DNA from: a virus
Length of the DNA: 16,162 nt
Virus genome (UHGV): UHGV-0124814
Reading direction: 5' to 3' (one strand)
Shown here: piece by piece, positions 1-16,162 of the stretch
Layout of the letters: each line of letters opens with the position of its first letter
Position numbering within the stretch: the stretch's first letter is position 1
Translations under genes and position numbers: made by a program
The notes under the pieces: generated by a model
Told to the model about the DNA's origin: nothing
Database searches by the model: none
What the model saw: the letters and a program-made list of their open reading frames with translations, nothing else

Positions 1-37
1 CGCCATAATTGATTTAATTCACAAATAAAACTATAAC

Positions 38-706
38 ATGGTGAAATCAATGAAAAAAAACACAGATGATGGGGCTAAAATTTACACACCACTTACCCTA
101 AAGCTTTATGACTGGTGGGTTTTGGGAGTATCAAATCGGCTTGCATGGGGATGTCCTACAAAGGAACACCTTCTTCCACACTTTCTGGAACATTTAGGTA
201 ACAACCATCTGGATATTGGTGTTGGAACTGGGTTTTATCTTACTCACGTACCTGAGAGTAGTCTGATATCTTTAATGGATTTGAACGAAGCTAGCCTGAA
301 CGCGGCATCTACAAGGGCTGGGGAATCAAAAATTAAACATAAAATTAGCCATGATGTTTTTGAACCTTATCCCGCGGCGTTACATGGTCAATTTGATTCC
401 ATTTCCATGTTTTACCTTCTTCACTGCCTGCCTGGAAATATATCTACAAAAAGCTGTGTAATACGCAATGCGGCGCAGGCCTTAACTGACGATGGAACTC
501 TATACGGAGCCACAATTCTTGGCGATGGAGTTGTGCACAATAGCTTCGGTCAAAAACTGATGCGCATTTACAATCAGAAAGGCATCTTTTCAAACACAAA
601 AGATTCCGAAGAAGGCTTAACACATATACTCTCAGAGCATTTCGAGAATGTTAAAACCAAGGTTCAAGGTACTGTAGTAATGTTTTCCGCTTCAGGGAAA
701 AAATAG
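38..706 (+). CDS. Class I SAM-dependent methyltransferase, substrate unknown (cargo gene in the b-region position)
   Basis: 222-aa ORF; glycine-rich SAM-binding motif 'LDIGVGTGFYL', then 'LMDLNE' and 'FDSISMFYLLHCL'; visibly AT-rich; ATG at 38 lacks an obvious SD, alternative ATG at 50 is preceded by GGTGA. Confidence 0.7.
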   Translation: MVKSMKKNTDDGAKIYTPLTLKLYDWWVLGVSNRLAWGCPTKEHLLPHFLEHLGNNHLDIGVGTGFYLTHVPESSLISLMDLNEASLNAASTRAGESKIKHKISHDVFEPYPAALHGQFDSISMFYLLHCLPGNISTKSCVIRNAAQALTDDGTLYGATILGDGVVHNSFGQKLMRIYNQKGIFSNTKDSEEGLTHILSEHFENVKTKVQGTVVMFSASGKK

Positions 707-713
707 CATCCAA

Positions 714-746
714 CCGCAGCACGTTCTTGCTTAAGACGTGCTGCGG
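714..746. terminator. Perfect 10-bp inverted repeat (CCGCAGCACG ... CGTGCTGCGG) with 13-nt loop between convergent methyltransferase and tfa genes; likely bidirectional terminator
   Basis: Stem-loop read directly; sits in the 54-bp gap between two convergent stop codons; T-run follows on the - strand. Confidence 0.4.
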
Positions 747-760
747 CATAATCCCAATGA

Positions 761-1345
761 TTACTCACTGACAGGGTTCGTAGGCCACTCAATATCAGGT
801 GCAGTTGATGTATCAACACGGTTCAGCAACACCCGATACTTCTTCCAGGCTTCCAGCAACGAGTTTTCTTCCTCCGTTGCGATTTCCAGATCTGCAGCAT
901 CCTGAAGCGGCGCAATATGCTCACTGGCTACCTGCATCAGGTTGTTTTTTGTTTCTTCCGCCTCCCGGATCCGGAACAGTTTTTCTGCTTCCGTATCCTT
1001 CACCCAGGCTGTGCCGTTCCACTTCTGAAACTCCCCTTCCGGCGATAACCAGGTAACATTTTCCGGTAACGGACCGAGTTCAGAAATAAATAACGCGTCC
1101 CCTGACGCTACGTCATAAACCGTTTTACCCCGATGGTCTTCAACGAGATGCCACGATGACTCATCACTGTTGAAAACAGCCACGAAGCCAGCCGGAATAT
1201 CTGGCGGTGCAATATAGGTACTGTTTGCAGGCAGACCTGTATGAGGTGGAATATATGCGTCACCTTCACCAATAAATTCATTAGTTCCGGCCAGCAGATT
1301 ATAAATTTTTATGGTCCGTGGTTGTTCACTCATTCTGAATGCCAT
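761..1345 (-). CDS. tfa: Tail fiber assembly protein Tfa
   Basis: 194-aa ORF '[31 protein letters not shown]...' matching lambda Tfa from memory; start ATG overlaps the stf stop (TAATG). Confidence 0.9.
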
Positions 1346-4041
1346 TATGCAAGCCTCACAATGTAGTTAAATGCGATGTTTTTGACGGTGTTTTCCGCGT
1401 TACCCGCAGCGTTAACGGTGATGGTATGTCCATGTGAACCAATCGCAACGGAGTGCGTATGAGCACCAATACCGACAGTATGCGCGTGTGCACCTGCAGA
1501 TGCTGCTGTGCCGGACAGTGAGTGGCTATGATTACCATCTGTACTGGTATTCGCTAACCACCCCGTAGACATACCTACTGAGCCTTGTACACCCCAGGTA
1601 TTTTGACCTGAGCTTGTATAACCATATTGATAAGTATCTTTAAAAACACTGGGGTTAAATCGACGGCCATCTCTATGGCTGTGATTACCAGCTGCATTCG
1701 TGCTGCCACTTAAACTATGGGTATGCGCACCAGTGTTATTCGTGGATTTAGTGCCGTAATCAAACGACGATGTGGTTTTCGTCCCCAAATCCGTACTGGA
1801 TGCGCTGGCGCTGTGGGTGTGCGATTTAATGCCGTCCCGTTCCTGAGACAATACGGCACGACCACTGGCAGGTTTGCCCTTAATCGTCCAGCCACGCATA
1901 TCAGGGATCACGCCTGACGGATAAGCGGCTGCAAGTTTCGGGTAGGCAGATTTGTCAAAAGTCTGCCCCTGCATCAGGGCATAACCAGACGGAACGGTAT
2001 CCGATGGCCACGGGATTGGTGCGCCAGGCGGATAAAACTGCTCTGATGGCGTATAGAGTGAATAAACTGTACCGTCCGTTAACCCTTCCGGCTTATTAGC
2101 AGAATATGCTGGTGACGTATGAATCGTCACGCTGGCATTACTGGTATAATCCCATTGAATATTTACACCAGTCGCATAATTTCCGATTGCAACGTAAATA
2201 TCGTAAGTATCACCAGATGTATTGACCCAGGCAAAATTTGTAAACCCTGTCGATGTGCGCTGCCATAAAGCACCAGTAATCCCCTTCGGATTACCATTAC
2301 CTGCACGCAAAACAAGTTCAGATATACCTGCCTGTTGAGGTGAACCGACGTTAAATCCAGTGCCACCAATCAACGTAATTGAAACAACAGAACTCGCCTG
2401 TGGCATGGTTACCGTTGCTAATTTGAACCAACCAGCACCACCGCTGAATGACATTGTTGTTGAGTTAAGCGTACCAATATCTTTCGGCGTCAGTGTTATA
2501 TCCTCCGAAAGCGCCTTACCATTCACCTTACGGTCAGAAGGTACCCGATCATTCGCATTGTCATTCGCTGCTTTAACTGCCTTCGGTGTCGCGGCAAGCG
2601 TTTCAGACGTACTGTTTGTCGCACTGCTGAGCTGTACTATCCCCTTTTTCGTCGTGCTCGCATCCTCAAGCGCCACGGCGGATGCAATATCCTCTGCCCG
2701 TTTTGCCGCTGTCTCAGCGCGCGTTGCTGCGGATTCTGCCGTACTTTTGCTCTGTGCTGCCGCTGTCGCACTGCCAGCAGCCTCTGTCGCCTTTGTGGAT
2801 GCCGTCGTGGCGCTGCTCTTCGCTGCTGACGCCTGTCTGGTCGCCTCATCTTTTGAAGCAGACGCCGATGATGCCGATGACGCCGCCGAACTGGCGGACG
2901 ATGCCGCTGCCGTTTTTGAGGATTCTGCGCTGGTTTCCGACGCTTTCGCGTTCGTTTCGGATGTCTTCGCTGAGGAAGCAGACCTCGCTGCTGCGCTGGC
3001 CTGTTCAGTGGCTTCGCCAGTCTTCGTTGTGGCTGTTGAAGCGGATGATGCGGCGCTTTCTGCCGATTTTCCGGCGGCGGTGGCACTGACTGAGGCCTGC
3101 CCGGCACTTGTTGATGCGGCACTGGCGGACGACGCAGCCGCTGTTTTTGAATCTGCCGCAGCTGAGGCACTCTGTCCCGCTGCCGTTTCAGAAGACCTGG
3201 CGTTCGTCTCGGACGTTTTGGCCGCCTTCGCAGAATTTGCTGTCGCCGTTGCCGAGGAAGCTGCGCTGCTGGCGCTCGAGGCTGCGCTCGTTTCTGATGA
3301 TTTTGCCGCCTCTTTTGAAGCCGACGCATCCCGGGCTGAGGTGGCAGCTTCTGACGCTTTCGTGGTCGCGGTGGATGCAGAAGTGGCTGCTGATTGTTGT
3401 GACGCTGCGGCATTCGTTTCTGACGTTTTCGCCGCAGCGGCACTGGTGGCCGCCGCGCTTTTTGAGGACTCTGCAGCGGCAGCACTTTTTTCCGCTTCAG
3501 TGGCCTTTGTTGATGCCGTTTCTGCGCTGGAAGACGCTGACTGAGCCGACGACGCGGCCTGTCCGGCTGACGTGCTGGCTGCGCGTGCTGAGCCTGCAGC
3601 ATCAGTCGCATGGGTTGCCGCCTCACGGGCTGATGTGCTGGCATCGCCGGCTGACTTCTTCGCGGCTGCCGTGTTCTGTGCCACTGCGGACGCGTTACGC
3701 TCCACCTCTTCCACCATCACTTCAAAACGGCGCAGTGCCTCCGGTCGGACATCATCCTCCGTCATGGCACCGAGAAAATCATTCAGCGTACCTGGTCTGG
3801 AACCTTCATAGACGGTAATGGTCCCGGCATGTGAAGGCGGAAAACCTTCAACCAGCAGGGTGACGCTGTACTGACCATGCTCAACATCCATGCTGTAACG
3901 TCCGGCTTCATCCGGATTTTCAGAGGCCACCGTGTTCACCACCACCGTGCTGCTGGTTCGTCTGGCCTTCAGCACAATGGTGCAGTTCTGTACTGGTTTT
4001 CCTGTGCCATCTTTAAGCACGCCAGAAATTTTTACTGTCAT
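1345..4041 (-). CDS. stf: Side tail fiber protein Stf
   Basis: 898-aa ORF; N-terminus '[22 protein letters not shown]...' matches lambda Stf as recalled; central Ala/Ser/Thr-rich repeats; C-terminal HxH-rich region ending '...[11 protein letters not shown]'. Confidence 0.9.
2690..3700 (-). repeat. Degenerate tandem Ala/Ser/Thr-rich repeats inside stf (recurring '...AAKTSETNA...', '...SSASSAASS...', '...STATTK...')
   Basis: Repeated peptide blocks read from the translation; the GCN-rich DNA creates long spurious ORFs in other frames on both strands. Confidence 0.6.
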
Positions 4042-4052
4042 ACTTTTCCACC

Positions 4053-4088
4053 AATAAAAAAAGCCCGCAGCAGTGACGCCACGGGCTT
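4053..4088 (-). terminator. Rho-independent terminator downstream of lom (stem AAGCCCG/CGGGCTT followed by T-run on the - strand)
   Basis: Hairpin plus U-tract read on the - strand between the lom stop (4193) and stf start (4041). Confidence 0.5.
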
Positions 4089-4192
4089 CAGGACAGTGTA
4101 ACTTTACGTTTCCTCAAACGCAGTTCACCCCATAAGGTGGATGAACCTGCGTATCATAACAATATTTACAGAAGATAAATCGGCGTCTGTTG

Positions 4193-4792
4193 TCAGAAAC
4201 GGTATCCGATACCAACAATAAATGCATCCGTTCGCCAGTCGCCACTACCGGAACCTTCATAAGCAAGGTCAATGGTCACGGATTCGGTCGGATTAAACTG
4301 CACGCCAGCCCCCCACGCCAGAGACGTGTTGCTGTGGCGACCGTCATCACTTCCGGTCAGCACATCGTGCGTTTTCCCCTTGTTGTCAGTTACGCGGAGA
4401 TAATCCCCGGAGAAAGTCGAAATACGGCTGTAAGCCACACCCGCCATCGCATACGCGCTGAACCATTCATTCACGCGCACAGACGGCCCCGCCATTACGC
4501 TGAACCAGCGGTTACGAACGGAATCTTCATGCCAGCGGGTATCGCTGTAACGGGTCAGCTGGCGATTCTTGTCTCCTGCATAGCTGAATGACGTCACCAG
4601 CCCCAGTGTGTCCGTAAACTCATAACGGTATTTCACGTTAATCCCGTTCAGATCATCACTGCCGGGGACGTTCGTCGAGGCATGAAGATACCCCGCGCTC
4701 AGCGTGGACTGATGTTCAGACGCCCATGCAGGCGCACCGGATACGGCCAGACAAATGGCTGCGGACAAAATTGCTGCACAAACTTTACGCAT
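4193..4792 (-). CDS. lom: Lom outer-membrane protein (Ail/Lom/PagC family beta-barrel)
   Basis: 199-aa ORF 'MRKVCAAILSAAICLAVSGAPAWASEHQSTLSAGYLH...GIGYRF' with signal peptide and C-terminal aromatic residue; near-identical to lambda Lom as recalled; SD GAGAGG upstream. Confidence 0.9.
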   Translation of the reverse strand: MRKVCAAILSAAICLAVSGAPAWASEHQSTLSAGYLHASTNVPGSDDLNGINVKYRYEFTDTLGLVTSFSYAGDKNRQLTRYSDTRWHEDSVRNRWFSVMAGPSVRVNEWFSAYAMAGVAYSRISTFSGDYLRVTDNKGKTHDVLTGSDDGRHSNTSLAWGAGVQFNPTESVTIDLAYEGSGSGDWRTDAFIVGIGYRF

Positions 4793-4862
4793 AATTACCT
4801 CTCGCTTTTCTGCAATAAAAAAGGCGTCACTCCTGACGCCCTTTATTGGGGTTATAAATATT

Positions 4863-6026
4863 TCAACGAATACTGATGCCGGAAGCGGCTTTTTTGGTCA
4901 CAATCACCGTACAGTCGGTGATATTGCCTGCCCCCTGATTGCCTTTCTGGAAAATCTTAAACTCCAGAGTGACGCTACCACCACCACTAGGCATATCAAT
5001 AACTGCACTGTAACTACCGGGAATGGCCCCTTTAGTTTCTCTGGATGCGATTAATACGCCGTTTTTGCGAACTTCAAAACCATAACCCGTGTATCGCGTG
5101 CCTCCTGGGTTATTTCCGCTCCCCGGATCGTCATACGCTATACCGTTAAAAATAATGGGCGGAATAATAATCTGGCGGTCAAAGTTATGATCATCGCTGA
5201 TGGTGACTGTAACCGTACCGTTTGGTGTTTCCGTGTTACCCCACGTACCGACTTTTTTCGGGAAGGCTTTTGATACAGCTTTAACGAAATCCCCTCTGAC
5301 CTGGGTCGCCTCCAGCATGCCCTTAATCGTACAGTTCTGGTTAATCTTGACATTGTTGAGCGTTCCTGAGTTCGCATTCACACTGCCACTGATATCCGCA
5401 TTTTTAGCGGTCAGCTTTCCGTCTGATGTCAGGGAAAATACCGGAGGACTGCCACCGCTGGTAATGGTGGGGGCCGTCAGGCGCTTCAGGAACACGTCGT
5501 TCATGAATATCTGGTTGCCCTGCGCCACAAACATCGGCGTTTCATTCCCGTTTGCCGGGTCAATAAACGCGATACGGTTAGCGGCAACCAGAAACTGGCT
5601 CAGCTTGCCTTCCTCCGTGTCCTCCATGCTGAGGCCAATACCCGCGACATAATGTTTGCCGTCTTTGGTCTGCTCAATTTTGACGCCCCACATGGCATTC
5701 CATTTATCGTTAGCGTCCTTCCACTCTTTCGAAAACTCCTCCAGTCTGCTGGCGTTATCTTCCGTCAGCTCAAAGTTTTCCAGCAGTTCCTTGCCGAGAT
5801 GCGTTTTATTGATCAACCCTTTATAAAAATTCAGATAACCTTCCGCATCATCGCTCGCCCGACCGACGGCCTCCACAAATGCCGATTTACCAACGGTGTT
5901 CACGCTGCGGATATAAAAGTAATAATCATAACCTGGCTTAATATTGCTACTGGCGGCTATCCAGTACAGCGCCGTACCAAGATAACGCGCGCTGGTTTCA
6001 ACCTGCCTGATATCGATAAGCGGATT
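4863..6026 (-). pseudogene. J: C-terminal fragment (~387 codons) of tail tip/host-specificity protein J; N-terminal part of the gene deleted
   Basis: Open frame from 6026 down to the stop at 4863 with no ATG at its 5' end (first candidate is GTG at 5903); translation resembles the lambda J C-terminus as recalled. Confidence 0.8.
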
Positions 6027-6352
6027 TTATAGGCACGGGTATCACCTTCATTAAACCACACCAGCAGCGCCTGCTGCCCCTGCTCTCCGGGCATCCACGC
6101 CAGCGTGAAGCTGGTATCTCCGGCGGATTTCTGACCCTGCCCGGTCGCGGTCCAGTCCGCATCTTCATCATCGAGATAACTGTCGTCATAGGACTCAGCG
6201 GTCAGTTCGCCGGGCGTCAGGTCTTTAACTTTAGCCAGACGCGACCAGTCAACGTCTGAAAGCGGGTTCGCATAAGGGTCGCCGCTCCCGTTATAAACCC
6301 ACAGGGTGGTTCCGGCACCTTTCACCGGTATTGCTGGATTTGGTACAGGCAT
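5957..6352 (-). pseudogene. V: Truncated major tail tube protein V (N-terminal ~120 aa, then out-of-frame read-through into J sequence)
   Basis: '[20 protein letters not shown]...TRAYKIR' matches the lambda gpV N-terminus as recalled, then changes to '[20 protein letters not shown]' and stops; lambda V is about twice as long. Confidence 0.8.
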
Positions 6353-6359
6353 ATCGTCC

Positions 6360-6755
6360 TCACATTTCATAGGTAATGACATAAGTCAGATCGGCAGAAC
6401 TCCACAGGCCCGCATCATCGTCGCGCCGGTAGTCATAGCCGCTGGCCACCATACTGGTGATCAAATCTGACAGTGCCGGGACATCGCTCATCACCGGATA
6501 AATCCGGGACTCCATCCACGAATCCAGCTCTGAATCCGGCACCTGAGCAGGCAGGAAAACTTCAATATGCAGCTCCGCCTGCCAGGTATCACTGTCCAGC
6601 TCTTCGCCCGTGTATTCAGCGCCGGTGAGATAAACGGCAATTGCCGGAAAATCCGCCTCATCAAAAACAGCGGGGCGACCATCAAAAAGCGTCGCCCCGG
6701 TGTCATGCTTCTCCAGTGCATCCAGTACGGCTGCACGGAGTTCAGTATGTTTCAT
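6360..6755 (-). CDS. U: Minor tail protein U (tail terminator), apparently intact
   Basis: 131-aa ORF '[36 protein letters not shown]...' matching lambda gpU in sequence and length; start ATG overlaps the upstream stop (ATGA). Confidence 0.9.
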
Positions 6756-7165
6756 CGCTTTATTACCATTCTCAGTTGATGCTGCAGCGCATAGCCCAGC
6801 TCTTTCGGAAGACGTTCACGCCGTATCCGTTCAATATTCTGTTTAAACGCCGTGGTAAGCGGCACCGCCATCGGGATTTTCACCACATCAATGGGGTAAC
6901 GGTTTTTCCCGGCCACACGCTGCATGACATGCCACCGGCCATTTTTCAGTTGCTGAATAAACGCGCCGGGAATACGACGGTTTCCCACCACAAGCACGCT
7001 GCCGCCACCTTTCAGGGATGAACGCTGCCCCTTTTTACGACGTCTGCGGCGGGAAAGGACAACCCGCGCGTTACCCAGCTTGATTACGGGCAAATCCTGC
7101 CAGTTCTGAATGGTACGGATACTCGCGCCGAAAATGTCAGCCAGCTGCTTTTTGTTGACTTCCAT
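6752..7165 (-). pseudogene. In-frame fusion of the first 23 codons of terminase small subunit Nu1 to the C-terminal part of a Z-like tail completion protein
   Basis: 'MEVNKKQLADIFGASIRTIQNWQ' is the lambda Nu1 N-terminus, then sequence switches at ~7096 to a basic tail ('DLPVIKLGNARVVLSRRRRRKKGQ...') that I believe is the gpZ C-terminus; ATG sits at the conserved distance from cos. Confidence 0.7.
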
Positions 7166-7375
7166 TGTTCATTCCACGGACAAAAACAGAGAAAGGAAAC
7201 GACAGAGGCCAAAAAGCCCGTTTTCAGCACCTGTCGTTTCCTTTCTTTTCAGAGGGTATTTTAAATAAAAACATTAAGTTATGACGAAGAAGAACGGAAA
7301 CGCCTTAAACCGGAAAATTTTCATAAATAGCGAAAACCCGCGAGGTCGCCGCCCCGTAACCTGTCGGATCGCCGG
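7166..7375 (-). other. Lambda-type cos packaging site (cosQ side ~7345-7375, cosN 12-nt end at 7333-7344, cosB toward Nu1)
   Basis: Reverse complement of 7333-7344 is GGGCGGCGACCT, flanked by 'GATCCGACAGGTTACG' on one side and 'CGCGGGTTTTCGCTATTTATGAAAATTTTCCGG...' leading to the Nu1 ATG on the other, as in the lambda left end; sequence diverges from lambda beyond ~7395. Confidence 0.8.
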
Positions 7376-7566
7376 AAAGGACCCACCAAAAATGATAATG
7401 ATTATCAAATACGTTTATCACACTGATATTCAGAATCACTACTGAAAGACTCCCTTTGTGGTGCGCGAGGGATGCGCATAAAAAAACCACCAGCAAATGC
7501 CAGTGGCTAAAGATATTCATTGCGAATAACCATCACAAAACAACTTAACTCGTGAGGGTAGAAATT

Positions 7567-7971
7567 TTACTCGAGGCCAAATTTCTTCTTTAAATAGGCC
7601 TTCGTTAACTCCAGCCCAACATCTTTGATTGTACTCAAAGGGGCATCGCTCATTGACTTTAATTTCTCAAAAACCGTAGGTTCATTTAATGCCTGGGCGA
7701 ATTCTTGTCCCTGCGCAGATAGTCGCACGTCGGTACCCATATCTAGCATATGGCCACAATGGCGCATGTAGCCCAGTTTAGTTATGTCATCCGTTATTAG
7801 ATCTTTATTACTGATATAACCTTGCTCAATAAGAAGTAGATAATGAAACATCCCTTCATTCGAGCAGATATCGTACCCCGCATTAGCTAAGTCTTTTGTA
7901 GATATAAAGGGAGTTTTCGCTTTCAAAAATACCTCAAGCATCCCCTTCATGTATTCTAAATTTTTAACCAC
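7567..7971 (-). CDS. Hypothetical protein, 134 aa, AT-rich moron
   Basis: GTG start at 7971 preceded by strong SD (TAAGGAGGTTTTT-GTG); no family recognised. Confidence 0.55.
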   Translation of the reverse strand: MVKNLEYMKGMLEVFLKAKTPFISTKDLANAGYDICSNEGMFHYLLLIEQGYISNKDLITDDITKLGYMRHCGHMLDMGTDVRLSAQGQEFAQALNEPTVFEKLKSMSDAPLSTIKDVGLELTKAYLKKKFGLE

Positions 7972-8106
7972 AAAAACCTCCTTAGGATAATTGGAGGTCT
8001 AGAATACCGTTTGCAAGCACGTTGATAAATCATTATCACAGGCACTCAATGAATGCCTGCTGTAATTGCGTACGGTAATGAACGTAAAAAACCGCCCGAG
8101 GTATAT

Positions 8107-8331
8107 TTAGACATTAGATGGCGCTTTGTCAGTATAGACCCGGTACGCCCTGACAAACATCCCGTTACATTCAGAGTCCGCCTTGATATACGCCAATTCG
8201 TAACCCCGATGCTTTAGCTCTTCACGAGCTCTTTTCTCTTCCTTAGCCATGAAGTTAAGATCTTTAATTTCTGAGTAGGTATATGTTCCCACTATAAAAT
8301 CTCTGCCTGGCCGTCCATTTATCAGTTCCAT
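8107..8331 (-). CDS. Hypothetical protein, 74 aa, AT-rich moron (ORF-track version extends to a TTG at 8397)
   Basis: ATG at 8331 preceded by GGGAGGA SD; protein 'MELINGRPGRDFIVGTYTYSEIKDLNFMAKEEKRAREELKHRGYELAYIKADSECNGMFVRAYRVYTDKAPSNV'; no family recognised. Confidence 0.5.
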   Translation of the reverse strand: MELINGRPGRDFIVGTYTYSEIKDLNFMAKEEKRAREELKHRGYELAYIKADSECNGMFVRAYRVYTDKAPSNV

Positions 8332-8424
8332 GTGTCCTCCCAAAAAGTTGGTAGTCAGAACATACCATGCTAAGCGAGGTGAAAGCACCTTTATCAAGCC
8401 CCCCGCAGATAGACTTTGTAATGG

Positions 8425-8712
8425 CTACTTCTTCAGAAATGATTCGATGAACTCACGCCGGGGATGACGATAGTTCAGAATATCTTCTGGCATCCTCATA
8501 AAGCGGTTGTTGCCGTCTTTGGCAGTAACGAAACAGCAGTGAACTCCGCAGACATCCGTTTTGATCGTGTCGCCATACTCAAAAAGCAACTGCGCCATCT
8601 TCTCTTGCCATTCTTGCGGCATAGCCTCCATGAATACTCTCGGCATCACGCAGAACGACGCATGCGTCAGGCCAAACCACAATTGCAGGTCTTTACGATA
8701 TTCTTCATCCAT
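8425..8712 (-). CDS. Hypothetical Cys-containing protein, 95 aa ('...DVCGVHCCF...'), moron
   Basis: ATG at 8712 with AAGG ~10 nt upstream, lying 19 nt downstream of a terminator-like hairpin; no family recognised. Confidence 0.5.
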   Translation of the reverse strand: MDEEYRKDLQLWFGLTHASFCVMPRVFMEAMPQEWQEKMAQLLFEYGDTIKTDVCGVHCCFVTAKDGNNRFMRMPEDILNYRHPRREFIESFLKK

Positions 8713-8730
8713 CGTCTTTACCTTTGTTGC

Positions 8731-8756
8731 AATAAAAAGCCCCGCGAATGCGAGGC
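8731..8756 (-). terminator. Rho-independent terminator-like hairpin (GCCUCGC-AUUC-GCGGGGC then UUUUUAUU) between Rz/Rz1 and the moron ORFs
   Basis: 7-bp GC-rich stem (one G-U pair), 4-nt loop and T-tract read on the - strand. Confidence 0.5.
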
Positions 8757-8930
8757 TAAATCCTGGTGTTTGTGATGACTGGCTCTTATCTCAACGCAGC
8801 CCCTTACCGCGCGCAAGATGCTCAATATCAAGCATCAGCAATGAGATGTTAAATCTGGATTCACTCCAGAAGTGATCACCACCCTGTCTACAGAGCCAGA
8901 TGTGAAGGATGATGAGTAAAATTATCGCTA

Positions 8931-9398
8931 TCATCGAAGGCATTGCGTCCTGATGTATTCCTGAAGCGTTCTCAGTGCTGTTTGGTCGCGGATAATTCCG
9001 TCCCGGATACCGAGAACGTTTCGTCCAGCAACTGGAGAGAGTTCGACGGTGGCATCATTGCCCATGCCGGAGGCGCTGGAGGTTTCGGCTGAGGATGGCA
9101 CAGGGCATTTTCCTTTGACGAGCACCCTGCCACCATTATCAAGCTTGCGACGAAGAGCATCATTTTCAGCTTTCGCATCAGCTAACTCCTTCGTGTATTT
9201 TGCATCGAGCGCAGCAACATCACGCTGACGCATCTGCATGTCAGTAATTGCCGCGTTCGCCAGCTTCAGTTCTCTGACATTTTTGTCGCGCTGGGCTTTG
9301 TAGGTAATGGCGTTATCACGGTAATGATTCAGCCCCAGACTAAGCACACCACAGGCTACCAGCAGGACAATAATCACCACACACAGAACACGGTTCAT
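8931..9398 (-). CDS. Rz: Rz i-spanin
   Basis: From ATG at 9398 (SD GGTGGTGA): '[17 protein letters not shown]...[60 protein letters not shown]...' closely resembling lambda Rz; the longer track ORF starts at an upstream codon. Confidence 0.85.
8972..9178 (-). CDS. Rz1: Rz1 o-spanin lipoprotein, embedded in Rz in the +1 frame
   Basis: 68-aa ORF '[21 protein letters not shown]...' with lipobox 'VAGC' and proline-rich stretch '[11 protein letters not shown]'; embedded position typical of Rz1. Confidence 0.8.
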
Positions 9399-9497
9399 AT
9401 CACCACCAACGGATTGTCCAGACCAGAACAGCAATGGCCACAATACGAATGGCAAATGCCATTGCCCGAATAAGTTCAGCACTCATCTTTTTAAAGT

Positions 9498-10433
9498 TCA
9501 CGATTTCAGCGCAATGACCAGTTTTGCCAGCCCATACAGCATCGGAGACACAGCAATAGCGTATGTATTTTTCCAGTAATACGTCGTGTCACCACAAATC
9601 CACGGCACATTTACAGCACTGCCACCATGACACTGCGCGTTAAACACAGTGAGGTCAGCACGAAACTGCTTCAGCATGGCTGTAAACAGCGCAGGTTGCT
9701 GTGCGTAGGTGGCGGCGCTCATGTCAAACTCTCCCTGCATCCAGCACACCGCCAGCAACACATTTTTCGGGTTCTTCTGTAATGCCGCTTTGGTGCGTGC
9801 GATCAGGTCCTGATATAACGGTTTACCCACACCCCAGCGTGCCGAATCCTGGCTGGCCCCCGTGTCCGCACTGAATGTCCCCTCCGCGCCCTGGGTGAAT
9901 GCCGAACCACCACGACAGCATGGTACCAGCAGGATCCCCGCGTTATTCGGGATATACGGAAGCAGTTTTTTGGCAATATGTAAGCCCTGGCCGACACAGC
10001 CGTACTGCCCTTTGCTCAGGTCTGCCTTCGGATGATTCAGCGTACTCATATCCTGCACATCATGCAGACAGTGGTCAGCCGGGATGATGTCGTTATACGT
10101 ACAACTCTCTCCACCCGGAGTTACCGTGCTGCGGCGCGCCAGCTGTTTAATGCGCGGATCCGGAGCATCGTAAGAATCCGGTAACGGAAGCCCTTCACCG
10201 TAGGCCATGCCGTTGGACTGTCCGGCAAGCACAACCACGTAGAACCAGTCCGGCTCAGATGAAGGGCCGACCTGTGGATCTCCTTCAATAGCCACCGCCT
10301 GCATCAGTGTGTACGGCGTAATGGCAACCGGTCCGCCATATGGCTGCCAGCCCTCTTTCAGTTTGTGTGTCAGCTTTTCCGCAAGGTCTGACGGCGACGC
10401 CGCCCTGACAACATCATAGTGTTTAAATGCCAT
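9498..10433 (-). CDS. Prophage NanS-p-like sialate 9-O-acetylesterase (N-terminal DUF1737-like segment plus esterase core), probably C-terminally truncated
   Basis: 311-aa ORF with 'VVLAGQSNGMAYGEGLPLPD', 'GILLVPCCRGGSAF', 'CWMQGEFD', 'WICGDTTYYWK' resembling E. coli NanS/YjhS as recalled; strong SD GGGAGGA; ORF ends ~100 nt before Rz. Confidence 0.8.
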   Translation of the reverse strand: MAFKHYDVVRAASPSDLAEKLTHKLKEGWQPYGGPVAITPYTLMQAVAIEGDPQVGPSSEPDWFYVVVLAGQSNGMAYGEGLPLPDSYDAPDPRIKQLARRSTVTPGGESCTYNDIIPADHCLHDVQDMSTLNHPKADLSKGQYGCVGQGLHIAKKLLPYIPNNAGILLVPCCRGGSAFTQGAEGTFSADTGASQDSARWGVGKPLYQDLIARTKAALQKNPKNVLLAVCWMQGEFDMSAATYAQQPALFTAMLKQFRADLTVFNAQCHGGSAVNVPWICGDTTYYWKNTYAIAVSPMLYGLAKLVIALKS

Positions 10434-10626
10434 GAATCCTCCCGGCCGGGATAATATTGTGAGTAAAATGAGGAGCGGGCTGAAGTCCGGAAGTTACAGG
10501 ACAATGGCAGAAGAGAGACGACAGCCCGCAATTCGAAAAAGACCGCGCAGTTGCGCAGAGTGATTACTATGGGGTATTATTCGCCAGCTGAAATATTACT
10601 TCACGTTTTATTGTTTATTCCTTGCC

Positions 10627-10655
10627 GCCCGCGTCTCCCAGCGCGGGCTTTTTTT
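10627..10655 (+). terminator. Rho-independent terminator on + strand (GCCCGCG-TCTCCCA-CGCGGGC then TTTTTTT)
   Basis: Perfect 7-bp GC stem with 7-T run read directly. Confidence 0.4.
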
Positions 10656-10658
10656 GCC

Positions 10659-10686
10659 CACAAGAAAGCCCCTCCGGAGAGGGGCT
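10659..10686 (-). terminator. Terminator-like hairpin on - strand (AGCCCCTC-UCCG-GAGGGGCU then UUUCUUGU), back-to-back with the + strand terminator
   Basis: 8-bp stem with tetraloop and T-rich tail on the - strand, downstream of the tRNA cluster and upstream of the esterase gene. Confidence 0.35.
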
Positions 10687-10923
10687 GGAGAGTGGCGCTA
10701 TGTGCCATTGCATGGTGCCGGGTGCCTCCCGGTGAATTCAGTACCAGCACCTGAATCCGCGATTATCCCATATACCTACTCGCTGATTGCCCCTCCGCAC
10801 AGGGGGATTCACCATGCCAGTTTCTTTTAACAAACTCCCCGCAAACCAGACAACAGTCAACCGTCTGAATTGTGAGACATTTAAAAAAAAAGGCCCGCAA
10901 AAGCGAGCCAGGGAAAATAAGTG

Positions 10924-11000
10924 TGGCGCGTTGTACTGGATTCGAACCAGTGACCGATTGCTTAGAAGGCAATTGCTCTGTCCGGCTGAGCTAACAACGC
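10924..11000 (-). tRNA. tRNA-Arg (anticodon TCT)
   Basis: Reverse complement folds as cloverleaf: acceptor GCGTTGT/ACAACGC, D-arm GCTC..GAGC, anticodon stem ATTGC/GCAAT with loop CTTCTAA, T-arm ACTGG-TTCGAAT-CCAGT, encoded CCA. Confidence 0.85.
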
Positions 11001-11013
11001 ATGATGCAGATAA

Positions 11014-11090
11014 TGGACCGCCATCGGGGACTTGAACCCCGCGCAGCCAGCTTCGAAGGCTGGCGCTCTTTCCTGATGAGCTAATGGCGG
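11014..11090 (-). tRNA. tRNA-Arg (anticodon TCG)
   Basis: Cloverleaf: acceptor CCGCCAT/ATGGCGG, D-arm GCTC..GAGC, anticodon stem CCAGC/GCTGG with loop CTTCGAA, T-arm CGGGG-TTCAAGT-CCCCG, encoded CCA. Confidence 0.8.
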
Positions 11091-11097
11091 TATGTGA

Positions 11098-11173
11098 TGG
11101 TGGCCCTTGCTGGATTTGAACCAGCGACCTGGCGATTATGAGTCGCTCGCTCTCACCACTGAGCTAAAGGGCC
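11098..11173 (-). tRNA. tRNA-Ile2-like (anticodon CAT; could formally be Met)
   Basis: Cloverleaf: acceptor GGCCCTT/AAGGGCC, anticodon loop CTCATAA, T-arm GCTGG-TTCAAAT-CCAGC, CCA; overall very similar to E. coli tRNA-Ile2 as recalled. Confidence 0.8.
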
Positions 11174-11222
11174 GGAAGCAGAATAATAATGGTGCGTAAT
11201 TAATTCTGCAATCTCATCCGTT

Positions 11223-11678
11223 TCAAACGATTAAATCCTGAACTTCCCTGACTGTCTGCTCAAAACGTCCGGTCTCCAGTTCAACGCCAATCGCACGACG
11301 CCCGAGCGCCAGTGCCGCTTTTACCGTTGAACCTGAGCCCATAAAAAAATCTGCAACCTGGTCTCCCGGACGACTGCTCGCGTTGATTATCTGCTGCAAC
11401 ATTTCTGCCGGTTTTTCGCACGGATGTTTCCCTGGATAGTACTGCACCGGTTTATACGTCCACACATCGGTGTACGGCACCTGCACCGTCACACCGAAAT
11501 ACCTCCGCAAATTTTTATATTCACTCAGCAGTTCCATATACTGCCGGTTCAGCTCACTGTATGTGCTGACCAGTTGGTAATGGGACTTTTCCAGTTCTCC
11601 CCGCTGATGTTTCTCTTCTGCCACCCGGGCAAACAGCGACTGTAATTTCAGATAATCGCTTTCGTTCGGTATCCGGCG
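11223..11678 (-). pseudogene. C-terminal fragment of a phage DNA N6-adenine/N4-cytosine methyltransferase; N-terminal half absent
   Basis: Frame open from 11678 with no ATG (first start-like codon is GTG at 11624); contains 'HPCEKP' and C-terminal SAM motif 'FFMGSGST' but no DPPY-type motif. Confidence 0.65.
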
Positions 11679-11753
11679 TTAATTGTTAACTGGTTAACGT
11701 CACCTGGAGGCACCAGGCACCGCATCACAAAATTCATTGTTGAGGACGCGATA

Positions 11754-11942
11754 ATGGAAACGTTATTACCAAACGTTAATACGTCTGAAGGTTGTTTTGA
11801 AATTGGTGTCACTATCAGTAACCCTGTATTTACTGAAGATGCCATTAACAAGAGAAAACACGAACGGGAGCTATTAAATAAAATATGCATTCTTTCAATG
11901 CTGGCCCGTTTACGTCCGATACAAAAAGGATGCTGGCAATGA
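11754..11942 (+). CDS. Hypothetical small protein, 62 aa
   Basis: ATG preceded by SD (GAGGACGCGATA-ATG); stop overlaps the next ATG (ATGA); no family recognised. Confidence 0.45.
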   Translation: METLLPNVNTSEGCFEIGVTISNPVFTEDAINKRKHERELLNKICILSMLARLRPIQKGCWQ

Positions 11943-12130
11943 ATACAGCATTTGCACTTGTTCTGACAGTTTTTCTTGTTTCCGGAGAGCCAGTTGATAT
12001 TGCAGTCAGTGTTCACAGGACAATGCAGGAGTGTGTGACTGCAGCAACCGAACAGAAAATTCCCGGTAACTGTTACCCGGTCGATAAAGTTATTCACCAG
12101 GATAATAACGAAATCCCGGCAGGTCTTTAA
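11939..12130 (+). CDS. Hypothetical small protein, 63 aa, with N-terminal hydrophobic segment (signal peptide or membrane anchor) and two Cys
   Basis: ATG at 11939 with AAAGGA 8 nt upstream; 'MNTAFALVLTVFLVSGEPVDIAVSV...'; the track ORF starts 18 codons earlier at a less likely ATG. Confidence 0.45.
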   Translation: MNTAFALVLTVFLVSGEPVDIAVSVHRTMQECVTAATEQKIPGNCYPVDKVIHQDNNEIPAGL

Positions 12131-12222
12131 AACAGTTCCGTAATAAACATCCGATTTCATTCTTATATGCCAGCAATGGCAGGGATTTGTTCACCCTTAA
12201 ATCTGTAATGAGGTAAAACAAA

Positions 12223-14694
12223 ATGAGTAAAGTCTTTATTTGCGCCGCCATTCCGGACGAACAGGCAATAAAGGAAGAAGGTGCAGTCGCTGTAGCCACT
12301 GCCATTGAAGCTGGCGACGAACGCCGTGCTCGAGCAAAATTTCACTGGCAATTCCTGGAACATTATCCGGCTGCTCAGGACTGCGCTTATAAATTTCTTG
12401 TTTGCGAGGATAAACCCGGTATACCCCGCCCTGCCCTCGATTCCTGGGATGCTGAATATATGCAGGAAAACCGCTGGGATGAGGAGTCTGCTTCCTTTGT
12501 CCCGGTTGAGACTGAATCCGATCCGATGAACGTCACTTTTGACAAGCTGGCCCCTGAAGTACAGAACGCTGTCATGGTTAAGTTCGACACATGTGAAAAC
12601 ATCACCGTTGATATGGTTATTAGCGCACAGGAATTGTTGCAGGAAGACATGGCAACATTCGACGGACATATCGTTGAAGCGTTGATGAAAATGCCAGATG
12701 TTAACGCCATGTATCCGGAGCTTAAGCTGCATGCCATCGGGTGGGTTAAGCATAAATGTAAGCCTGGTGCCAAATGGCCCGAAATTCAGGCAGAGATGCG
12801 CATCTGGAAAAAACGTCGCGAAGGTGAACGCAAGGAAACCGGAAAATACACGTCTGTTGTTGATCTCGCCCGCGCCAGAACCAATCAACAGCACACTGAA
12901 AATTCAACAGGAAAAATCAACCCGGTCATTGCTGCCATTCATCGCGAATACAAGCAGACATGGAAAACACTGGATGACGAACTGGCCTACGCTCTCTGGC
13001 CTGGTGATGTGGATGCCGGAAACATTGACGGCAGCATCCATCGCTGGGCAAAAAATGAAGTTATCGACAACGACCGCGAAGACTGGAAGCGTATCTCGGC
13101 ATCAATGCGCAAACAGCCTGATGCCCTTCGCTACGACCGCCAGACTATTTTTGGCCTTGTCCGTGAACGTCCGATCGACATTCACAAAGACCCTGTGGCA
13201 CTGAACAAATACATTACTGAATACCTGACTACAAAGGGCGTGTTTGAAGATGAAGGAACAAATCAGAGCGCAACTGATACTCTCTCGTCGCCAGTACCAG
13301 AAACTGATGCAGTGGAAACGGCAATTCCGGACAACGAAAAAACCGAATGCAAAGTGGAAGTCGAACCATCTGTAGAACGTGAGGGGCCGTTCTACTTCCT
13401 CTTCACCGACAAGGATGGCGAAAAATACGGTCGCGCAAACAAACTTTCTGGTCTGGATAAGGCGCTGTCTGCTGGGGCTACTGAAATCACGAAAGAAGAA
13501 TATTTCGCCCGCAAAAACGGTACATACTCAGGTTCACAACAAAATACTGGTGCATCTGACACGACCGCACAACCAGGGTCAGTAAAAGTTACCGCTGACG
13601 AAGTAAACAAAATTATGCAGGCAGCCAATATCAGCCAGCCTGACGCCGATGAACTGCTTGCAGTATCACGTGGTGAATTTGTTGAAGGGATTAGCGACCC
13701 GAATGATCCGAAATGGGTAAAGGGGATTGAAACCCGCGATTCTGTAAACCAGAACCAGCAAGAATCGGAACAGAACGACCAGAAAGCGGAACAAAACAGC
13801 CCAAATGCGTTACAAAACGAGCCAGAAACGAAACAGCCTGAATCAGTGGCGCAACAGGAAGTGGAAAAAGTCTGCACCGCCTGCGGTCAGACCGGCGGCG
13901 GCAACTGCCCTGATTGTGGCGCGGTAATGGGCGACGCAACATACCAGGAAACATTCGATGAAGAGTATCAGCCTGAAGTTCAGGAAGATGATCCGGAGGA
14001 AATGGAAGGCGCTGAACATCCACACAAGGAGAACACTGGCGGCAATAAGCATCACGATAGCGATAATGAAACTGGCGAGACGGCAGATCACTCAATTAAG
14101 GTGAACGGTCATCAAGAAATCACATCCACCAGCAGGACGTGTGACCATCTAATGATCGACCTTGAAACCATGGGAAAAAATCCTGATGCCCCGATCATCT
14201 CAATAGGTGCAATATTTTTCGATCCGCAAACCGGAGATATGGGACCGGAATTTAGTAAGACTATCGATCTGGAAACTGCTGGCGGAGTCATTGATCGGGA
14301 CACCATTAAATGGTGGCTTAAGCAATCACGCGAAGCGCAATCTGCCATTATGACCGATGAAATCCCGTTAGATGATGCACTGTTACAATTGCGGGAATTT
14401 ATCGACGAAAACTCCGGTGAATTTTTTGTTCAGGTTTGGGGAAATGGAGCCAACTTCGACAACACGATTTTGCGCCGTTCATACGAACGGCAGGGGATCC
14501 CCTGCCCGTGGCGTTACTACAACGATCGCGATGTACGCACAATCGTTGAGCTGGGGAAAGCCATAGACTTCGATGCCAGAACGGCTATTCCATTCGAAGG
14601 TGAGCGCCATAATGCACTTGATGACGCCCGTTACCAGGCAAAATACGTTTCAGCTATCTGGCAAAAACTGATCCCGAGTCAGGCTGATTTTTAA
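12223..14694 (+). CDS. Large prophage early-region protein with C-terminal DEDDh (DnaQ-like) 3'-5' exonuclease domain, central Cys4 zinc-ribbon-like motif and acidic linker
   Basis: 823-aa ORF with SD GAGGT; C-terminal motifs 'MIDLETMG', 'WGNGANFDNT', 'HNALDDARY'; 'CTACGQTGGGNCPDCG'; position immediately upstream of xis/int. Confidence 0.8.
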   Translation: MSKVFICAAIPDEQAIKEEGAVAVATAIEAGDERRARAKFHWQFLEHYPAAQDCAYKFLVCEDKPGIPRPALDSWDAEYMQENRWDEESASFVPVETESDPMNVTFDKLAPEVQNAVMVKFDTCENITVDMVISAQELLQEDMATFDGHIVEALMKMPDVNAMYPELKLHAIGWVKHKCKPGAKWPEIQAEMRIWKKRREGERKETGKYTSVVDLARARTNQQHTENSTGKINPVIAAIHREYKQTWKTLDDELAYALWPGDVDAGNIDGSIHRWAKNEVIDNDREDWKRISASMRKQPDALRYDRQTIFGLVRERPIDIHKDPVALNKYITEYLTTKGVFEDEGTNQSATDTLSSPVPETDAVETAIPDNEKTECKVEVEPSVEREGPFYFLFTDKDGEKYGRANKLSGLDKALSAGATEITKEEYFARKNGTYSGSQQNTGASDTTAQPGSVKVTADEVNKIMQAANISQPDADELLAVSRGEFVEGISDPNDPKWVKGIETRDSVNQNQQESEQNDQKAEQNSPNALQNEPETKQPESVAQQEVEKVCTACGQTGGGNCPDCGAVMGDATYQETFDEEYQPEVQEDDPEEMEGAEHPHKENTGGNKHHDSDNETGETADHSIKVNGHQEITSTSRTCDHLMIDLETMGKNPDAPIISIGAIFFDPQTGDMGPEFSKTIDLETAGGVIDRDTIKWWLKQSREAQSAIMTDEIPLDDALLQLREFIDENSGEFFVQVWGNGANFDNTILRRSYERQGIPCPWRYYNDRDVRTIVELGKAIDFDARTAIPFEGERHNALDDARYQAKYVSAIWQKLIPSQADF

Positions 14695-14755
14695 TGTTCA
14701 ACCGTCGCCAGTTGTCGTTGATATTCTGCAACTGGCGCGTTCCGGAGTGATAGCC

Positions 14756-15025
14756 ATGAGCGAACAGTACCTGATAACGCTCGACGAGTGGAAACCAAAA
14801 CGGTTCAGTCTCCCAATAACAAACACTACCCTGGTGAAATACGGAAAACTAGGATACATCGTTCCAAGACCACAAAAAATTCGTGGGCGTTGGCTGATAG
14901 ATCGCCGAGCAGTATTTGTTGGGCCTGGTGAAACGGGAATTGCGCCGGAAATTCATACTGGCGATGATGATGCACTGAAGGAGATTTTAACTCATGTCAC
15001 CGAGGCCACGAAAAAACAGCACTGA
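14756..15025 (+). CDS. xis: Excisionase (Xis-like)
   Basis: 89-aa ORF from ATG at 14756 (SD GGAG 8 nt upstream), immediately upstream of and overlapping int by 32 nt. Confidence 0.65.
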   Translation: MSEQYLITLDEWKPKRFSLPITNTTLVKYGKLGYIVPRPQKIRGRWLIDRRAVFVGPGETGIAPEIHTGDDDALKEILTHVTEATKKQH

Positions 15026-16112
15026 CGTAGCCGGTCTTTACGAAAAGTTTGATCGCAGAACTGGCAGAGTTTACTACCAGTATAAAAATCCTGTGACTGG
15101 AAAATTTCACGGACTCGGAACAGACAAAGGTAAGGCAGAAAAAATCGCTTCCACAGCCAATCAGCGAATAGCTGCAGCAGAAGCTGAATATTTCATGCGC
15201 AAAATTGATGAAAGTCCGTCAGCAACAAAACGTCGGGGTATCAGATTAAAGGCATGGGTTGATCGATATCTGAAAATACAGGACACGCGACTGAAAAATG
15301 GAGATATTGCAGCTACAACTCACAAAGAAAAAACTCGAATGGCTGCATACCTGGTTTCCCGTCTGGGAAACCCCCCATTGAAAGAACTGGAAGTAAGAGA
15401 CTTTGCATTAATACTGGATGAGTGGCTGGATAAAGACATGGTCAGCACAGCGAGAGTAAATCGTGGATTATGGGTTGATATTTATAAAGAAGCACAGCAT
15501 GCAGGGGAAGTTCCTCCTGGATGGAATCCTCCGGAGGCTACCCGTAAACCGATCCCTAAAGTAACCAGAGCCAGGCTCACCATGGAAGACTGGCAAAAAA
15601 TTTACAATGCAACGCCTGAAAAACACTTTATCCGTAACGCAATGCTTCTTGCGATTGTTACTGGTCAGCGCCGTGATGACATTTGCCACATGCGTTTTTC
15701 AGATGTGTGGAACGAACACTTGCATATCACCCAGGGAAAAACCGGAATGCGTCTGGCGTTACCGCTTACACTACGCTGTGATGCCATTGGGATAACGTTA
15801 AAAGAAGTTATTGATGGGTGCCGAGACAGAATATTAAGTCCATATCTAATCCATAGTCGGCACCAGAAACAACCGAAGCCGATGAGTAAAGACAACCTGA
15901 GCGACTACTTTGCCAAAGCACGGGATCTGGCTGGGATAATTCCACCAGCAGGAAAAACTCCGCCAACATTTCATGAACAACGCTCTCTATCAGAACGGCT
16001 GTACCGTGCACAGGGTATCGATACAAAAACATTACTAGGACATAAAGTCCAGGCAACCACCGATCGCTATAACGATACTCGAGGTCAGGAATGGGTTAAG
16101 CTGGTTATTTGA
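14994..16112 (+). CDS. int: Tyrosine site-specific integrase, lambda Int family
   Basis: 372-aa ORF; C-terminal catalytic region '...TGQRRDDICHMRFSDV...', 'HEQRSLSERLY', 'LLGHKVQATTDRYNDTRGQEW' parallels lambda Int RHR-Y motifs; distinct from lambda Int itself. Confidence 0.9.
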   Translation: MSPRPRKNSTDVAGLYEKFDRRTGRVYYQYKNPVTGKFHGLGTDKGKAEKIASTANQRIAAAEAEYFMRKIDESPSATKRRGIRLKAWVDRYLKIQDTRLKNGDIAATTHKEKTRMAAYLVSRLGNPPLKELEVRDFALILDEWLDKDMVSTARVNRGLWVDIYKEAQHAGEVPPGWNPPEATRKPIPKVTRARLTMEDWQKIYNATPEKHFIRNAMLLAIVTGQRRDDICHMRFSDVWNEHLHITQGKTGMRLALPLTLRCDAIGITLKEVIDGCRDRILSPYLIHSRHQKQPKPMSKDNLSDYFAKARDLAGIIPPAGKTPPTFHEQRSLSERLYRAQGIDTKTLLGHKVQATTDRYNDTRGQEWVKLVI

Positions 16113-16162
16113 CAAACACCATATGGAATATCCGTCACCATCTCAGGAAAAAAGTGTTGTAA

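Follow-up and report, generated by a model that had tools for sequence, protein, structure and literature searches.

A predicted class I methyltransferase gene carried beyond the tail fibre genes of a lambdoid prophage

At the left end of the 16,162-nt stretch of viral DNA analysed here (UHGV virus genome UHGV-0124814; referred to as the window), an AT-rich open reading frame faces the tail fibre assembly gene tfa. The original prediction took it for horizontally acquired cargo encoding a SAM-dependent methyltransferase that would modify a small molecule, protein or RNA rather than DNA. The locus raises the question of what the gene is, how it comes to lie beyond tfa, and what its product may act on. 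As a sequence feature it is an ordinary, annotated and very common prophage cargo gene that is already known, and the original prediction proved largely correct. By sequence comparison it is the intact orthologue of ybcY of the K-12 prophage DLP12 and is already catalogued. DNA identity to the K-12 ybcY locus is 99.0%, and the arrangement tfa'-ybcY-tfaX is common to both. In DLP12 the order is tfa'-ybcY-tfaX-appY-ompT and ybcY is a frameshifted pseudogene, whereas the window copy is intact. The protein matched PHROG 2132 ("unknown function") over positions 1-218 of 218 (E = 7e-157), and its RefSeq counterparts (WP_000240999, WP_023148666) are named 'class I SAM-dependent methyltransferase'.

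Our main reading, to which we assign a probability of roughly 0.6, is that the gene is a moron of the YbcY family whose product, a soluble class I SAM-dependent methyltransferase acting on its own, would modify a small molecule. In the literature that we searched on ybcY, tfaX and the carrier phages we found no functional study and no ybcY phenotype; mentions of ybcY were incidental (an entry in a table of promoters, the genes around ompT, and a screen for Hha toxicity in which the result was null). The lack of a recorded substrate or phenotype in this literature is partly explained by the K-12 copy being a pseudogene. To what is already catalogued we add the likely start codon ATG50, the minimal portable unit, the tfa origin of the hairpin and flanking repeats, and a list of invariant residues outside the SAM site.

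The coding sequence and its upstream signals

The ORF list and translation place a 222-codon frame at 38-706 on the plus strand of the window. Position 38 had been predicted as the start, and the RefSeq annotation likewise begins at ATG38 (222 aa). The alignments do not bear this out. Every homologue and the 218-position PHROG profile start at the position matching ATG50, ATG38 is missing from other genera (alignment A1 and the upstream alignment), and a conserved ribosome-binding site of the AAGGTGA type is found 5-6 nt upstream of ATG50. The true start is probably ATG50, hence a protein of 218 aa. Coordinates of this and the other features of the locus are collected in Table 1.

Table 1. Features at and around the methyltransferase gene (window coordinates)
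Feature	Position	Strand	Details
Promoter-like region of methyltransferase	9..37	+	TTGATT (9-14), spacer 17 nt, TATAAC (32-37)
Shine-Dalgarno-like GGTGAA for ATG50	40..45	+	AAGGTGAAAT(C/T)AATG kept in four other genera
Methyltransferase CDS (probable start)	50..706	+	218 aa, stop TAG 704-706; AF2 model mean pLDDT 90.5
Motif I, SAM-binding loop LDIGVGTG	209..232	+	aa 58-65 (222-aa numbering)
His129-Cys130, candidate active-site/metal-ligand residues	422..427	+	directly after strand beta-4, motif IV position
Perfect 11-bp inverted repeat	714..746		arms CCGCAGCACGT (714-724) / ACGTGCTGCGG (736-746), 100% complementary
Right-hand copy of ~215-bp direct repeat (hairpin + last ~55 codons of tfa)	712..926		left-hand copy just outside the window, across the methyltransferase
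tfa, tail fibre assembly protein, 194 aa	761..1345	-	Pfam Caudo_TAP, E = 3.7e-44
stf, side tail fibre, 898 aa	1345..4041	-	Pfam phage_tail_N (E = 4e-70) + Collar; upstream of tfa, late operon

The promoter-like block upstream of the gene is kept in front of the homologues of C. freundii, C. braakii, Salmonella and Enterobacter (alignment A2). In the K-12 ybcY/tfaX spacer, TTGATT-17-TATAAC is listed as a constitutive RpoD promoter site with an H-NS flag (PMC3946193). The -10 element of that site (Shimada) would put the transcription start within the ribosome-binding site. An overlapping alternative has its -10 element TTTAAT at 13-18 and its -35 element TTGTAA just beyond the left edge of the window, and a consensus scan of sequence L001 gave a further weak site (TTAACC-16-CATAAT). 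All of these candidates are weak matches to the consensus; candidate transcription starts fall near window positions 25 or 44. We propose that the gene has a sigma-70 promoter of its own, from which transcription would run against that of the late genes and not depend on it; the gene may therefore be expressed, or modulated by H-NS, in the lysogen.

The hairpin and the repeated tfa end

As predicted, the methyltransferase and tfa are convergent; they are separated by a 54-bp spacer. A strong inverted-repeat terminator had also been proposed behind the methyltransferase. The repeat itself is real: its 11-bp arms extend to a 14-pair hairpin with fold energies of -25.6 kcal/mol (plus strand, z = -3.7) and -32.3 kcal/mol (minus strand, z = -4.6), and none of 200 shuffled sequences folded equally well on either strand. 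That it terminates transcription is what we infer from the repeat. A U-run begins 9 nt past the stem on the minus (tfa) strand, the plus (methyltransferase) strand has no U-tract, and a simple terminator scan called the hairpin on neither strand. Most likely it is a hairpin or terminator at the 3' end of the transcript that covers stf and tfa.

The hairpin does not belong to the cargo. Comparison with other hosts shows the homologous methyltransferase module to end at 712-718, just short of the hairpin, and by this alignment boundary the hairpin travels with tfa and not with the module. It forms part of the direct repeat that brackets the gene: positions 712-926 of the window are 90% identical to 11662-11877 of L001, and shorter stretches of the tfa-end duplication were found in three further sequences (147 bp in L002, 121 bp each in L003 and L004). 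A partner gene to the left of the methyltransferase, which the original prediction had suggested looking for, was not found; that side holds only an 89-aa tfa-derived ORF, the equivalent of tfaX. An Rfam scan of positions 1-1400 gave nothing relating to the methyltransferase, and its IS009 match falls inside tfa. In the arrangement that we propose, the hairpin would end the stf-tfa transcript and also shield the convergent genes from each other, and the flanking tfa homology would let the methyltransferase hitch-hike as tail-fibre modules recombine between phages.

Distribution, mobility and selection

Of 5426 complete E. coli genomes, 3798 (~70%) contain at least 80% of the gene, and sequence matching tfa or the methyltransferase was found in 5240 and 3836 E. 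coli genomes, respectively. Of 50,697 phage records, 16 carry the methyltransferase, and copies 99.4-99.7% identical occur in phages 2G7b, ev243, PhiR26_1, Turner and Kati. The gene order in 2G7b and PhiR26_1, both of them isolated phages, is J-lom-stf-tfa-[MTase]-tfa'-hydrolase-ompT, with int after ompT in 2G7b. In prophages no further intact gene separates the methyltransferase from the chromosome, and it adjoins potB or ompW. Homologues 56-90% identical are always single genes and are carried by phages, plasmids, IS-flanked segments and chromosomes. About 600 Klebsiella plasmids have a homologue; the single one examined is an IncFIB iro/rmp plasmid. The homology block shared with other hosts runs from window coordinates -19/-105 to 712/718, and the portable unit consists of ~60 bp upstream (the promoter region) plus the ORF.

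The AT-richness noted at the outset was borne out by the figures: GC is 40.8% in the methyltransferase, compared with 49.5% in the window, 48.4% in tfa and 54.2% in stf, and GC3 is 35.4%, whereas tfa and stf next to it have 46-48%. Copies in E. coli, Enterobacter, Citrobacter, Aeromonas and on Salmonella plasmids all have a GC3 of 35% regardless of the composition of their flanks. The position between tfa and att in lambdoid phages, and the occurrence of AT-rich copies in other genera, on plasmids and flanked by IS elements, uphold the view of the gene as horizontally acquired cargo. The 'b region' in which it had been placed is a term used by analogy to lambda. A conserved chromosomal housekeeping gene outside the prophage boundary, the finding that would have spoken against cargo, is not what we see in E. 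coli, but homologues 56-65% identical do lie in non-phage chromosomal neighbourhoods in Salmonella, Enterobacter and Erwinia.

Lambdoid morons and cargo loci are found downstream of tail-fibre genes, lom, bor, ompT, sodC and T3SS effector loci being examples. The window gene resembles them in lying between tfa and att, in its deviant GC content, in its promoter-like region and opposite orientation to the late genes, and in travelling together with lom and ompT. It differs from those listed in that its predicted product is a cytoplasmic enzyme and not a surface or secreted virulence factor, and in that the cassette is bracketed by the duplicated tfa 3' end. It lies between phage modules, deviates in base composition and is present in some and absent from others of similar phages. 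On this evidence the gene is probably a moron of lambdoid phages, located at the att-proximal end just past stf-tfa, and its benefit would go to the host and not to virion production.

We also considered that the gene is a functionless hitch-hiker, trapped between recombining tfa repeats and of no benefit to phage or host. The frameshift in K-12, the lack of a ybcY phenotype in the literature searched and the H-NS flag on the promoter region (suggesting silencing; PMC3946193) would all suit such a passenger. The pattern of selection does not: comparison with the copies in C. freundii and Salmonella gives a dN/dS of 0.16-0.19, and the gene is under purifying selection. Across relatives 31-56% identical to the query, 31 positions are at least 90% conserved, the family comprises 416 clusters (50% identity) at E < 1e-30, and plasmids and IS-flanked segments carry it independently. 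The gene has also stayed intact here, although most head and tail genes of the surrounding prophage are gone. We regard a functionless passenger as improbable. The value of the gene lies in being an experimental target, as a single-gene mobile methyltransferase that is under purifying selection and present in most E. coli and on the Klebsiella plasmids.

Enzyme class and candidate substrates

The class I methyltransferase motifs reported for the ORF were confirmed. With 37.6 bits, Pfam Methyltransf_12 exceeded its cut-off of 30, as Methyltransf_23, _25 and _11 did theirs, all of these being generic families. The predicted structure has the seven-stranded beta-sheet fold, so that both the fold and a family HMM above its curated threshold place the protein in class I. 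IGVGTG (aa 60-65) fits the xGxGxG pattern of motif I at the end of strand beta-1; its G61, G63 and G65 are invariant in alignment A1 and conserved at 98-99% among 102 distant representatives of the family. D81, the acidic residue at the ribose-binding position where strand beta-2 ends, is 100% conserved among the distant representatives, and D106, the residue of the adenine-binding motif, is invariant in A1; the two correspond in position to Asp77 and Asp102 of BelI. In the AF2 model the protein is a bare 218-aa core with an N-terminal cap, and no RNA-binding or extra substrate-recognition domain is seen. It has a pI of 6.9 and a mass of ~24 kDa, and its sequence has no transmembrane or hydrophobic segment and no strongly amphipathic N-terminal helix (maximum 18-residue hydrophobic moment 0.37).

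Orphan DNA methyltransferases are common in phages, and we weighed a DNA methyltransferase or anti-restriction function protecting the phage genome. The original prediction saw no DNA-methyltransferase signatures, and we agree. A motif scan of the protein found no [DNS]PP[YFW], PCQ or FxGxG; PC[QN] was not found either, and the sole 'ENV', at aa 203 in the C-terminal strand, is out of order for motif VI. The Pfam scan matched no DNA-methylase family, N6_N4_Mtase and MethyltransfD12 included. An N6-adenine/N4-cytosine enzyme was rejected as both the (D/N/S)PP(Y/F/W) motif IV and a family HMM match are missing, and a C5-cytosine enzyme as it would need the PCQ motif IV, an ordered ENV and a DNA_methylase Pfam match, all of which are lacking. 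No target-recognition domain is present, and none of the top structural matches listed is described as a DNA methyltransferase. The sole PADLOC match of the protein, to the MADS protein mad2, is very weak (E = 0.0033, 14.3 bits) and indicates no meaningful defence-system membership. The same prophage has a separate, truncated N6/N4 DNA methylase at 11223-11624. Taken together, we give a role in DNA methylation almost no weight.

A methyltransferase subfamily, which profile and structure comparison had been expected to assign, did not emerge: Pfam gave generic families, the NCBIfam matches were all far below cut-off with no substrate-specific family among them, and no fold match stood out. Curated equivalogs rejected in this way include RquA (16.9 against 175), CpaM (17.4 against 180) and PRK14968 (12.8 against 162). 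The top Foldseek matches were PmtA (8ys9), JHAMT, SgvM, phosphoethanolamine methyltransferases, NodS and CysG. Fold and profile match small-molecule or lipid methyltransferases, none of them outstanding, and the tRNA-modifying CmoA, Trm9 and METTL6 lie on the same plateau. The names of distant representatives were limited to automated 'UbiE' or 'SAM-dependent methyltransferase' labels.

We favour a small-molecule or lipid-like substrate as the probable one, the enzyme moving a methyl group from SAM onto a small cytoplasmic metabolite or xenobiotic. An RNA or protein target (for instance a nucleotide in tRNA or rRNA, a translation factor, or the tail fibre or Tfa of the phage itself) appears unlikely to us. 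The position of the gene in the tail-fibre module would fit the last of these, but homologues occur in phage-free contexts (chromosomes of Salmonella, Enterobacter and Erwinia, and the one Klebsiella plasmid that was inspected), the gene is oriented opposite to the late operon, and the bare core offers no domain for binding RNA or recognising a further substrate. Still less probable is a phospholipid N-methyltransferase like PmtA, which would methylate the phosphatidylethanolamine headgroup in the inner membrane of the lysogen and alter envelope properties. PmtA (PDB 8YS9; PMC11446283) is the top Foldseek match, is of comparable length and likewise has an aromatic cap, formed by the N-terminus, above its active site. 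The PmtA equivalog NF045882 scored 15.6 bits against a cut-off of 390, however, and the basic or amphipathic segment looked for at the sequence level as a sign of PmtA-like peripheral membrane binding is lacking, as seen from the pI and hydrophobic moment given above.

Within the small-molecule reading, the leading candidate reaction is O-methylation of an acidic (carboxyl-type) group, which we put forward as a tentative possibility. The best profile-against-PDB match is the carboxyl O-methyltransferase JHAMT (E = 1.2e-5; PDB 7EBS, 7EC0); at 21% identity, no other solved structure matches better at the sequence level. Like the YbcY protein it is soluble and single-domain, and its reaction turns the carboxyl group of a hydrophobic small molecule into a methyl ester. 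The match is limited to the SAM-binding core (profile positions 41-149), however, and JHAMT is an insect enzyme with unrelated substrate-binding regions.

Conserved residues outside the SAM site also bear on the substrate class. Y16, Y24, D25, W37, C39, H57, H129, C130, N186 and D189 are at least 90% conserved in the family at 31-56% identity, and in representatives within that range H129 reaches 100% and C130 96%. Invariant His129-Cys130 together with Asn186 and Asp189 would form an acceptor or metal site. BelI and CysG (PDB 9FCE, 9FCD), which act in the biosynthesis of belactosin and cystargolide, are metal-dependent carboxyl O-methyltransferases with a His-His-Asp metal site (PMC11408123). 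By hhalign, H129-C130 are placed on the His-His of this site at ~18% identity, and D189 and N186 are candidates for the equivalent of its Asp. The YbcY protein differs from BelI/CysG in having Cys in place of His as second candidate ligand and Lys22, on a differently aligned N-terminal helix, as the candidate counterpart of the carboxylate-binding Arg22. It also has no biosynthetic gene cluster around it, being carried on mobile elements of Enterobacterales and not in actinomycete pathways. That the YbcY family consists of uncharacterised metal-assisted (His-Cys-Asp/Asn) small-molecule O-methyltransferases methyl-esterifying or otherwise capping a common acidic metabolite, signal or toxin is a doubtful, more specific proposal. 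If it were true, the spread on lambdoid phages, Klebsiella plasmids and IS-flanked islands would reflect a host-fitness or virulence function, and the genetic linkage of the gene to cargo (lom, ompT, sodC and iro/rmp) would agree with this.

Genomic context was also searched for hints at the reaction. In ten homologue contexts (31% to 90% identity) we found no conserved neighbour gene. Alpha/beta-hydrolases recur near homologues, but they belong to different families and have different orientations, and we did not count them as evidence. In a search for Rosetta-stone fusions, the longer family members were found to carry only N-terminal extensions devoid of Pfam domains, with one exception, an RCC1-repeat fusion.

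Identity of the methyltransferase gene

The gene encodes a class I methyltransferase of the YbcY/PHROG 2132 family, and all tested features of both groups were present. The ORF matched Pfam Methyltransf_12 with 37.6 bits (cut-off 30) and likewise exceeded the curated thresholds of Methyltransf_23, _25 and _11. Motif I was found as LDIGVGTG at residues 58-65 (numbered from ATG38), and all 30 aligned homologues share Asp81 (ribose-binding) and Asp106 (adenine-binding). A regular-expression check of the ORF found none of the DNA-methyltransferase motifs (D/N/S)PP(Y/F/W), PCQ or FxGxG. GC content was 40.8% (GC3 35.4%), against 49.5% for the window, 48.4% for tfa and 54.2% for stf. The original prediction of an AT-rich class I SAM-dependent enzyme lacking DNA-methyltransferase signatures was therefore borne out.

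The homologues and the 218-position PHROG profile all begin at the Met of ATG50. Other genera have a different triplet in place of ATG38 (ACAAGGTG) and keep the ribosome-binding site and start, AAGGTGAAAT(C/T)AATG. These comparisons point to ATG50 as the start and to a most likely length of 218 aa. About 60 bp 5' of ATG50 are conserved among the E. coli phage, Citrobacter, Salmonella and Enterobacter copies and hold overlapping sigma-70-like elements, TTGTAA-17-TTTAAT and TTGATT-17-TATAAC. The latter has been given for ybcY, in the K-12 ybcY/tfaX spacer, as a constitutive RpoD holoenzyme site with an H-NS flag (Shimada et al., PMC3946193). Its -10 would put the predicted transcription start within the ribosome-binding site.

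The K-12 counterpart is a frameshifted DLP12 gene, 99.0% identical, lying between two tfa fragments and adjoining appY and ompT; sequence and surroundings thus identify it as ybcY. PHROGs assigns the protein to phrog_2132 (E = 7e-157), annotated 'unknown function', and the gene is labelled YbcY in the record of phage PhiR26_1. As a gene it is already known; no functional study of it turned up in searches of the literature.

Boundaries of the cassette

The methyltransferase gene is convergent with tfa over a 54-bp spacer containing a perfect 11-bp inverted repeat. Its fold energy (-25.6 kcal/mol on the + strand, -32.3 kcal/mol on the - strand) was matched by none of 200 shuffles. A U-run starts 9 nt past the stem on the tfa strand; no U-tract follows the hairpin on the methyltransferase strand, and a strict terminator scan called it on neither strand. 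The convergent orientation and inverted repeat of the original prediction stood; the terminator is a putative one. The Salmonella plasmid/IS and Citrobacter freundii copies align with the window at the nucleotide level from about -19/-105 to 712/718, ending just short of the hairpin. The hairpin is therefore part of tfa, where it would close the stf-tfa late transcript, and not of the cargo.

A segment comprising the hairpin and the final ~55 tfa codons recurs beyond the methyltransferase gene in comparison locus L001 (11662-11877, 90% identity), and the same duplication was found in shorter stretches (121-147 bp) in L002, L003 (phage 2G7b) and L004. Direct repeats of the tfa 3' end therefore bracket the gene. 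Phage 2G7b has a different tail-fibre module, yet a 120-nt tfa remnant still borders the gene there. The tail-fibre region of lambdoid phages is a known hotspot of mosaicism, and tfa homology on both flanks would allow recombination there to carry the gene along or remove it.

No partner gene was found to the left of the methyltransferase, where the original prediction had suggested looking for one; only a divergent 89-aa ORF equivalent to K-12 tfaX is present. This ORF (L001 11712-11981, - strand) joins 35 unique N-terminal residues to the last ~55 of Tfa. Both L001 and PhiR26_1 have it intact, 2G7b has it split, and RefSeq labels it a partial pseudogene; it is a possible mini-Tfa. A 45-aa RefSeq 'hypothetical protein' (WP_001309429 / WP_071592174), named 'nucleocapsid protein' in K-12, overlaps the hairpin, the tfa stop and the 3' end of the methyltransferase gene; it matched no Pfam family and is probably a spurious call. 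The Rfam IS009 family (RF02111), a predicted E. coli 'intergenic' sRNA candidate, matched wholly within the tfa coding sequence, overlapping the repeated 3' segment (224 bits, gathering score 117). The K-12 tfa pseudogene remnant, and not a true sRNA, was probably the basis on which this family was defined.

Features of the window
Feature	Position	Strand	Remark
int	14994-16112		
ORF with exonuclease domain	12223-14694		823 aa
N6/N4 DNA methylase	11223-11624		truncated
three tRNAs	10924-11173		
DUF1737-SASA ORF	9498-10433	-	311 aa; sialate O-acetylesterase-like; adjoins lysis genes
Rz	8931-9482		
Nu1-gpZ fusion ORF	6752-7165	-	Nu1 residues 1-31, gpZ residues 74-190
U	6360-6755		
V	5957-6382		N-terminal fragment, abutting J fragment
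J	4863-5903		C-terminal fragment only
lom	4193-4792		
stf	1345-4041		
tfa	761-1345	-	Pfam Caudo_TAP, E = 3.7e-44
IS009 match	804-1002	-	within tfa
repeated segment	712-926		hairpin and tfa 3' end
inverted repeat	714-724 / 736-746		
45-aa ORF	~651-788	-	
methyltransferase ORF	38-706	+	222 codons from ATG38

Mobility and retained function

In essence, the window holds a whole defective lambdoid prophage; the best match in one place among complete E. coli genomes covers no more than 59% of it. It is heavily deleted between 4863 and 7165. From the Nu1-gpZ fusion it follows that the prophage has lost its terminase large subunit, portal and head genes, and from the abutting V and J fragments that G, T, H, M, L, K, I and most of J are missing too. 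Still intact are lom, stf, tfa and the methyltransferase. The DUF1737-SASA ORF adds a further cargo-type gene.

In 2360 complete E. coli genomes at least 80% of block 1-1400 is present; for the methyltransferase alone (1-712) this holds in 3798 of 5426, with at least 98% identity and nearly always on the chromosome. Sixteen phage records carry the gene. Phages 2G7b and PhiR26_1 have J, lom, stf, tfa, the methyltransferase on the opposite strand, a short tfa-like ORF, an alpha/beta hydrolase and ompT in that order, with int after ompT in 2G7b. Within prophages no other intact gene separates the methyltransferase from the chromosome, where ompW or potB is its neighbour.

Ten varied homologue neighbourhoods, two of them metagenomic, shared no conserved neighbour. 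Chromosomal homologues were found in Salmonella (56% identity, between a PMT_2 glycosyltransferase and cybB), Enterobacter hormaechei (65%) and Erwinia (56%, native-like GC). Others lie between transposases in Aeromonas, on a Salmonella plasmid/IS segment (88%) and, together with sodC, dinI, sopA and cdiI, among the cargo of prophage remnants in Citrobacter (68% and 90%). About 600 Klebsiella plasmids carry homologues (~67% nucleotide, 64% protein identity), often at two places in the same plasmid. On the one IncFIB plasmid examined (Klebsiella pneumoniae CP035906.1; homologue at L020 9047-9700) iroN, iroD and rmpD are a few kb away. The AT-rich version keeps a GC3 of 33-36% regardless of host. 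The gene is a self-sufficient, single-gene mobile function and fits the phage moron concept. The earlier interpretation as horizontally acquired cargo is supported.

The gene is intact although the prophage around it is wrecked. dN/dS was 0.19 against the C. freundii copy (92% nucleotide identity), 0.16 against the Salmonella copy (88%) and 0.11-0.16 against more distant copies, for which dS is saturating. An exhaustive profile search returned 416 clusters (50% identity) at E < 1e-30 and 1118 at E < 1e-10, nearly all of 205-245 aa proteins. Among 102 representatives with 31-56% identity to the window protein, 31 positions were at least 90% conserved, including Y16, Y24, D25, W37, C39, H57, S121, H129, C130, K138, N186 and D189 outside the SAM site. 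One distant member (P0164, 743 aa) is fused to a large RCC1-like beta-propeller (WD40_RLD, E = 1.5e-103), which suggests a possibly eukaryotic branch.

Fold and candidate substrates

An AlphaFold2 model built from the 30-homologue alignment was confident (mean pLDDT 90.5, pTM 0.87), with disorder limited to residues 1-14. Foldseek against the PDB placed PmtA (8ys9) first (E = 2.7e-12, TM 0.61-0.65), followed by JHAMT, SgvM, phosphoethanolamine N-methyltransferases, CysG and NodS. A PmtA-like peripheral membrane enzyme is opposed by the pI of 6.9 and the lack of a hydrophobic segment or strongly amphipathic N-terminus (PmtA features from PMC11446283). In the profile-against-PDB search JHAMT was best (E = 1.2e-5), then UbiG, ToxA and PmtA, every match covering the SAM core only. 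NCBIfam equivalog cut-offs were far from reached and PADLOC gave no meaningful match. The protein is not a DNA methyltransferase, PmtA, RquA, CpaM or part of any PADLOC system, because the defining features of each were looked for and not found.

BelI and CysG, translated from supplementary gene sequences (PMC11408123), were aligned to the family profile with hhalign (probability 97.7%). The invariant His129-Cys130 align onto the His-His of their His-His-Asp Ca2+ site; Asp189 and Asn186 sit just ahead of the helix before strand beta-6, where Asp191 sits in those enzymes, and are candidate counterparts of it. The protein resembles BelI/CysG and JHAMT in size, fold and partly one active-site motif, a likeness that makes it a candidate member of either group. 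On these fold, profile, physical-property and active-site comparisons, we consider a soluble small-molecule methyltransferase the best reading, with a probability of about 0.6. Acid-group O-methyltransferases (JHAMT, DhpI, BelI/CysG, BioC, Trm9) are somewhat over-represented among the best matches; carboxyl or acid O-methylation is the leading sub-hypothesis, a tentative one that we hold rather unlikely. Alpha/beta-hydrolase/esterase genes of different families lie within ~2.5 kb of a homologue in four unrelated contexts: 2G7b (L003 5068-6462), Enterobacter (L007 8584-9414), Erwinia (L011 4281-5813) and a metagenome contig (L023 8957-9886). These neighbours could hint at methyl-ester chemistry or be mere coincidence.

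Follow-up and report, generated by a model that had tools for sequence, protein, structure and literature searches.

Genes and features of the window

The window, by which we mean the whole stretch of DNA analysed here (16,162 nucleotides, virus genome UHGV-0124814), is a heavily deleted lambdoid E. coli prophage. The genes and gene remnants considered in this study are the following.

761..1345, minus strand: tfa, tail fibre assembly chaperone, 194 aa (Pfam PF02413 Caudo_TAP, E=3.7e-44)
1345..4041, minus strand: stf, side tail fibre gene, 898 aa plus stop (open reading frame with translation, Pfam, homology to lambda)
4193-4792, minus strand: lom
4863-5903, minus strand: J, C-terminal 346 aa only
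5957-6382: V, truncated, abutting the J remnant
6752-7165: Nu1-Z fusion ORF, residues 1-31 of Nu1 joined to residues 74-190 of Z
8931-9482: Rz-like ORF, starting 16 bases past the end of the SASA-family esterase gene
9498-10433: SASA-family esterase gene
11223-11624: DNA methylase gene, truncated
12223-14694, plus strand: exonuclease gene
14994-16112, plus strand: integrase gene

The late-operon genes J (C-terminus), lom, stf and tfa follow one another on the minus strand, and this J-lom-stf-tfa arrangement is common to lambda and the window. The stf reading frame is unbroken across its 898 codons. According to Pfam, residues 1-134 of the product correspond to phage_tail_N (PF08400, E=4e-70) and residues 673-720 to Collar (PF07484, E=5.6e-12). 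In a PDB sequence search, residues 1-94 matched the lambda tail fibre chain 9e7m_Ta of the solved tail structure (E=3e-47), and over the N-terminal 286 aa the protein is 85% identical to lambda Stf. The Pfam Phage_fiber repeat (PF03335) was recognized in five stretches of the last 161 aa, with 34.2 bits against a curated gathering cut-off of 20; this entry models a 14-residue repeat only and is silent on metal binding.

The tfa gene lies directly downstream of stf, its start codon overlapping the stf stop codon, and it too is unbroken (194 codons). Its product belongs to PHROG 105 (tail fiber assembly) and is 94% identical (183/194) to lambda Tfa. An earlier annotation, hereafter the sequence-only reading, had assumed the presence of a Tfa chaperone, and this immediately adjacent Caudo_TAP gene, so close to that of lambda, bears the assumption out.

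Seven HxH motifs in the C-terminal part of Stf

The interval 1348-1830, read on the minus strand, encodes residues 738-898 of Stf (161 aa). It contains seven HxH motifs.

1813-1821, minus strand: HxH motif 1, H741/743 (SHTHS)
1717-1725, minus strand: HxH motif 2, H773/775
1675-1683, minus strand: HxH motif 3, H787/789
1522-1530, minus strand: HxH motif 4, H838/840
1480-1488, minus strand: HxH motif 5, H852/854
1453-1461, minus strand: HxH motif 6, H861/863
1426-1434, minus strand: HxH motif 7, H870/872

None of the 14 histidines of these 161 residues lies outside an HxH pair, and in six of the seven cases the pattern is GxHxH. The remaining 737 residues of the protein contain four histidines and not a single HxH. 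Shuffling of the 161-residue sequence gave a mean of 1.1 HxH, and seven were reached in 1 of 20,000 shuffles; the clustering of HxH in the Stf C-terminus is far beyond chance. The sequence-only reading had drawn attention to an HxH cluster in the last ~160 residues, and the four strings quoted in its support were all found. Its coordinates, 1348-1830, hold good and the strand, which it left unstated, is minus; its list of motifs is correct for six of them and overlooked the seventh, SHTHS at H741/743.

The repetition in this region exists at the level of the protein motif. Tandem Repeats Finder detected no tandem DNA repeat in the HxH region, and the DNA repeats present are only short, imperfect direct ones, the best of them 26 nt long. 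A scan of the window against Rfam returned nothing within 1348-1830. Three ORFs in other frames or on the opposite strand (1356-1538, 1710-1895 and 1717-1917) were dismissed, as they lie wholly within a strongly conserved coding frame.

Homology to the receptor-binding tip of T4 gp37

A phmmer search of solved structures matched Stf residues 656-898 to PDB entry 2XGF, the receptor-binding tip of T4 gp37, with E=3.8e-85, and a profile built from 59 homologues matched the same entry with E=5.7e-107. In a seven-sequence alignment the Stf C-terminus is 71% identical to T4 gp37 801-1026. All seven HxH motifs align one-to-one with those of T4 (H883/885, 915/917, 929/931, 966/968, 980/982, 989/991 and 998/1000), H787/H789 of Stf being the equivalent of H929/H931. 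The likeness to the T4 long tail fibre put forward in the sequence-only reading thus amounts to close homology. Two structural glycines of T4, G921 and G964, have their counterparts in G779 and G836 of Stf, and the T4 core residue F970 is replaced by L842 in Stf, as it is in lambda.

In T4 gp37, the collar domain D10 comprises residues 811-881 plus 1010-1026, and the needle D11 is inserted in it, with a stem formed by residues 882-931 and 960-1009 and a tip formed by residues 932-959 (Islam et al. 2019, PMC6957217). Along this needle the HxH histidines coordinate seven iron atoms, and replacement of either of the iron-binding residues H929 or H931 by alanine resulted in no plaques (PMC6957217). 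We transferred these domain limits (PMC6957217) to Stf, which gives the following layout.

1825..2040, minus strand: N-terminal part of the collar domain, residues 668-739, equivalent to T4 gp37 D10 811-881 (2XGF/gp37 alignment, Pfam Collar)
1675..1824, minus strand: needle stem, descending strand, residues 740-789, with HxH motifs 1-3
1549..1674, minus strand: tip (head) subdomain, presumed receptor-binding surface, residues 790-831, T4 equivalent 932-959
1399..1548, minus strand: needle stem, ascending strand, residues 832-881, with HxH motifs 4-7
1348..1398, minus strand: C-terminal strand returning into the collar, residues 882-898, T4 equivalent 1010-1026

Residues 656-737 share 62 of 79 aligned positions with T4. 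For residues 738-789 the identity is 41/52 to T4 and 47/52 to lambda, and for residues 838-881 it is 32/44 and 40/44, respectively. The C-terminal strand (882-898) is nearly the same in all three proteins (16/17 to T4, 17/17 to lambda) and is invariant or nearly so among the 59 homologues. T4 gp37 and Stf therefore have in common the collar, the seven HxH motifs, their order and stem spacing, and the C-terminal strand, as well as a dedicated chaperone gene located immediately downstream, which codes for gp38 in T4 and for Tfa here. They differ in the tip subdomain, where Stf has 14 additional residues and essentially no relationship to T4 (6/30), in the remainder of the protein, which is of the lambda type, and in the chaperone, which is of the Tfa rather than the gp38 type.

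These comparisons suggest that the C-terminal region of Stf is very probably a distal needle that is closely homologous to the T4 gp37 receptor-binding tip and built as a trimer stapled by metal ions at its HxH motifs. A structure prediction of the Stf monomer from the 59 homologues gave an unusable model (mean pLDDT 53, pTM 0.23), so that the geometry of the needle is taken from homology only. The low pLDDT is unsurprising, since the needle is expected to be an obligate intertwined, metal-filled trimer. What the sequences show directly are the motifs, their non-random clustering, the homology, the register with the T4 sites, the conservation and the chaperone gene; the trimeric fold, the occupancy and identity of the metal and the receptor are inferred.

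According to the proposed model, three Stf chains would intertwine, each leaving the collar (approximately residues 668-739), descending through the stem (740-789), forming the tip (790-831) that would contact the host receptor, ascending again (832-881) and ending within the collar (882-898). At every HxH motif, two histidines from each of the three chains would face the three-fold axis, and the six imidazoles would hold one metal ion octahedrally, iron in the case of T4. The seven ions stacked on the axis would substitute for a hydrophobic core and give the thin needle its rigidity and stability. Folding and trimerization of Stf would be assisted by Tfa from the adjacent gene, and receptor specificity would reside in the divergent tip rather than in the HxH stem.

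Conservation of the motifs among homologues

When 1.84 billion representative proteins were searched exhaustively with HMMER, 1746 relatives were obtained at E≤0.001, 269 of them at E≤1e-30. Of the best 150, 114 have the collar anchor together with a complete, conserved C-terminus. In these 114 representatives, 96% of the post-collar histidines are part of an HxH, and a single homologue has between 4 and 10 HxH, most often 7. In the set of 59 aligned homologues, motifs 1, 5, 6 and 7 keep their histidines in every sequence and motif 2 keeps them in 58. The motifs adjoining the tip are less constant: motif 3 (H787/789) occurs in 24/59 and motif 4 (H838/840) in 39/59 homologues, and both are missing from many of the shorter ones. 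The length of the needle is thus modular, with rungs added or removed beside the tip, and motifs 3 and 4 occur only where the needle is longer; as the alignments indicate, not all HxH sites are indispensable to this fold family. There are nine motifs each in lambda and phage 9g, five in Gifsy-1 and four in Klebsiella phage GZ7. The sequence-only reading had pointed to functional homologues as the place where its proposal could fail; the motif is kept in lambda, 9g, Gifsy-1 and PhiR26_1.

It could be argued that the HxH pairs are a chance or low-complexity feature devoid of structural meaning, reflecting nothing more than the Gly/Ser/Thr/Ala-rich composition of the Stf C-terminal region. However, the same region reached seven HxH in only 1 of 20,000 shuffles, its motifs are in register with the solved T4 structure, and they are conserved across 59 homologues, so we give this explanation practically no credence. 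The nature of the metal deserves separate consideration, because the identity of a bound metal is not readable from sequence. The HxH motifs might hold a metal other than iron, such as zinc or nickel, or one that varies by site. In favour of this possibility, a short tail fibre structure (9cuy_c, E=3.3e-8) is a further match of the collar region, and the T4 short fibre gp12 has zinc at an equivalent HxH site after its collar. On the other hand, the 71% identity to T4 gp37 and the identical GxHxH contexts make the metal of T4, reported to be iron, the default expectation, and we consider a different metal improbable.

Relationship to lambda and PhiR26_1

The relationship between lambda Stf and T4 gp37, as well as the HxH iron sites, is already published and established. 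Lambda gpStf has been described as extensively similar to the T4 gp37 tip in both sequence and structure (PMC12617516), HxH motifs have previously been reported in coliphage lambda (PMC11705849) and the T4/lambda receptor-binding-protein family has been named (PMC9659904). Moreover, as stated in the title of the article by Montag, Schwarz and Henning (1989), cited in PMC3945230, a lambda side tail fibre component can functionally stand in for the part of a T4 long tail fibre protein that recognises the receptor. Judged by its sequence, the protein studied here is an ordinary lambda-type side tail fibre with a gp37-type needle, one more allele. To have confirmed such a needle in a fibre that is very common among E. 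coli prophages has little discovery value.

The Stf of the window and that of lambda are 78% identical over the C-terminal 229 aligned residues, and their tips are of similar length between the flanking HxH (48 residues here, 45 in lambda). However, lambda has nine HxH, in contrast to the T4-like count of seven in our protein, the extras being a FDYGTK repeat in the descent and a GAHxH rung in the ascent. A further difference concerns the Ala/Ser-rich shaft, which is longer in the 898-aa protein of the window and in which repeats were seen. The Stf of Ur-lambda has 774 aa.

Another close relative is encoded by Escherichia phage PhiR26_1 (PV340555.1), the record of which gives E. coli K-12 MG1655 as the host. 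Over the C-terminal 243 residues, 231 of 240 aligned residues are identical, and the two proteins share an identical tip and all seven HxH, with tfa located downstream in both cases. Within residues 738-898 there is one substitution, A847V in the stem; a few more precede the collar. The genomic settings differ, however: the gene of PhiR26_1 lies in a complete phage genome of 48 kb, that of the window in a prophage remnant with deletions.

The variable tip

The tip contrasts with everything that surrounds it. Protein identity in the segment 790-837 is 6/30 to T4 and 12/45 to lambda, against 73-94% and 88-100%, respectively, in the stems, collar and C-terminal strand. At the DNA level, the tip is 37-44% identical to T4, lambda or 9g, against 59-84% for stem and collar and 59-96% when the C-terminal strand is counted with them. 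Residues critical for receptor binding in T4 are changed in the Stf tip (N937D, G940R, G942N, G943P and S947K), and consequently the receptor specificity of T4 cannot be assumed for this fibre. As the tip also differs from that of lambda, binding to OmpC cannot be assumed either. The tip allele is widespread in E. coli, being present in 1142 of 5426 complete genomes (~21%). The end of the conserved HxH stem is the border between the structural scaffold and the receptor-binding tip, and this border is useful for host-range engineering with chimeric lambda Stf; chimeric lambda Stf fibres are already in use (PMC11338833).

The position of the HxH boxes on either side of such a segment also allows a reading at the level of DNA, according to which they act mainly as crossover points flanking a hypervariable tip and thereby swap receptor specificity. 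His-box-mediated recombination was reportedly proposed in T-even gp37 by Tétart and colleagues. In stf, the DNA of the two GNHSH boxes on either side of the tip makes up a direct repeat of 26 nt with 81% identity (1523-1548 and 1676-1701). Compared with lambda, the DNA is 79-84% identical in stem and collar and 96% identical in the last 17 codons, against 41% in the tip, and the ascending stem occurs in 3794 of the 5426 complete E. coli genomes, far more than the tip allele; both contrasts would be consistent with exchange of the tip between conserved flanks. However, the DNA repeats are short and imperfect. Furthermore, the motif histidines are invariant in the protein though the DNA of the homologues is only ~60% identical, and histidine changes are lethal in T4, both of which point to selection at the protein level. 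We thus regard recombination as an unlikely main function of the boxes and retain the metal-stapled needle as the preferred explanation. A crossover role could nevertheless add to the protein role, as the two do not exclude one another.

The stf-tfa module in a decayed prophage

The state of the prophage raises the question of what the fibre does at this locus. Since most head and tail genes have been lost, the fibre probably cannot be mounted on a tail here; this Stf copy is probably not assembled on a virion, though stf and tfa are intact, and its expression or assembly in this prophage is doubtful. One reading is that the fibre is a relic with no present function, and that stf-tfa persists either as recently decayed DNA or as a reservoir for lambdoid phages. 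This reading is a rival to the role of the module at the locus and not to the predicted fold of the protein. Several observations agree with it: Nu1 and Z are fused, V is truncated and J is reduced to its C-terminal 346 aa; the window ORFs scanned included no head, tape-measure or Q gene; and no complete E. coli genome carries at least 80% of the window in one place, the best genome match scattering its pieces over 31 kb. In addition, lambda picks up stf-tfa DNA from the defective prophages Rac and Qin via homologous recombination (PMC3945230), a known route of capture that makes a reservoir role for the intact module plausible, by analogy, here as well. Arguing in the other direction, both stf (898 codons) and tfa (194 codons) are uninterrupted, and PhiR26_1 has an almost identical needle and tip. 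We find the arguments for and against the relic evenly balanced.

These considerations allow a more speculative proposal, which we advance tentatively and consider rather unlikely to hold in full. The tip may recognise a receptor other than the OmpC/LPS of T4 and lambda, and intact stf-tfa cassettes in dead prophages may persist as a pool of interchangeable tips, captured by lambdoid phages that recombine at the HxH stem.

Deletions in the head and tail genes, and a possible one beside the spanin gene

The prophage is a remnant left by deletions, and its head and tail genes survive only in part.

4863-7165, minus strand: deleted head/tail gene block

At one end of this block, an open reading frame (6752-7165, minus strand) fuses residues 1-31 of Nu1 to residues 74-190 of Z, and the head genes that lie between Nu1 and Z are therefore missing. 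The tail tube gene V (5957-6382, minus strand) is truncated and directly adjoins what is left of J, which has been reduced to its C-terminal 346 aa (4863-5903, minus strand); consequently, the tape-measure and tip genes are missing as well.

Beyond this block lie the following features.

9498-10433, minus strand: gene for a carbohydrate esterase of the SASA family with a DUF1737 domain
10656-10846, minus strand: full-length match to the Rfam sRNA family STnc100 (score 139 bits, gathering cut-off 47)
10924-11173, minus strand: cluster of three phage tRNA genes, for Arg-UCU, Arg-UCG and a Met/Ile type with a CAT anticodon

The esterase gene is presumably NanS-p-like, the kind found in Stx-type prophages. 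Only 16 bases past the end of this gene, the open reading frame of an Rz-like spanin starts, and no holin or endolysin open reading frame was recognised between the two, which suggests a further deletion at this point. The tRNA trio, immediately downstream of which the STnc100 match is located, is presumably similar to the ileZ-argN-argO cluster known from lambdoid phages of the Stx type; no toxin gene follows the cluster.

Mosaic structure of the side tail fibre

2722-3699, minus strand: low-complexity, repetitive shaft of the side tail fibre Stf (residues ~115-440), rich in Ala, Ser and Thr

The DNA coding for the shaft has a GC content of ~60% and a strong AT skew, and the shaft contains internally repeated blocks. 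In lambda Stf, by contrast, the shaft is shorter. Homologues with identical tips range from 881 to 935 aa, a spread that arises because the length of the shaft varies. Residues 440-505 (2527-2724) match structures of the Mu-type tail fibre protein S (5yvq and 8ju3; E ~5e-10); the segment is a mosaic joint common to siphovirus and myovirus fibres.

One representative homologue, P0001 (938 aa), carries the collar anchor twice, with ten HxH motifs after the first copy. This protein may have arisen by tandem duplication or by two needle modules having fused.

Features in and next to the tail fibre assembly gene

38-706, plus strand: gene coding for a class I SAM-dependent methyltransferase of 222 aa
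804-1002, minus strand: full-length match to the Rfam family IS009 (score 224 bits, gathering cut-off 117)

The IS009 match lies wholly within the coding sequence of the chaperone gene tfa and on the same strand; this Rfam 'family' may simply be tfa coding sequence under conservation. Directly past tfa, in a cargo position, the methyltransferase gene is convergent with the tail genes. Many E. coli genomes have the same neighbour annotated, as does Escherichia phage PhiR26_1 (PV340555.1), where it is described as a YbcY-like protein.

Follow-up and report, generated by a model that had tools for sequence, protein, structure and literature searches.

The Ala/Ser/Thr-rich tract in the stf gene of UHGV virus genome UHGV-0124814 is, with a probability of roughly nine in ten, the proximal rod of a side tail fibre, a trimer whose three parallel alpha-helical strands wind into a coiled coil with an Ala/Ser core. 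This structure is already known from the literature as the PCoil or proximal coiled-coil domain, and the tract is an ordinary and common form of it. We analysed the whole stretch of 16,162 nucleotides (hereafter the window), in which the tract lies on the minus strand at positions 2674–3702 (aa 114–456) and consists of 49 repeats of the pattern x-x-S-A-x-x-A, delimited by rows of seven residues, autocorrelation and an HMM.

The stf gene and its prophage context

The stf gene (1345–4041, minus strand; ORF list, translation, and Pfam matches to PF08400, Collar and Phage_fiber) encodes 898 aa. Judged by its sequence, the product is a lambda-type side tail fibre of the PF08400 family Stf/StfR. Its N-terminus (aa 1–134) matched PF08400, ‘prophage tail fibre N-terminal’ (E=4e-70), with 234.5 bits against a gathering cutoff of 26.6. 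The putative collar-binding N-terminal domain (aa 1–94; 3760–4041, minus strand) matched residues 1–94 of the ‘Tail fiber protein’ chain in PDB 9e7m/9mgh (E=3e-47). At the opposite end, the predicted distal receptor-binding tip (aa 656–898; 1348–2076, minus strand) carries HxH repeats, a Phage_fiber match and a Collar domain (aa 673–720; Pfam), and the C-terminus matched the T4 gp37 tip (2xgf; E=3.8e-85). The genes are arranged in the order J-lom-stf-tfa, on the minus strand throughout. From the ORF list and Pfam, J is present as its C-terminal third (4863–5903) and lom lies at 4193–4792; tfa, directly downstream of stf, encodes a putative tail fibre assembly chaperone (761–1345; Caudo_TAP, E=3.7e-44). 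Both the J-lom-stf-tfa position and the N-domain match to 9e7m are shared with Ur-lambda Stf.

The prophage in the window is defective. A Nu1(1–31)-Z fusion ORF at 6752–7165 shows the head genes to be deleted, and a truncated V (5957–6382) adjoins the last 346 aa of J, so that G to I are missing, together with the larger part of J. The same stf allele (99.9% identity) is found within an intact tail module of another E. coli genome.

Seven-residue periodicity of the tract

A sequence-only reading of the window had described the shaft of Stf at 2690–3700 (approximately aa 115–450; Ala 37%, Ser 25%, Thr 13%) as Ala/Ser/Thr-rich near-repeats. The description was accurate, and the repeats exceed chance by far (49 heptads, z=7–10); the seven-residue period and the coiled coil, which we report here, had been overlooked. 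Written in rows of seven, aa 114–456 form 49 heptads without interruption and with the consensus [A/S]-[T/S]-S-A-[T/S]-[A/S]-A. Ala occupies position 7 in 46 of the 49 heptads and Ser position 3 in 37; position 4 is Ala in 34 and Lys or Glu in 12. Residue self-identity was 0.37–0.44 at each multiple of 7 up to lag 84 (z=7.0–10.0 with 1000 shuffles as reference), and at lags other than multiples of 7 no self-identity above background was found in the tract. With the tract as training set, a heptad HMM covered aa 111–457 and showed zero register breaks.

Self-blastn of stf, serving as the self dot-plot that had been proposed as a check, confirmed internal periodicity: 32 of 37 off-diagonal HSPs lay inside the tract, and the offset was 0 mod 21 in 23 of the 37, including all top 12. 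The spacings in the longer direct-repeat families D1–D3 and D7 are all multiples of 21 nt, as is true for most of the longer families. The periodicity is thus strong, but it resides in the protein pattern and not in recent DNA copies.

Comparison with known proximal coiled coils

Ghosh et al. 2012 (PMC3368898) gave the name ‘PCoil’ to a low-complexity Ala/Ser-rich segment that follows PF08400; it is alpha-helical according to CD and a trimer according to SEC-MALLS, has a loose heptad pattern, and differs in length by multiples of seven. In Ur-lambda gpStf, an N-domain (1–91) is followed by a linker, a proximal coiled-coil (102–393), a hinge (394–422) and the distal part; the N-domain makes a 12-copy collar on the Ur-lambda tail tip, and the start of the trimeric bundle is visible by cryo-EM in the virion (PMC12617516). 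Lambda Stf has also been counted among the long prokaryotic coiled-coil proteins (Rose et al. 2005, PMC1322226). The trimeric helical state and the virion position of the window tract are taken from this literature on homologues and would apply by analogy. The tract itself is an Ala/Ser-rich low-complexity segment right after the N-domain, it has the seven-residue periodicity, and its length differs among homologues in sevens, with exceptions only in small classes.

A leucine zipper would carry Leu, Ile or Val at positions a and d; Val, Ile and Leu are almost absent from the tract, which works like a coiled coil with an alanine/serine core. Because the core stripe is composed of Ala/Ser and 12 of the 49 position-4 cells hold Lys or Glu, the a/d assignment is left unsettled by the sequence. 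An AF2 monomer model of aa 1–520 was helical at 101–246, 258–385 and 398–463, at low confidence (mean pLDDT 57, pTM 0.22), and contained two fold-back loops at which the helix doubled back on itself; the model describes a single chain. An AlphaFold3 model of full-length gpStf was also folded back, at odds with cryo-ET (Wang et al. 2025, PMC12617516).

The tract is collinear with that of lambda Stf (~83% identity over the anchored region), and both proteins have the GIVQLSS...PKAVK hinge motif and a gp37-like tip. They differ in 15 additional heptads in the window allele (105 aa, about aa 304–408) and in the middle region after aa 491, and the prophage in the window is a defective one. The PCoil of EPclA/B, a domain of EHEC prophage collagen-like fibres, likewise lies directly after PF08400 and is Ala/Ser-rich, of low complexity and built of loose heptads; it is ~116–145 aa long, richer in Glu, with the pattern A-x-x-A/S-x-x-S, and is followed by collagen triplets (PMC3368898), whereas the window tract has 343 aa, is richer in Ser/Thr and leads into a hinge motif of the Mu/P2 type and a tip resembling gp37. 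Relatives of the collagen type also occurred among the homologues (L072, L079).

Tract length in lambda and among homologues

The 898-aa Stf had been noted to exceed lambda Stf, given there as ~774 aa, and the difference lies mainly in the tract. Ur-lambda Stf, obtained from lambda coordinates 19650–21973 (2324 nt) plus a restored base, is 774 aa long. A protein of the same size, P0155 (774 aa), was rejected as Ur-lambda Stf on its 49% positional identity to orf-401. Lambda orf-401 (L081) is collinear with the window Stf but lacks exactly 105 aa, equal to 15 heptads. The block without a counterpart (about aa 304–408; 2818–3132, minus strand) was placed by alignment, a gap-position scan and junction DNA; the scan gave 308 as the first residue missing in lambda, with 300–315 within 3 matches. 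Of the 124 residues by which the window protein exceeds Ur-lambda Stf, 105 are accounted for by this block in the tract, which leaves a difference of 19.

A near-identical set of homologues (120 proteins, of which 117 had the same tract length) was too uniform, and diversity was therefore taken from 50%-identity representatives and IMG/VR loci. In tblastn searches against phages the tract was masked as low complexity and only the flanks were aligned, so that lengths were read from the spacing of the pieces. Among 107 unique anchored tracts, the distance from RRFExMVEE to KGIVQLSS was 138, 145, 159, 250, 257, 355 or 362 aa, all congruent mod 7, with small out-of-phase classes at 154, 344, 354 and 356 aa; 7 of the 11 classes, including all populous ones, are in phase. 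Tracts of a second flavour, KTSETNA, fell into classes of 40, 131 and 236 aa (3/3 in phase). The out-of-phase variants differ by −1, −6, −18 or −208 aa, and by −9 nt in H77; some of them may be assembly errors. The tract after PF08400 measured ~18–347 aa in a set of 150 representatives drawn from 50%-identity clusters, and the HMM detected one register break in total. Conservation of heptad phase is hence a strong tendency and not a rule. Comparison of copy number across homologues, also proposed earlier, thus showed that lengths are not identical: the tract is polymorphic, with seven in-phase classes of 138–362 aa.

The long form is common. Of 5,426 complete E. coli genomes, 3,593 had a site that covered at least 80% of a 1032-nt tract query, K-12 stfR being among these sites, and the typical match was a single ungapped piece of 1030 nt at 88–96% identity. 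The 49-heptad form is the commonest, which is difficult to reconcile with the earlier label ‘expanded’ in so far as this word suggests something unusual or unstable: the long form is normal, and the tract of lambda is a shorter variant. In E. coli K-12 Rac StfR (1120 aa) the 1030-nt tract is ungapped at 94.5% identity (H83–H86), while the distal modules and the total length differ (H12–H14 cover only 74% of the gene).

Indels of 105 aa

Short alleles lack exactly 105 aa at a minimum of three clearly separate sites: at about aa 130 (P0143), at about aa 186–215 (L085, P0139, P0124, P0144) and at about aa 304–316 (lambda, P0134, P0135 and others). The KTSETNA flavour also occurs in sizes 105 aa apart, and its own super-repeat is 63 aa. 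In the window tract no global super-repeat of 105 aa was detected, as identity at lag 105 (0.403) was close to the mean for multiples of 7 (0.398±0.028), and we rejected such a repeat as a global feature. Local patches of lag-105 similarity are nevertheless present at all three deletion sites, and a self-blastn HSP at offset 112 matches the position of the −112 class, at aa 246. Unequal recombination at short homologies is the simplest reading of the 105-aa indels. It is doubtful that rod length comes in quanta of 15 heptads (105 aa) and not just of single heptads. Selection on arm length or on azimuthal phase, in units of about one supercoil turn, is possible, 105 aa corresponding by our estimate to roughly one such turn; if this were true, 105-aa steps would leave hinge and tip pointing the same way with respect to the tail.

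Exchange of fibre modules

The N-domain and a 347-aa tract are shared by proteins of 956, 968, 1096 and 1181 aa with differing distal parts. The suspected modular exchange between fibres is thereby borne out, the same N-domain and tract being joined to many distal modules. A conserved 25-residue motif, GIVQLSS...PKAVK (aa 466–490; 2572–2646, minus strand; homologue alignments), is nearly invariant, and homologues diverge immediately downstream of it. It is common to P1-, P2- and Mu-type fibres (matches at aa 459–504; 5yvq, aa 440–505). We therefore regard this motif as the main exchange boundary. Exchange takes place at the boundary between N-domain and tract as well: N-domains 96–98% identical to that of the window carry the KTSETNA flavour. 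Within the tract, we found one junction, in L084, where the shared AAKTSETNA (aa 273–281) is the exact point at which a lambda-type tract gives way, in heptad phase, to one of the KTSETNA type. The tract itself, previously proposed as a site of exchange, can thus serve as one, but the principal boundary lies downstream at GIVQLSS...PKAVK.

Open reading frames in alternative frames

Two long alternative-frame ORFs had been attributed to the GCN-rich DNA of the tract; both exist, and we counted four in all. The longest is an antisense frame of 394 aa rich in Ala, Asp and Val (2360–3544, plus strand); a same-strand +1 frame of 335 aa is rich in Arg, Pro and Gln (2637–3644, minus strand). Both are putative compositional artefacts. 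A second antisense frame contains two ORFs split by one stop (2682–3089, 135 aa, and 3108–3818, 236 aa; plus strand). No stop interrupts the sense +1 frame over the 1029 nt of the tract, compared with 13.8 per kb in the rest of stf, and the two antisense frames have 1 stop each.

The openness results from codon composition. Tract codons are almost all GCN, TCN, ACN, AGY, AAR and GAR, T makes up 1% of codon position 2, Tyr codons are absent, and Gln and His codons are few. The +1 frame is open because its stops need NTN codons, which are nearly absent, and the main antisense frame is open because its stops would have to come from Tyr, or from Gln/His behind an NNT codon, which are nearly absent too. 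The warning that gene callers could mistake such frames for genes proved justified: lambda orf206b (NP_040603.1, 206 aa), antisense in orf-401, is 66% identical to the 394-aa ORF of the window, and in phage phi458 the antisense Orf45 was annotated within stf, with stf truncated. In the IMG/VR homologue L005, a frameshifted copy reads on in the open +1 frame. The exact four window ORFs were absent from a collection of ~15 billion proteins, a weak result since gene callers may pick other starts.

Alternative explanations

From its composition, the tract could be taken for a low-complexity linker that is intrinsically disordered and acts as a flexible tether in place of a folded rod, as Ala, Ser and Thr make up 75% of it, the BLAST low-complexity filter masks it and no Pfam family covers it. 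A disordered linker, however, would have no reason to keep a strict seven-residue register over 343 residues or to gain and lose sequence in phase, and for the homologous region CD and SEC-MALLS showed a helical trimer, and cryo-EM and cryo-ET a rod (PMC3368898, PMC12617516); we consider such a tether highly improbable. The differences in tract length class among homologues might also be taken as the mark of a hypermutable contingency locus, whose copy number would often be changed by replication slippage and give rapid variation of fibre length. Such a locus depends on similar, misalignable DNA copies, which the tract does not have. DNA identity was 0.46 at lag 21, against ~0.36 for the remaining in-frame lags and 0.22 for those out of frame. 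Tandem Repeats Finder (TRF) detected no 21-nt array in stf, and we rejected a simple DNA tandem-repeat description; its sole report in the gene was a 9-nt unit (2.8 copies, 25 nt, 2861–2885). Slippage could account for this 9-nt run and for rare variants of −3, −6 and −18 aa within SSA-rich parts. For the tract as a whole, the DNA copies are too degenerate for the expansion or contraction proposed earlier to proceed by slippage. The 1030-nt length is moreover kept ungapped at 88–96% identity across those 3,593 genomes, and the indels seen are mostly large blocks and not single units. Length stability and degenerate DNA together argue against a slippage-prone contingency repeat, which we consider very unlikely.

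The region might instead be constrained by a real overlapping gene, for instance the antisense 394-aa ORF as a homologue of orf206b. Lambda (206 aa) and the window (394 aa) both have this antisense frame open, with 66% identity between them, orf206b is annotated in RefSeq, and because the antisense frame shares wobble positions with stf, substitution patterns are hardly able to exclude a gene. On the other side, the openness follows from codon composition, to which the simultaneous opening of three frames also points; the ORFs differ twofold in length between alleles; orf206b is non-essential with no function reported; and the exact window ORFs are missing from the protein collection. An overlapping gene is accordingly hard to credit. 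We favour the Ala/Ser-cored, three-stranded proximal rod.

Discussion

In the proximal rod that we propose, the small residues Ala and Ser would take the place of Leu/Ile in the core, and the rod would join the N-terminal collar-binding domain, via the hinge, to a distal part that binds the receptor and can be exchanged. The repeats may have drifted to ~40% identity because the fold would need only the seven-residue pattern. Most surviving indels are gains or losses of whole heptads, typically in blocks of 7, 105, 112, 217 or 224 aa, and we infer a mechanism in which these blocks lie between short similar patches.

Block-indel polymorphism in Ala-rich heptad coiled coils, such as Plasmodium vivax MSP3 and honeybee silk, resembles that of the tract. 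These proteins also consist of Ala-dominated heptads; they and their organisms are unrelated to phage fibres, and the likeness is an analogy only. Polymorphism has been reported for P. vivax MSP3.

The current understanding of side tail fibres is unchanged by these results. As a structural repeat that DNA repeat finders fail to see, the tract makes a textbook-style example. For annotators, it is a region from which spurious ORFs reliably arise and in which frameshifted copies read on, and we advise masking such frames. Natural splice points for chimeras are provided by the in-phase motifs of the tract and the downstream GIVQLSS...PKAVK, and arm length is relevant to lambda-based delivery particles with chimeric Stf. 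For the phage, the tract would set the reach of the side fibre: each heptad would add ~1 nm, and at 0.148 nm per residue, the value from which we infer rod lengths, 49 heptads would give a rod of ~51 nm and the 34 heptads of lambda ~35 nm, so that the 49-heptad arm should exceed that of lambda by ~15 nm.

Length variation and mosaicism of the Stf tract

In the short alleles of the side tail fibre protein Stf, exactly 105 aa (15 heptads) were missing from the Ala/Ser/Thr heptad tract, and the absence fell at no fewer than three different positions. Judged from the homologues P0143, L085, P0139, P0144 and lambda, these sites correspond to Stf aa 130, 186-215 and 304-316 (approximately window 3099-3654). 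Tracts of the second, KTSETNA flavour likewise differed in size by 105 aa. We found no lag-105 self-similarity over the whole tract; it was confined to local patches, located at the deletion sites.

The two flavours also occurred within one gene. In the homologous locus L084 (NZ_CP086470, 3001-5100), stf is a mosaic in which a lambda-type tract passes in phase into a KTSETNA-type tract, and the switch point is exactly the AAKTSETNA motif (aa 273-281) that is common to both tract types. The RefSeq label of this gene as a partial pseudogene covers the first 435 nt only, and its frame remains open for more than 700 codons.

A different arrangement was present in two IMG/VR relatives, L072 and L079. 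Their N-domain is that of the window Stf, followed by a shorter, Glu-rich heptad tract and then by collagen Gly-X-Y triplets, an architecture known from EHEC prophage tail fibres as the EPcl type (Ghosh 2012, PMC3368898). The window contains no equivalent.

Defective state and gene content of the prophage

The prophage is defective over window 4863-7165. The ORF at 6752-7165 (-) is a fusion in which residues 1-31 of Nu1 precede the C-terminal two thirds of Z, and the head genes have therefore been deleted. The tail tube gene V is truncated (5957-6382, minus strand; profile positions 1-94 of 135 covered) and adjoins a 346-aa J fragment whose start falls within the second Ig domain, from which we conclude that the greater part of J was lost together with G, T, H, M, L, K and I.

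Elsewhere, window 9498-10433 appears to encode a DUF1737 and SASA (sialate O-acetylesterase-like) protein. The 823-aa product of 12223-14694 has a predicted Rv2179c-like 3'-5' exoribonuclease domain at its C-terminus, and its gene adjoins that of the integrase (14994-16112). Immediately past the chaperone gene tfa lies a class I SAM-dependent methyltransferase gene (38-706), which may be prophage cargo, because an intact prophage, that of NZ_OZ547136, carries the same gene after its tfa.

Antisense annotations and frameshift products of the tract

Reference annotations place antisense 'hypothetical proteins' within the stf coiled-coil tract, namely orf206b of lambda (NP_040603.1; 1648-2268 of L081, NC_001416) and Orf45 of phi458 (UYE91778.1; 2998-3735 of L082, OP434518). 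In phi458, the N-terminal half of stf itself was left unannotated. The stf copy of L005 (IMGVR_UViG_2534681663_000014) is frameshifted and yields 464 aa, ending in an Arg/His/Pro-rich tail read in the stop-free +1 frame. This example shows that long aberrant proteins arise from the tract through sequencing errors or real frameshifts.

Follow-up and report, generated by a model that had tools for sequence, protein, structure and literature searches.

The window (the whole stretch of DNA analysed, 16,162 nt) carries its late phage genes on the minus strand, and among them the 5' part of a lambda-type major tail tube gene, V, runs directly into the 3' third of the tail tip and host specificity gene, J. 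An open reading frame (ORF) of 141 aa spans the join (5957..6382, minus strand), and it owes its first 10 codons to an in-frame ATG further upstream, within the 3' end of U. The true V start is the ATG at 6352 (MPVPNP...), which lies 7 nt past the U stop codon, the same spacing as in lambda. From this start, 111 of 111 residues match the V protein of L001, an intact related prophage, the last ones being ...AYKIR. Translation then continues through 20 out-of-frame codons of J-derived DNA to a TAG at 5957-5959, while the same DNA read in another frame gives residues 754-1137 of a 1137-residue J protein, down to a stop at 4863. The first-pass annotation had described a V frame that is followed through AYKIR and then enters the J C-terminus in a different frame, and both translation and alignment agree with that description. 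The features at and around the join are as follows.

4863..6017, minus strand: 'J, the final third of J (tail tip / host specificity), encoding residues 754-1137
5957..6019, minus strand: out-of-frame tail of the V' ORF, 20 codons, ending in TAG at 5957-5959 (from translation)
6018..6019: crossover, AA on the plus strand and TT in gene sense (from aligning the window jointly with the two parent segments of L001, J side and V side)
6018..6026, plus strand: AAGCGGATT, the arm of a 9-nt inverted repeat that was kept on the V side
6020..6352, minus strand: V', codons 1-111 of V, the major tail tube gene (from identity to L001, lambda homology and Pfam PF16461, Phage_TTP_12)
6360..6755, minus strand: U, the tail terminator gene, intact and the upstream neighbour of V' (131-aa ORF, Pfam PF06141, 100% identical to L001)

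Neither partner is a whole gene. V' is clearly homologous to gpV but comprises only residues 1-111 of a complete protein of 246 residues, and the missing residues 112-246 (135/246) correspond to the rest of the tube domain and the C-terminal Ig-like domain. 'J retains the C-terminal tail-tip and Ig_GpJ_C domains of gpJ (PF09327 and PF12421; 99.7% DNA identity to gpJ of L001) but residues 1-753 are missing, out of about 1,130 in a complete gpJ that starts at its own codon. At the junction the fragment is without a start codon, stops close the J frame just upstream, and the two Pfam matches are on record for a 346-aa sub-ORF chosen by gene callers within the fragment. The first out-of-frame codon of V' is TTA, both T's of which are supplied by the crossover at 6018-6019. 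Relative to the lambda genes themselves, V' and 'J are homologous (95.9% and 89% DNA identity, respectively), but neither gene is complete here. Judged from the reading frames, V' (131 aa, of which 111 are from V and 20 are unrelated residues) and the 'J fragment are pseudogene remnants; it is implausible that V', or a promoterless and start-less 'J, could contribute to tail building, and plausibly no function is to be expected of either.

A single deletion between V and J

The complete lambda-like prophage used as reference, L001, is located in E. coli AF39 (NZ_OZ547136.1) and is about 99.7-100% identical to the window. Its genes are in the order Nu1 A W B C D E FI FII Z U V G T H M L K I J lom stf tfa, and it carries both parent segments of the join uninterrupted, with the annotation of an ordinary V...J set of tail genes. 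No closer intact relative was found; L001 occupies another chromosomal locus, and if the actual parent had a slightly different J allele, the overlap given below could shift by 1-2 bases. The window aligns with it in two blocks of the same orientation that share the crossover bases.

window 1-6019: L001 2268-8286, 99.7% DNA identity (J side)
window 6018-7097: L001 16759-17838, 100% DNA identity (V side)

DNA alignment to L001 places the breakpoint at 6017/6020, with the crossover at 6018-6019, inside the interval of about 6017-6027 that had been suggested from the sequence. The parental sites lie 8,474 bp apart in L001, and the DNA that is lost comprises V codons 112-246, G, G-T, H, M, L, K, I and J codons 1-753. 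Since 8,474 is of the form 3n+2, the join is frameshifted. The earlier proposal of one deletion that removed the 3' end of V, the genes G, T, H, M, L, K and I, and most of J therefore holds, with about two thirds of J gone. Alignment to lambda itself, the check that the first-pass annotation had put forward, finds homology on both sides: the V side is 95.9% identical to lambda 8807-9289, where V homology stops, and J homology (89%, lambda 17767-18081 onward) picks up at about 17762-17767. Flank homology of 95-100% across hundreds of bases is far above chance. Both flanks are collinear with one uninterrupted parent and the DNA between them is simply absent; base-level alignment detected no filler bases at the V-J junction and no insertion sequence (IS) or att sequence. 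The join is very probably an ordinary deletion scar in a decaying lambda-like E. coli prophage that is integrated between potB and potC.

Among 5,426 complete E. coli genomes, V-side matches to 6018-6400 were obtained but the V-J junction was not (0/5,426), and no continuous V-J gene was seen in relatives, the finding that had been named as arguing against a deletion. The uninterrupted J parent segment is present in 4,134 of these 5,426 genomes and the uninterrupted V parent segment in 3,699. A 26-mer across the junction had no exact hits in the GTDB species-representative genomes, the IMG/VR viral contigs or the JGI metagenome contigs, a result that reflects the contents of those collections. 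The entire window (16,162 bases) is 100% identical to part of a 41.9 kb human-gut metagenome contig (ENA ERZ1314742 NODE_385, here L003), on which the element is flanked by potB and potC. The exact 131-aa V' protein was found on 14 contigs from ENA, Logan and NCBI, and its NCBI entry, from E. coli 2-156-04_S3_C1, is KDV96998.1 ('major tail V domain protein'). Searching for the 141-aa ORF as an exact protein returned no match, because gene callers start at the true V ATG, and it is the 131-aa form that is recorded.

Wrong joining of two prophages during assembly, or a chimera, has to be considered for any such join, given that V and J are repeated among the lambdoid prophages of one genome (a median of 3 places per genome), a typical cause of misassembly. 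Such an artefact is hardly credible here. All related contigs that extend across the site share an identical 41-mer at the junction (a 61-mer was matched as well). They come from Logan runs, from NCBI isolates and from metagenomes at ENA and JGI, and are independent assemblies made from different samples with different pipelines. Some of these are long contigs of 100-286 kb (GCA_020857475.1, GCA_021449925.1 and a JGI metagenome), and an assembler cannot be misled by an overlap of 2 bases. GCA_000703525.1 is a further carrier. The related contigs sampled number about 20 and are all ~100% identical, i.e., near-clonal.

Short homologies at this and three further junctions

The exact direct overlap between the two parents was computed as 2 bases, AA on the plus strand at window 6018-6019 and TT on the gene strand, and it sits within an imperfect direct match of 8 of 11 bases. 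The sequences around the crossover are given below.

J parent, plus strand: ...ATATCGATAATCCGCTTTTCCGAG
V parent, plus strand: ...GTTCGGGAAGCGGATTTTATAGG
Window, plus strand: ...ATATCGATAAGCGGATTTTATAGG
V parent, gene sense: AAAATCCGCTT^CCCG
Closest J parent, gene sense: GAAAAGCGGATT^ATCGAT, the reverse complement of the ATCCGCTT motif

The first-pass annotation had suggested a microhomology-mediated join at an 8-base motif, ATCCGCTT, shared by V and J. A direct overlap does exist, of 2 bases, and to that extent the suggestion stands; the motif itself occurs in the two parents on opposite strands, as a 9-nt inverted repeat and not a direct one. The BLAST alignments overlap by 11 bases (6018-6028), a figure that was rejected as an extension through mismatches; these are the bases of the 8-of-11 match. 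No direct repeat of about 8 bp or more is present at both breakpoints, the longest exact direct match within ±15 nt being 4 nt (TTTT). A few directly shared bases with no filler, IS end or att core are what is expected of a microhomology join, and this evidence is weak on its own. At least 2 shared bases are found at a random junction 16% of the time, and since the overlap is within chance, the use of microhomology at the V-J junction in particular is not provable.

Three more deletions of the same style, each with 2-3 bp of microhomology, were located in the same element at 7095-7097, 9557-9558 and 11669-11671.

6752..7165, minus strand: Nu1'-'Z in-frame fusion, with junction TCC at 7095-7097 and 7,948 bp lost relative to L001
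9557..9558: third deletion junction, TA, with ~3.6 kb lost relative to L001, from the SASA esterase gene to the Rz-type lysis gene
11669..11671: fourth deletion junction, GTA, with ~7.1 kb lost relative to L002, a related prophage at potB/potC

At the second of these four junctions, codons 1-23 of Nu1 are fused to the last 114 codons of Z, and A, W, B, C, D, E, FI and FII are gone. The 137-aa product matches both Pfam Phage_Nu1 and Minor_tail_Z, and has been deposited under several NCBI accessions as 'phage tail protein'. The third deletion cut the SASA-family esterase to 311 aa and removed the holin, the lysozyme and small ORFs. The fourth runs from an N6/N4 DNA methyltransferase gene to a point upstream of dicB, with loss of Q, rusA and the immunity region. 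That all four junctions should have at least 2 shared bases has a chance of 7 in 10,000, and the junctions as a set therefore show the use of very short homology.

Junctions 1-3 (V-J, Nu1-Z and esterase-Rz) were found together in every contig that spans them. Junction 4 is absent in GCA_021449925.1 and SRR12495219, which carry junctions 1-3 and keep full methyltransferase, Q antiterminator, rusA and DUF968 genes, and hence at least the junction 4 deletion occurred later. Junctions 1-3 could in principle have arisen in one replication accident by serial template switching of the MMBIR/FoSTeS type. All of the deletions skip in the same direction with 2-3 bp of microhomology each, short stretches of the prophage remain between deletions, for example the 1,080-bp Z'-U-V' segment, and the three junctions co-occur in every spanning contig. 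We regard a single accident as unlikely, however, since junction 4, which is of the same style, is demonstrably a separate event and points to stepwise accumulation in this element, and since co-occurrence is also expected of a single small clone (~20 contigs, ~100% identical).

The inverted 9-mer is positioned precisely. The retained V-side arm is the AAGCGGATT listed above, its partner AATCCGCTT (L001 8285-8293) lies immediately inside the deleted J-side DNA, and both arms begin exactly at the crossover base, in the same register in both parents. The lambda J side reads AAGCAGATTGCGGAT; the inverted copy is imperfect there and the motif is not shared. In simulations, an inverted exact match of at least 9 nt within ±15 nt was found at 0.3% of random prophage site pairs, and a match of that length in either the direct or the inverted sense at 0.6%. 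After allowing for both orientations and for four junctions the chance rises to about 2%, for an observation made post hoc, and no inverted repeat longer than 5 nt is present at the other three junctions of the window.

These figures bear on whether the inverted repeat (AATCCGCTT / AAGCGGATT) caused the deletion, either through single-stranded pairing or by presenting two cleavage sites to a dimeric enzyme such as DNA gyrase. The start of both arms at the crossover base, in a configuration seen at 0.3% of random site pairs, is what makes such a cause worth weighing. It is nevertheless quite improbable: the pattern was noticed post hoc at a chance of about 2%, nothing similar above 5 nt occurs at the other three junctions, a 9-bp stem closing a loop of 8.4 kb should be unstable, and the imperfect 8/11 direct match describes the same bases more simply. 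Skipping across a hairpin formed by the repeat was rejected as a variant, as it predicts the loss of both arms and one arm is kept. It is also decidedly unlikely that the four deletions, or at least the three that co-occur, represent one multi-jump template switch whose first jump was guided by the inverted 9-mer. Its presence at the breakpoints is probably due to chance; the reading of the join as a deletion scar leaves the 9-nt inverted repeat (P ~0.003) unaccounted for.

The V-J join is very probably the product of a single illegitimate recombination, in which V (codon 111 plus two bases) was joined to J (from the last two bases of codon 753). A direct overlap of 2 bases argues against homologous recombination and against classical slippage between long repeats, and we infer a microhomology-assisted join by RecA-independent illegitimate recombination. 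The most likely routes would be end joining at a double-strand break or a template switch during replication; in the former, resected ends may have annealed at a couple of bases and then been ligated. As far as can be deduced from the sequence, end joining, template switching and gyrase-mediated exchange would all be compatible with the junction. Illegitimate recombination in E. coli has been described as closely analogous to microhomology-mediated end joining (PMC11372144), and deletions are known to accumulate in defective prophages (PMC6379469, PMC7744054).

State of the prophage remnant and comparison with known systems

The element has the properties of a defective prophage: it lies between chromosomal genes, and lacks genes for particle formation, lysis and regulation. 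The potB/potC flanks were seen both in the identical contig and in the related prophage L002. Among the genes lost are A, W, B, C, D, E, FI, FII, G, T, H, M, L, K, I, Q and those for holin and lysozyme. What survives is cos, three tRNA genes, U, lom, dicB, int and xis, together with genes for a large exonuclease, a methyltransferase and the side tail fibre. It is thus a remnant in which cos, int and xis have been kept without replication or terminase genes. An exact copy of the lambda cosN 12-mer (GGGCGGCGACCT) is found at 7343-7354 on the minus strand, ~180 nt upstream of the truncated Nu1. The 823-aa exonuclease (Pfam YdfE_N/YdfE_C/Rv2179c-like), dicB, xis and the integrase are intact (12223-14694 and 14994-16112, plus strand), and for this reason excision of the element may still be possible though particles cannot be made.

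Three phage-borne tRNA genes are located at 10924-11173 on the minus strand: tRNA-Arg(TCT), tRNA-Arg(TCG) and a tRNA with a CAT anticodon, which ARAGORN assigns to Met and the RefSeq annotation of relatives to Ile. A gene for a class I SAM-dependent methyltransferase (38-706, plus strand) lies beside the tail-fibre assembly gene on the opposite strand, in a moron-like arrangement, and a stretch within the tail-fibre assembly gene (783-937) is 91% identical to a partial tail-fibre-assembly pseudogene at 2001-2155 of L001. Two further candidates for rearrangement were considered and rejected. The region 7407-9147, situated between cos and the lysis gene and absent from L001, is an ordinary mosaic module with small hypothetical ORFs only, and E. 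coli prophages such as those of UPEC69, ETEC6 and O104:H4 carry it at 99.8-100% identity. An apparent insertion of a '379-aa gene' after lom is an antisense ORF where contigs end inside the tail-fibre gene, at window 1915.

Retention of V' or of the J C-terminal fragment for some use, as a poison subunit against superinfecting lambdoid phages or as a recombination reservoir of J and tail-fibre fragments, is pure speculation and very improbable. V' is still an open frame of 131 aa directly behind an intact U, and defective prophages are known DNA donors to infecting phages (PMC3945230). Against this, there is no sign of selection, the copies being ~100% identical and too young to judge, the late-gene activator Q is deleted in the variant represented by the window (junction 4), and the tail of V' is random out-of-frame sequence.

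In its general state the element resembles the cryptic, 'grounded' prophages DLP12, Rac, Qin and e14, which are likewise integrated lambdoid elements with internal deletions of morphogenesis, lysis and regulatory genes (PMC6379469, PMC6832061), and in which int/xis, dicB-type genes, lom and tail-fibre genes are also kept. It differs from them in its potB/potC locus, in being confined to a small lineage (0/5,426 complete genomes), and in being much younger: what survives of it still matches a complete prophage at 99.7-100% identity, so that each deletion can still be mapped to the base. The V-J deletion itself is similar to the products of illegitimate recombination in E. coli, as seen in aberrant lambda excision and the Spi- assay, in being of kilobase scale, with few shared bases and no inserted or mobile-element DNA (PMC11372144). 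Against that background an overlap of 2 bases is rather short, at the low end of the range, and would also fit homology-independent joining.

The phenomenon is well known, and the sequence and the truncated protein are already in public databases. For annotation, V' (5957-6352) and 'J (4863-6017) are to be recorded as pseudogene fragments of one deletion and not as genes; at present automatic callers list the former as 'major tail V domain protein' and the latter as a tail-tip protein of 346 aa. The significance beyond annotation is small; the element is a clean, young case of stepwise prophage decay, with four base-mapped junctions, one of them still polymorphic among carriers, and provides a convenient natural data point for studies of prophage DNA deletion in E. 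coli.

Follow-up and report, generated by a model that had tools for sequence, protein, structure and literature searches.

The J-derived DNA in the analyzed virus sequence (UHGV-0124814; this whole stretch of 16,162 nt is referred to as the window) is best explained as the scar of a recent deletion, silent and inert, within a lambdoid prophage undergoing decay; its sole potential role would be that of a passive template for recombination, and we assign this reading a probability of about 0.88. According to the proposed scenario, one illegitimate deletion of 8.5 kb with a 2-nt microhomology would have removed the late operon from codon 112 of V through codon 753 of J. What remained of a 434-type J, its fibre and receptor-binding end, would thereby have become fused out of frame to the truncated V. 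The truncated genes are denoted J' and V' below, and the join between them is denoted V'-'J.

The reference for the reconstruction was found by megablast of the whole window against complete Escherichia coli genomes. The prophage of strain AF39 (NZ_OZ547136.1; coordinates L001) carries the full set of late genes Nu1-A-W-B-C-D-E-FI-FII-Z-U-V-G-T-H-M-L-K-I-J-lom-stf-tfa. Comparison by blastn and inspection revealed that positions 4863-6019 of the window are 100% identical at the DNA level, with zero mismatches, to the intact 1137-codon J gene of this prophage, a match that chance could not produce. The fragment comprises 1,157 nt: the stop codon, the 384 codons of residues 754-1137 (of 1137) in full, and 2 nt left of codon 753. 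Its identity is settled by the exact DNA match to an annotated, intact J together with the full-length Pfam domains (Table 1). In the ORF map, the minus-strand frame is open from 6026 to 4863 (388 codons counting the stop), and the reading made from the sequence only had proposed a fragment of ~387 codons between these positions. The approximate codon count and the boundary at 4863 hold, but the end at 6026 lies 7 nt within V-derived DNA, where the frame is open by chance back to a TAA codon; the J-derived DNA is confined to 4863-6019 because the blastn blocks against AF39 end there.

That reading had correctly recognized the fragment as the C-terminal, receptor-specifying part of J, in agreement with both the AF39 alignment, which places it at residues 754-1137, and the Pfam domains; the role of the J C-terminus in receptor specificity has been described previously (PMC3509688, PMC11101478). 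The cryo-EM structure of the lambda tail tip (PMC11101478) divides gpJ into hub domains, a pair of FNIII domains, a shaft of alpha-helical structure, the central straight fibre and the receptor-binding domain. With the breakpoint mapped by residue position, the predicted content of J' is the end of the second FNIII domain followed by the shaft, the fibre and the receptor-binding domain. The hub domains and the first FNIII domain (residues 1 to ~750), which are required for building the tail tip, are missing. Since J' starts at residue 754 and its Ig_J_second domain is truncated, it is a gene fragment and not a functional member of the gpJ family.

Table 1. Features of the remnant prophage in the 16,162-nt window
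Feature	Coordinates	Strand	Details
Methyltransferase gene	38-706	+	
tfa, intact, fibre assembly, 194 aa	761-1345	-	PF02413 Caudo_TAP
stf, intact, side tail fibre, 898 aa	1345-4041	-	PF08400 phage_tail_N and PF07484 Collar
lom, intact, Ail/Lom outer-membrane protein, 199 aa	4193-4792	-	PF06316 full length, E=7e-122
G+C-rich hairpin with T/A runs between J' and lom, intrinsic-terminator-like	4823-4840		phage 434 has an annotated terminator at the same position
J' pseudogene (3' end of the tip-attachment/central-fibre gene J)	4863-6019	-	identity to AF39 J and Pfam
Ig_GpJ_C PF12421, complete receptor-binding domain, putative 434 (OmpC) type	4869-5276	-	E=1.3e-25, profile 1-134 of 135
Phage_Tail_Tip PF09327, complete (shaft and central straight fibre of gpJ)	5361-5744	-	E=1.5e-34, profile 2-138 of 139
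Ig_J_second PF24489 (second Ig/FNIII-like domain), 5'-truncated	5823-6014	-	E=6e-20, profile 41-104 of 105, fragment residues 2-65
V' ORF: 111 V codons, 20 out-of-frame codons of J DNA, stop	5957-6352	-	PF16461 Phage_TTP_12, profile 1-94 of 135
V'/'J junction, 2-nt microhomology (AA on the plus strand)	6018-6019		two AF39 alignment blocks overlap by 2 nt
U, intact, tail terminator, 131 aa	6360-6755	-	PF06141 full length, E=1.6e-61; 100% identical to AF39
Nu1' (23 codons)-'Z (114 codons) in-frame fusion ORF	6752-7165	-	Phage_Nu1 residues 1-31; Minor_tail_Z profile 74-190
cosN, lambda cohesive-end 12-mer GGGCGGCGACCT	7343-7354	-	exact match, 189 nt upstream of Nu1' start
Three small ORFs	7567-7971, 8107-8397, 8425-8712	-	no Pfam match; unknown-function PHROG families 585, 6100, 3527
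SASA-family esterase, N-terminal half, 311 aa (617 aa in AF39)	9498-10433	-	
Three tRNAs: Arg-TCT, Arg-TCG, CAT anticodon	10924-11173	-	CAT is Met by ARAGORN, Ile in RefSeq relatives
DNA-methyltransferase fragment, C-terminal 133 aa (349 aa in L004)	11223-11624	-	
Exonuclease, 823 aa	12223-14694	+	
Excisionase, intact	14747-15025	+	
Integrase, intact	14994-16112	+	

J' is a deletion scar with an out-of-frame join to V', a feature absent from the sequence-only reading. Positions 1-6019 of the window correspond to AF39 L001 8268-14286 with 17 mismatches, none of them at 4436-6019, and positions 6018-7097 correspond to L001 22759-23838 with 100% identity (blastn). The 8,472 bp of AF39 that are absent at the junction (L001 14287-22758) run from codon 112 of the tail-tube gene V as far as codon 753 of J, and include the chaperone genes G and T, the tape measure gene H and the tip protein genes M, L, K and I, together with the hub domains of J. 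The exact product of the V' ORF (start at 6352) is predicted on 14 public contigs from ENA, Logan and NCBI, and the V'-'J junction was present in all 10 of these contigs that were examined, at 99.6-100% identity. All 16,162 nt of the window are matched at 100% identity by one gut-metagenome contig (L003), which runs on into potB on one side and into potC on the other; because it extends into both genes, the window represents nearly the whole element, inserted between potB and potC. The join is therefore real and not a misassembly. Lambdoid late regions are repeated in E. coli genomes and often misassembled, and one related contig shows an aberrant join at its very end; nevertheless, the occurrence of the identical junction in ten separately assembled contigs, including the one that continues into both flanking chromosomal genes, leaves next to no probability for an assembly artefact that joined two parts of an intact prophage.

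Several further interpretations of the junction were considered and rejected. A V'-J' fusion protein produced by frameshifting was discarded, as J is read in the +1 frame with respect to V, its frame is interrupted by a TAA codon at the junction, and no slippery motif is present. Look-up of the 141-aa ORF that starts at the upstream ATG 6382 gave no match, unlike that of the native V start at 6352. An exact search with the 31-nt junction sequence in a collection holding one genome per species gave no match, a result that is uninformative on the frequency of the scar. The contig with the aberrant end (L015, ENA ERZ28569672 scaffold_295) was rejected as a second context of the scar, as its sequence follows intact J past the junction. 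At positions 1-63 of this contig, the edge holds 55 nt of J from ~80 codons downstream joined to intact J, probably an assembly-edge artefact.

The description of J' as startless in the sequence-only reading is borne out: the frame is closed by a TAA codon at the junction, and it holds no credible start with a Shine-Dalgarno match. The first in-frame start-type codon of J' is a GTG at 5903, located 54 nt past the stop codon of V', and the sequence that precedes it (TATATCCGCAGC) contains no Shine-Dalgarno match. None of the six in-frame ATG codons of J' has a credible ribosome-binding site, and internal starts that would yield the receptor-binding domain alone were rejected for lack of a credible Shine-Dalgarno sequence at any of the six. 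A promoter scan of positions 700-7600 detected 5 sites, compared with 5.5 expected from shuffled sequence, and no promoter-like sites on the minus strand just upstream of J'. Because J' is devoid of a start codon, a ribosome-binding site and a promoter, and because the late-gene activator Q is deleted as well, it is most likely untranslated and useless to the cell, and we infer that it is silent.

Gene callers predict a 346-aa protein from GTG 5903 (4863-5903) on every scar-bearing contig. If this 346-codon ORF were a real gene, it would encode a shortened J fibre protein, with possible roles in receptor masking, superinfection exclusion or supply of a tip to another tail. In line with such a product, Prodigal-type callers agree on all scar contigs, and recombinant pieces of lambda J (an MBP fusion of its C-terminal 249 aa, and gpJ713) fold and bind the receptor in vitro (PMC3509688, PMC11101478). 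However, the GTG has neither a Shine-Dalgarno match nor a nearby minus-strand promoter-like site, and its distance from the V' stop makes translational coupling unlikely. Moreover, the product would be cytoplasmic and without a signal peptide, so that the outer face of OmpC would be out of its reach; incorporation into a tail tip is precluded by the lack of the hub domains; and one relative with the same potB/potC insertion site has no J' at all. We consider a functional gene very improbable, and the 346-aa 'protein' is regarded as an annotation artefact. In place of it, the locus should be annotated as a J pseudogene.

The specificity end of J' differs in type from that of lambda J. In protein alignments, identity to both lambda J and 434 J is 84% or more over residues 754 to ~985. 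Past residue ~985, identity to lambda J drops to ~30%, whereas identity to 434 J is 97-100% per 50-residue block. Over residues 1001-1137, 133 of 137 positions match 434 J, compared with 48 of 143 aligned columns for lambda J, and the last ~150 residues of J' are about 97% identical to the phage 434 protein. The best phage DNA matches of J' are likewise phage 434 and the lambda h434 hybrids, at 95%. The receptor used by phage 434 is OmpC, to which lambda equipped with the 434 J binds as well (PMC3509688, PMC11101478). From these alignments, we infer that the specificity end of J' is of the 434/OmpC type rather than of the lambda/LamB type, although the four residues that differ from 434 J could matter for OmpC binding. 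The sequence-only reading, which referred to the role of this end in lambda, had missed the difference in type.

The genes lom, stf and tfa downstream of J' are intact. Of the synteny I-J-lom-stf-tfa, the downstream half J'-lom-stf-tfa is kept, and the upstream genes from G to I are gone. All three downstream genes have open frames, Pfam domains and lengths equal to those of the AF39 prophage genes; for stf and tfa, intactness had been proposed. The statement that these host-range genes are left without the rest of the tail is in essence right, if slightly too strong, since U, a fragment of Z and the V' fragment survive.

Reconstruction of the remainder of the element revealed two more large deletions. 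The second deletion, of 7,945 bp, reaches from codon 24 of Nu1, the gene of the terminase small subunit, to codon 78 of the tail gene Z, has its junction at 7095-7097 with a 3-nt microhomology, and accounts for the head genes lost relative to AF39. To the right of this junction, window 7095-7407 corresponds to AF39 L001 31784-32094 with 98.4% identity, and the spacing between cosN and Nu1' (Table 1) fits lambda, where Nu1 starts at 191. The segment between cos and the Rz spanin (7408-9146) has no match to the AF39 prophage, and its three small ORFs may be moron genes; the Rz-type spanin gene is also encoded on the minus strand of the remnant. A tRNA cluster comparable to that of the remnant is located downstream of Q in Stx-type lambdoid phages. 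In the AF39 prophage, a porin gene annotated as ompC adjoins Q (L001 39746-40828) and has no counterpart in the window. The dicB-region genes were assigned by the ORF map and family searches to the plus strand at the right end of the window.

The truncation of the DNA methyltransferase marks the third large deletion, by which Q and the replication and immunity genes were lost. A sister contig (L004, Logan SRR12495219) has identical V'-'J and Nu1'-'Z scars, yet keeps hok, DUF968, RusA, Q and the full methyltransferase gene (L004 1-4203); compared with this contig beyond window position 11671, the window lacks everything between the methyltransferase fragment and dicB. Because this contig has both scars yet retains Q, the head and tail deletions occurred first and the deletion from Q to the immunity region occurred later. 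The ~16-kb element between potB and potC contains no genes for the terminase large subunit, portal, capsid, tape measure, tail tip or holin/endolysin, nor does it have Q or any replication or repressor genes. With essential lytic genes missing, and with the 5' end of J and its translation signals lost relative to AF39, the element is a defective prophage.

The AF39 prophage and the remnant have identical DNA at the 3' end of J and share the lom-stf-tfa-methyltransferase module; however, the AF39 prophage has a complete late operon from Nu1 to J and occupies another chromosomal site. The differences between them are distributed unevenly, as 14 of the 17 mismatches over 6 kb fall into two clusters, 10 in tfa (1100-1247) and 4 in lom (4292-4435). 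This clustering is more suggestive of patches acquired by gene conversion from other prophages than of point mutation. Outside both clusters, there are three differences from AF39 in about 7.1 kb (about 0.04%). The V'-'J scar is young, as judged from these few differences and from their complete absence in J', and an uninterrupted frame is therefore the default expectation. As J' carries no substitution compared with the intact copy, its open 384-codon frame is uninformative on selection in either direction. The 14 scar-bearing public contigs are nearly identical to one another, and none of 5,426 complete E. coli genomes carries the scar.

Relatives of the remnant have lost other parts of the same region. 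A dog isolate (L002), whose potB/potC site is likewise occupied by a prophage of this family, retains none of Z', U, V' and J', and its stf is frameshifted. A chicken isolate (L018, strain Z1323CEC0017) has an independent T'-'J scar that kept 541 J codons; as in the remnant, a C-terminal J pseudogene is followed by lom, stf and tfa, but the deletion end points are different and the fusion is to T'. Comparison of deletion end points across these relatives points to arbitrary, progressive decay rather than to retention.

The same data bear on the possibility that selection, whether on the bacterium or at the level of the prophage family, has kept J'-lom-stf-tfa as a host-range cassette. Such a cassette would be consistent with (i) the completeness of the receptor-binding and fibre domains despite the loss of the hub, along with intact stf and tfa, (ii) the persistence of the scar in the sister lineage L004, which differs from the window by a further large deletion, and (iii) the clustered mismatches in tfa and lom, which suggest ongoing gene conversion with other prophages. 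Nevertheless, given zero divergence in J' and about 0.04% outside the conversion patches, survival of the frame needs no selection, and the scar is missing from the complete genomes searched. The end points in relatives are arbitrary, including T'-'J in the chicken isolate, Nu1-'J in E. coli REL606 and complete loss of J' in the dog isolate. In lambda, lom is expressed in lysogens, so that hitch-hiking with it could account for the retention of its neighborhood. Selective maintenance is thus unlikely, and we retain the interpretation of J' as a decaying scar.

As a recombination template, J' compares well with known substrates. The J arm (window 6014-5307) aligns with lambda over 708 nt at 91.0% identity, with a longest exact run of 113 nt, and the tfa arm over 786 nt at 92.2% identity, with a longest exact run of 115 nt; the N-terminal arm of stf aligns over 934 nt at 85.9% identity, with a longest exact run of 28 nt. 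For phage 434, the segment J'-lom aligns over 1,826 nt at 94.7% identity, and the whole J' over 1,157 nt at 95.9%. In the J and tfa arms and in J'-lom, the remnant thus offers flanking homology to infecting phages of several hundred nucleotides at 88% identity or more. In the experiments of De Paepe et al. (2014; PMC3945230), the stf substrate of the Rac prophage, with 88% identity over 703 bp and a longest run of 49 bp, yielded lambda recombinants at ~2e-6, mostly via Red-beta. The J and tfa arms of the present remnant are at least as good as this substrate.

The Rac and Qin stf/tfa remnants of strain K-12 resemble the J' region in being fibre genes of defective prophages, and they recombine with lambda at 88-96% homology with a frequency of ~2e-6 (PMC3945230). 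The homology arms of the J' region are of similar length and of equal or better identity; however, the K-12 experiments scored pick-up of stf/tfa markers and not transfer of the J receptor-binding domain (PMC3945230). A closer parallel in the type of gene is provided by E. coli REL606, where the J gene of lambda took a tract of ~1.3 kb with 49 changes from the J relic ECB_00512 (Borin et al., bioRxiv 10.1101/2020.11.02.365361). With the acquired tract, lambda had a higher growth rate on all three hosts tested, and on one of these its fitness was doubled (bioRxiv 10.1101/2020.11.02.365361). In the RefSeq genome of REL606, an N-terminally truncated J pseudogene that misses ~211 codons is located directly after Nu1 in a DLP12-like remnant; we take it to correspond to ECB_00512, as the coordinate offsets agree with the published ones within 30 nt. 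ECB_00512 resembles J' in that it lacks the N-terminal part of J, belongs to a defective lambdoid prophage with a large late-operon deletion, and lies beside side-tail-fibre genes. In contrast to J', which retains 384 codons after V', it has ~948 codons after Nu1; the two are only 74-83% identical over short stretches, and their receptor-binding ends differ. Moreover, the tract transferred from ECB_00512 was the middle of J and not its receptor-binding domain.

Transfer of the J end itself is known from the lambda h434 hybrid, in which a swap by recombination retargeted lambda to OmpC (PMC3509688). Phage 434 and lambda h434 (OL657226, OM418627) share with the remnant the order J-terminator-lom and 95.9% nucleotide identity over the fragment, whereas their J genes are complete working genes in viable phages and J' lacks residues 1-753 and expression signals.

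Based on these comparisons, rescue of J' by an infecting lambdoid phage is plausible, as the sequence-only reading had proposed: the mechanism is sound, since the homology arms compare well and since the same kind of object has already been shown to recombine. In the proposed route, one crossover would take place in the conserved 5' two-thirds of J' and another in stf or tfa; for 434-like phages, the second crossover could alternatively fall in lom. Either the Red/Rad52-type recombination of the phage or the RecA pathway of the host would be used, and the product would be a phage that gains the 434-type receptor-binding domain, lom, and part or all of stf/tfa. The remnant would be a redundant rather than a unique donor, because intact prophages, such as that of AF39, carry an identical J allele.

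A more active role would require that the remnant, with its cosN, int, xis and J'-lom-stf-tfa, is a mobilizable host-range donor that a superinfecting lambdoid helper phage excises, recombines with or packages from cos, and whose late-operon end is kept by selection; we regard this as highly doubtful. The passive template is already known in kind, being an ordinary pseudogene for which the mechanism was demonstrated in REL606 and K-12. The corresponding gut E. coli lineage thus appears to hold a silent 434/OmpC-type receptor-binding module that lambdoid phages, including those 'trained' for therapy, could acquire. Its significance is small, as it adds one more natural case of a demonstrated mechanism and raises no new question.

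Two minor observations concern stf. The Ala/Ser-rich repeats of this gene contain a 394-codon antisense ORF at 2360-3544 on the plus strand, and a '379-aa gene' after lom in three contigs (L004, L006 and L008) was rejected as a new context, as these contigs are 100% identical to the window and the ORF is antisense within stf. The antisense 'gene' and the contig breaks near window position 1915 look like annotation and assembly artefacts of the stf repeats. In the L015 contig, stf is split into ORFs of 505 and 393 aa.

Follow-up and report, generated by a model that had tools for sequence, protein, structure and literature searches.

The closest known object to the locus described here is the cos-nohD(Nu1)-A' remnant of DLP12 in E. 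coli K-12 (also the noh locus of Qin). DLP12 is integrated at argU. It shares 3.35 kb at 98% with lambda, including R, Rz, cos, nu1 and part of A, and its Nu1 homologue is complete and works in lambda (PMC3945230). The Rpp proteins of Gram-negative cos PICIs have a complete winged HTH and their own C-terminal dimerisation helix, act with a distinct cosB, heterodimerise with the phage small terminase and block lambda packaging (PMC6739421). In Nu1 itself, the recognition helix alpha2 comprises residues 17-24, of which E24 contacts R3, and residues 31-39 form the wing, whose K35 lies in the minor groove. Dimerisation packs I11, F12 and G13 of alpha1 against S43, A44, I47 and A51 of alpha3, and alpha3 completes the fold, contributing to both the hydrophobic core and the dimer (PMC9026076, PMC6739421). 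When isolated, even the complete DNA-binding domain shows little difference in binding between specific and non-specific DNA (PMC9026076).

We analysed a stretch of 16,162 nt (virus genome UHGV-0124814; hereafter the window) in which the start of Nu1 is fused to the end of Z, the tail completion protein gene, immediately beside cos. The ORF runs on the minus strand from 7165 to 6752 and consists of 137 codons and a stop. The ORF is very probably a pseudogene-like relic, the scar left when a microhomology-mediated deletion in a decaying prophage joined two genes in frame by chance. The features of the junction region are as follows.

6752..7165, minus strand: chimeric ORF Nu1(1-23)-Z(79-192), 137 aa, ending at the native Z stop, which overlaps the start of U
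7097..7165, minus strand: Nu1-derived codons 1-23, encoding alpha1 and the greater part of recognition helix alpha2 of the winged HTH (boundaries from PMC9026076); 23/23 residues as in lambda Nu1
7095..7097, minus strand: deletion junction with 3-nt microhomology GGA, lambda 259-261 and 8210-8212 (blastn blocks overlap by 3 nt)
6752..7096, minus strand: Z-derived codons 79-192 and stop, 114/114 amino acids identical to lambda Z
7166..7407, minus strand: intact lambda-type cos region (alignment to lambda)
7354..7343, minus strand: 12-nt cohesive-end sequence, GGGCGGCGACCT
6360..6755, minus strand: intact U (tail terminator), 131 aa, 127/131 identical to lambda U, or 128/132 if the stop is counted (Pfam Phage_tail_U)

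A sequence-only reading had placed an in-frame fusion of Nu1(1-23) and Z, with a native Nu1 start context and a basic C-terminal tail, just downstream of cos at 6752-7165. Alignment to lambda and the Pfam matches given below bear out both parents, and the in-frame join, the 137-aa length, the start context and the position beside cos were likewise recovered. The coordinates hold, with the strand corrected to minus. The basic tail does not: the basic stretch (RRRRRKKGQR, chimera residues 38-47) is internal and native to Z, a protein whose overall pI is 12.

Residues 24-137 of the chimera align to lambda Z residues 79-192 without a single substitution, and the N-terminal 78 residues of Z are lacking. 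At the nucleotide level the Z part differs from lambda at nine positions, all of them synonymous (9/9). Pfam Phage_Nu1 (PF07471) was identified on chimera residues 1-31 with 38.7 bits against a cut-off of 30 bits (profile 1-33 of 164), and Minor_tail_Z (PF06763) on residues 21-137 (profile positions 74-190 of 190). PHROGs point to the same two parents. In a sequence search of the PDB, 1j9i, 7lw0 and 6hn7 match query residues 1-32 only; the matches were Nu1 domains, with no Z structure among them. The product has already been deposited as "phage tail protein [Escherichia coli]".

The HMMER match to Nu1 runs beyond the junction because the residues that follow the join (D-LPVIKLGN; window 7094-7070, fusion residues 24-32) resemble Nu1 24-34 (EQGMPVLRGGG). 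Behind this likeness is a TGCCCGT heptamer that the two genes share; it follows GGA at a distance of 8 nt in Nu1 and of 2 nt in Z, an offset of 6 nt, and we regard the likeness as a coincidence. A longer, interrupted homology including the heptamer was considered for the junction and ruled out, since the product puts the crossover at GGA. Thus, the heptamer explains only the chance protein similarity past the join.

The deletion itself is clearly resolved. A blastn comparison with lambda (J02459) gave two collinear blocks that meet inside the ORF: window 7354..7095 corresponds to lambda 1..261 (98.9%; cohesive end, cosB and Nu1 codons 1-23), and window 7097..6018 to lambda 8210..9289 (96.9%; Z from codon 79, U, and V codons 1-112). 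Lost between them are Nu1 codons 24-181 (lambda 262-736 is missing from the window), A, W, B, C, Nu3, D, E, FI, FII and Z codons 1-78. We identified an undeleted relative in E. coli AF39 (NZ_OZ547136.1), which carries a complete Nu1-A-W-B-C-D-E-FI-FII-Z-U-V-G-T-H-M-L-K-I-J-lom-stf-tfa module. Its identity to the window is 100% over 6018-7097 and 99.7% over 1-6019. On the two sides of the Nu1-Z junction, identity to the AF39 prophage is 100% and 98.4%, and the same 3-nt overlap is seen in this comparison. Measured on lambda, the deletion is 7,951 bp long; measured on the intact AF39 prophage, it is 7,948 bp. The frame of Z is offset from that of Nu1 by +1, and with a length of 1 mod 3 the deletion brings the two into frame, an outcome with a prior chance of 1 in 3. 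Once joined in frame, the ORF necessarily reaches the stop of Z, and thus its length is statistically unremarkable.

The cos region retains all of its expected parts. The cohesive end is followed by the cosB motifs R3, I1, R2 and R1 and then by the Nu1 ribosome-binding context, and the cosQ side is present upstream. The start context of Nu1 (window 7187..7166, lambda 169..190) is identical to that of lambda. Alignment with lambda cos shows just two differences, a substitution and a gap of 1 bp between R2 and R1. Both are also found in the apparently intact AF39 prophage, and thus represent a natural allele rather than decay.

Further scars were identified on both sides of the chimera. The start of the intact U gene overlaps the chimera stop, and V, which follows, is truncated. 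Genes at the other deletion junctions include the following.

5957..6352, minus strand: truncated V (tail tube), V codons 1-112 followed by out-of-frame J sequence
9498-10433, minus strand: truncated esterase gene
8931-9482, minus strand: Rz

Truncated V still matches Pfam Phage_TTP_12 over profile positions 1-94 of 135. At its junction (window 6018/6019), lambda 9289 is joined to 17767, so that V codon 112 continues out of frame into J codon 755. This deletion measures 8,472 bp relative to AF39, has a 2-nt overlap, and removed the V 3' end, G, T, H, M, L, K, I and the J 5' end. Beyond it lie the remainder of J, lom, the side tail fibre gene and its assembly gene. A third scar, at window 9557-9558, joins the esterase gene to Rz with a 2-nt overlap; approximately 3.6 kb is missing relative to AF39, including the holin and lysozyme genes. 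The NanS-p-like SASA/DUF1737 esterase gene, which abuts Rz, is thereby cut to 311 aa, compared with 617 aa in AF39. A further 4.72 kb was lost at window 11670/11671 with 2-nt microhomology. This segment, which is present in a less-decayed carrier (L005 775-5494), encodes hok, DUF968, rusA, the Q antiterminator and the 5' end of a methylase gene.

The result is a remnant of approximately 16 kb with at least four deletions, in which int to tfa spans only ~15.4 kb. Absent are head, tail, lysis, Q and replication genes. Upstream of the chimera, its strand carries two small phage ORFs of unknown function, Rz, the truncated esterase gene, three tRNA genes and the truncated DNA methylase gene; dicB, a YdfE-like exonuclease gene, xis and int are on the opposite strand. 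The tRNA genes (Arg-tct, Arg-tcg and Met/Ile-cat; window 10924-11173, minus) and a match to the sRNA family STnc100 (window 10656-10846, minus) are flanked by the truncated methylase gene on one side and the truncated esterase gene on the other. In Stx-type lambdoid phages, tRNAs occupy this position downstream of Q. A satellite or PICI-like interpretation of the whole element was considered and rejected, as the element is ~16 kb, has one cos and is without a replication or regulatory module.

In carrier contigs that reach further than the window, the element lies between potC and potB. The insertion splits the potABCD operon (L006 flanks 1-1053 and 17684-20414). Between tfa and potB we identified an 88-aa tail-fibre-assembly fragment and a 222-aa methyltransferase gene (window 38-706, PHROG 2132). 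Inside the tail fibre assembly gene (761-1345) there is a full-length Rfam IS009 match (224 bits, window 804-1002, minus). In some carriers (L009 12331-13470, L010 8156-9295 and L012 3742-4881), similarity to the window ends at position 1915, within the gene for the side tail fibre. What comes next is a 379-aa ORF in the opposite orientation, probably an insertion element.

Across independent NCBI, ENA, JGI and Logan assemblies, ~21 contigs encode the exact chimeric protein. These carriers are nearly clonal: ten carrier loci show zero differences across the 414-nt ORF and are nearly identical elsewhere. Using a 26-mer spanning the junction (CAGAACTGGCAGGATTTGCCCGTAAT), we found no occurrence in 5,426 complete E. 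coli genomes, in GTDB species representatives or in JGI metagenome contigs, and no record in the phage collection spans the junction. IMG/VR yielded a single occurrence, and the contig bearing it is identical to window 10978..6216. In many genomes, genes annotated as nohD match the Nu1 half of the probe at 100% identity. Taken from these sequences, the junction appears to represent one recent event. Less-decayed carriers L005 and L009 have the same Nu1-Z junction and the extra 4.72 kb, with Q and a full methylase gene. Thus, the Nu1-Z deletion predates the 4.72-kb loss, and decay was stepwise.

Signals for expression of the ORF were sought with a consensus scan. On the coding strand, several terminator-like hairpins separate the ORF from the genes that remain upstream of it; the closest is listed here.

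7485..7508, minus strand: terminator-like hairpin ~320 nt ahead of the ORF start, with a 10-bp stem and then a T run

Promoter-like matches in the same scan were at chance level (8, with 7.1 expected), and do not support a dedicated promoter for the ORF. Lambdoid late promoters lie directly downstream of Q, and since the 4.72-kb segment with Q has been lost, the late promoter is presumed lost too. With both Q and the stretch for its promoter deleted, the sequence indicates that the chimeric ORF is most likely silent or weakly read through.

These findings are best accounted for by prophage decay. In the sequence of events that we propose, a lambda-like prophage would have integrated between potC and potB of E. 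coli, after which a single illegitimate deletion via the GGA microhomology would have removed all head and packaging genes. The leftovers of Nu1 and Z would have been joined in frame by chance, and further stepwise deletions would then have decayed the element. The partner genes of the chimera are gone. The collinear flanks, the minimal breakpoint homology and the additional inactivating deletions are those of a deletion scar in a cryptic lambdoid prophage. The chimera cannot serve as a small terminase subunit or as a tail completion protein. The oligomerisation and TerL-binding domains of a Nu1-type small terminase (PF07471) are deleted, and as for gene context, cosB is adjacent but the large terminase gene A is deleted. 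For gpZ (PF06763), the retained part is identical and U follows in synteny, but the full-length fold is not there. We infer that the chimera is neither expressed nor functional. As a counterpoint, the ORF is intact and has the native Nu1 start. The carriers show no divergence, however, so that an intact ORF says nothing about selection, and the nine synonymous differences predate the deletion and are thus uninformative on this point.

It is improbable, although slightly less so than the readings taken up below, that the ORF is incidental to an adjoining cos that has been kept as a useful cut site for a helper terminase. Cutting at cos could aid recombination with incoming phages, or packaging of the tail-fibre genes, potB, potA and pepT. 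The cos region is indeed intact, with its two differences from lambda shared with the intact prophage, and recombination between lambda and the DLP12 cos region is frequent, its junctions clustering at cos (PMC3945230). Among the carriers, too, one shows a sign of recombination close to cos. Metagenome contig L014 (760-1155) has the identical Nu1-Z junction, with a cosQ side that is AF39-type and unlike window 7355-7420, a pattern of sequence that suggests recombination at or near cos after the deletion. However, the persistence of ~250 bp in a young remnant requires no selection. Lambda-type terminase packaging needs two cos sites ~38-51 kb apart, and an element of ~16 kb with no second cos would not be packageable as a unit by such a terminase. 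Moreover, this explanation concerns cos, not the chimeric ORF.

The sequence-only reading had also suggested that an expressed chimera might interfere with packaging at cos, while noting that residues 1-23 of Nu1 are a partial domain of doubtful function. The doubt was justified and the interference is unsupported. The chimera would have to bind cosB via the HTH, or poison the incoming small terminase via the alpha1 patch, thereby lowering packaging of phages of lambda specificity, and we consider this very unlikely. The native start context lies beside an intact cosB, and the product keeps most of the recognition helix and one of two dimer patches (I11, F12, G13; PMC6739421, PMC9026076), as well as the strongly basic stretch at residues 38-47. 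There is also a precedent in Rpp of E. coli PICIs, which mimics the small terminase DNA-binding domain (PMC6739421). As judged from the sequence, a beta-hairpin from the Z part after the join could sit roughly at the position of the Nu1 wing. A chimera made at a low level could then be pictured as a poison subunit or a cos-occluding peptide, using the alpha1 patch, the recognition helix, the wing-like Z hairpin and the Arg-rich stretch, but the probability of this is equally slight.

Against interference, the chimera lacks E24, the wing with K35, and alpha3 with its dimer interface (PMC9026076, PMC6739421), and also the oligomerisation and TerL-binding domains. Even the whole isolated Nu1 domain hardly discriminates between DNAs (PMC9026076). 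An AlphaFold model of the chimera shows no confident fold (pLDDT 53.5, pTM 0.27). Residues 1-33 have pLDDT <50, which is weak evidence because the alignment used forces Nu1 residues onto Z columns. There is no obvious route to expression, given the deletion of Q and the presumed late-promoter stretch and the terminator-like sites upstream. Finally, the allele is rare, and its carriers, identical in the ORF, give no conservation signal.

Activity of the Z part in tails is just as unlikely. In co-resident lambda-like phages such a product could, for example, complement tail completion or impair it as a dominant-negative subunit. The retained Z(79-192) matches lambda Z at every residue (100%), the U gene behind it is intact, and a C-terminal helix and beta region are still predicted in the AlphaFold model of the chimera. 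However, the model of full-length Z (pLDDT 70.3, pTM 0.61) is most confident for an N-terminal pair of helices (residues 2-48) and for the C-terminal helix; the former are among the missing 78 residues, and pTM falls from 0.61 to 0.27. A Foldseek search of the PDB with the full-length Z model gave no match at E <= 0.001. With no solved structure matched to Z, the cost of losing residues 1-78 is read from AlphaFold confidence only. The element itself has lost its genes for tube, tape measure and tip, and the obstacles to expression (loss of the Q region, terminator-like hairpins) are the same as above.

That the join is an assembly or sequencing artefact is practically out of the question: prophage repeats often confuse assemblers, but the same junction and context occur in the ~21 contigs, which come from separate projects and assemblers, and carrier contigs of 105 kb and 286 kb among them have host flanks on both sides.

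Fusions of this type are not confined to this element. A homology search recovered independent in-frame fusions Nu1(1-60)-Z, gpA-Z, portal-Z, gpE-Z and HTH-Z, and in NZ_CP076527 there is a Nu1-to-Z deletion that is out of frame. The Nu1(1-60)-Z (P0106), gpA-Z (P0078), portal-Z (P0076) and gpE-Z (P0023) proteins, all from public E. coli assemblies, resemble the present one in that the N-terminus of a head or packaging protein is joined in frame to the C-terminus of Z. Their breakpoints and Z lineages are unlike those of Nu1(1-23)-Z, and thus they represent independent events. Fusion of a head gene to Z is a common kind of object, of which Nu1(1-23)-Z is one further instance.

The Nu1(1-60)-Z fusion (L016 8001-8555) has a different Z lineage and is in another remnant beside potB, potA and pepT. 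It keeps Nu1 residues 1-60, most of the DNA-binding domain (1-68), whereas the present chimera has 23 residues only; on sequence grounds it would be the better candidate for any cos-binding idea. The gpA-Z and portal-Z proteins both resume at NRRIPGAF (Z residue 113), and gpE-Z and HTH-Z (P0023 and P0027) both resume at NRVASSAIS (Z residue 30). Such sharing of Z breakpoints by unrelated chimeras could be due to a recombination hotspot or to an assembler artefact. Several of the shared-breakpoint chimeras come from Logan assemblies.

As a relic of decay, the Nu1(1-23)-Z ORF is of low significance, an ordinary pseudogene-like object. The element does provide a well-resolved case of stepwise prophage decay, with four microhomology-mediated deletions that can be ordered via less-decayed carriers, and a near-identical intact relative. 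There is also a consequence for annotation: what is deposited as "phage tail protein" is in fact a Nu1'-'Z chimera, to be treated as a pseudogene. Were interference real, random prophage decay could create an anti-phage packaging inhibitor, and the chimera would be an accidental newborn analogue of Rpp; nothing here points in that direction.

Compared with known systems, the likeness to Rpp is conceptual only: a TerS-like N-terminus near cos in a non-autonomous element (PMC6739421). Unlike Rpp, the chimera is without the wing and alpha3, its C-terminus is Z and the adjoining cosB is lambda-type; there is no sequence relationship beyond the Nu1 residues. With gpNu1 (TerS; PF07471; 1J9I, 7LW0, 6HN7), the chimera has in common residues 1-23, the start context and the position adjacent to cosB, but 158 of the 181 residues are missing. 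With gpZ (PF06763; PHROG 27 'tail completion or Neck1 protein') it has residues 79-192 in identical form, and U follows as in lambda. Unlike in lambda, the V 3' end, G-T-H-M-L-K-I and the J 5' end are lost, and thus no tail can be built. The closest parallel is DLP12. As in DLP12, lysis genes, cos and the start of the packaging operon are kept and morphogenetic genes have been lost by deletion. The two differ in integration site, which is potC/potB here and argU for DLP12, and in the fate of Nu1, which is complete in DLP12 and here consists of 23 codons fused in frame to Z.

Follow-up and report, generated by a model that had tools for sequence, protein, structure and literature searches.

How does a complete lambda-type cos site come to lie in a DNA element that contains neither terminase nor head genes, and what does its presence mean? 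This question is raised by the virus genome UHGV-0124814, a stretch of 16,162 nucleotides which was analyzed over its full length and is referred to as the window in the following. An earlier note made from the sequence had pointed to the cos site next to a residual Nu1 gene and offered two explanations, either satellite-like behavior with packaging in trans by a lambdoid helper, or passive retention after a recent deletion.

A lambdoid prophage remnant between potB and potC

The element turned out to be a lambdoid prophage remnant inserted between potB and potC, as seen on contigs coding for the exact Nu1::Z fusion protein described below, with a length of 16,806 bp between its att cores. The core sequence CACCTT[T/C]TTATTCA is present at both ends of the element, just beyond both ends of the window, and the phage end provides a replacement 3' end of potB. 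The minus strand carries the genes in the same order as in lambda, namely Rz/Rz1, morons, cos, Nu1::Z, U, a truncated V (V'), a truncated J ('J), lom, stf, and tfa. A truncated gene for a SASA esterase, three tRNA genes, and part of a DNA methyltransferase gene follow on the other side, and the plus strand codes for dicB, DUF1482, an exonuclease of 823 aa, xis, and int. Apart from deletions, the element is colinear with an intact prophage (L002), and no repressor/cro, O/P, Q, holin, endolysin, terminase, or head gene was found among the ORFs and gene calls of the remnant. With its lambda gene order, its truncated or missing essential modules, and its flanking att repeats, the element is a defective (cryptic) lambdoid prophage.

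The int and xis genes proved to be intact, as claimed previously. The lambda-family integrase is of full length and aligns to lambda Int residues 22–354 with conserved catalytic R, K, H, R, H, and Y positions, and Xis matches known excisionase families (Table 1). The attP junction predicted for the excised element, ATCATCTAATTCGCT-CACCTTYTTATTCA-TAAGGTGGAGCAC, was present on two IMG/VR contigs (L022 and L023) of phage relatives with 96–98% identity, one of which (L023) runs past the exonuclease gene into further DNA missing from the remnant. Searching for an excised form via the attP pattern matched only these 96–98% identical relatives and not the remnant itself. The attP-form relatives confirm the att core and place the Int/att system in a real phage family. 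A promoter scan yielded sites that were no more numerous than in shuffled sequence.

Compared to lambda, the remnant has a relative length of 34.7% as a monomer, 69.3% as a dimer, and 104% as a trimer (50,418 bp), and a dimer of the longer variant L006 would reach ~89%. The packaging range of lambda extends from roughly 75–78% to 105%, which places the monomer below the packaging minimum, as already stated in the earlier note, and the trimer at the edge of the upper limit.

Several further features were recorded in the remainder of the window. The three tRNA genes (positions 10924–11173) consist of Arg-tct, Arg-tcg, and one with a CAT anticodon, which is assigned to Met by ARAGORN versus Ile in the RefSeq annotation of relatives. 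The DUF1737 plus SASA gene at 9498–10433 (sialate O-acetylesterase, NanS-p-like) codes for 311 aa, compared to 617 aa in an intact relative. The genes for the cell-division inhibitor DicB and DUF1482 are kept at 11754–12130 (+) upstream of the exonuclease-xis-int operon, and the adjoining immunity region is gone. A cargo gene for a class I SAM methyltransferase is located at 38–706 (+), on the opposite strand beyond tfa, and a second partial tfa copy outside the window (L007:17185–17451) is ~91% identical to window positions 783–926; the same layout of SAM methyltransferase and second tfa was also observed in relatives at other integration sites. Finally, the Ala/Ser/Thr-rich repeats of stf (coding for an 898-aa side tail fibre) between 2360 and 3644 give rise to spurious long ORFs: the strand opposite stf contains two of them, with 394 and 236 aa, and a third one of 335 aa lies on the stf strand in a different reading frame. 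One of these ORFs was chosen by a gene caller on contigs ending inside stf (L010, L011, and L013).

Structure of the cos site

A complete lambda-type cos site was found on the minus strand between positions 7190 and 7384, consisting of cosQ, the 12-nt cohesive end, I2, R3, I1, R2, and R1 (Table 1). We take cosQ to be lambda bp 48,473–48,479, i.e., −30 to −24, which agrees with the count in our alignment. The cos sequence was aligned to those of lambda DE3, in which the cos site is annotated, and of resequenced lambda, giving a register in which lambda bp n corresponds to window position 7355−n and lambda bp 1 to position 7354. The subsites were assigned according to the definitions of Feiss and colleagues (PMC4669245, PMC9026076). 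Comparing the minus strand of positions 7166–7400 to the cos-Nu1 junctions of lambda and lambdoid phages resulted in 95.7–97.7% identity over ~306–319 bp with an E value of ~1e-144, which rules out chance similarity.

Table 1. Features of the prophage remnant in the window, including substitutions relative to lambda and deletion junctions
Feature	Position	Strand	Remarks
cosQ, GGGTCCT (packaging-termination subsite)	7378–7384	−	identical to lambda; distance to cosN as in lambda
cosN, 16 bp (12-nt cohesive end plus 2 bp on each side)	7341–7356	−	identical to lambda, DE3, PhiR11_1, Turner, and 2H10
12-nt 5' cohesive end, GGGCGGCGACCT	7343–7354	−	sequence and flanks identical to lambda
I2, cosN-cosB spacer	7306–7340	−	identical to lambda, indel-free
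cosB R3 (lambda bp 50–65)	7290–7305	−	identical to lambda, including bp 56, 58, and 59
I1, IHF-binding/bending segment, R3 to R2	7247–7289	−	identical to lambda
cosB R2 (inverted R sequence), AGAAAGGAAACGACAG	7231–7246	−	identical to lambda
cosB R1, CTGTCGTTTCCTTTCT	7190–7205	−	identical to lambda
Nu1 ATG	7165	−	mapped from the lambda alignment
T>C at −17	7371		outside the defined subsites; C also in PhiR11_1, Turner, and 2H10
G>A at +134	7221		R2-R1 spacer; common to phage 2H10
A>G at +137	7218		R2-R1 spacer; common to phage 2H10
Nu1 codons 1–23 fused in frame to Z residues 79–192, 137 aa	6752–7165	−	Pfam Phage_Nu1 and Minor_tail_Z
U, tail terminator, full length, 131 aa	6360–6755	−	Pfam Phage_tail_U; 100% identical to L002
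V, tail tube, N-terminal fragment, ~111 codons	5957–6382	−	Pfam Phage_TTP_12, profile positions 1–94 of 135
J, tail tip, C-terminal fragment	4863–5903	−	Pfam Phage_Tail_Tip, Ig_GpJ_C; phrog_2148
Rz/Rz1	8931–9482	−	lambda gene order
Low-GC moron block	7567–8712	−	between Rz and cos
Terminator-like hairpin	7485–7508	−	end of moron cassette, just upstream of cos; consensus scan only
xis, excisionase	14747–15025	+	PF07825, phrog_629; gap-free colinear with annotated L003 excisionase
int, lambda-family tyrosine integrase, full length, 372 aa	14994–16112	+	aligned to lambda Int
Deletion J to V	6018/6019		8,474 bp lost; vs. L002
Deletion Z codon 78 to Nu1 codon 24	7095–7097		7,948 bp lost; TCC/GGA microhomology; vs. 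L002
Deletion of SASA esterase (part), holin, endolysin	9557/9558		3,624 bp lost; 2-bp microhomology
Deletion of hok, DUF968, RusA, Q antiterminator, rest of DNA methyltransferase	11670/11671		4,722 bp lost; 2-bp microhomology; vs. L006

The cos sites of lambda-like phages have been described as ~200-bp units consisting of cosQ, cosN, and cosB, with cosQ acting in termination and I2 being required for efficient termination (PMC4669245). They contain a partly symmetric cosN of 16 bp and a cosB of the arrangement R3-I1-R2-R1 with an inverted R2 and lambda-specific R3 bases at bp 55–63, R3 representing the critical gpNu1 binding site (PMC9026076). Within the 219 bp from cosQ to the Nu1 start, the site analyzed here differs from lambda by three substitutions and no indels, and all three substitutions are found in plaque-forming phages (PhiR11_1, Turner, or 2H10). 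The sequence is free of indels from bp 1 to bp 189, and the spacing between cosN and cosB is therefore unchanged versus lambda; a 3-bp deletion is already deleterious at this point, and the spacing is exact here. Because a strict regular expression for the IHF consensus gave no match in the I1 segment, I1 was assigned by its identity to lambda. Judged by its sequence, the site shows every feature of a lambda-family cos, namely the 16-bp cosN, cosQ, the R3-I1-R2-R1 order of cosB, and the spacing. The near lambda identity of cosN and its flanks claimed in the earlier note was borne out, and looking for inactivating changes relative to lambda revealed none in the defined subsites. Homology to lambda stops ~50 bp upstream of cosN (approximately at position 7407) with unrelated sequence beyond, and there is a 2-bp insertion versus lambda immediately upstream of cosQ.

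Genes adjoining cos

The residual Nu1 gene downstream of cos consists of exactly 23 codons (MEVNKKQLADIFGASIRTIQNWQ), as had been counted before, which are fused to the last 114 codons of Z. Because the stub stops at residue 23, lacking E24 of the recognition helix (residues 17–24) and the wing (residues 31–39), it is not expected to bind DNA. The genes A, W, B, C, D, E, FI, and FII are absent together with the first 78 codons of Z. The following gene U is complete, and the fragment of V is joined out of frame to that of J.

The moron block on the other side of cos has a low GC content (39–44%) and contains ORFs of 134, 96/74, and 95 aa, which match only PHROGs of unknown function, namely phrog_585, phrog_6100, and, with similarity confined to its C-terminal part, phrog_3527. 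Because the third ORF covers only the C-terminal part of phrog_3527, it is probably truncated. The ORFs of the block gave no matches in Pfam, NCBIfam, PADLOC, or PDB, including a comparison of the 134-aa ORF upstream of cos with Rpp structures, although a remote fold could escape such a sequence search. An Rpp-like or defence role of these cos-adjoining ORFs was considered and rejected, as only PHROGs of unknown function were matched. The entire block is missing from the otherwise near-identical prophage L002.

Deletion history

Using the intact colinear prophage L002 and the longer remnant variant L006 as references, we mapped four deletions, each with 2–3 bp of microhomology at the junction (Table 1), and at least these four have shaped the element. 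The absence of A through FII mentioned in the earlier note is explained by one of them, the 7,948-bp deletion relative to L002. The kept parts of the late region show 99.7% (6,019 bp) and 100% (1,080 bp) identity to L002, which indicates recent decay. The variant L006 (GCA_021449925.1) still contains the 4,722 bp lost at 11670/11671 and is otherwise 100% identical to the window; the comparison of both captures stepwise decay within one clone. Adding the lost segments to the present element (16,806 + 8,474 + 7,948 + 3,624 + 4,722 bp) yields a parent of at least 41.6 kb, with the missing immunity and replication regions uncounted. About one third of the parent is retained, and the persistence of any one 200-bp segment is therefore unremarkable.

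Distribution and relatives

The exact Nu1::Z fusion gene was detected on at least 21 public contigs, and the sequence was obtained for ten of them; GCA_020857475.1 and GCA_021449925.1 are examples of assemblies from carrier isolates. The cos site is 100% identical in nine of these ten, the flanks are identical in the four that include them, and the window as a whole is 100% identical to L007 and L008. The carriers do not differ from one another in the element or in 3.6 kb of flanking sequence (potCD and potBA-pepT), and another E. coli deviates from these flanks by ~1%. These identical flanks indicate that the carriers represent one clone and that the host is E. coli. The Nu1::Z junction was found neither in any of 5,426 complete E. 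coli genomes nor in 185,579 GTDB species-representative genomes, and a search of IMG/VR resulted in one match, a 4.8-kb isolate contig (L014). Comparing cos across carrier strains had been proposed in the earlier note; the conservation is indeed nearly complete, but as the copies come from one clone and are identical, it is uninformative on selection, neither detecting nor excluding it.

A different remnant, L003 (NZ_CP148277.1), occupies the same potB/potC att site and shows 98.3% identity over int-xis-exo. It keeps the immunity-side genes, Q, and RusA, carries a Lom fragment directly joined to the tRNA region, and lacks cos, U, Z, and all tail-shaft genes. An independent head-gene deletion, in which a near-complete Nu1 is fused to Z and cos is spared, was observed in two E. 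coli prophages (L004:12076–13073 and L005:12076–12845), one of them at the DLP12 site, which share the annotated 194-aa product WP_001594847.1. Another contig (L015:600–1080) contains the identical Nu1::Z fusion but L002-type sequence upstream of cos, where the window has a different sequence (7407–7560), and additionally an A>C exchange at −8, adjoining cosN. L015 is a metagenome contig of 3x coverage and represents either a post-deletion recombination at cos or an assembly chimera. The cos-proximal segment comprising R2-R1 and the 5' end of Nu1 was matched in 4,494 of the 5,426 E. coli genomes, often annotated as nohD as in DLP12, and the matches with this annotation are 100% identical to window positions 7095–7240. 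Lambda-type cos sites that are orphaned or nearly so are thus commonplace.

Origin and possible roles of the stranded cos site

We regard it as likely that the intact cos site of lambda specificity has been retained passively in a lambdoid prophage that underwent repeated recent deletions and resides between potB and potC in one E. coli lineage. The immunity and replication regions were lost earlier, and four illegitimate deletions at microhomologies removed the terminase and head genes, most tail genes, the holin and endolysin genes, and the Q region. The ~200-bp cos site was spared by chance, as one deletion has its left end 69 bp inside Nu1. Passive retention had been one of the two options of the earlier note and gains weight from the microhomology junctions, the 99.7–100% identity to L002, the restriction to one clone, and the sister remnant without cos. 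The remnant is unable to produce terminase. If a phage with the packaging specificity of lambda is co-resident or superinfects, its terminase should still recognize and nick this cos in trans. By analogy to the 'passive prophage' helper-packaging experiments, in which helper terminase acts on a chromosomal cos (PMC4669245), the site is probably still cleavable. A double-strand break at cos may then turn the locus into a hotspot for recombination with phages similar to lambda, for which DLP12 offers a documented example, and the mosaic boundary directly beside cos fits such cos-stimulated recombination. Packaging initiated in situ would proceed one way via Nu1 and the tail genes toward potB-potA-pepT and would be abortive because there is no downstream cos for termination, which requires a downstream cosQ and cosN, cosQ being unnecessary for initiation (PMC4669245). 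In rare cases, excision by Int/Xis and multimerization may lead to the packaging of a trimer (50.4 kb), and the remnant would be at most an inefficient packaging substrate. Occasional mobilization is possible, considering the intact int, xis, and att cores and a trimer length within the lambda packaging range. That the orphan cos indeed lets resident lambda-specificity phages mobilize either the remnant (as a trimer, in the manner of a proto-satellite without hijack genes) or the adjacent potB-potA-pepT genes (by cos-type lateral transduction) seems highly improbable to us.

The alternative favored by a satellite-like interpretation is that the remnant acts as a hitchhiker, which excises via its own Int and Xis, forms multimers, enters helper capsids as a trimer, and spreads like a cos-PICI. 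It draws on the intact cos, the full-length Int and Xis, the presence of both att cores, and the attP form of the relatives, which indicates a functional Int/att system in this family of phages. We rejected the size fit of the trimer as evidence for a satellite because almost any element of 9.5–25 kb has some multiple in the packaging range, and at 104% of lambda, the trimer sits at the edge of the limit. Precedents are provided by the ~15-kb PICI EcCICFT073, of which three copies are packaged per lambda-size capsid (PMC6092414), and by the defective O157 prophage Sp4, which is packaged, probably by the terminase of the same-cos prophage Sp14 (PMC2669165). The remnant does have an integrase of its own and att sites (16,806 bp apart) as PICIs do, but these are not unique to the island, as the phage relatives L022 and L023 use the same int/att system and the potB/potC site is also occupied by the different remnant L003. 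A replication module (primase/helicase-type genes plus an origin) that would make concatemers was not found among the ORFs and gene calls, three small ORFs being without assigned function. Likewise, no repressor and no helper-responsive regulator of the AlpA or Stl type was detected in the remnant, and no gene for packaging hijack or interference (an Rpp beside cos, a capsid-size redirector, or an own TerS), only Nu1(1–23)::Z being present downstream of cos. With the loss of the pL/immunity region that lay upstream of the dicB-exo-xis-int operon, no induction route is evident, and V', 'J, Nu1'::'Z, and the truncated esterase gene amount to pseudogene debris. Moreover, we saw no sign of high-frequency horizontal transfer, since the carriers form a single clone with identical flanks and the junction is absent from the complete E. 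coli genomes and the GTDB representatives, the sole IMG/VR match being an isolate contig. As judged from its sequence, the remnant lacks the testable defining features of satellites and PICIs, i.e., replication, a hijack gene, a unique att site, and horizontal spread. The satellite-like behavior suggested in the earlier note is therefore not upheld, and we consider it very unlikely.

Two further explanations concern the state of the cos site itself. It may be dead in its present context due to the 2-bp insertion or the foreign DNA upstream of cosQ, or due to lost cis features such as read-through late transcription. The end of lambda homology ~50 bp upstream of cosN and the position of the insertion directly at cosQ would be in line with this, but none of the defined subsites is altered, the cosN-cosB spacing is as in lambda, and other lambdoid phages likewise vary at the bases adjoining cosQ. 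Moreover, cos has been described as the ~200-bp cosQ-cosN-cosB unit, in which cosQ serves termination rather than initiation (PMC4669245), and on plasmids, cloned cos fragments are functional outside their native context (PMC6092414). A dead cos site is therefore very unlikely in our view. Conversely, cos may be kept by selection for an advantage to the host or the prophage, either as a recombination entry point at which incoming lambdoid phages exchange the flanking moron and tail-fibre genes or as a decoy for helper terminase. The cos of DLP12 stimulates recombination between lambda and the prophage (PMC3945230), a mosaic boundary adjoins cos in the remnant, and L015 combines the identical fusion with other sequence upstream. 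In addition, the independent head-gene deletions of L004 and L005 also spare cos, which could hint at non-random retention, and the segment of R2-R1 and the Nu1 5' end is widespread in E. coli genomes, as described above. Against selection, the identical copies offer no divergence for a test of constraint, the sister remnant L003 has lost cos, and L015 may be chimeric; furthermore, a single chromosomal cos would be a negligible sink compared to hundreds of phage genomes. We regard selection on cos as extremely unlikely and retain the interpretation as a passively retained leftover.

Comparison with known systems

The cos site of the remnant equals that of lambda in its subsites and their spacing, with the three substitutions within 219 bp all falling outside the subsites. 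It differs in its context, as it is located in a terminase-less remnant with unrelated upstream sequence beyond approximately −50 and the 2-bp insertion beside cosQ. Cosmids and plasmids with a cloned lambda cos likewise lack their own terminase and are packaged only in trans, but cosmids replicate and multimerize, whereas the remnant is chromosomal and without an origin. A cloned lambda cos renders pET28a transferable by lambda and phi80 (PMC6092414).

The size of the remnant and its own integrase are shared with cos-PICIs such as EcCICFT073, which are also integrated elements of ~15–17 kb and have lambda-like cosQ and cosN sequences (PMC6092414, PMC6739421, PMC9026076). Three copies in each lambda-size capsid would likewise be the mode of packaging to expect for the remnant. 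However, cos-PICIs have their own origin and replication genes, helper-dependent induction, a TerS-redirecting Rpp, and a non-lambda cosB, EcCICFT073 using its own replication system to make concatemers (PMC6092414). In contrast, the remnant has a true lambda cosB, none of the PICI modules, and truncated phage genes.

Closer parallels are found among defective prophages. Sp4 of O157 Sakai, which is near full phage size, has no working terminase. It shares an identical cos with a sibling prophage and is packaged, probably by the terminase of this sibling (Asadulghani et al. 2009, PMC2669165). Nu1 of Sp4 is merely interrupted by an IS, and Sp4 is amplified by regional replication of a neighboring prophage (PMC2669165), whereas the remnant comprises 16.8 kb without replication genes. 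DLP12 of E. coli K-12, with cos and nohD, is likewise a defective lambdoid prophage that has lost head genes and kept a lambda-type cos. Qin is a further cryptic prophage of K-12 with cos and nohA. DLP12 has a whole, functional Nu1 homologue, compared to only 23 codons fused to Z in the remnant, and both also differ in their integration sites (potB/potC here) and their sets of deletions. The cos region of DLP12 recombines with infecting lambda, half of the junctions adjoining cos (PMC3945230).

The locus represents a clean case of prophage decay, in which the four nested microhomology deletions can be reconstructed base by base and a fully intact packaging signal persists after the loss of its enzyme. 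When cut by related phages, such cos sites promote recombination between phages and prophages, and thereby mosaicism, and possibly low-level mobilization. These two effects have documented precedents in DLP12, the O157 prophage pool, and the cos-PICIs, and the locus adds no new principle to them; we classify the remnant as a further cryptic lambdoid prophage that, similar to DLP12, contains a stranded cos.

Follow-up and report, generated by a model that had tools for sequence, protein, structure and literature searches.

Phage lambda carries bor between Rz and cos. The window analyzed here (the whole stretch of 16,162 nt) holds three open reading frames in the same position, between Rz/Rz1 and cos, all of them on the late (−) strand. 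A preliminary description had treated these frames as a single AT-rich cassette and had pointed to lysogenic-conversion or anti-phage cargo. The question that this locus raises is whether the three genes form one system or were acquired separately, and what roles such genes may play for the phage that carries them.

Composition of the Rz–cos slot

We located the three frames at 8712..8425 (ORF95, 95 aa, ATG start), 8331..8107 (ORF74, 74 aa, ATG start) and 7971..7567 (ORF134, 134 aa, GTG start), all on the (−) strand, with Rz/Rz1 (9482..8931, −) upstream and the cos region and start of Nu1 (7165, −) downstream, in agreement with the sizes and strand previously assigned to them. Both of the strong Shine-Dalgarno sites that had been noticed can be read directly from the sequence, GGGAGGA 3–4 nt before the ATG of ORF74 and AAGGAGG 5 nt before the GTG of ORF134; the mechanically called frame of ORF74 is longer, beginning with a TTG at 8397 and encoding 96 aa. 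All three genes are under purifying selection, with dN/dS values of 0.03–0.14 for ORF95, 0.11 for ORF74 (from comparison with a 69%-identical homolog) and 0.075–0.087 for ORF134. As values in this range mark them as more than chance ORFs, ORF95, ORF74 and ORF134 are real genes. A potential fourth gene, ORF50 (8791–8943), was rejected on a dN/dS of at least 1. The AT-richness ascribed to the region holds for ORF134 (GC 0.40) and ORF74 (0.436) but is marginal for ORF95 (0.479; the window has 0.495 and Rz 0.52).

Terminator-like hairpins followed by T-runs lie upstream (8738..8757, −; −14.1 kcal/mol, z = −3.8) and downstream (7485..7508, −; −13.9 kcal/mol, z = −3.75) of the three genes, and a conserved 37-nt hairpin (8031..8067, −) lies between ORF74 and ORF134. 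While the upstream hairpin is present as first described, the suggestion that it insulates the genes from late transcription does not hold: the conserved Rz block includes it, and phage Kati, which lacks these genes, still matches the window over 8729–9335, hairpin included. A terminator that stays with Rz when the three ORFs are missing is not their insulator. The gap between it and the ATG of ORF95 measures ~25 nt and held no site in the promoter scan; more generally, none of the three ORFs had a promoter called upstream of it by consensus, and no canonical terminator of their own was found for ORF95 or ORF74 within the window. In lambdoid phages, Q-modified late transcription must cross the Rz–cos slot to reach the head genes. 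The prophage copy studied here is defective, having lost holin, endolysin and Nu1–Z, and neither a Q gene nor a late promoter is seen within the window, so late transcription may be absent in this particular copy.

Separate distribution of the three genes

Searching ~100 loci by tblastn, we found dozens of prophages in which ORF95 alone follows Rz (L035–L057 and others), as well as ORF74 and ORF134 without ORF95 in L023, L024 and L011, and ORF134 alone in L025, L026 and L007. Homologs of ORF74 without ORF134, followed by other downstream genes, occur in L099, L109 and L110. Mosaic junctions identified by blastn fall at ~8729, 8391–8424, 8066 and 7436, and homology blocks set the limits of the modules at ~8388–8729 for ORF95 and ~7436–8066 for ORF134. 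The blocks shared with loci that carry ORF134 only (7436–8066 in L025 and 7478–8056 in L026) both take in the downstream terminator at 7485–7508, which travels with this gene. Amongst 5,426 E. coli genomes, 72 carry ORF95, 36 carry ORF74 and 36 carry ORF134. The full three-gene arrangement was seen in 30 E. coli genomes.

As judged from these homology searches, the three genes vary independently in their occurrence and are parted by junctions; each occurs without the others, and co-occurrence and co-inheritance of the kind that would define a single multi-gene system are not observed. The 'three-ORF cassette' is thus not a unit. We consider it probable that this defective lambdoid prophage acquired three single-gene modules separately in its Rz–cos slot, rather than one system, that these modules lie on the late strand within the path of Q-dependent late transcription to the packaging genes, that they are delimited by hairpins, and that the genes have the roles proposed for each below; within this explanation we infer when the genes are expressed, what each protein does biochemically and what the hairpin is for. 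Recognizing the modules as separate keeps these genes from being mis-filed as a new three-gene defense system.

The slot itself was rightly described as a classic one for accessory and defense cargo. Phage phi80 carries rha, tai and ati between its lysis genes and cos, and the lysis–packaging slot is a known site of accessory, defense and counter-defense genes (PMC11364771). In both loci the slot comes after Rz/Rz1 and before cos and terminase, Rz is followed by a terminator, and small late-strand genes occupy the slot. They differ in that tai is divergent, whereas all three genes in the window lie on the late strand, and in that none of the three proteins resembles Rha, Tai, Ati, orf65 or orf66. 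In lambda, bor is divergent as well. Homology to Tai or Ati (TaiEcA = orf63; AtiEcA = orf64, 76 aa and in the same slot) was rejected by blastp against phi80 orf62–66, which gave nothing below E = 0.06 and only weak alignments that are not meaningful for tai or ati. The locus also resembles morons, which are insertions of a promoter, a gene and a terminator into late operons: individual genes, bordered by hairpins or terminators, interrupt the conserved late modules. The promoter scan made no call for any of the three genes. ORF95, ORF74 and ORF134 are ordinary accessory genes in an already known hotspot.

Proposed roles of the encoded proteins

The preliminary description could place none of the proteins in a family by eye, and our searches bear this out, as no curated family of known function is matched by any of them. 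Pfam and NCBIfam gave no accepted match for ORF95, ORF74 or ORF134, none of them reached E ≤ 1 against a family in PADLOC-DB 2.0, and single-sequence searches of the PDB returned chance-level matches only; weak Pfam matches to Glyco_hydro_59_C, DUF3882 and DUF6645 were discarded as far below threshold. Profile searches did succeed against PHROGs, in families that carry no function, and structure prediction yielded a confident winged helix for ORF134 but a poor model for ORF95 (pLDDT 54).

ORF134 (phrog_585) does not itself match the Pfam family DUF2513 (PF10711; gathering threshold 29.6 bits) at E ≤ 1. However, four of its 12 close homologs and a homolog from a Yersinia phage match this profile below threshold (E = 0.0015–0.005) over nearly its whole span, and a protein of Klebsiella phage ST846-OXA48phi9.2, encoded in the same slot, scores 47.7 bits and is a bona fide member. 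Residues 6–130 of ORF134 align to this above-cutoff member with 30% identity (pairwise E = 1 × 10−13, database tblastn E = 1 × 10−5), a similarity that runs from end to end. The model of ORF134 contains the three-helix bundle and β-hairpin wing of the winged-helix fold that DUF2513 shares, and adds three C-terminal helices that set it apart. On these alignments and this model, we classify ORF134 as a divergent DUF2513-type winged-helix protein. Its homologs sit between lysis and packaging genes in phages of several packaging-gene types: next to Nu1/A in the window, HNH and terS in L026, a ParB-like protein and a 457-aa ORF taken to be TerL in L007, DUF1441 and GpA in L107, where the homolog directly follows the spanin, and another terS/terL pair in the Klebsiella phage. 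A fold search of BFVD retrieved only weak, unnamed wHTH matches, no curated HTH or Aca-type family matched, and a literature search on DUF2513 returned passing mention with no function given. We propose that ORF134, which is followed by a terminator of its own (7508..7485), is a predicted regulator that binds DNA or, through its wHTH, a protein. It is mildly acidic (pI 5.9) and its putative recognition helix is poor in basic residues, which leaves DNA binding uncertain.

ORF95 belongs to a far broader family. It matches phrog_3527 at profile positions 139–230 of 233, and ORF95 and all 122 diverse representatives that we collected match the three PHROGs 3527, 33008 and 10794; these profiles span 178–233 positions, of which the C-terminal third alone is covered by ORF95, so that ORF95 is the bare domain. 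Close relatives form 41 clusters, and the wider family comprises 1,426 representatives at E ≤ 1 × 10−3. In longer family members the domain is usually C-terminal, and their N-terminal extensions share no common Pfam domain; zinc-ribbon fusions, some of them Lar-like, occur in 9 of the 122 representatives and are a weak hint at most. No counterpart of the domain was found in Pfam, NCBIfam or the PDB, including a PDB search with the 122-sequence profile, and Foldseek against the PDB is meaningless with an AF2 model of such low confidence. The 'CGVHCC' motif that had been singled out as a cysteine cluster is not conserved: in close homologs C59 is replaced by Ser and C55 is variable, and across the 122 representatives the corresponding columns hold mostly D/E, gaps, I/P/L, G/S and T. 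With no position conserved, we rejected the idea of a metal-binding cysteine-cluster protein.

Relatives of ORF95 occur in Sashavirus and in Vibrio, Pseudomonas, Stenotrophomonas and Acinetobacter phages, among early or replication genes or just upstream of terS, and some of these phages are virulent, which argues against lysogenic conversion. From this genomic context, a role in the lytic cycle is likelier for ORF95 than lysogenic conversion. With no space for a promoter of its own, ORF95 would be made in lytic growth, where it may act on a host or nucleic-acid target as an accessory of the takeover or counter-defense type; given the pLDDT of 54, this proposed activity is a guess. The domain could represent a new host-takeover or counter-defense domain. 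The family is worth following because it is very large (~1,400 clusters), has neither a Pfam entry nor a solved structure, and is found in both virulent and temperate phages.

ORF74, in contrast to this breadth, is a lineage-restricted, narrow orphan. It matches phrog_6100 over its full length, yet its homologs form only five clusters and tblastn found no match in 50,697 phage records. The PGAP/RefSeq annotation omits ORF74, and 'none' is annotated under its match in the 36 carrier genomes of E. coli. An apparent similarity to IcmE/DotG in the PDB sequence search was at chance level, as no stretch passed alone, and likely reflects a Glu/Lys/Arg-rich segment.

These results allow other readings of the genes to be weighed. 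One would make all three an operon expressed in the lysogen, insulated by the terminator and conferring phage resistance or another lysogenic-conversion trait, as the preliminary description had envisaged. The defense hotspot (PMC11364771), the somewhat AT-rich composition and the 30 E. coli genomes with the full arrangement are in its favor, but the independent distribution with junctions between genes, the null results against PADLOC, Tai and Ati, the relatives of ORF95 in virulent phages, the absence of a promoter call between the upstream terminator and ORF95, and the membership of that terminator in the Rz block all speak against it, and we judge it very improbable. ORF74 and ORF134 occur together in 36/36 E. 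coli carriers at ≥99% identity and are adjacent wherever both occur, so that the two may be a functional pair in this lineage. Such a unit could consist of a small effector and a winged-helix autoregulator, in the manner of acr–aca, or of a toxin–antitoxin-like pair. Variable small genes precede homologs of ORF134 elsewhere (for example, a very acidic 116-aa ORF in L026), resembling a pattern of 'variable small gene plus conserved HTH'. We nevertheless find this pairing rather unlikely, considering that the L107 homolog follows the spanin with no small partner, that homologs of ORF74 precede genes other than ORF134, that the conserved hairpin and a terminator remnant lie between the two genes, and that ORF134 matched no curated HTH or Aca-type family.

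It is also conceivable that ORF134 is a moron expressed from the prophage, regulating genes of the host or of incoming phages, with ORF95 and ORF74 as late genes. The gene moves with 95 nt of upstream DNA and its terminator and has the lowest GC content of the three, and an extended −10-like motif, TGnGATAAT, lies 60 nt upstream and is kept in the window, L025, L026 and phi80, which would make expression in the prophage state possible. However, this motif is itself the 3′ arm of the 37-nt hairpin, and the CTG variants abolish it while preserving the stem, which makes its selection as a promoter improbable. A −35 element is missing as well, and the position drew no call in the consensus scan. 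We regard this version of events as unlikely, and retain the reading of three separate modules in the late transcription path.

A conserved hairpin downstream of unrelated genes

The most novel feature of the stretch is the 37-nt hairpin between ORF74 and ORF134 (8031..8067, −; AATTACAGCAGGCATTCATTGAGTGCCTGTGATAATG). It folds with −17.2 kcal/mol (z = −4.1) and occurs once in the window, where none is expected by chance. We recovered copies from 31 phage records and at least 120 IMG/VR contigs, with one copy per phage; phi80 has the same hairpin, there 36 nt long, between rha and tai. Across 119 distinct contexts only ~41 nt are conserved. In 111/119 contexts the element lies downstream of a co-oriented ORF whose end is a median of 3 nt away, its neighbors fall into 49 upstream and 64 downstream gene clusters, the upstream families being unrelated, and its orientation is consistent with that of lysin and TerL in 90/119.

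The stem carries compensatory changes in excess of controls, as for a structured RNA or ssDNA element. Cells changed on both sides number 44, compared with 17.2 ± 2.8 in shuffles (0/500 shuffles reach this value), the covariation score is 0.168 compared with 0.080 in the control and at most 0.076 when partners are slid, and RNAalifold recovers the inner stem; the sequences were gathered by similarity to the palindromic core, and the same signal would be expected of a DNA palindrome. Among variant stem cells 25 are G·U and 16 A·C, so that a palindromic DNA site for a dimeric protein accounts for the covariation no less well than an RNA stem does. We rejected the hairpin as an intrinsic terminator, since at least five T within the 8 nt after the element are found in only 17/119 contexts, and, given the stem-keeping variants described above, as an extended −10 promoter under selection. 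Rfam 15 covariance models run over 7000–9600 gave a single match at E ≤ 1, a chance miRNA outside the hairpin, and a literature search by core sequence, accession or PHROG number found no paper.

We propose that this hairpin, placed after the stop codons of unrelated genes, may act as a common border for the exchange of cassettes by homologous recombination; alternatively, or in addition, it may be an RNA 3′-end structure. That it is a dedicated, orientation-specific cassette-boundary element of the lysis–packaging slot of Enterobacterales phages, maybe one that sets transcript 3′ ends, is a tentative proposal that we think unlikely to be correct in full. An alternative would make it neither an RNA element nor a recombination boundary but a palindromic DNA site for a protein of the phage or the host, as an operator or as an accessory site for packaging or replication; this we view as possible but doubtful. 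The near-perfect inverted repeat whose arms change together, the single copy per phage and the weak excess of G·U over A·C are consistent with it, whereas the fixed orientation just downstream of co-oriented ORFs, the agreement with lysin and TerL, and the lack of a common neighbor gene that might encode a cognate binder are harder to reconcile with it.

Returning to the boundary proposal, attC sites and REP elements are imperfect palindromes at the ends of cassettes or genes. The hairpin is likewise an imperfect palindrome 3′ of many unrelated ORFs, with fixed orientation and compensatory change, but it differs from both in being highly conserved in sequence and present once per phage rather than in arrays or hundreds of copies. 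If the boundary reading is true, the hairpin would be a phage analog of such integron attC/REP-type elements and would supply a concrete mechanism for a long-debated source of mosaicism. PMC3029335 cites the idea that short conserved sequences at module junctions mediate mosaicism in lambdoid phages, a route that is usually dismissed, such sequences having rarely been found. The hairpin resembles those sequences in its position at junctions, but it is structured, with compensatory changes and a fixed orientation, none of which that idea needs; if cassettes are exchanged at it, this would directly support the conserved-boundary route to mosaicism. The hairpin could also serve to find accessory cargo in prophages, including defense and counter-defense genes. 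The genes proposed as swapped at it are ORF74, ORF95, DUF2513, DUF2560, rha and the surroundings of defense genes such as tai.

Gene order and probable late transcription

A defective E. coli prophage of the lambdoid type makes up the window; its late genes lie on the − strand. Read in the late direction, a DNA-methylase fragment (11624..11223), three tRNA genes (10924-11173), a truncated DUF1737/SASA esterase (10433..9498) and Rz/Rz1 (9482..8931) are followed by three small ORFs, ORF95, ORF74 and ORF134 (8712..8425, 8331..8107 and 7971..7567), then by the cos region, a fusion that joins Nu1 codons 1-23 in frame to the final part of gene Z (7165..6752), and U, a J fragment, lom and tail-fibre genes. 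Positions 7258-9000 are 98.8% identical to an intact relative in E. coli O104:H4, compared with which holin, endolysin and Nu1 through Z are missing; the in-frame fusion indicates that Nu1 through Z were deleted, and the truncated esterase adjoining Rz that holin and endolysin are gone. Neither a Q gene nor a late promoter was seen within the window. IMG/VR contig UViG_2609459844_000002 is 100% identical to window 7000-9500.

The tRNA trio upstream of the esterase fragment comprises Arg-tct, Arg-tcg and one tRNA with a CAT anticodon, called Met by ARAGORN and Ile by RefSeq; Stx-type lambdoid prophages likewise carry tRNA genes there. Overlapping the Rz end, a 50-aa ORF (8791-8943, −; RefSeq 'hypothetical protein', phrog_11822) has a dN/dS of at least 1 (1.9, or dS 0 with dN > 0), and is therefore probably conserved DNA rather than a gene.

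The preliminary description suggested that a terminator-like hairpin upstream of ORF95 insulates the three ORFs from late transcription. The hairpin is present (8757..8738, −, z ~ −3.8), as is a second terminator hairpin (7508..7485, −, z ~ −3.8), but we found no sign of insulation. Since phages with quite different downstream DNA still match the window from 8729 upward, the upstream one is part of the Rz block; phi80 has a terminator after Rz1 too. The window's upstream terminator lies ~25 nt ahead of the ORF95 start, and a promoter scan returned no promoter between them. To express head and tail genes, a lambdoid phage needs Q-modified RNA polymerase to cross this slot, and the terminator thus cannot insulate the ORFs from that transcription. 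The likelier reading is that all three are late-transcribed.

Three independent modules in a cargo slot

All three ORFs lie where the preliminary description placed them, with ORF134 starting at GTG and Shine-Dalgarno sites before ORF74 (GGGAGGA) and ORF134 (AAGGAGG). Purifying selection on each (dN/dS 0.03-0.14 for ORF95, 0.11 for ORF74 and 0.075-0.087 for ORF134) identifies them as genes. Their reported AT-richness holds for ORF134 (GC 0.40) and ORF74 (0.436) and only marginally for ORF95 (0.479); GC over the whole window is 0.495.

We searched ~100 related loci by tblastn for the three proteins along with Rz and the subunits of terminase. Many lambdoid and P22-like prophages have ORF95 by itself immediately downstream of the Rz block; ORF74 and ORF134 occur together without ORF95, and some loci carry ORF134 alone and others an ORF74 homologue alone. 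Homology breaks in blastn fall at ~8729, 8391-8424, 8066 and 7436. Amongst 5,426 complete E. coli genomes, 72 carry ORF95, 36 ORF74 and 36 ORF134. The whole arrangement was found in 30 genomes. The proposed cassette thus dissolves into genes that occur independently of one another, and their distribution presents them as three unrelated modules; nothing points to a joint system.

ORF74 matches a PHROG (phage protein family) of its own, and we found five clusters of it; no match was obtained in 50,697 phage records. Homologues at 69-83% identity sit beside other small genes in the same slot. PGAP/RefSeq leaves ORF74 unannotated in 36/36 complete E. coli genomes carrying it, including O104:H4 (NC_018658.1, ~2,918,547-2,918,768, corresponding to window 8107-8331); its strong Shine-Dalgarno site and low dN/dS mark it as a gene despite this. 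In one related locus (L026, 4523-4873), a 116-aa, extremely acidic, D/E-rich ORF lies upstream of the ORF134 homologue. No Pfam family matches it, and in composition it resembles DNA-mimic anti-restriction or anti-CRISPR proteins.

The slot between lysis and packaging genes is a described hotspot (PMC11364771). No phi80 slot protein (rha, tai, ati region) and no PADLOC model resembles any of the three. The initial observation was therefore largely right, in that this is a cargo site holding uncharacterised genes, and its interpretation partly so. The three ORFs as found are ordinary; the leads worth following are the ORF95 domain family and a hairpin between ORF74 and ORF134.

The ORF95 domain family

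A 'CGVHCC' cysteine cluster noted in ORF95 is confined to this lineage: nearly every close homologue has Ser in place of C59, no position of the motif is conserved across the family, and there is no sign of a metal cluster. ORF95 aligns with PHROG 3527 over the C-terminal third of that profile only, and a profile search recovered 1,426 cluster representatives (E ≤ 1e-3), in most of which the domain is at the C-terminus of a longer protein. The N-terminal parts share no common Pfam domain. One member has two tandem domains, and zinc ribbons are present at the N- or C-terminus of ~9/122 representatives, two of which match the Lar restriction-alleviation family (the proteins concerned are P0064, P0068, P0081, P0086, P0089, P0125, P0160 and P0170).

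Both virulent and temperate phages carry relatives, their hosts being Salmonella, Klebsiella, Cronobacter, Vibrio, Pseudomonas, Stenotrophomonas and Acinetobacter; the gene either closes an early/replication gene cluster or lies just upstream of terS. The family has no counterpart in Pfam, NCBIfam or PDB, and structure prediction of ORF95 gave no usable model. Our best guess, and only a guess, is that ORF95 acts as an accessory in the lytic cycle, for instance in host takeover or counter-defence.

A conserved hairpin downstream of unrelated genes

Between ORF74 and ORF134 lies a 37-nt stem-loop (8031-8067, −; −17.2 kcal/mol, z −4.1). It recurs at 94-97% identity in 31 phage records, carriers including phi80 (L101, 4302-4337), mEp390, Pectobacterium ZF40 (L115, 2501-2536), Salmonella FSL SP-016 and many Klebsiella phages, and in at least 120 IMG/VR contigs; loci with a copy also include L112 (3414-3451), L116, L117 and L118-L236. 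The 94 E. coli genomes with the canonical form have one copy each.

Among the matches listed, 119 distinct contexts share a conserved span of only ~41 nt. A co-oriented ORF ends upstream of the hairpin (median 3 nt) in 111/119, so that, within the lysis-packaging slot, it immediately follows stop codons from 49 gene families unrelated to one another; downstream ORFs form 64 clusters. A co-oriented endolysin upstream (median 1.2 kb) and/or TerL downstream (median 1.5 kb) accompanies 90 of these contexts, and four are discordant.

Variants retain the stem via compensatory changes. Across 60 distinct variants, both sides had changed in 44 cells, compared with 17.2 ± 2.8 in shuffles (0/500), and pairing reached 84.9%, compared with at most 41% for slid partners; RNAalifold recovers the inner stem. 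Among variants the interior loop is closed in either of two ways, and one of the two abolishes the TGnGATAAT motif. The selected structure may be either RNA or a DNA palindrome, the excess of G.U over A.C in variant cells being just 25 to 16. As a canonical terminator the hairpin was rejected, a T-rich tail following only 17/119 copies among the matches listed. It has no Rfam match and was not found in the literature searched. We read the hairpin as a putative cassette-end or boundary element, which fits the old idea of a 'short conserved boundary sequence' as summarised in PMC3029335.

In relatives, ORF95 is directly followed by the hairpin; the corresponding stretch of the window has no significant fold. 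Two short stretches, 8391-8431 (41 nt, 88%) and 8938-8966 (29 nt, 96.5%), recur at differing places in the otherwise unrelated loci L011, L023 and the phi80 Rz end. The former starts with CATTACA like the hairpin, yet lacks a significant fold, and both may be further junction sequences.

Follow-up and report, generated by a model that had tools for sequence, protein, structure and literature searches.

Organization of the locus

The DNA analysed is the virus genome UHGV-0124814, a stretch of 16,162 nucleotides referred to here as the window, which spans a prophage remnant from int to a tail-fibre assembly gene. The prophage adjoins potC. Its late genes occupy the minus strand in the order methylase fragment, tRNAs, a 311-aa ORF, a 28-aa ORF, Rz/Rz1, several small ORFs and a Nu1::gpZ fusion, followed by the tail genes gpU, a gpV fragment, a C-terminal fragment of J, lom, a tail fibre gene and its assembly gene. 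The plus strand carries dicB, a gene for an 823-aa YdfE-like protein, xis and int. Three intact relatives were used for comparison: LC567835 (L001), O104:H4 2011C-3493 (L002) and E. coli 266917_2 (L003). The gene order in these relatives is methylase, tRNAs, (morons), a 617-aa esterase, a class II holin, ydfR, lysozyme, two or three small hydrophobic ORFs and Rz/Rz1.

The DNA methylase gene is represented by a 3' fragment (11223..11671, minus strand) that reaches up to a scar at 11670/11671; its coding part at 11223..11624 matches no more of the Pfam profile than positions 113-219 of 221. ARAGORN predicted three tRNA genes (CAT; Arg-TCG; Arg-TCT) at 10924..11173 on the same strand; the CAT tRNA is called tRNA-Met by ARAGORN and tRNA-Ile in the annotation of RefSeq relatives. 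The tRNA cluster lies upstream of the esterase as it does in Stx-type lambdoid phages, judged from the annotation of L002 and L003, and there are no stx genes between the cluster and the esterase start (window 10434-10923). The upstream surroundings of a NanS-p gene, a methylase fragment and three tRNAs, are conserved, and the downstream holin is deleted.

The 311-aa ORF (9498..10433, minus strand) has an ATG start and the C-terminal end ...AIAVSPMLYGLAKLVIALKS. It is open with zero frameshifts and is preceded by a Shine-Dalgarno sequence, GGGAGGA, that was rated good. The ORF consists of NanS-p residues 1-292 and a foreign tail of 19 aa, compared with 617 aa in a full-length NanS-p relative. 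In tblastn, 291 of 292 positions (99.7%) agree with the 617-aa L003 esterase over its residues 1-292, and the tail matches a small ORF described below. Profile searches divide the protein at the same place, with aa 1-295 matching positions 1-304 of 634 in phrog_143 and aa 292-311 matching positions 48-67 of 67 in phrog_1115. A complete DUF1737 domain (PF08410, E 5e-16) covers aa 3-49 (10287..10427, minus strand); in phi24B, DUF1737 is the capsid-decorating part of the esterase gp84 (preprint 10.64898/2026.04.10.717836). It is followed by an SGNH/SASA esterase domain, placed at aa 60-292 (9558..10256, minus strand) by alignment to NanS 3PT5 and Pfam SASA, which is cut short: the Pfam SASA match at aa 66-262 of the ORF is partial and covers profile positions 4-157 of 226. 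The NCBI name of the protein is 'DUF1737 domain-containing protein [Escherichia coli]', and NCBIfam returned zero families for the esterase, short or full-length, or for the spanins.

The tail codons and the stop (9498..9557, minus strand) are the 3' end of a small hydrophobic ORF of 51-60 aa (phrog_1115), which intact relatives carry between endolysin and Rz. Over the tail segment, O104:H4 L002 9001-9061, where CDS WP_042004856.1 ends, matches at 100% identity, and L003 10565-10624, where CDS WP_001151823.1 ends, at 96.7%. The 19 residues are hydrophobic, with a GRAVY of 1.43. Between the esterase stop codon (9498-9500) and the start of Rz there is a gap of 99 nt (9399-9497), which contains just the intact 28-aa hydrophobic ORF (9400..9486, minus strand), identical at 28/28 residues to L002 9073-9159 (WP_032159578.1). 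This ORF is a paralogue of the 60-aa tail-donor ORF (BLASTP E 2e-4), and both match phrog_4493 and phrog_3246. In this phage lineage the interval between endolysin and Rz holds small hydrophobic ORFs in tandem, two or three in number (43, 51-60 and 28 aa), found at 10441-10623 and 10638-10769 in L003, at 8811-9159 in L002 and at 9400-9486 in the window. Their position suggests a lysis-related membrane role.

A deletion junction between nanS-p and Rz

Three-way comparison of the window with its two parental types places a deletion junction at 9557..9558 on the minus strand, with a 2-bp TA microhomology common to both parents. On the left side, window 11671..9557 aligns to L003 5030..7144 at 97.5% identity, and on the right side, window 9558..7261 aligns to L002 9001..11297 at 99.1% identity. 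Within the latter, window 9558..8700 is 100% identical to O104:H4-type DNA that is present in 27 complete genomes, and window 9556..9497 additionally matches L003 10565..10624. The parents of the junction are thus L003 7144 on the left and both L003 10565 and L002 9001 on the right. With a slash at the breakpoint, the left parent reads ...ACATACGCTA/CCCAGT and the right parent ...GGTA/TTGCTGTG; the window reads ...ACATACGCTATTGCTGTG.

Compared with L003, 3,420 bp (~3.4 kb) are missing. The lost content comprises esterase codons 293-617, the holin, a ydfR remnant, a 315-nt ORF, the lysozyme and the first ~40 codons of the 60-aa small ORF. By chance the two reading frames were joined in frame, and translation of the esterase therefore continues into the final 19 codons of the small ORF (IAVSPMLYGLAKLVIALKS) and ends at the natural stop codon of that ORF. 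The first-pass annotation, made from the letters of the window, had described an esterase ending ~100 nt before Rz with a tail that looked junction-derived, and had proposed that a deletion took S, R and the esterase C-terminus. Each of these points is borne out: the distance is exactly 99 nt, the tail comes from the final 19 codons of the small ORF between endolysin and Rz, and a single loss of ~3.4 kb can be mapped against intact relatives. Alignment against full-length homologues, which had been suggested as a check on the truncation, gave relatives of 617 aa, none of which ends at residue 292.

Catalytic capacity of the truncated esterase

Residues 60-379 of the 617-aa relative align to E. 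coli NanS (YjhS, PDB 3PT5) with an E-value of 8.6e-120, and this alignment of our own, together with secondary citations (PMC9063846, PMC10792757), was used to assign catalytic residues. Passages in these two papers give Ser19 and His301 as the catalytically active residues of NanS (PMC9063846) and residues 267-303 as the acid-base block, block V, of 3PT5 (PMC10792757). For NanS-p, the last conserved SGNH block, there called block IV, has been described as RPTH/RSSH/RASH (PMC10462455). NanS Ser19 corresponds to Ser73 in the GQSNG motif of block I, and it is retained in the 311-aa ORF, as are block II (RGGSAF) and block III (MQGEFD). NanS His301 (RSSHFS) corresponds to NanS-p His359 (RPTHFS), which is deleted from the ORF.

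The truncation at residue 292 is equivalent to NanS residue 236 of 326, upstream of both Leu267 and His301. Roughly 90 residues (~28%) of the SGNH type II catalytic fold are gone, including the acid-base block (block V), and with that block the residue giving the acid contact, equivalent to NanS Leu267, is lost as well. The remaining active site is the nucleophile and oxyanion half only. A lectin-like jelly-roll C-terminal domain (DUF6645, PDB 6YP6), which occupies aa 422-613 in full-length relatives, is also deleted, and tblastn found no trace of esterase residues 293-617 anywhere in the window. With the catalytic His, the acid-base block, ~90 residues of the fold and the lectin-like domain all missing, the product is expected to be inactive, and on sequence grounds the 311-aa protein is most likely an inactive pseudogene product. 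It had been proposed earlier that the retained catalytic core could give the host a sialic-acid de-O-acetylation capability; the deletion of His359, the rest of block V and ~90 residues contradicts this.

The expression context was scanned as well. In Stx-type phages nanS-p is thought to be Q-controlled together with the late genes, a view based on the conserved location of the gene and on its response to mitomycin C or norfloxacin, both of which induce it (PMC10462455, PMC8065619). In the window, a simple consensus scan found no sigma-70-like promoter on the coding strand from the tRNAs to the ORF start, and picked up three terminator-like hairpins on the minus strand in the same interval (10909-10892, 10686-10667 and 10558-10543). 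These scans are consistent with poor expression of the 311-aa ORF, for which they offer a weak hint. Two other features of this interval can be recorded: a strong plus-strand terminator hairpin at 10627-10648, directed against the late operon, and a segment at 10667-10887 with 98% identity to a remnant beside iraM in the O104:H4 prophage.

Spanin genes without holin and endolysin

Downstream of the 28-aa ORF, the spanin genes are intact in sequence. Rz, the i-spanin (8931..9398, minus strand, 155 aa), starts with ATG at 9398, matches PF03245 over profile positions 1-125 of 126 (E 1.8e-31), and is identical at 155/155 residues to O104:H4 WP_001390466.1. By these matches it is full-length, with the N-terminal transmembrane segment and the periplasmic domain of an i-spanin. 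Rz1, the o-spanin lipoprotein (8972..9178, minus strand), lies inside Rz in another frame, carries the lipobox VAGC and matches PF06085 (E 3.8e-21); its DNA is identical to that of O104:H4, being part of the segment 9558-8700 that is 100% identical.

Searches for their partner genes covered the whole 16-kb window. With three class II holins of related prophages as tblastn queries the best E-value was 3.0, and with three lysozymes of related prophages it was 0.17. No holin or lysozyme Pfam families were found on any called gene in the loci identical to the window. The absence of holin and endolysin noted in the first reading of the sequence therefore holds across the whole window, and its description of Rz/Rz1 as orphan spanins is upheld, the pair being intact (155/155 for Rz) and its partner genes gone. 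In lambda lysis, spanins work only after holin and endolysin have cleared the peptidoglycan. Because of this dependence, the intact Rz/Rz1 pair should be inert, and the two genes are probably relics in which erosion is yet to come.

Further decay of the prophage

Comparison with L004 4043-8762 places another deletion upstream, 4,720 bp in size. Its junction at 11671/11670 also has a 2-bp TA microhomology, and it removed hok, DUF968, rusA, the Q antiterminator gene and the 5' two-thirds of the methylase gene. Two contigs, L004 and L008, keep the Q-region segment yet already have the esterase/lysis deletion, which makes the latter older than the Q-region deletion.

The Nu1::gpZ fusion ORF (6752..7165, minus strand, 137 aa) matches positions 1-33 of the Phage_Nu1 profile on aa 1-31 and positions 74-190 of the Minor_tail_Z profile on aa 21-137, and is the scar of a loss of the gene block from terminase through head. 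In total, the prophage contains at least four deletion scars, two of them at TA microhomologies. Between 4863 and 6382 on the minus strand, a fragment of gpV, the major tail protein, is directly followed by the C-terminal 346 aa of the tip protein J, and the tail genes starting with G and including most of J seem to have been deleted (a V-to-J scar). Still open are lom, the gene for the Ala/Ser-rich tail fibre (898 aa) and the gene for its assembly protein. A 95-aa ORF at 8425-8712 (minus strand) matches only positions 139-230 of 233 of phrog_3527; the O104:H4 prophage has the same short form, which may be an older truncation common to the lineage.

Occurrence of the allele in other assemblies

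The exact 311-aa protein was found in 16 contigs from four sources (NCBI isolate assemblies, ENA, JGI and Logan), and the host is E. coli where it is named. A 41-mer across the junction is present in all nine contigs compared that encode the protein (9/9). Two loci, one in an NCBI genome assembly and one in an ENA metagenome assembly (L005 and L006), are 100% identical to all 16,162 bases of the window, and a JGI metagenome contig (L007) is 100% identical across the 13,025 bases compared. Since the same junction recurs across assemblies, it is a genuine allele, and an assembly artefact is excluded.

The allele is rare. No junction-spanning copy was found among 5,426 complete E. coli genomes, and the exact junction 35-mer had no matches in GTDB species representatives. 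It had none in the JGI metagenome collection either; JGI contig 3300056349, from another collection, has the junction. In IMG/VR the 35-mer gave one match, on a contig of 4,763 bp, equal in length to L010.

The nucleotide sequence of the ORF is 100% identical in all contigs, including one with diverged flanks (L012), and this identity could mean a recent origin or some constraint. The latter contig (ENA ERZ15609900) has the same junction and an identical 936-nt ORF, with 22 mismatches that all fall in the flanks and a different 3' end of Rz; the pattern could stem from mosaic recombination around the scar or from chimeric assembly. Purifying selection on the ORF was considered from this contig and rejected as uninformative, given that the evidence is one metagenome contig whose pattern is explained by mosaic flanks.

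Origin of the locus and alternative explanations

The best explanation for the locus, to which we assign a probability of about 0.9, is a deletion scar and a pseudogene in an immobile and heavily decayed lambdoid E. coli prophage, formed by microhomology-mediated illegitimate recombination. Recombination at the TA microhomology would have fused nanS-p at codon 292 with the 19 terminal codons of the small ORF, and the same event would have dropped ~3.4 kb with esterase codons 293-617, holin S, the ydfR remnant and endolysin R. Rz/Rz1 would have been left behind, without a holin and endolysin to act with. Decay would then have been stepwise, the lysis-gene deletion coming first and the Q antiterminator region being lost later. 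Loss of the lysis genes may have brought a selective benefit, if any.

Among the alternatives, the one given most weight, though it is still improbable, is that two different lambdoid prophages resident in the host recombined illegitimately and the chromosome between them was lost or inverted. The two flanks do resemble different types: the left is nearest to the L003 type (97.5-98.5% identity, against 83% to the O104:H4 esterase), and the right is 100% identical to the O104:H4 type, with no match in the L003 Rz region. However, lambdoid prophages are routinely mosaic, so that a single mosaic ancestor explains the flanks equally well, and on both sides of the junction the genes have exactly the order and orientation of one late operon. 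Either route would end in a dead esterase and lost lysis genes. That the junction could instead be an assembly or chimera artefact, or the protein a natural short isoform of its family, has a negligible chance of being right. Repeats in lambdoid prophages often misassemble, which is a general possibility only, but here the same junction occurs in nine contigs from NCBI isolates, ENA, JGI and Logan and in one IMG/VR contig. A natural short form is at odds with the length of intact relatives, 617 aa here and 636-657 aa in non-Stx2a Stx phages (PMC10462455), and with a tail that comes from a different gene family (phrog_1115).

Two further explanations grant the ORF a function, and both are very unlikely. 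A truncated esterase that keeps a working catalytic core, from which the host gains sialic-acid de-O-acetylation, could appeal to the retained Ser73 (GQSNG), RGGSAF and MQGEFD, to the open frame with its ribosome-binding site, and to the activity of full-length NanS-p enzymes as esterases (review PMC8065619). It has to contend with the deletion of His359, the Leu267 equivalent and the last ~90 SGNH residues, with the loss of the lectin-like domain, and with an expression context in which the Q antiterminator gene is deleted in the window's version and terminator-like hairpins precede the ORF. The other explanation is a neofunctionalised, non-catalytic fusion of DUF1737, a partial esterase domain and a hydrophobic tail that is under selection, for example as a membrane-associated binder of sialoglycans. 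The in-frame join, the hydrophobicity of the tail (GRAVY 1.43) and the nucleotide identity of the ORF in a contig with 22 flank differences speak for such a protein; an in-frame outcome, however, is expected by chance in one third of events, the 19-aa tail is just part of a membrane segment and has a Lys, and identical copies would be expected just as much from a recent origin or from mosaic recombination of the flanks. The allele is also rare (0/5,426 complete E. coli genomes), and the prophage around the ORF is decaying throughout. We hold it just as improbable that the ORF yields a DUF1737-SGNH fragment, catalytically dead or weakly active, which is anchored by its hydrophobic C-terminus and has been maintained for some benefit to the host, for instance by binding O-acetylated sialoglycans at the membrane, and that Rz/Rz1 might likewise serve a non-lytic envelope function.

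Comparison with known systems

Read as a deletion scar with a pseudogene, the locus is a case of ordinary prophage decay; it is nothing new in kind, and its sequence is already in public databases. Its significance is mainly one of annotation. By its sequence the ORF should be called a nanS-p pseudogene or fusion remnant, as it has neither a complete catalytic domain nor the C-terminal lectin domain, and the 311-aa protein should be left out of tallies of functional sialate esterase copies among E. coli nanS-p alleles. Rz/Rz1 have the predicted features of spanins and lie outside any functional lysis cassette.

Full-length NanS-p proteins (933W L0105/z1466; phi24B vb_24B_21/gp84; the O104:H4 alleles) have the same DUF1737 and the same first ~230 SGNH/SASA residues, and are encoded at the same late-region site downstream of a tRNA cluster. 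The window ORF differs from them in having no residues 293-617, which hold the block V His, the end of the fold, the linker and the lectin-like domain, and in its additional foreign tail of 19 aa. Chromosomal NanS (YjhS, 3PT5) has a homologous catalytic domain with GQSN, RGGSAF and MQGEFD in common; the window protein, in contrast, ends at the equivalent of NanS residue 236 of 326 and has an additional DUF1737 domain.

When compared with the lambdoid S-R-Rz/Rz1 cassette, Rz/Rz1 are identical to those of an O104:H4 prophage with a complete cassette, whereas holin and endolysin are absent from the entire prophage remnant. The rzpR/rzoR genes of the K-12 Rac prophage are likewise an orphan spanin remnant in a cryptic prophage that has lost holin and endolysin, and their Rz is a pseudogene. 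The window differs from Rac in that its Rz is intact and its breakpoints are defined to the base.

A parallel in nanS-p itself is a pseudogene in ETEC6 (L014 4873-5058, NZ_CP041627.1), an independent internal truncation of the gene in a related prophage that has the same Rz allele. It differs from the window in its breakpoint, with ~62 aa left that are annotated as a DUF1737 pseudogene, and in that holin and lysozyme are kept. In the ETEC6 prophage an IS66 element also splits the terminase large subunit gene. The independent truncation in ETEC6 indicates that decay of nanS-p is recurrent, and the locus described here provides a base-resolved case of stepwise prophage decay.

Follow-up and report, generated by a model that had tools for sequence, protein, structure and literature searches.

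The DNA analysed here is a stretch of 16,162 nucleotides of the virus genome UHGV-0124814 (in the following called the window), and according to ARAGORN it contains three tRNA genes in total, all on the minus strand. These are ileZ (11098-11173), a tRNA-Ile2 gene with the anticodon CAU, argN (11014-11090), a tRNA-Arg gene with the anticodon UCG for the codons CGA/CGG, and argO (10924-11000), a tRNA-Arg gene with the anticodon UCU for the codons AGA/AGG. With the Rfam tRNA model, which has a gathering score of 29 bits, they reach 72.5, 58 and 70.1 bits, respectively; the cloverleaves are intact in all three cases, and each gene encodes its CCA end. In comparison with the Sakai prophage Sp5, ileZ is identical to ileZ2 in 76/76 bases, argN to argN2 in 73/77, and argO to argO2 in 76/77, the sole difference in the last case being A37 in the window and G37 in Sp5. 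Also the order CAU, UCG, UCU on the late-operon strand and the spacing of the genes are those of ileZ2-argN2-argO2, and by sequence the three genes represent the ileZ-argN-argO cluster known from Stx2 phages and E. coli lambda-like prophages. The CAU tRNA is, on the same grounds, of the Ile2 type and not a methionine tRNA, and it is predicted to decode AUA after lysidine modification: it shares 68/76 positions with K-12 ileX versus 54/78 with metT/metU, the pairs C4-G69 and C5-G68 can be read from the ileZ sequence, and identical or near-identical genes carry the label tRNA-Ile in RefSeq. A sequence-only reading of the locus had named the three anticodons (as CAT, TCG and TCT), had taken the first tRNA for a reader of AUA and had compared the arrangement with that of Shiga-toxin phages, and in all these points it was correct.

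In the ORFs of the window prophage, the codons AUA, AGA and AGG occur at 7.5, 5.8 and 3.3 per 1000, as compared with averages of ~4.3, ~2.1 and ~1.2 per 1000 in K-12, which is a roughly two-fold and hence small, modest enrichment. The tRNAs would help to decode AUA, CGA/CGG and AGA/AGG, all of them rare codons in E. coli. Early papers on the ileZ, argN and argO tRNAs are those of Schmidt et al. 1997, Plunkett et al. 1999 and Hayashi et al. 2001.

Directly downstream of the trio follows nanS-p, a sialate O-acetylesterase gene, and the spacer up to its ATG at 10433 (minus strand) has a length of 490 bp (10434-10923). In this spacer the sequence-only reading had seen only two terminator hairpins. 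The adjacent hairpins do exist (minus strand 10686-10667 and plus strand 10627-10648, both with T-runs), but they are the terminators of two convergent sRNA genes, one of the STnc100/EcOnc05 and one of the EcOnc08/21/42 type, and judged from sequence homology it is these two genes that the spacer holds. Besides the argO terminator that is described below, a second minus-strand hairpin at 10558-10543 had been overlooked as well.

The first of the two genes, STnc100 (Rfam RF02076), is located on the minus strand at 10656-10846, where cmscan gives a full-length match (model positions 1-206) with 139.4 bits at a gathering score of 47, and it ends with the minus-strand hairpin at 10686-10667 and its T-run. 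By homology it is the counterpart of EcOnc05 of the Sakai prophage Sp4 and of EcOnc27 of Sp5, and it is related to PasD. The northern probe that Tree et al. 2014 used for EcOnc05 matches the plus strand of the window at 10754-10788 with 0 mismatches, and this match on the plus strand implies that the RNA detected with the probe is the minus-strand STnc100 copy; the EcOnc27 probe falls within the STnc100 match of Sp5. For Sakai, Tree et al. 2014 (PMC4104026) report a ~222-nt EcOnc05 RNA by northern blotting as well as EcOnc27 RNAs of ~235/247 nt, the 247-nt form of which was destabilised without Hfq. STnc100 has a constant position in the related loci: it follows stx2B in the Stx2d phage LC567830, at a distance of 75 nt, and in Sp5, it comes after tciB in phage JLK-2012, and it is found at the same place in toxin-free loci. 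A location 75 nt downstream of stx2 is also stated in a paper from 2025 (PMC12370729), and a preprint by Zhu, Shabalina and Storz (2026; 10.64898/2026.05.13.724894) describes STnc100 as related to PasD and as associated with a sialic-acid esterase gene.

The second gene, an antisense sRNA gene of the EcOnc08/21/42 type, is assigned to 10490-10655 on the plus strand, with a provisional 5' boundary, from its terminator, the comparison with Sp4 and the probe position, and its 3' end is formed by the plus-strand terminator at 10627-10648 and a T-run that extends to 10655. In Sakai Sp4, the Hfq-CRAC peaks EcOnc08 and EcOnc21 are found on the strand opposite to EcOnc05, with a placement on window coordinates that assumes a zero coordinate offset between the Sakai genome versions at Sp4, and the EcOnc08/21/42 probe, which is of the late-sense strand, is equivalent to window positions ~10551-10585 with 5 mismatches. 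According to the northern blots in PMC4104026 the antisense RNA has a length of ~271 nt in Sakai, and an RNA of this length would start near 10385 in the window and thus overlap the nanS-p start codon in antisense orientation. The gene has the same position as AsxR in Sp5, but it is a different allele: a search for AsxR/AgvB (RF02703/RF02702) gave no match at E<=10 in the window interval 10400-10950, whereas Sp5, as the control for AsxR, scores 88 bits. A weak match to OmrA-B-like RNAs (25 bits at a gathering score of 40) consists mostly of the terminator and was taken as a chance match. Within the antisense sRNA region, a block of 113 bp (10655-10543) has 100% identity with the Stx2d phage LC567830 in surroundings of about 80% identity, and this pattern shows a module exchange between toxin-free and toxin-carrying phages. 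In EHEC, STnc100 and its antisense partner are independent Hfq-associated transcripts, and they would be expressed also in the window strain.

On the other side of the trio, a promoter-like site can be read from the minus-strand sequence at 11183-11211, with the -35 element TTGCAG (11211-11206), a 17-nt spacer and the -10 element TATTAT (11188-11183), ending 9 nt upstream of ileZ. With 8/12 consensus positions the site stays below the threshold of the scan tool, which accordingly did not report it. In all 8 aligned loci, including those of Sp4 and Sp11 with otherwise unrelated upstream DNA, the TTG and TTATTAT columns show no variation, and dRNA-seq data as cited (cf. Sy et al.) place a primary transcription start for the tRNAs in lysogenic Sakai. 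It is most likely that the tRNAs are transcribed from their own sigma-70-type promoter, which would be active also in the window strain, and with such a promoter the trio could remain expressed although the prophage has lost Q and PR'. Directly after argO, a terminator scan and folding identify an intrinsic terminator on the minus strand (10883-10909), with the hairpin GGCTCGC-TTTT-GCGGGCC (10909-10892) followed by T9 (-13.8 kcal/mol, z=-3.9). The same hairpin precedes stx2A in Stx2 phages. Most likely the terminator insulates the cargo slot. When all these features are considered together, the region very probably is the late-operon moron segment of a lambdoid Stx-phage-related prophage in a toxin-free form, with the order methylase remnant, promoter, ileZ-argN-argO, terminator, junction, STnc100, antisense sRNA and nanS-p.

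The prophage that carries this segment is, as far as its gene content tells, heavily deleted and devoid of Q, PR' and lysis genes. Int (14994-16112) and an 823-aa exonuclease (12223-14694) are encoded rightward on the plus strand, and so is xis, while the late genes are oriented leftward. From 11671 to 10699, the window is 100% identical to a prophage that is located between potB and potC in the dog strain Z1323PEC0011 (L012), and also the window prophage was apparently integrated at potB/potC. Among complete E. coli genomes, none contains the window over its entire length. Two deletions flank the segment. Upstream of the tRNAs, the 3' remnant of a DNA methyltransferase gene (11223-11671, minus strand) covers only positions 113-219 of 221 of the Pfam N6_N4_Mtase profile, and homology to the intact genes of ~350 aa begins at 11671. 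Window positions 11700-11666 match a site of L012 that is 7.1 kb away, just upstream of dicB, so that a 7.1-kb deletion with its junction at 11666-11671 has fused the inner part of the methylase gene to a position 83 bp ahead of dicB (11754-11942, plus strand), thereby removing Q, PR' and the immunity region; Q and PR' are present at the expected place in L012 and in L003. The pattern of this methylase/dicB junction has 0 matches in a contig collection with one genome per species, a result of little significance. Downstream, nanS-p is truncated to an ORF of 311 aa (9498-10433, minus strand; full-length homologues have about 617-650 aa) with DUF1737 at the N-terminus (5e-16) and an incomplete SASA domain that covers Pfam profile positions 4-157 of 226. 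Its homology stops at 9557, where it is joined to sequence just upstream of Rz, and this second deletion has removed the nanS-p C-terminus, the holin and the endolysin. Elsewhere, one ORF fuses the N-terminus of Nu1 to gpZ, and only the C-terminal part of J remains. L012 in turn retains Q, the early region and the full methylase gene, and it has lost the part from the middle of STnc100 through lom. Different parts have thus been lost in the two prophages, and the same tRNAs are kept at 100% identity; in the window, both genes that flank the core are truncated.

What could account for an intact core in such a decayed prophage? A tentative possibility is that the 1.3-kb core with its promoter, the three tRNAs, STnc100 and the antisense gene is a self-transcribed, host-beneficial unit that is preferentially kept during decay, and the two independent decay patterns of the window and L012 are compatible with this idea without demonstrating it. 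The core could also be an inert relic that has been untranscribed since the loss of Q and PR' and that is intact just by chance, for which one can refer to the deletion of Q, PR' and the whole early region and to the truncation of the genes on both sides, methylase and nanS-p. We consider such a relic improbable, as the -35 and -10 elements directly upstream of ileZ are conserved in unrelated contexts, a primary transcription start for the tRNAs has been mapped in the lysogenic state, uninduced EHEC yielded EcOnc05 and EcOnc08 among the RNAs bound to Hfq, all three tRNAs have preserved their cloverleaves and encoded CCA ends, and the same tRNAs have outlasted the different deletion pattern of L012.

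In case of the toxin, the sequence-only reading had stated that there is no toxin ORF in the spacer, and this holds for the whole window, as the best tblastn match of Stx2A and Stx2B has an E-value of only 0.59. Low-stringency blastn with the DNA of the Sp5 stx2 cassette gave matches at the two outer edges only, without any stx remnant. The suggestion of a toxin slot of ~480 bp has to be revised, since the alignments and a junction probe locate the slot precisely. The window region 11671-10886, which comprises the 3' part of the methylase gene, the tRNAs and the argO terminator, is 89.7% identical to the Stx2d phage LC567830; the alignment stops at window position 10886, jumps 1336 bp in the phage (positions 3287-4623 of its locus L001), and picks up again at 10879. 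The 1336 bp that are absent from the window correspond to the stx2A leader, stx2A, stx2B and about 40 bp, and Sakai Sp5 displays the same clean stx2AB indel of ~1.34 kb at window 10879-10886. The late regions of Stx2 phages, to which an alignment had been suggested, are thus homologous to the window region and differ by one clean stx2AB indel. These alignments reduce the toxin slot to a junction of about 6 bp on the minus strand at 10879-10886, directly after the argO terminator, and not the whole spacer; in the window this junction is unoccupied.

The same junction has received very different genes elsewhere. In phage JLK-2012 it contains tciA/tciB, with homology to the window beginning at 10887, directly after tciB; Sakai Sp11 has TciA/TerB cargo at this point, and TerB/DUF3927 genes are found there in many other genomes. 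In the same interval of the stx-free prophage PPyecE_EH1910, TciA/TerB-like genes, a transcriptional regulator and a plasmid-stabilisation protein are annotated, and in two Stx2a phages iraM lies next to stx2. Such varied and unrelated cargo at one junction between conserved flanks identifies the position as a moron insertion site. A junction probe of 125 nt (window 10826-10950, extending from the 3' end of argO across the terminator into the 5' end of STnc100) is uninterrupted in 937/5,426 complete E. coli genomes, with an identity of 96-100% in the sampled rows of these 937 genomes, and partial matches break at 10886/10887.

Is the slot then an unoccupied inherited site, or was a toxin lost from it? 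We favour the view that it is empty because the lineage never carried stx at this place, or lost it so long ago that no trace has been left, and that there was no recent deletion. Four aspects argue for an unoccupied inherited site: no stx-derived base is left, the junction sequence is common to hundreds of genomes, the flanks share 97-100% identity with toxin-free prophages and only 80-90% with Stx phages, and the real deletions of this prophage are ragged and cut genes, whereas the cargo junction is clean. The sequence-only reading had also considered a scar after cargo loss, which would mean that stx was once present between argO and STnc100 and was precisely deleted. Such a scenario agrees with three facts: the flanks are shared with Stx2 phages, in which stx2AB is placed exactly at 10879-10886; the cassette of these phages is bordered by a 5-bp ATCTG repeat through which a precise excision could occur; and several other deletions are evident in the window prophage. 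Nevertheless, the aspects listed above, together with the occurrence of the junction also in infectious stx-free phages, make a scar quite unlikely. The ATCTG repeat as such is too short to be told from chance, and it would fit an insertion as well as a precise loss. The polarity of the stx indel, insertion versus loss, is something that we infer and that lies beyond proof by the present comparisons.

One last explanation would regard the tRNA genes as leftovers of a chromosomal tRNA integration site (attB/attL) instead of phage cargo, because tRNA genes serve as integration sites for many prophages and because tRNA matches near Pas/STnc100 genes have been read as insertion hot spots (Zhu et al. 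2026; 10.64898/2026.05.13.724894), but this is practically refuted by the internal position of the trio in packaged phage genomes: within the prophage it is bordered by the methylase and nanS-p and is separated by about 5 kb from the integrase end, the related prophage sits between potB and potC, and the same three genes occupy the same internal position in the linear genomes of infectious phages and Stx phages.

Assigned to a toxin-free moron segment, the locus has close relatives. One of the closest known is Sakai Sp4 (NC_002695.2, 1179419-1182008), where ileZ1-argN1-argO1 are followed by a spacer of 489 bp and ECs_1088 (nanS-p), without stx. This region is 97.3% identical to the window over 1.6 kb (11175-9557), with 98% identity in the spacer; its STnc100 copy scores 138 bits, and the Hfq-bound EcOnc05 and EcOnc08/21 have been mapped there. 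The differences are that Sp4 contains a gene for an AraC-family regulator upstream of ileZ, where the window has the methylase remnant, that nanS-p is of full length in Sp4 but truncated in the window, and that a few bases deviate in the antisense sRNA region, including the 5 mismatches in the EcOnc08 probe site. Stx2 phages (those of the Sp5/933W type and the Stx2d phage Stx2_112808, LC567830) share with the window an identical to near-identical tRNA cluster, the argO terminator, STnc100 ~75 nt beyond the cargo site, the convergent antisense sRNA and then nanS-p. In contrast to the window, these phages have the junction filled with the 1.34-kb stx2AB cassette and retain Q, PR' and the lysis genes, and in Sp5 the antisense sRNA is AsxR instead of the EcOnc08-type allele.

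The concept of morons dates back to Juhala et al. 2000, and for the Sakai prophages Tree et al. [quoted passage not shown] The window agrees with this moron site in its location, with the Q/PR' region on one side and the conserved esterase ORF on the other, in the alternative cargo of related phages, and in the combination of a sense sRNA of ~220-250 nt with an antisense sRNA, both ending at back-to-back terminators, but the window copy is without a moron CDS, PR' and Q. Also stx-free Sepvirinae (vB_EcoP_phi296/phi315/phi367, TL-2011a and Nil3) have the trio followed by STnc100 and nanS-p without stx, at an identity to the window of about 90% and, in case of Nil3, about 95-97%. These phages are complete and inducible, in contrast to the window, which represents a deleted remnant. 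Prophages of the PPwrbA type match the toxin-free layout as well.

The arrangement is therefore already known and very common, being annotated in Sakai Sp4 and described as a moron site in Tree et al. 2014 (PMC4104026). Publications and many annotations cover the ileZ-argN-argO cluster as well as its occurrence in lambdoid prophages without Stx, and the same applies to the moron site and to the pair of convergent sRNAs. Our analysis has little weight as a discovery, and its value is corrective, in that the "empty slot" is a junction of ~6 bp and not a void of 480 bp. A toxin-free copy of this layout is no ground for inferring a loss of stx. The spacer sRNAs, moreover, are missed or mis-called as hypothetical ORFs by protein-centred annotation. 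Pfam gives no match for any small ORF of the spacer. An ORF antisense to STnc100/argO matches one PHROG of unknown function, a family that probably was built from spurious calls over conserved non-coding DNA.

Between argO and nanS-p, a 113-bp block (window 10543-10655) that includes the hairpin upstream of nanS-p as well as the 3' part of the antisense sRNA shows 100% identity to positions 4872-4984 of L001, the corresponding locus of an Stx2d phage, but the flanks of this block are only ~80% identical. Such a perfectly matching segment within diverged surroundings indicates that the allele of the antisense sRNA has recently been exchanged between toxin-free and Stx phages. An ORF of 82 aa (10787-11035, plus strand) lies antisense to argO and STnc100 and matches PHROG 27294, a family of unknown function (E=3e-16). 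In other genomes, PGAP and PHANOTATE likewise predict small “hypothetical” ORFs across the sRNA region, and all these calls, including that of the 82-aa ORF, are probably spurious proteins on conserved non-coding DNA.

On the other side of the tRNA genes, a relic of ~100 bp from the 3'-end of the DNA methylase gene is found directly upstream of ileZ in the Sakai prophage Sp5 (L004 3639-3765) as well as in Nil3 and phi296 (L005 and L006), despite the fact that these phages have no methylase gene at this position. As the relic has been kept in all three, the methylase-tRNA linkage looks ancestral, and the Q-tR'-tRNA order of the 933W/Sp5-type phages would then have been derived by deletion. Two of the tRNA genes differ from their Sp5 copies: at position 37 of argO (window 10961), the window has A37, as would be expected of an ANN-decoding tRNA that carries t6A, whereas Sakai Sp5 argO2 has G37, and the T-stem of argN is fully paired in the window but contains a G-U pair in Sp5. 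The quality of the argO and argN copies may differ between the window and Sp5.

In comparison with L012, the related prophage that strain Z1323PEC0011 carries between potB and potC, the window has a different set of deletions, yet the same tRNAs have been retained in both. A 7.1-kb deletion, whose junction lies together with dicB in window 11666-11942, has fused the interior of the methylase gene to a position that precedes dicB by 83 bp. Relative to L012, Q and the early region are missing, as is the stretch upstream of dicB. While dicB itself, which encodes a cell-division inhibitor (11754-11942, plus strand), is intact, its usual upstream transcription unit is lost; Rfam gave no match for DicF in the window. 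The 22-nt motif TCACCNGGAGGCACCNGGCACC occurs twice in the window, where none would be expected by chance: within STnc100, the copy at 10714-10735 (minus strand) makes up the inner hairpin (CCGGG-AGGCA-CCCGG), and the copy at 11700-11721 (plus strand), ~35 nt upstream of dicB, reads CCTGG-AGGCA-CCAGG, a compensatory change. Two distinct prophage transcripts share this hairpin element.

Several deletions have also generated fused or shortened ORFs (6752-7165, 4863-5903, 9498-9557): in one, the N-terminus of Nu1 is fused to gpZ, J has been reduced to its C-terminal part, and the 5' half of nanS-p now abuts DNA immediately upstream of Rz. Three minus-strand ORFs of 134, 96 and 95 aa (7567-8712), located between Rz and the Nu1-Z fusion, have no Pfam match and are possible accessory genes of unassigned function. 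Within the tail-fibre assembly gene (761-1345), an Rfam match to IS009 (804-1002, minus strand) reaches 224 bits, where the gathering score is 117, and is a candidate RNA element inside a coding region.

Follow-up and report, generated by a model that had tools for sequence, protein, structure and literature searches.

A prophage exonuclease gene and a DNA methylase stump lie close together in the 16,162-nt stretch of DNA analysed here (the window; virus genome UHGV-0124814), at a place where a lambdoid genome would be expected to carry its immunity, replication and late-control genes. The locus raises the question of whether a large deletion has passed through it and, if so, where the ends of that deletion lie and how it came about. 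A preliminary description of the sequence had called it the scar of a deletion that removed immunity, replication and Q. Comparison with related prophages bears this out: the middle of the methylase gene is fused to the sequence that immediately precedes the early-left genes, and neither repressor, replication genes nor late activator remains between the two. Taken as a whole, the locus is very probably a prophage remnant at potB/potC that underwent a microhomology-mediated deletion with a reused dicB-side end.

Architecture of a decayed prophage

The window is a heavily decayed Qin/mEp460-type lambdoid prophage of E. coli, inserted between potB and potC. The remnant measures ~16.7 kb overall, the window being its right-hand two thirds and reading opposite to the conventional lambda map. 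The gene order is tail fibre, Lom, J', V', U, Z', Rz, esterase', tRNAs and methylase', followed by dicB, exo, xis and int (Table 1). As in other defective lambdoid prophages, an integrase and an excisionase lie at one end, by the chromosomal att site, and essential modules are missing: no repressor, replication gene, Q, holin, endolysin, terminase, portal or capsid gene was found among the window ORFs (ORF list and Pfam). In sister loci, potC lies ~170 bp past the window end, and in L001 (loci compared are given L numbers) potB lies at the opposite flank. The tRNA with a CAU anticodon is tRNA-Ile according to the RefSeq annotation of the 100%-identical stretch of L001; in intact relatives the tRNA trio is downstream of Q and the methylase gene.

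Table 1. Annotated features of the window, with position, strand and basis of assignment
Feature	Position	Strand	Basis
Side tail fibre and its assembly protein; Lom; U	window left part	minus	ORF/Pfam annotation
Rz	8931–9482	minus	ORF/Pfam annotation
Truncated SASA/NanS-type esterase, 311 aa	9498–10433	minus	618 aa in L002
Three tRNA genes: Arg-UCU, Arg-UCG, CAU-anticodon tRNA	10924–11173	minus	ARAGORN, Rfam
Beta-class N6/N4 DNA methyltransferase stump	11223–11671	minus	100% identity to residues 202–349 of 349-aa sister methyltransferase
Deletion junction, GTA microhomology (3 bp)	11669–11671		window against both sides of L001; blastn overlaps
Conserved dicB leader (B-right), left edge at recurrent breakpoint	11672–11753	plus	sequence comparison
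dicB, cell-division inhibitor, 62 aa, intact	11754–11942	plus	PF05358 positions 1–62 of 62, E = 1.7e-37
DUF1482 (ydfD-like), 63 aa	11939–12130	plus	PF07358; gene calls in L003–L008
Prophage exonuclease, 823 aa: YdfE_N, YdfE_C, Rv2179c-like 3'-5' exonuclease domain	12223–14694	plus	Pfam
Excisionase	14756–15025	plus	Pfam Exc on longer ORF; 89-aa call in sister loci; RefSeq 'excisionase' in L001
Lambda-type tyrosine integrase (Arm-DNA-bind_1 and Phage_integrase)	14994–16112	plus	Pfam

The late region carries further scars. A chimeric ORF at 6752–7165 (minus strand) fuses Nu1 (1–33) to Z (74–190): its first ~31 residues are those of the terminase small subunit Nu1 and the rest is Z (profile positions 74–190 of 190). 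This fusion is a second deletion scar, and the terminase, the portal and all head genes are gone. At 4863–6382 (minus strand), the tail tube protein V is truncated (profile positions 1–94 of 135) and a 346-aa remnant of J, the tip protein, comes after it, which implies a third internal deletion spanning G, T, H, M, L, K, I and most of J. Between 8931 and 10433 (minus strand), the cut esterase stops 15 bp from Rz/Rz1, with holin and endolysin absent in between, an arrangement that indicates a fourth scar.

Above the Rfam gathering score, the sRNA family STnc100 matches at 10656–10846 (minus strand), between the tRNAs and the esterase, and IS009, likewise an sRNA family, matches at 804–1002 (minus strand) inside the tail-fibre-assembly gene. 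Past the latter gene, at the left end of the prophage, a class I SAM-dependent methyltransferase gene (38–706, plus strand) is opposed to the late genes and looks like a cargo ('moron') gene.

The junction and the extent of the loss

The stump and the exonuclease ORF are 551 bp apart, in line with the ~600 bp given in the preliminary description. These 551 bp are not the scar. They hold two complete small genes that had been overlooked, dicB and a DUF1482 gene (Pfam), both of them retained. Alignment to related prophages, proposed earlier as a check, mapped the breakpoints to the methylase side of these genes and revealed the 3-bp microhomology GTA. The joint reads TTCGGTA/TCCGGCG, the parents being TTCGGTA/GCTGCC on the methylase side and CTCTGTA/TCCGGCG on the dicB side, with the crossover within the common GTA. 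Window positions 10699–11671 equal L001 11800–12772 at 100% identity, and 11666–16162 correspond to L001 19906–24402; the two-sided match also holds against L003, L007 and L009. A short sequence common to both parents is thus present at the joint and long homology is absent, as in microhomology-mediated illegitimate recombination.

The identical junction (100%) occurs in four other assemblies (L004, L005, L006 and L008; two isolate assemblies and two metagenomes) and is therefore not an assembly artefact. It was present in 0 of 5,426 complete E. coli genomes, its pattern was not found in GTDB species representatives, and neither the exact window junction nor the exact L002 junction had a match in IMG/VR.

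On the methylase side, the gene was described as lacking its start and N-terminal half, and this proved correct. The stump matches PF01555 over profile positions 113–219 of 221 only (Pfam). Catalytic motif IV, DPPY (residues 35–38 of the full protein), is missing; AdoMet-binding motif I (FxGxG) is retained as FMGSG (residues 310–314). The sole remaining in-frame start is a GTG at 11624, which would yield 133 aa, and the window sequence has no Shine-Dalgarno sequence ahead of it. With both the start codon and the DPPY motif lost, the remnant is, by its sequence, a pseudogene. The 349-aa full-length methylase is present in L001, L003, L007 and L009, and the gene runs on intact across the breakpoint in 1,864 of the 5,426 complete E. 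coli genomes; at the same point, ~124 IMG/VR loci continue into the full methylase gene.

Sister loci were gathered by looking up the exact exonuclease protein, and all of them are at potB/potC. The 823-aa exonuclease is identical in these prophages, and 0–2 SNPs separate them from the window over up to 13 kb right of the junction. Between methylase and dicB, L009 (Logan ERR10124697) has the order methylase (349), a 65-aa gene, Q, RusA, a YdaT::DUF968 fusion, Cro, S24 repressor, DUF1391 and DicF. In L003 (GCA_021449925.1), the order is methylase, 65-aa gene, Q, RusA, DUF968, a 92-aa gene, Hok and DUF551, and L007 (GCA_000703525.1) has the same content. L001 (NZ_CP148277, a dog isolate, 98% identical) has a fuller early region and has lost late genes. 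It shows the reciprocal state: in L001 11370–12000, compared with window 4550–10698, ~6.1 kb of the late region is deleted and a Lom stump lies near the tRNAs. Three early-region deletions coexist at 0–2 SNPs over 8–13 kb, namely the YdaT::DUF968 fusion (L009), DUF551 to dicB (L003 and L007) and methylase to dicB (the window, L004–L006 and L008), from which it follows that decay within one clone was very rapid.

Compared with its relatives, the window is missing 7,139 bp (L001), 5,641 bp (L009) or 4,722 bp (L003). These relatives appear to carry different deletions of their own, as L002, L003 and L009 suggest, so the ancestral interval would have exceeded the 4.7–7.1-kb gap; the intact ancestor probably held roughly 10–11 kb. 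The functional phage mEp460_ev081, with ~9.7 kb from the dicB leader to the end of Q, fits this estimate. The earlier figure of ~10 kb missing therefore stands for a fully intact ancestor only; against the nearest relatives, the loss is 4.7–7.1 kb. The list of lambda genes once assigned to the interval (bet, gam, kil, cIII, N, cII, O, P) does not apply, the region being of Qin/mEp460 type, with the early order DicF, ydfA-like DUF1391, S24 repressor, Cro, YdaT, replisome organiser, DUF551, Hok, DUF968, RusA and Q.

We propose that a RecA-independent, microhomology-mediated (illegitimate) deletion joined codon 201/202 of the late-operon methylase to a point 84 nt upstream of dicB, the crossover falling inside the GTA trinucleotide common to both parents. 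Such an event would have removed the 5' half of the methylase gene, the 65-aa gene, Q and RusA, what was still left of the nin, replication and immunity region, and, together with the promoter of the early-left genes, DicF and the ydfABC-like genes. The immediate parent is not among the loci compared, and one step or several would both be possible. A purely random left end would also not predict L002 (E. coli DLI.5a, NZ_CP103972), an unrelated prophage that reuses the methylase-side breakpoint to the nucleotide: its methylase stump runs, at 6771–6777, into the middle of RusA, TTCGGTA/TCCGGTGG. Among ~120 IMG/VR loci, no other event was seen at this breakpoint.

A stepwise origin would take two or three deletions. 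An L003-type event (DUF551-upstream to dicB leader), an L002-type event (methylase to RusA) or both would come first, and the last step would be a deletion between TATCCGG-containing junctions sharing a 7–8-bp repeat. Both window ends do match other deletions to the nucleotide (the dicB side in L003 and L007, the methylase side in L002), the intermediate junctions would carry GTATCCGG or TTATCCGG and hence 7–8 bp of homology for the last step, and L003 and L007 are members of the window's own clone. We nevertheless consider this course unlikely. A derived SNP common to L003 and L007 is missing in the window type, which is the same as L009 over 7,870 bp; no intermediate with both junctions was found; and more events are required. 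An L002-like donor is itself improbable, because the window's identity to L002 on the methylase side is only 96%, against 100% to L001, L003 and L009 up to the junction.

That no deletion took place, the locus being a natural module order or a full-length methylase with an unusual start (both raised in the preliminary description as ways in which it might be wrong) or else an assembly artefact, is next to impossible: sister prophages and mEp460_ev081 have 5–10 kb here, the stump comprises residues 202–349 of 349 with a partial Pfam match and DPPY missing, the ~124 IMG/VR loci and 1,864 complete genomes run into the full gene, and the junction is identical in four independent assemblies.

The breakpoint upstream of dicB

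The microhomology-mediated deletion that we favour has a dicB-side end, site B, at TA/TCCGGCGTTAATTG, 84 nt upstream of dicB, and the same end was used by the distinct deletion of L003 and L007. We scanned IMG/VR and JGI metagenomes for the exact 28-nt B-right sequence preceded by TA, with a non-natural base at −4. At least 14 distinct left partners are joined at TA/TCCGGCG, at the same nucleotide (window 11670–11672; L003, L028, L047, L171 and L349–L360). The partners lie in the methylase gene, DUF968, the hairpin upstream of DUF551, replication and SAM-methylase genes, a Hok-region site and a tail-fibre gene, so that the other deletion end ranges over >20 kb. Prophages with site-B junctions have in common only the dicB–DUF1482–exonuclease block, and their integrase modules differ. 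All events are collinear deletions; no inversions were seen.

This survey was pattern-restricted and included two positional controls. A scan of the same kind for a TA 10 nt right of site B returned natural sequence variants only and no deletion junctions, and a TA 17 nt left of site B gave no matches. A non-A base before TCCGG occurred in 87 loci, all natural variants, with no junction among them. The undeleted native sequence was recovered for all 14 partners, and in each of them TA stands exactly at the crossover. The native partner sites resemble site B on the deleted side, with the consensus TA-N-C-C (C at +2 in 12/14 and at +3 in 9/14); partner and site B match at 32 of 70 positions from +1 to +5 (p = 1e-4), and partner sites show a G-N-TA-N-C tendency.

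Judged by these junction sequences, the dicB-side end is not random but a hot spot of many independent deletions. It is possibly a new one; in a literature coverage that was incomplete, nothing relevant to a deletion hot spot in the dicB leader was found. A plausible reading, which we would place somewhat short of probable, is that the TA upstream of dicB acts as a sequence- or structure-determined fragile site of DicB-type lambdoid prophages and nucleates the one-step loss of immunity, replication and Q, the window scar being one instance. Such a site would be a built-in route for disarming prophages while dicB, the exonuclease and int stay.

In intact relatives, site B lies between the half-helices CGGA·TCCG and ACAG·CTGT, which close a variable spacer downstream of DicF. 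Both half-helices sit within a 15-bp perfect inverted repeat, and the predicted DNA fold has a z-score of −3.5. In the window, the right arm of the repeat is present at 11718–11732 (CACCGCATCACAAAA) and the left arm is deleted. A leftward-growing nascent strand might pause at the structured site B; the paused 3' end (...CCGGATA) could then re-pair at a distant TA-N-CC, where synthesis would resume. Such a replication pause and template switch would account for the terminal TA being invariant and the pairing behind it weaker. Based on a predicted DNA fold and the microhomology asymmetry, it is the mechanism that we tentatively put first, as a possible rather than a likely origin of the hot spot.

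The main alternative to the template switch is a site-specific nick or nuclease. An enzyme (nickase or nuclease, serine recombinase or TA-targeting transposase) encoded by the host, by the conserved dicB–exo module or by the DUF968/HNH gene would cleave both the TA upstream of dicB and pseudo-sites of the form TA-N-CC, with the deletions arising from subsequent repair or strand exchange. One fixed end with varying partners, the invariant TA (14/14) and the G-N-TA-N-C tendency would suit such an enzyme, as would events in prophages with only the dicB–DUF1482–exo block in common, and DUF968 has an HNH-nuclease-like domain. Even so, enzymatic cutting seems quite doubtful. No IS, transposase or invertase is found at or near the window junction. 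Site B is non-palindromic, and TATCCGG is not a hot spot elsewhere; the breakpoint bears no relation to the att core, and the integrase varies from event to event. Moreover, only collinear deletions occur, inversions being absent, and the imperfect extended similarity resembles base-pairing more than protein recognition.

Several other candidates were rejected. Against an Int-mediated deletion at a secondary att site, the breakpoint shows no relationship to TTTTGGAGAAAG, the sole repeat common to the prophage ends, and xis/int modules differ between junctions. IS-adjacent deletion, or IS excision with loss of flanking DNA, is countered by position 11672 itself: neither the window nor any of the 14 junction types has an IS, a transposase ORF or a terminal repeat there, and no IS stood at site B in the loci carrying this site retrieved from IMG/VR. 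The TATCCGG motif as such is not the cause, its copies in RusA, the exonuclease gene and the DUF551 region having natural flanks, except in L002. Nor are the methylase and RusA breakpoints general hot spots, with ~120 IMG/VR loci each, all natural. The quasi-site TTCTCTGTATCC, which we take to resemble a Cin/Pin-type invertase half-site, predicts a crossover dinucleotide 3–5 nt from the observed TA, and an invertase is absent from the window. Nor can selection account for an end precise to a single base; its effect, if any, should be to preserve the DicF terminator.

Consequences and relation to known prophages

The dicBF operon of Qin is served by one promoter only, dicBp, which lies upstream of ydfA and is repressed by DicA (PMC10448788). 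Of the features of this Qin-type operon, the window has the DicB protein and lacks both DicF and a dicBp under a DicA/CI-like repressor. DicF has an Rfam match in L001 (76.7 bits) and none in the window; in L001 it lies ~90 nt left of the breakpoint, inside the deleted segment. No ORF of the window encodes a repressor or Cro; in the sister prophage L009, the deleted interval contains genes for Cro and an S24 repressor. Promoter-like sites around the joint did not exceed chance.

The formerly divergent operons would now stand back to back with no promoter between them. The dicB–DUF1482–exo–xis–int block would be left without its promoter, and its genes are expected to be silent or reliant on read-through or internal promoters. 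Loss of the repressor would have been tolerated because the promoter of the toxic dicB was presumably lost together with it. With Q and the replication genes missing and only fragments of the lysis, head and tail genes left, the element should be unable on its own to be induced, to replicate, to activate late genes or to be packaged. How the late-strand genes are expressed, for which internal promoters or a helper phage had been suggested, is a largely moot question, since the late region consists of fragments (the Nu1::Z fusion, truncated V and a J fragment) and the holin, endolysin, terminase and capsid genes are absent. An intact promoterless dicB, which encodes a toxic division inhibitor and phage-defence protein, could be reactivated by any upstream insertion.

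Short-homology illegitimate recombination and replication slippage are familiar in E. coli from the hot spots of lambda bio transducing phages and from hairpin-stimulated deletions. The window type shares with them joints that look RecA-independent, 2–3 bp of perfect plus a few bp of imperfect homology, and recurrent sites. It departs from them in having one end fixed to a single nucleotide across many prophages, with the other spread over >20 kb. As such, the deletion scar is ordinary prophage decay of a well-known kind, and it documents the disarming of one E. coli clone's potB/potC prophage. If prophage inactivation were channelled through one fragile position, domestication would be partly deterministic rather than random; the junctions would then serve as cheap lineage markers, and the locus would lend itself, as a natural and selectable system, to work on illegitimate recombination driven by replication pauses or nicks in E. 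coli.

Qin of E. coli K-12 (dicA/dicC – ydfABC-dicF-dicB-ydfD-ydfE – intQ) has the same early-left module as the window, with dicB, a ydfD-like DUF1482 gene and a ydfE-family exonuclease by xis/int, and is likewise a decayed lambdoid remnant. Qin retains dicA, dicC, dicBp, ydfABC and DicF (PMC10448788), whereas the window keeps only dicB and 82 nt of leader; the window differs further in its full-length exonuclease (823 aa) and its insertion at potB/potC.

Defective remnants are also well documented in the O157 Sakai prophage pool, Sp1–Sp18 (Asadulghani et al. 2009, PMC2669165). These prophages are similarly riddled with deletions, some being without repressor and morphogenesis genes but with int and xis (PMC2669165). 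The methylase–tRNA–esterase late module of the window is typical of Sakai-pool phages. Unlike that pool, the window has a junction present in 0/5,426 complete E. coli genomes and formed without the involvement of IS elements, and a breakpoint common to independent deletions is not mentioned in the accessible part of the Sakai report (PMC2669165).

The functional lambdoid phage mEp460_ev081 (LR597641) has a dicB–DUF1482–exonuclease segment 97% identical to that of the window, with the same leader right of the breakpoint. It differs in keeping ~9.7 kb of immunity, replication, nin and Q, and the methylase/tRNA module is absent at the matching place.

The sequence CCGGCGTTAA is common to the dicB leader and to the leader upstream of the ydfA-like gene (L009 5149 and 6196). 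In L353, a deletion between the CCGGCGTTAA repeats has placed dicB directly behind the early-left promoter region.

Follow-up and report, generated by a model that had tools for sequence, protein, structure and literature searches.

The closest described relative of the locus analysed here is the dicBF operon of the Qin prophage in Escherichia coli K-12, in which ydfABC, dicF, dicB and ydfD (with ydfE beyond) are transcribed from a sole promoter, dicBp, located upstream of ydfA and repressed by DicA; a 1608-nt ydfABC-dicFB-ydfD transcript species ends after ydfD (PMC10448788). One older study, as cited in that paper, had proposed a promoter upstream of dicB (PMC10448788). DicB of K-12 is a cytoplasmic protein that binds MinC and brings it to the septum via ZipA, with the result that the FtsZ ring is dismantled and filamentation follows; its interaction with MinC also lets it block ManYZ, the inner-membrane DNA-entry route of lambda-type phages, giving ~100-fold resistance (PMC6832061). 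Expression of the second protein, YdfD, leads to cell lysis, which is prevented by co-expressed DicB or SulA; YdfD binds IspG, and cells are rescued by ispG overexpression or by the IspG product (PMC8835842). Because either division inhibitor prevents it, YdfD lysis depends on division. For the K-12 orthologue, the published mechanism is that binding of IspG deprives the cell of isoprenoid carrier lipid, so that dividing cells lyse, and that DicB stops lysis because lysis requires division.

A similar arrangement is found in the Rac prophage. Like dicB-ydfD, the kilR-ydaE pair lies in the leftward early operon and consists of a small FtsZ-directed inhibitor followed by a second small overlapping ORF, and it likewise has an upstream DicF-like sRNA, KilS, and a nearly identical leader resembling the STnc100 RNA family. 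KilR acts on FtsZ without MinC, and YdaE is a zinc-binding protein, not a member of DUF1482.

Here we describe a stretch of viral DNA of 16,162 nt (UHGV virus genome UHGV-0124814, referred to in its entirety as the window), in which the initial annotation had pointed to a translationally coupled pair of small ORFs beside a deletion scar. Sequence comparison indicates that the pair is very probably dicB and ydfD, the distal protein genes of a Qin-type dicBF operon, intact but orphaned by a deletion of ~7 kb and presumably silent. The two genes are themselves already known and characterised.

The first ORF, dicB (11754-11942, + strand), encodes a cell-division inhibition protein of 62 aa beginning METLLPNVNTSEGCFEIG. 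It matches Pfam DicB (PF05358) from residue 1 to 62 on profile positions 1-62 (1.7e-37, 127.4 bits, cut-off 27), as well as NCBIfam NF049927 (DicB; 3e-39, 132.7 bits, cut-off 100), and these full-length matches above the curated cut-offs, at a length of ~62 aa, place it in the DicB family. The protein is identical to the dicB product of EDL933 (WP_000449192.1) and 89% identical to the Qin DicB of K-12 (b1575), from which it differs by seven substitutions, mostly C-terminal; the last nine residues read RPIQKGCWQ in the window and RLMPKGCAQ in K-12. The good Shine-Dalgarno sequence ascribed to this ORF is GAGGA at 11742-11746 (+), read from the sequence, 7 nt before the ATG.

The second ORF, ydfD (11939-12130, +), encodes a DUF1482 lysis protein of 63 aa beginning MNTAFALVLTVFLVSGEPVD. 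The match to Pfam DUF1482 (PF07358; 3.7e-25, 88 bits, cut-off 25), the length of ~63 aa, the hydrophobic N-terminus and the two conserved cysteines together assign it to the YdfD/DUF1482 family. The hydrophobic start and the two cysteines had already been remarked on: the N-terminal segment MNTAFALVLTVFLVSG reaches a Kyte-Doolittle maximum of 2.95 over residues 4-14, and the C-terminal part, which is acidic, bears Cys32 and Cys45, both of which are retained in the 48%-identical homologue of phage PPompW. The protein is identical to the DUF1482 product of EDL933 (WP_001090200.1) and 94% identical to YdfD of K-12 (b1576, annotated 'lysis protein'). The dicB stop and the ydfD start overlap as ATGA (11939-11942), and ydfD has its own Shine-Dalgarno sequence, AAGGA, at 11926-11930 (+), 8 nt before its ATG and within the 3' end of dicB; the overlap and this site would keep both proteins co-translated from one mRNA. 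Two ORFs of 62 and 63 aa with an ATGA overlap are thus present as first described, with profile matches far beyond chance. Neither protein has a relative among solved structures in the PDB, and PHROGs places both only in families of 'unknown function' (1251 and 1092). An antisense ORF of 170 aa (11648-12160, -) spans dicB and ydfD; it has no Pfam family match and is probably spurious.

The arrangement had been likened to toxin-antitoxin, Kil-type and superinfection-exclusion modules. The latter two comparisons hold in kind, DicB being a division inhibitor that also blocks phage entry through ManYZ, and by analogy DicB can be regarded as the Qin-type counterpart of the Kil protein, that is, as the small division inhibitor of the leftward early operon. 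DicB and Kil/KilR are functional analogues only, not homologues: KilR has no Pfam match and DicB matches only PF05358, so that there is no sequence relation between them, and no family is shared with either lambda Kil or Rac KilR. The comparison to toxin-antitoxin modules fared less well, although the cancelling of YdfD lysis by co-expressed DicB does lend the pair a toxin/antidote character. A canonical type II system, with YdfD as the toxin and DicB as a directly binding, autoregulating antitoxin, would fit the overlap of the two small genes and the finding that co-expressed DicB abolishes YdfD lysis (PMC8835842), but SulA rescues as well as DicB does (PMC8835842), and since it rescues equally, rescue works via division arrest and not by neutralisation. 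Moreover, DicB has a toxicity of its own, repression of the operon is exerted by DicA and not by the pair (PMC10448788), and a genuine relBE is present elsewhere in the same operon of relatives (EDL933 and E. coli Z1323PEC0011). Pfam yields only DicB and DUF1482, and the PADLOC defence and toxin-antitoxin models give no match for either protein; with no similarity to a toxin or antitoxin family, and with rescue being indirect, we regard a type II system as extremely improbable.

The pair is widespread. Of 5426 complete E. coli genomes searched by megablast with 11600-12230, 4574 contain dicB-ydfD (median, two copies each), and the RefSeq labels in those genomes read 'dicB' and 'ydfD: DUF1482 family protein', followed by the exonuclease. 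It is also carried by isolated lambdoid phages (mEp460, Tritos, HannyBb and the PPompW group). In PPompW, nucleotide identity to the window falls to 71% for dicB and 59% for ydfD, and the pair nevertheless retains its ORF lengths, a 4-nt overlap (GTGA) and the YdfD cysteines, with dN/dS at 0.45-0.53. By these sequence measures the DicB/YdfD family is under purifying selection, and the poor conservation in related prophages that would have marked the ORFs as a non-coding remnant is not what is seen.

The surroundings of the pair are those of a heavily eroded prophage. Downstream, the remainder of the leftward early operon comprises an exonuclease gene (12223-14694, +; 823 aa, with a Pfam Rv2179c-like 3'-5' exonuclease domain), an excisionase gene (14747-15025, +; Pfam Exc) and an integrase gene (14994-16112, +; Pfam Arm-DNA-bind_1 and Phage_integrase), in the same order as in EDL933 and Z1323PEC0011. 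Upstream of the deletion junction the late region lies on the opposite strand, with a methylase fragment, three tRNAs, an STnc100 sRNA, a nanS-type esterase and Rz. The three phage tRNA genes (10927-11173, -) are Ile, Arg and Arg in a relative, the esterase gene occupies 9498-10433 (-), and the Rz-like gene (8931-9482) directly adjoins nanS, with no obvious holin or endolysin. Further upstream are a tail-tube gene (5957-6382) and a C-terminal fragment of the tail-tip protein J (4863-5903). A match to the Rfam IS009 RNA family (804-1002, -, 224 bits) lies in or overlaps the region of a tail-fibre-assembly gene (761-1345). Among the 5426 complete E. coli genomes searched by megablast, none matches more than 59% of the window at a single location.

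Compared with the Qin dicBF locus of K-12, the window has both genes with their lengths of 62 and 63 aa, the ATGA overlap, the 88-nt leader and the exonuclease-xis-int order, but lacks dicA/dicC, dicBp, ydfABC and DicF. The downstream exonuclease is full length in the window (823 aa), whereas its K-12 counterpart, ydfE, is an IS2-disrupted pseudogene. The loci of EDL933 and Z1323PEC0011, which encode proteins identical to those of the window, both keep the immunity region, ydfC and DicF; Z1323PEC0011 carries the same prophage type, integrated at potB/potC. What remains in the window is a 5'-truncated operon and not a complete Qin-type one with a DicA-repressed dicBp, ydfABC and DicF upstream, and homology to dicBF loci begins only 88 nt before dicB.

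The early-region deletion scar suspected from the sequence was located by aligning the window with both flanks of the intact relative. On the left is a 5'-truncated gene for a site-specific DNA methyltransferase (11223-11671, -; the ORF covers 11223-11624 and homology continues to 11671), which is 100% identical, up to 11671, to the 3' part of a 1050-bp methylase gene of E. coli Z1323PEC0011 and matches only positions 113-219 of the 221 of the Pfam N6_N4_Mtase profile, the C-terminal half of the domain. Homology to the right flank starts at 11666-11669: positions 11669-12230 show no difference from EDL933, and G11668 is the sole mismatch to it within 11666-12230. The junction (11666-11671) holds a perfect 3-bp microhomology, GTA, at 11669-11671, within a 5/6 match of TCGGTA to TCTGTA, and across it the middle of the late-region methylase gene abuts a position 88 nt before dicB. 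DicF, which lies 87 nt to the left of the breakpoint in EDL933, is absent from the window in an Rfam scan. In Z1323PEC0011 the two flanks are ~7.1 kb apart, and the interval, occupied by immunity and replication genes, comprises the missing methylase sequence together with Q, rusA, ydaT, two dicC/dicA-type HTH regulators, relBE, ydfA-type genes (ydfA-C) and the dicF region. An illegitimate deletion of ~7 kb at the GTA microhomology has removed dicA/dicC, dicBp, ydfABC and DicF.

Megablast searches of the 5426 complete E. coli genomes, with 11100-12230 and with the entire window as query, yielded no junction-spanning match, and no GTDB representative genome contained the junction in a scan for an exact 41-mer. 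With no other genome in the two sets carrying it, the junction could be an assembly chimera; we consider such an artefact less likely than a deletion private to the source strain.

The loss of the upstream region bears directly on expression. Since the deleted stretch took dicBp together with its repressor, the pair is left promoterless. In a consensus scan of the 500 nt upstream of dicB, only one site was found on the + strand facing the gene, and its score of 9/12 is at chance level. We infer that the pair is probably silent in the window; low expression could arise from the GATAAT hexamer at 11651-11656 or from antisense transcription across the methylase remnant. The joint loss of dicBp and dicA would also explain how a dicB locus without dicA is tolerated. 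Beyond ydfD, the consensus scan gives a weak candidate terminator, a terminator-like hairpin (12168-12181) with a T-rich tail (12168-12191 in all, +), which fits the end of the K-12 1608-nt transcript after ydfD (PMC10448788).

With promoter, repressor and DicF deleted, and with a prophage so eroded that J and the methylase are truncated and many late genes are missing, the two ORFs might be decaying, non-functional remnants that remain open only through recency and give no active proteins in this lineage. We judge this unlikely: both frames are intact and protein-identical to copies in intact operons, over 565 nt EDL933 differs only at the junction, and the family is under purifying selection. 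Together these observations imply that coding capacity is fully preserved and that only expression is in doubt.

Upstream of dicB, a short repeat-rich element had been noted, consisting of GTTAAC-TG-GTTAAC (11685-11698) followed by CACCTGG-AGG-CACCAGG (11701-11717). Both repeats are found, and the promoter-like role implied for them gives way to a different interpretation, in which they are two stems of a conserved RNA structure. On comparative sequence evidence, the element belongs to an RNA domain of four helices, related to the STnc100 core, and makes up the 3' half of that domain. The first repeat lies in a hairpin, HP1 (11675-11701, +; GGCGUUAAUUG, loop UUAAC, UGGUUAACGUC), which is supported by the Rfam alignment, minimum-free-energy folds and covariation. 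After a single A (+), unpaired in the Rfam STnc100 alignment, a second hairpin, HP2 (11703-11717, +; CCUGG, loop AGGCA, CCAGG), is formed by the second repeat and is followed by CACC. The 3' strand of a closing stem, P1, is then present as CACCGCAUC (11718-11726, +), its 5' partner GAUGCGGUG having been lost in the deletion along with hairpin A.

The alignment of the intact K-12 spacer shows P1 (GAUGYGGUG ... CACYGCAUC) and, after an invariant GGUGAAU, hairpin A. The full domain is ~130 nt in length, with four helices (P1, hairpin A, HP1 and HP2) and the invariant motifs GGUGAAU and CACCNGGAGGCACCNGGCACC; intact prophages have it in the interval from DicF to dicB. Because the deletion removed the P1 5' strand and hairpin A, only the 3' half survives in the window, and the full fold cannot form.

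The relation to STnc100 (RF02076) is one of a common core and not of family membership under the Rfam threshold. At a relaxed threshold, the window matches the Rfam model at 11598-11717 on model positions 40-140 with 24.7 bits, and the intact K-12 spacer matches model positions 21-154 with 34.1 bits; both fall below the gathering threshold of 47 bits, so the dicB leader does not reach the score, over the whole model, of an STnc100 member. A covariance model of the HP1-HP2 core built only from STnc100-type copies (model R1), however, matches the window at 11672-11725 (41.4 bits, E 2.5e-9) and also finds the K-12, kilR and tciA leaders. The STnc100/PasD sRNAs have the four-helix core in common with the dicB leader; the leader versions lack the seed-plus-terminator 3' part of STnc100 and run instead into the ribosome-binding site of dicB, kilR or tciA. 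The window also contains a genuine, full-length STnc100 sRNA (10656-10846, -; Rfam, 139 bits), ~1 kb from the leader, which has the same layout with entirely different HP1 bases. This sRNA is located directly downstream of the three tRNA genes and upstream of the nanS-type esterase. The interval between the tRNA genes and nanS is the place of the stx genes in Stx phages. Phage 75/02 Stx has an STnc100 sRNA in the space separating stxB from nanS, and AgvB is antisense to the 3' end of this sRNA. As an identity for the module we also considered StxS, a short RNA made from the late promoter pR', and rejected it, since the 75/02 Stx module is found at the stxB-nanS position and not at pR'.

The ~65 nt upstream of dicB recur in other phages at 92-100% identity (blastn against phage genomes), 20-40 nt before different genes: kilR in Rac-SA53 and the Stx phages 75/02 and POCJ13, and tciA/terB in the P1-like phages D6 and P7. 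A Rha/Ash gene also follows a copy of the domain. Besides 11672-11726 of the window, the domain was placed at 2947-3087 of the K-12 Qin locus (L003), at 1723-1909 (minus) of the K-12 Rac locus (L131) and in loci L004-L007. The order in K-12 Rac is the DicF-like KilS, then the STnc100-like domain, then kilR-ydaE. KilS, an annotated sRNA of the kilR 5' UTR (1906-2003 of the same Rac locus), scores 39 bits against Rfam DicF (threshold 48); from its sequence and equivalent position it looks like a diverged DicF paralogue. A 21-nt core of the domain, CACCNGGAGGCACNNGGCACC, for which 0 chance matches are expected in the window, occurs in at least 120 IMG/VR viral contigs.

Several of these contigs (L018, L027, L084, L104, L028, L051 and L074) carry the module two or three times over a span of 0.3-4 kb. 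Many copies have a Rho-independent terminator 25-35 nt beyond them, making an sRNA-like unit, and some of the units of module plus terminator lie just upstream of holin genes (L045, L099). A further match is found in the Aeromonas phage AP1 (MT713136.1, a 254-kb jumbo phage), where 98 nt at 250055-250152, with no annotated feature, are 96.9% identical to the dicB leader; for sequence of an E. coli prophage this is an odd host range, and the match could reflect horizontal transfer or contamination.

Sequence variation among the copies indicates that all four helices covary. Since MAFFT failed to hold the HP1 register across copies with differing loop lengths, HP1 was assessed by counting anchored stems and in a length-homogeneous subset, A5. 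Among the matches listed, 49 of 64 distinct copies can form 6 or more contiguous stem pairs from a fixed 3' anchor position, compared with ~6% of shuffles, and every HP1 stem position shows 5-6 pair types across the same 64 copies. In subset A5, again among the matches listed, 96.6% of cells pair as against 27-53% for slid partners, a percentage inflated by the pre-selection of A5 for at least 7 anchored pairs; the anchored-stem counts with their shuffles are the unselected figures. Double changes are seen at 7 of the 8 HP1 pairs in A5 (among the matches listed). P1 covaries over 105 copies among the matches listed, for example as UGCAUGGUG/CACCAUGCA, GUUGUGGUG/CACCACAAC and ACUACGGUG/CACCGUAGU, and at least 8 of its 9 positions pair in 67 of those 105 listed copies (9% of shuffles). 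For HP2, a compensatory change from U-A to G-C is present in P7 and in STnc100-type copies. An independent RNAalifold consensus contains P1, hairpin A and HP2, and each of the three shows compensatory changes.

These data bear on whether the pair is driven by the repeats, acting as a promoter or operator at the DNA level or as a processive antiterminator RNA like put of HK022. The presence of direct and palindromic repeats so close in front of a toxic gene would suit the former, and two adjacent stem-loops one nucleotide apart do resemble put (PMC9378689). At the repeats, however, there is no sigma-70-like hexamer pair, and the hairpin arms covary in dozens of copies with pairing kept, which argues for RNA structure rather than a protein-binding DNA repeat. 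As for put, the K-12 transcript ends after ydfD, unlike the outcome of processive antitermination (PMC10448788). Either role is very unlikely in our estimation. HK022 put itself was tried as an identity for the domain and rejected: neither the 21-nt core, with up to 3 mismatches allowed, nor model R1, at E<=1, finds a match in HK022.

The structured leader is conserved to a degree that the genes behind it are not, the domain being nearly invariant while the unrelated host-directed or toxic genes that follow it (dicB, kilR, tciA/terB, Rha/Ash) diverge. In PPompW (Stx2a phage Stx2_14040; L129 2501-2962), the 88-nt leader is identical to that of the window at 87 of 88 positions, compared with 59-71% for the genes behind it. 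Mosaicism accounts for part of the contrast in PPompW: over the first 15 DicB codons the encoded residues do not differ from those of the window, which places a mosaic boundary inside dicB.

One tentative reading of this pattern, which we put forward as possible rather than probable, is that the domain may be a portable cis-acting RNA device gating whatever lies 3' to it. Such a device could signal processing or punctuation in the manner of a tRNA, cap the transcript for stability, or sense a ligand or protein. If that reading holds, the STnc100/PasD sRNAs would be versions of this device in which a seed and a terminator take the place of the ORF. We found no description of this leader domain in the papers on dicBF, kilR and STnc100/PasD that we consulted.

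The dicB-ydfD copy in the window provides an example of a toxic prophage module that has survived erosion, its promoter having been lost along with its repressor. The part worth following is the STnc100-like leader common to dicB, kilR and tciA, of which the window holds a truncated copy. If the domain does control these genes, it would constitute an extra layer of restraint on the toxins of cryptic prophages and would suggest a function for an orphan sRNA family.
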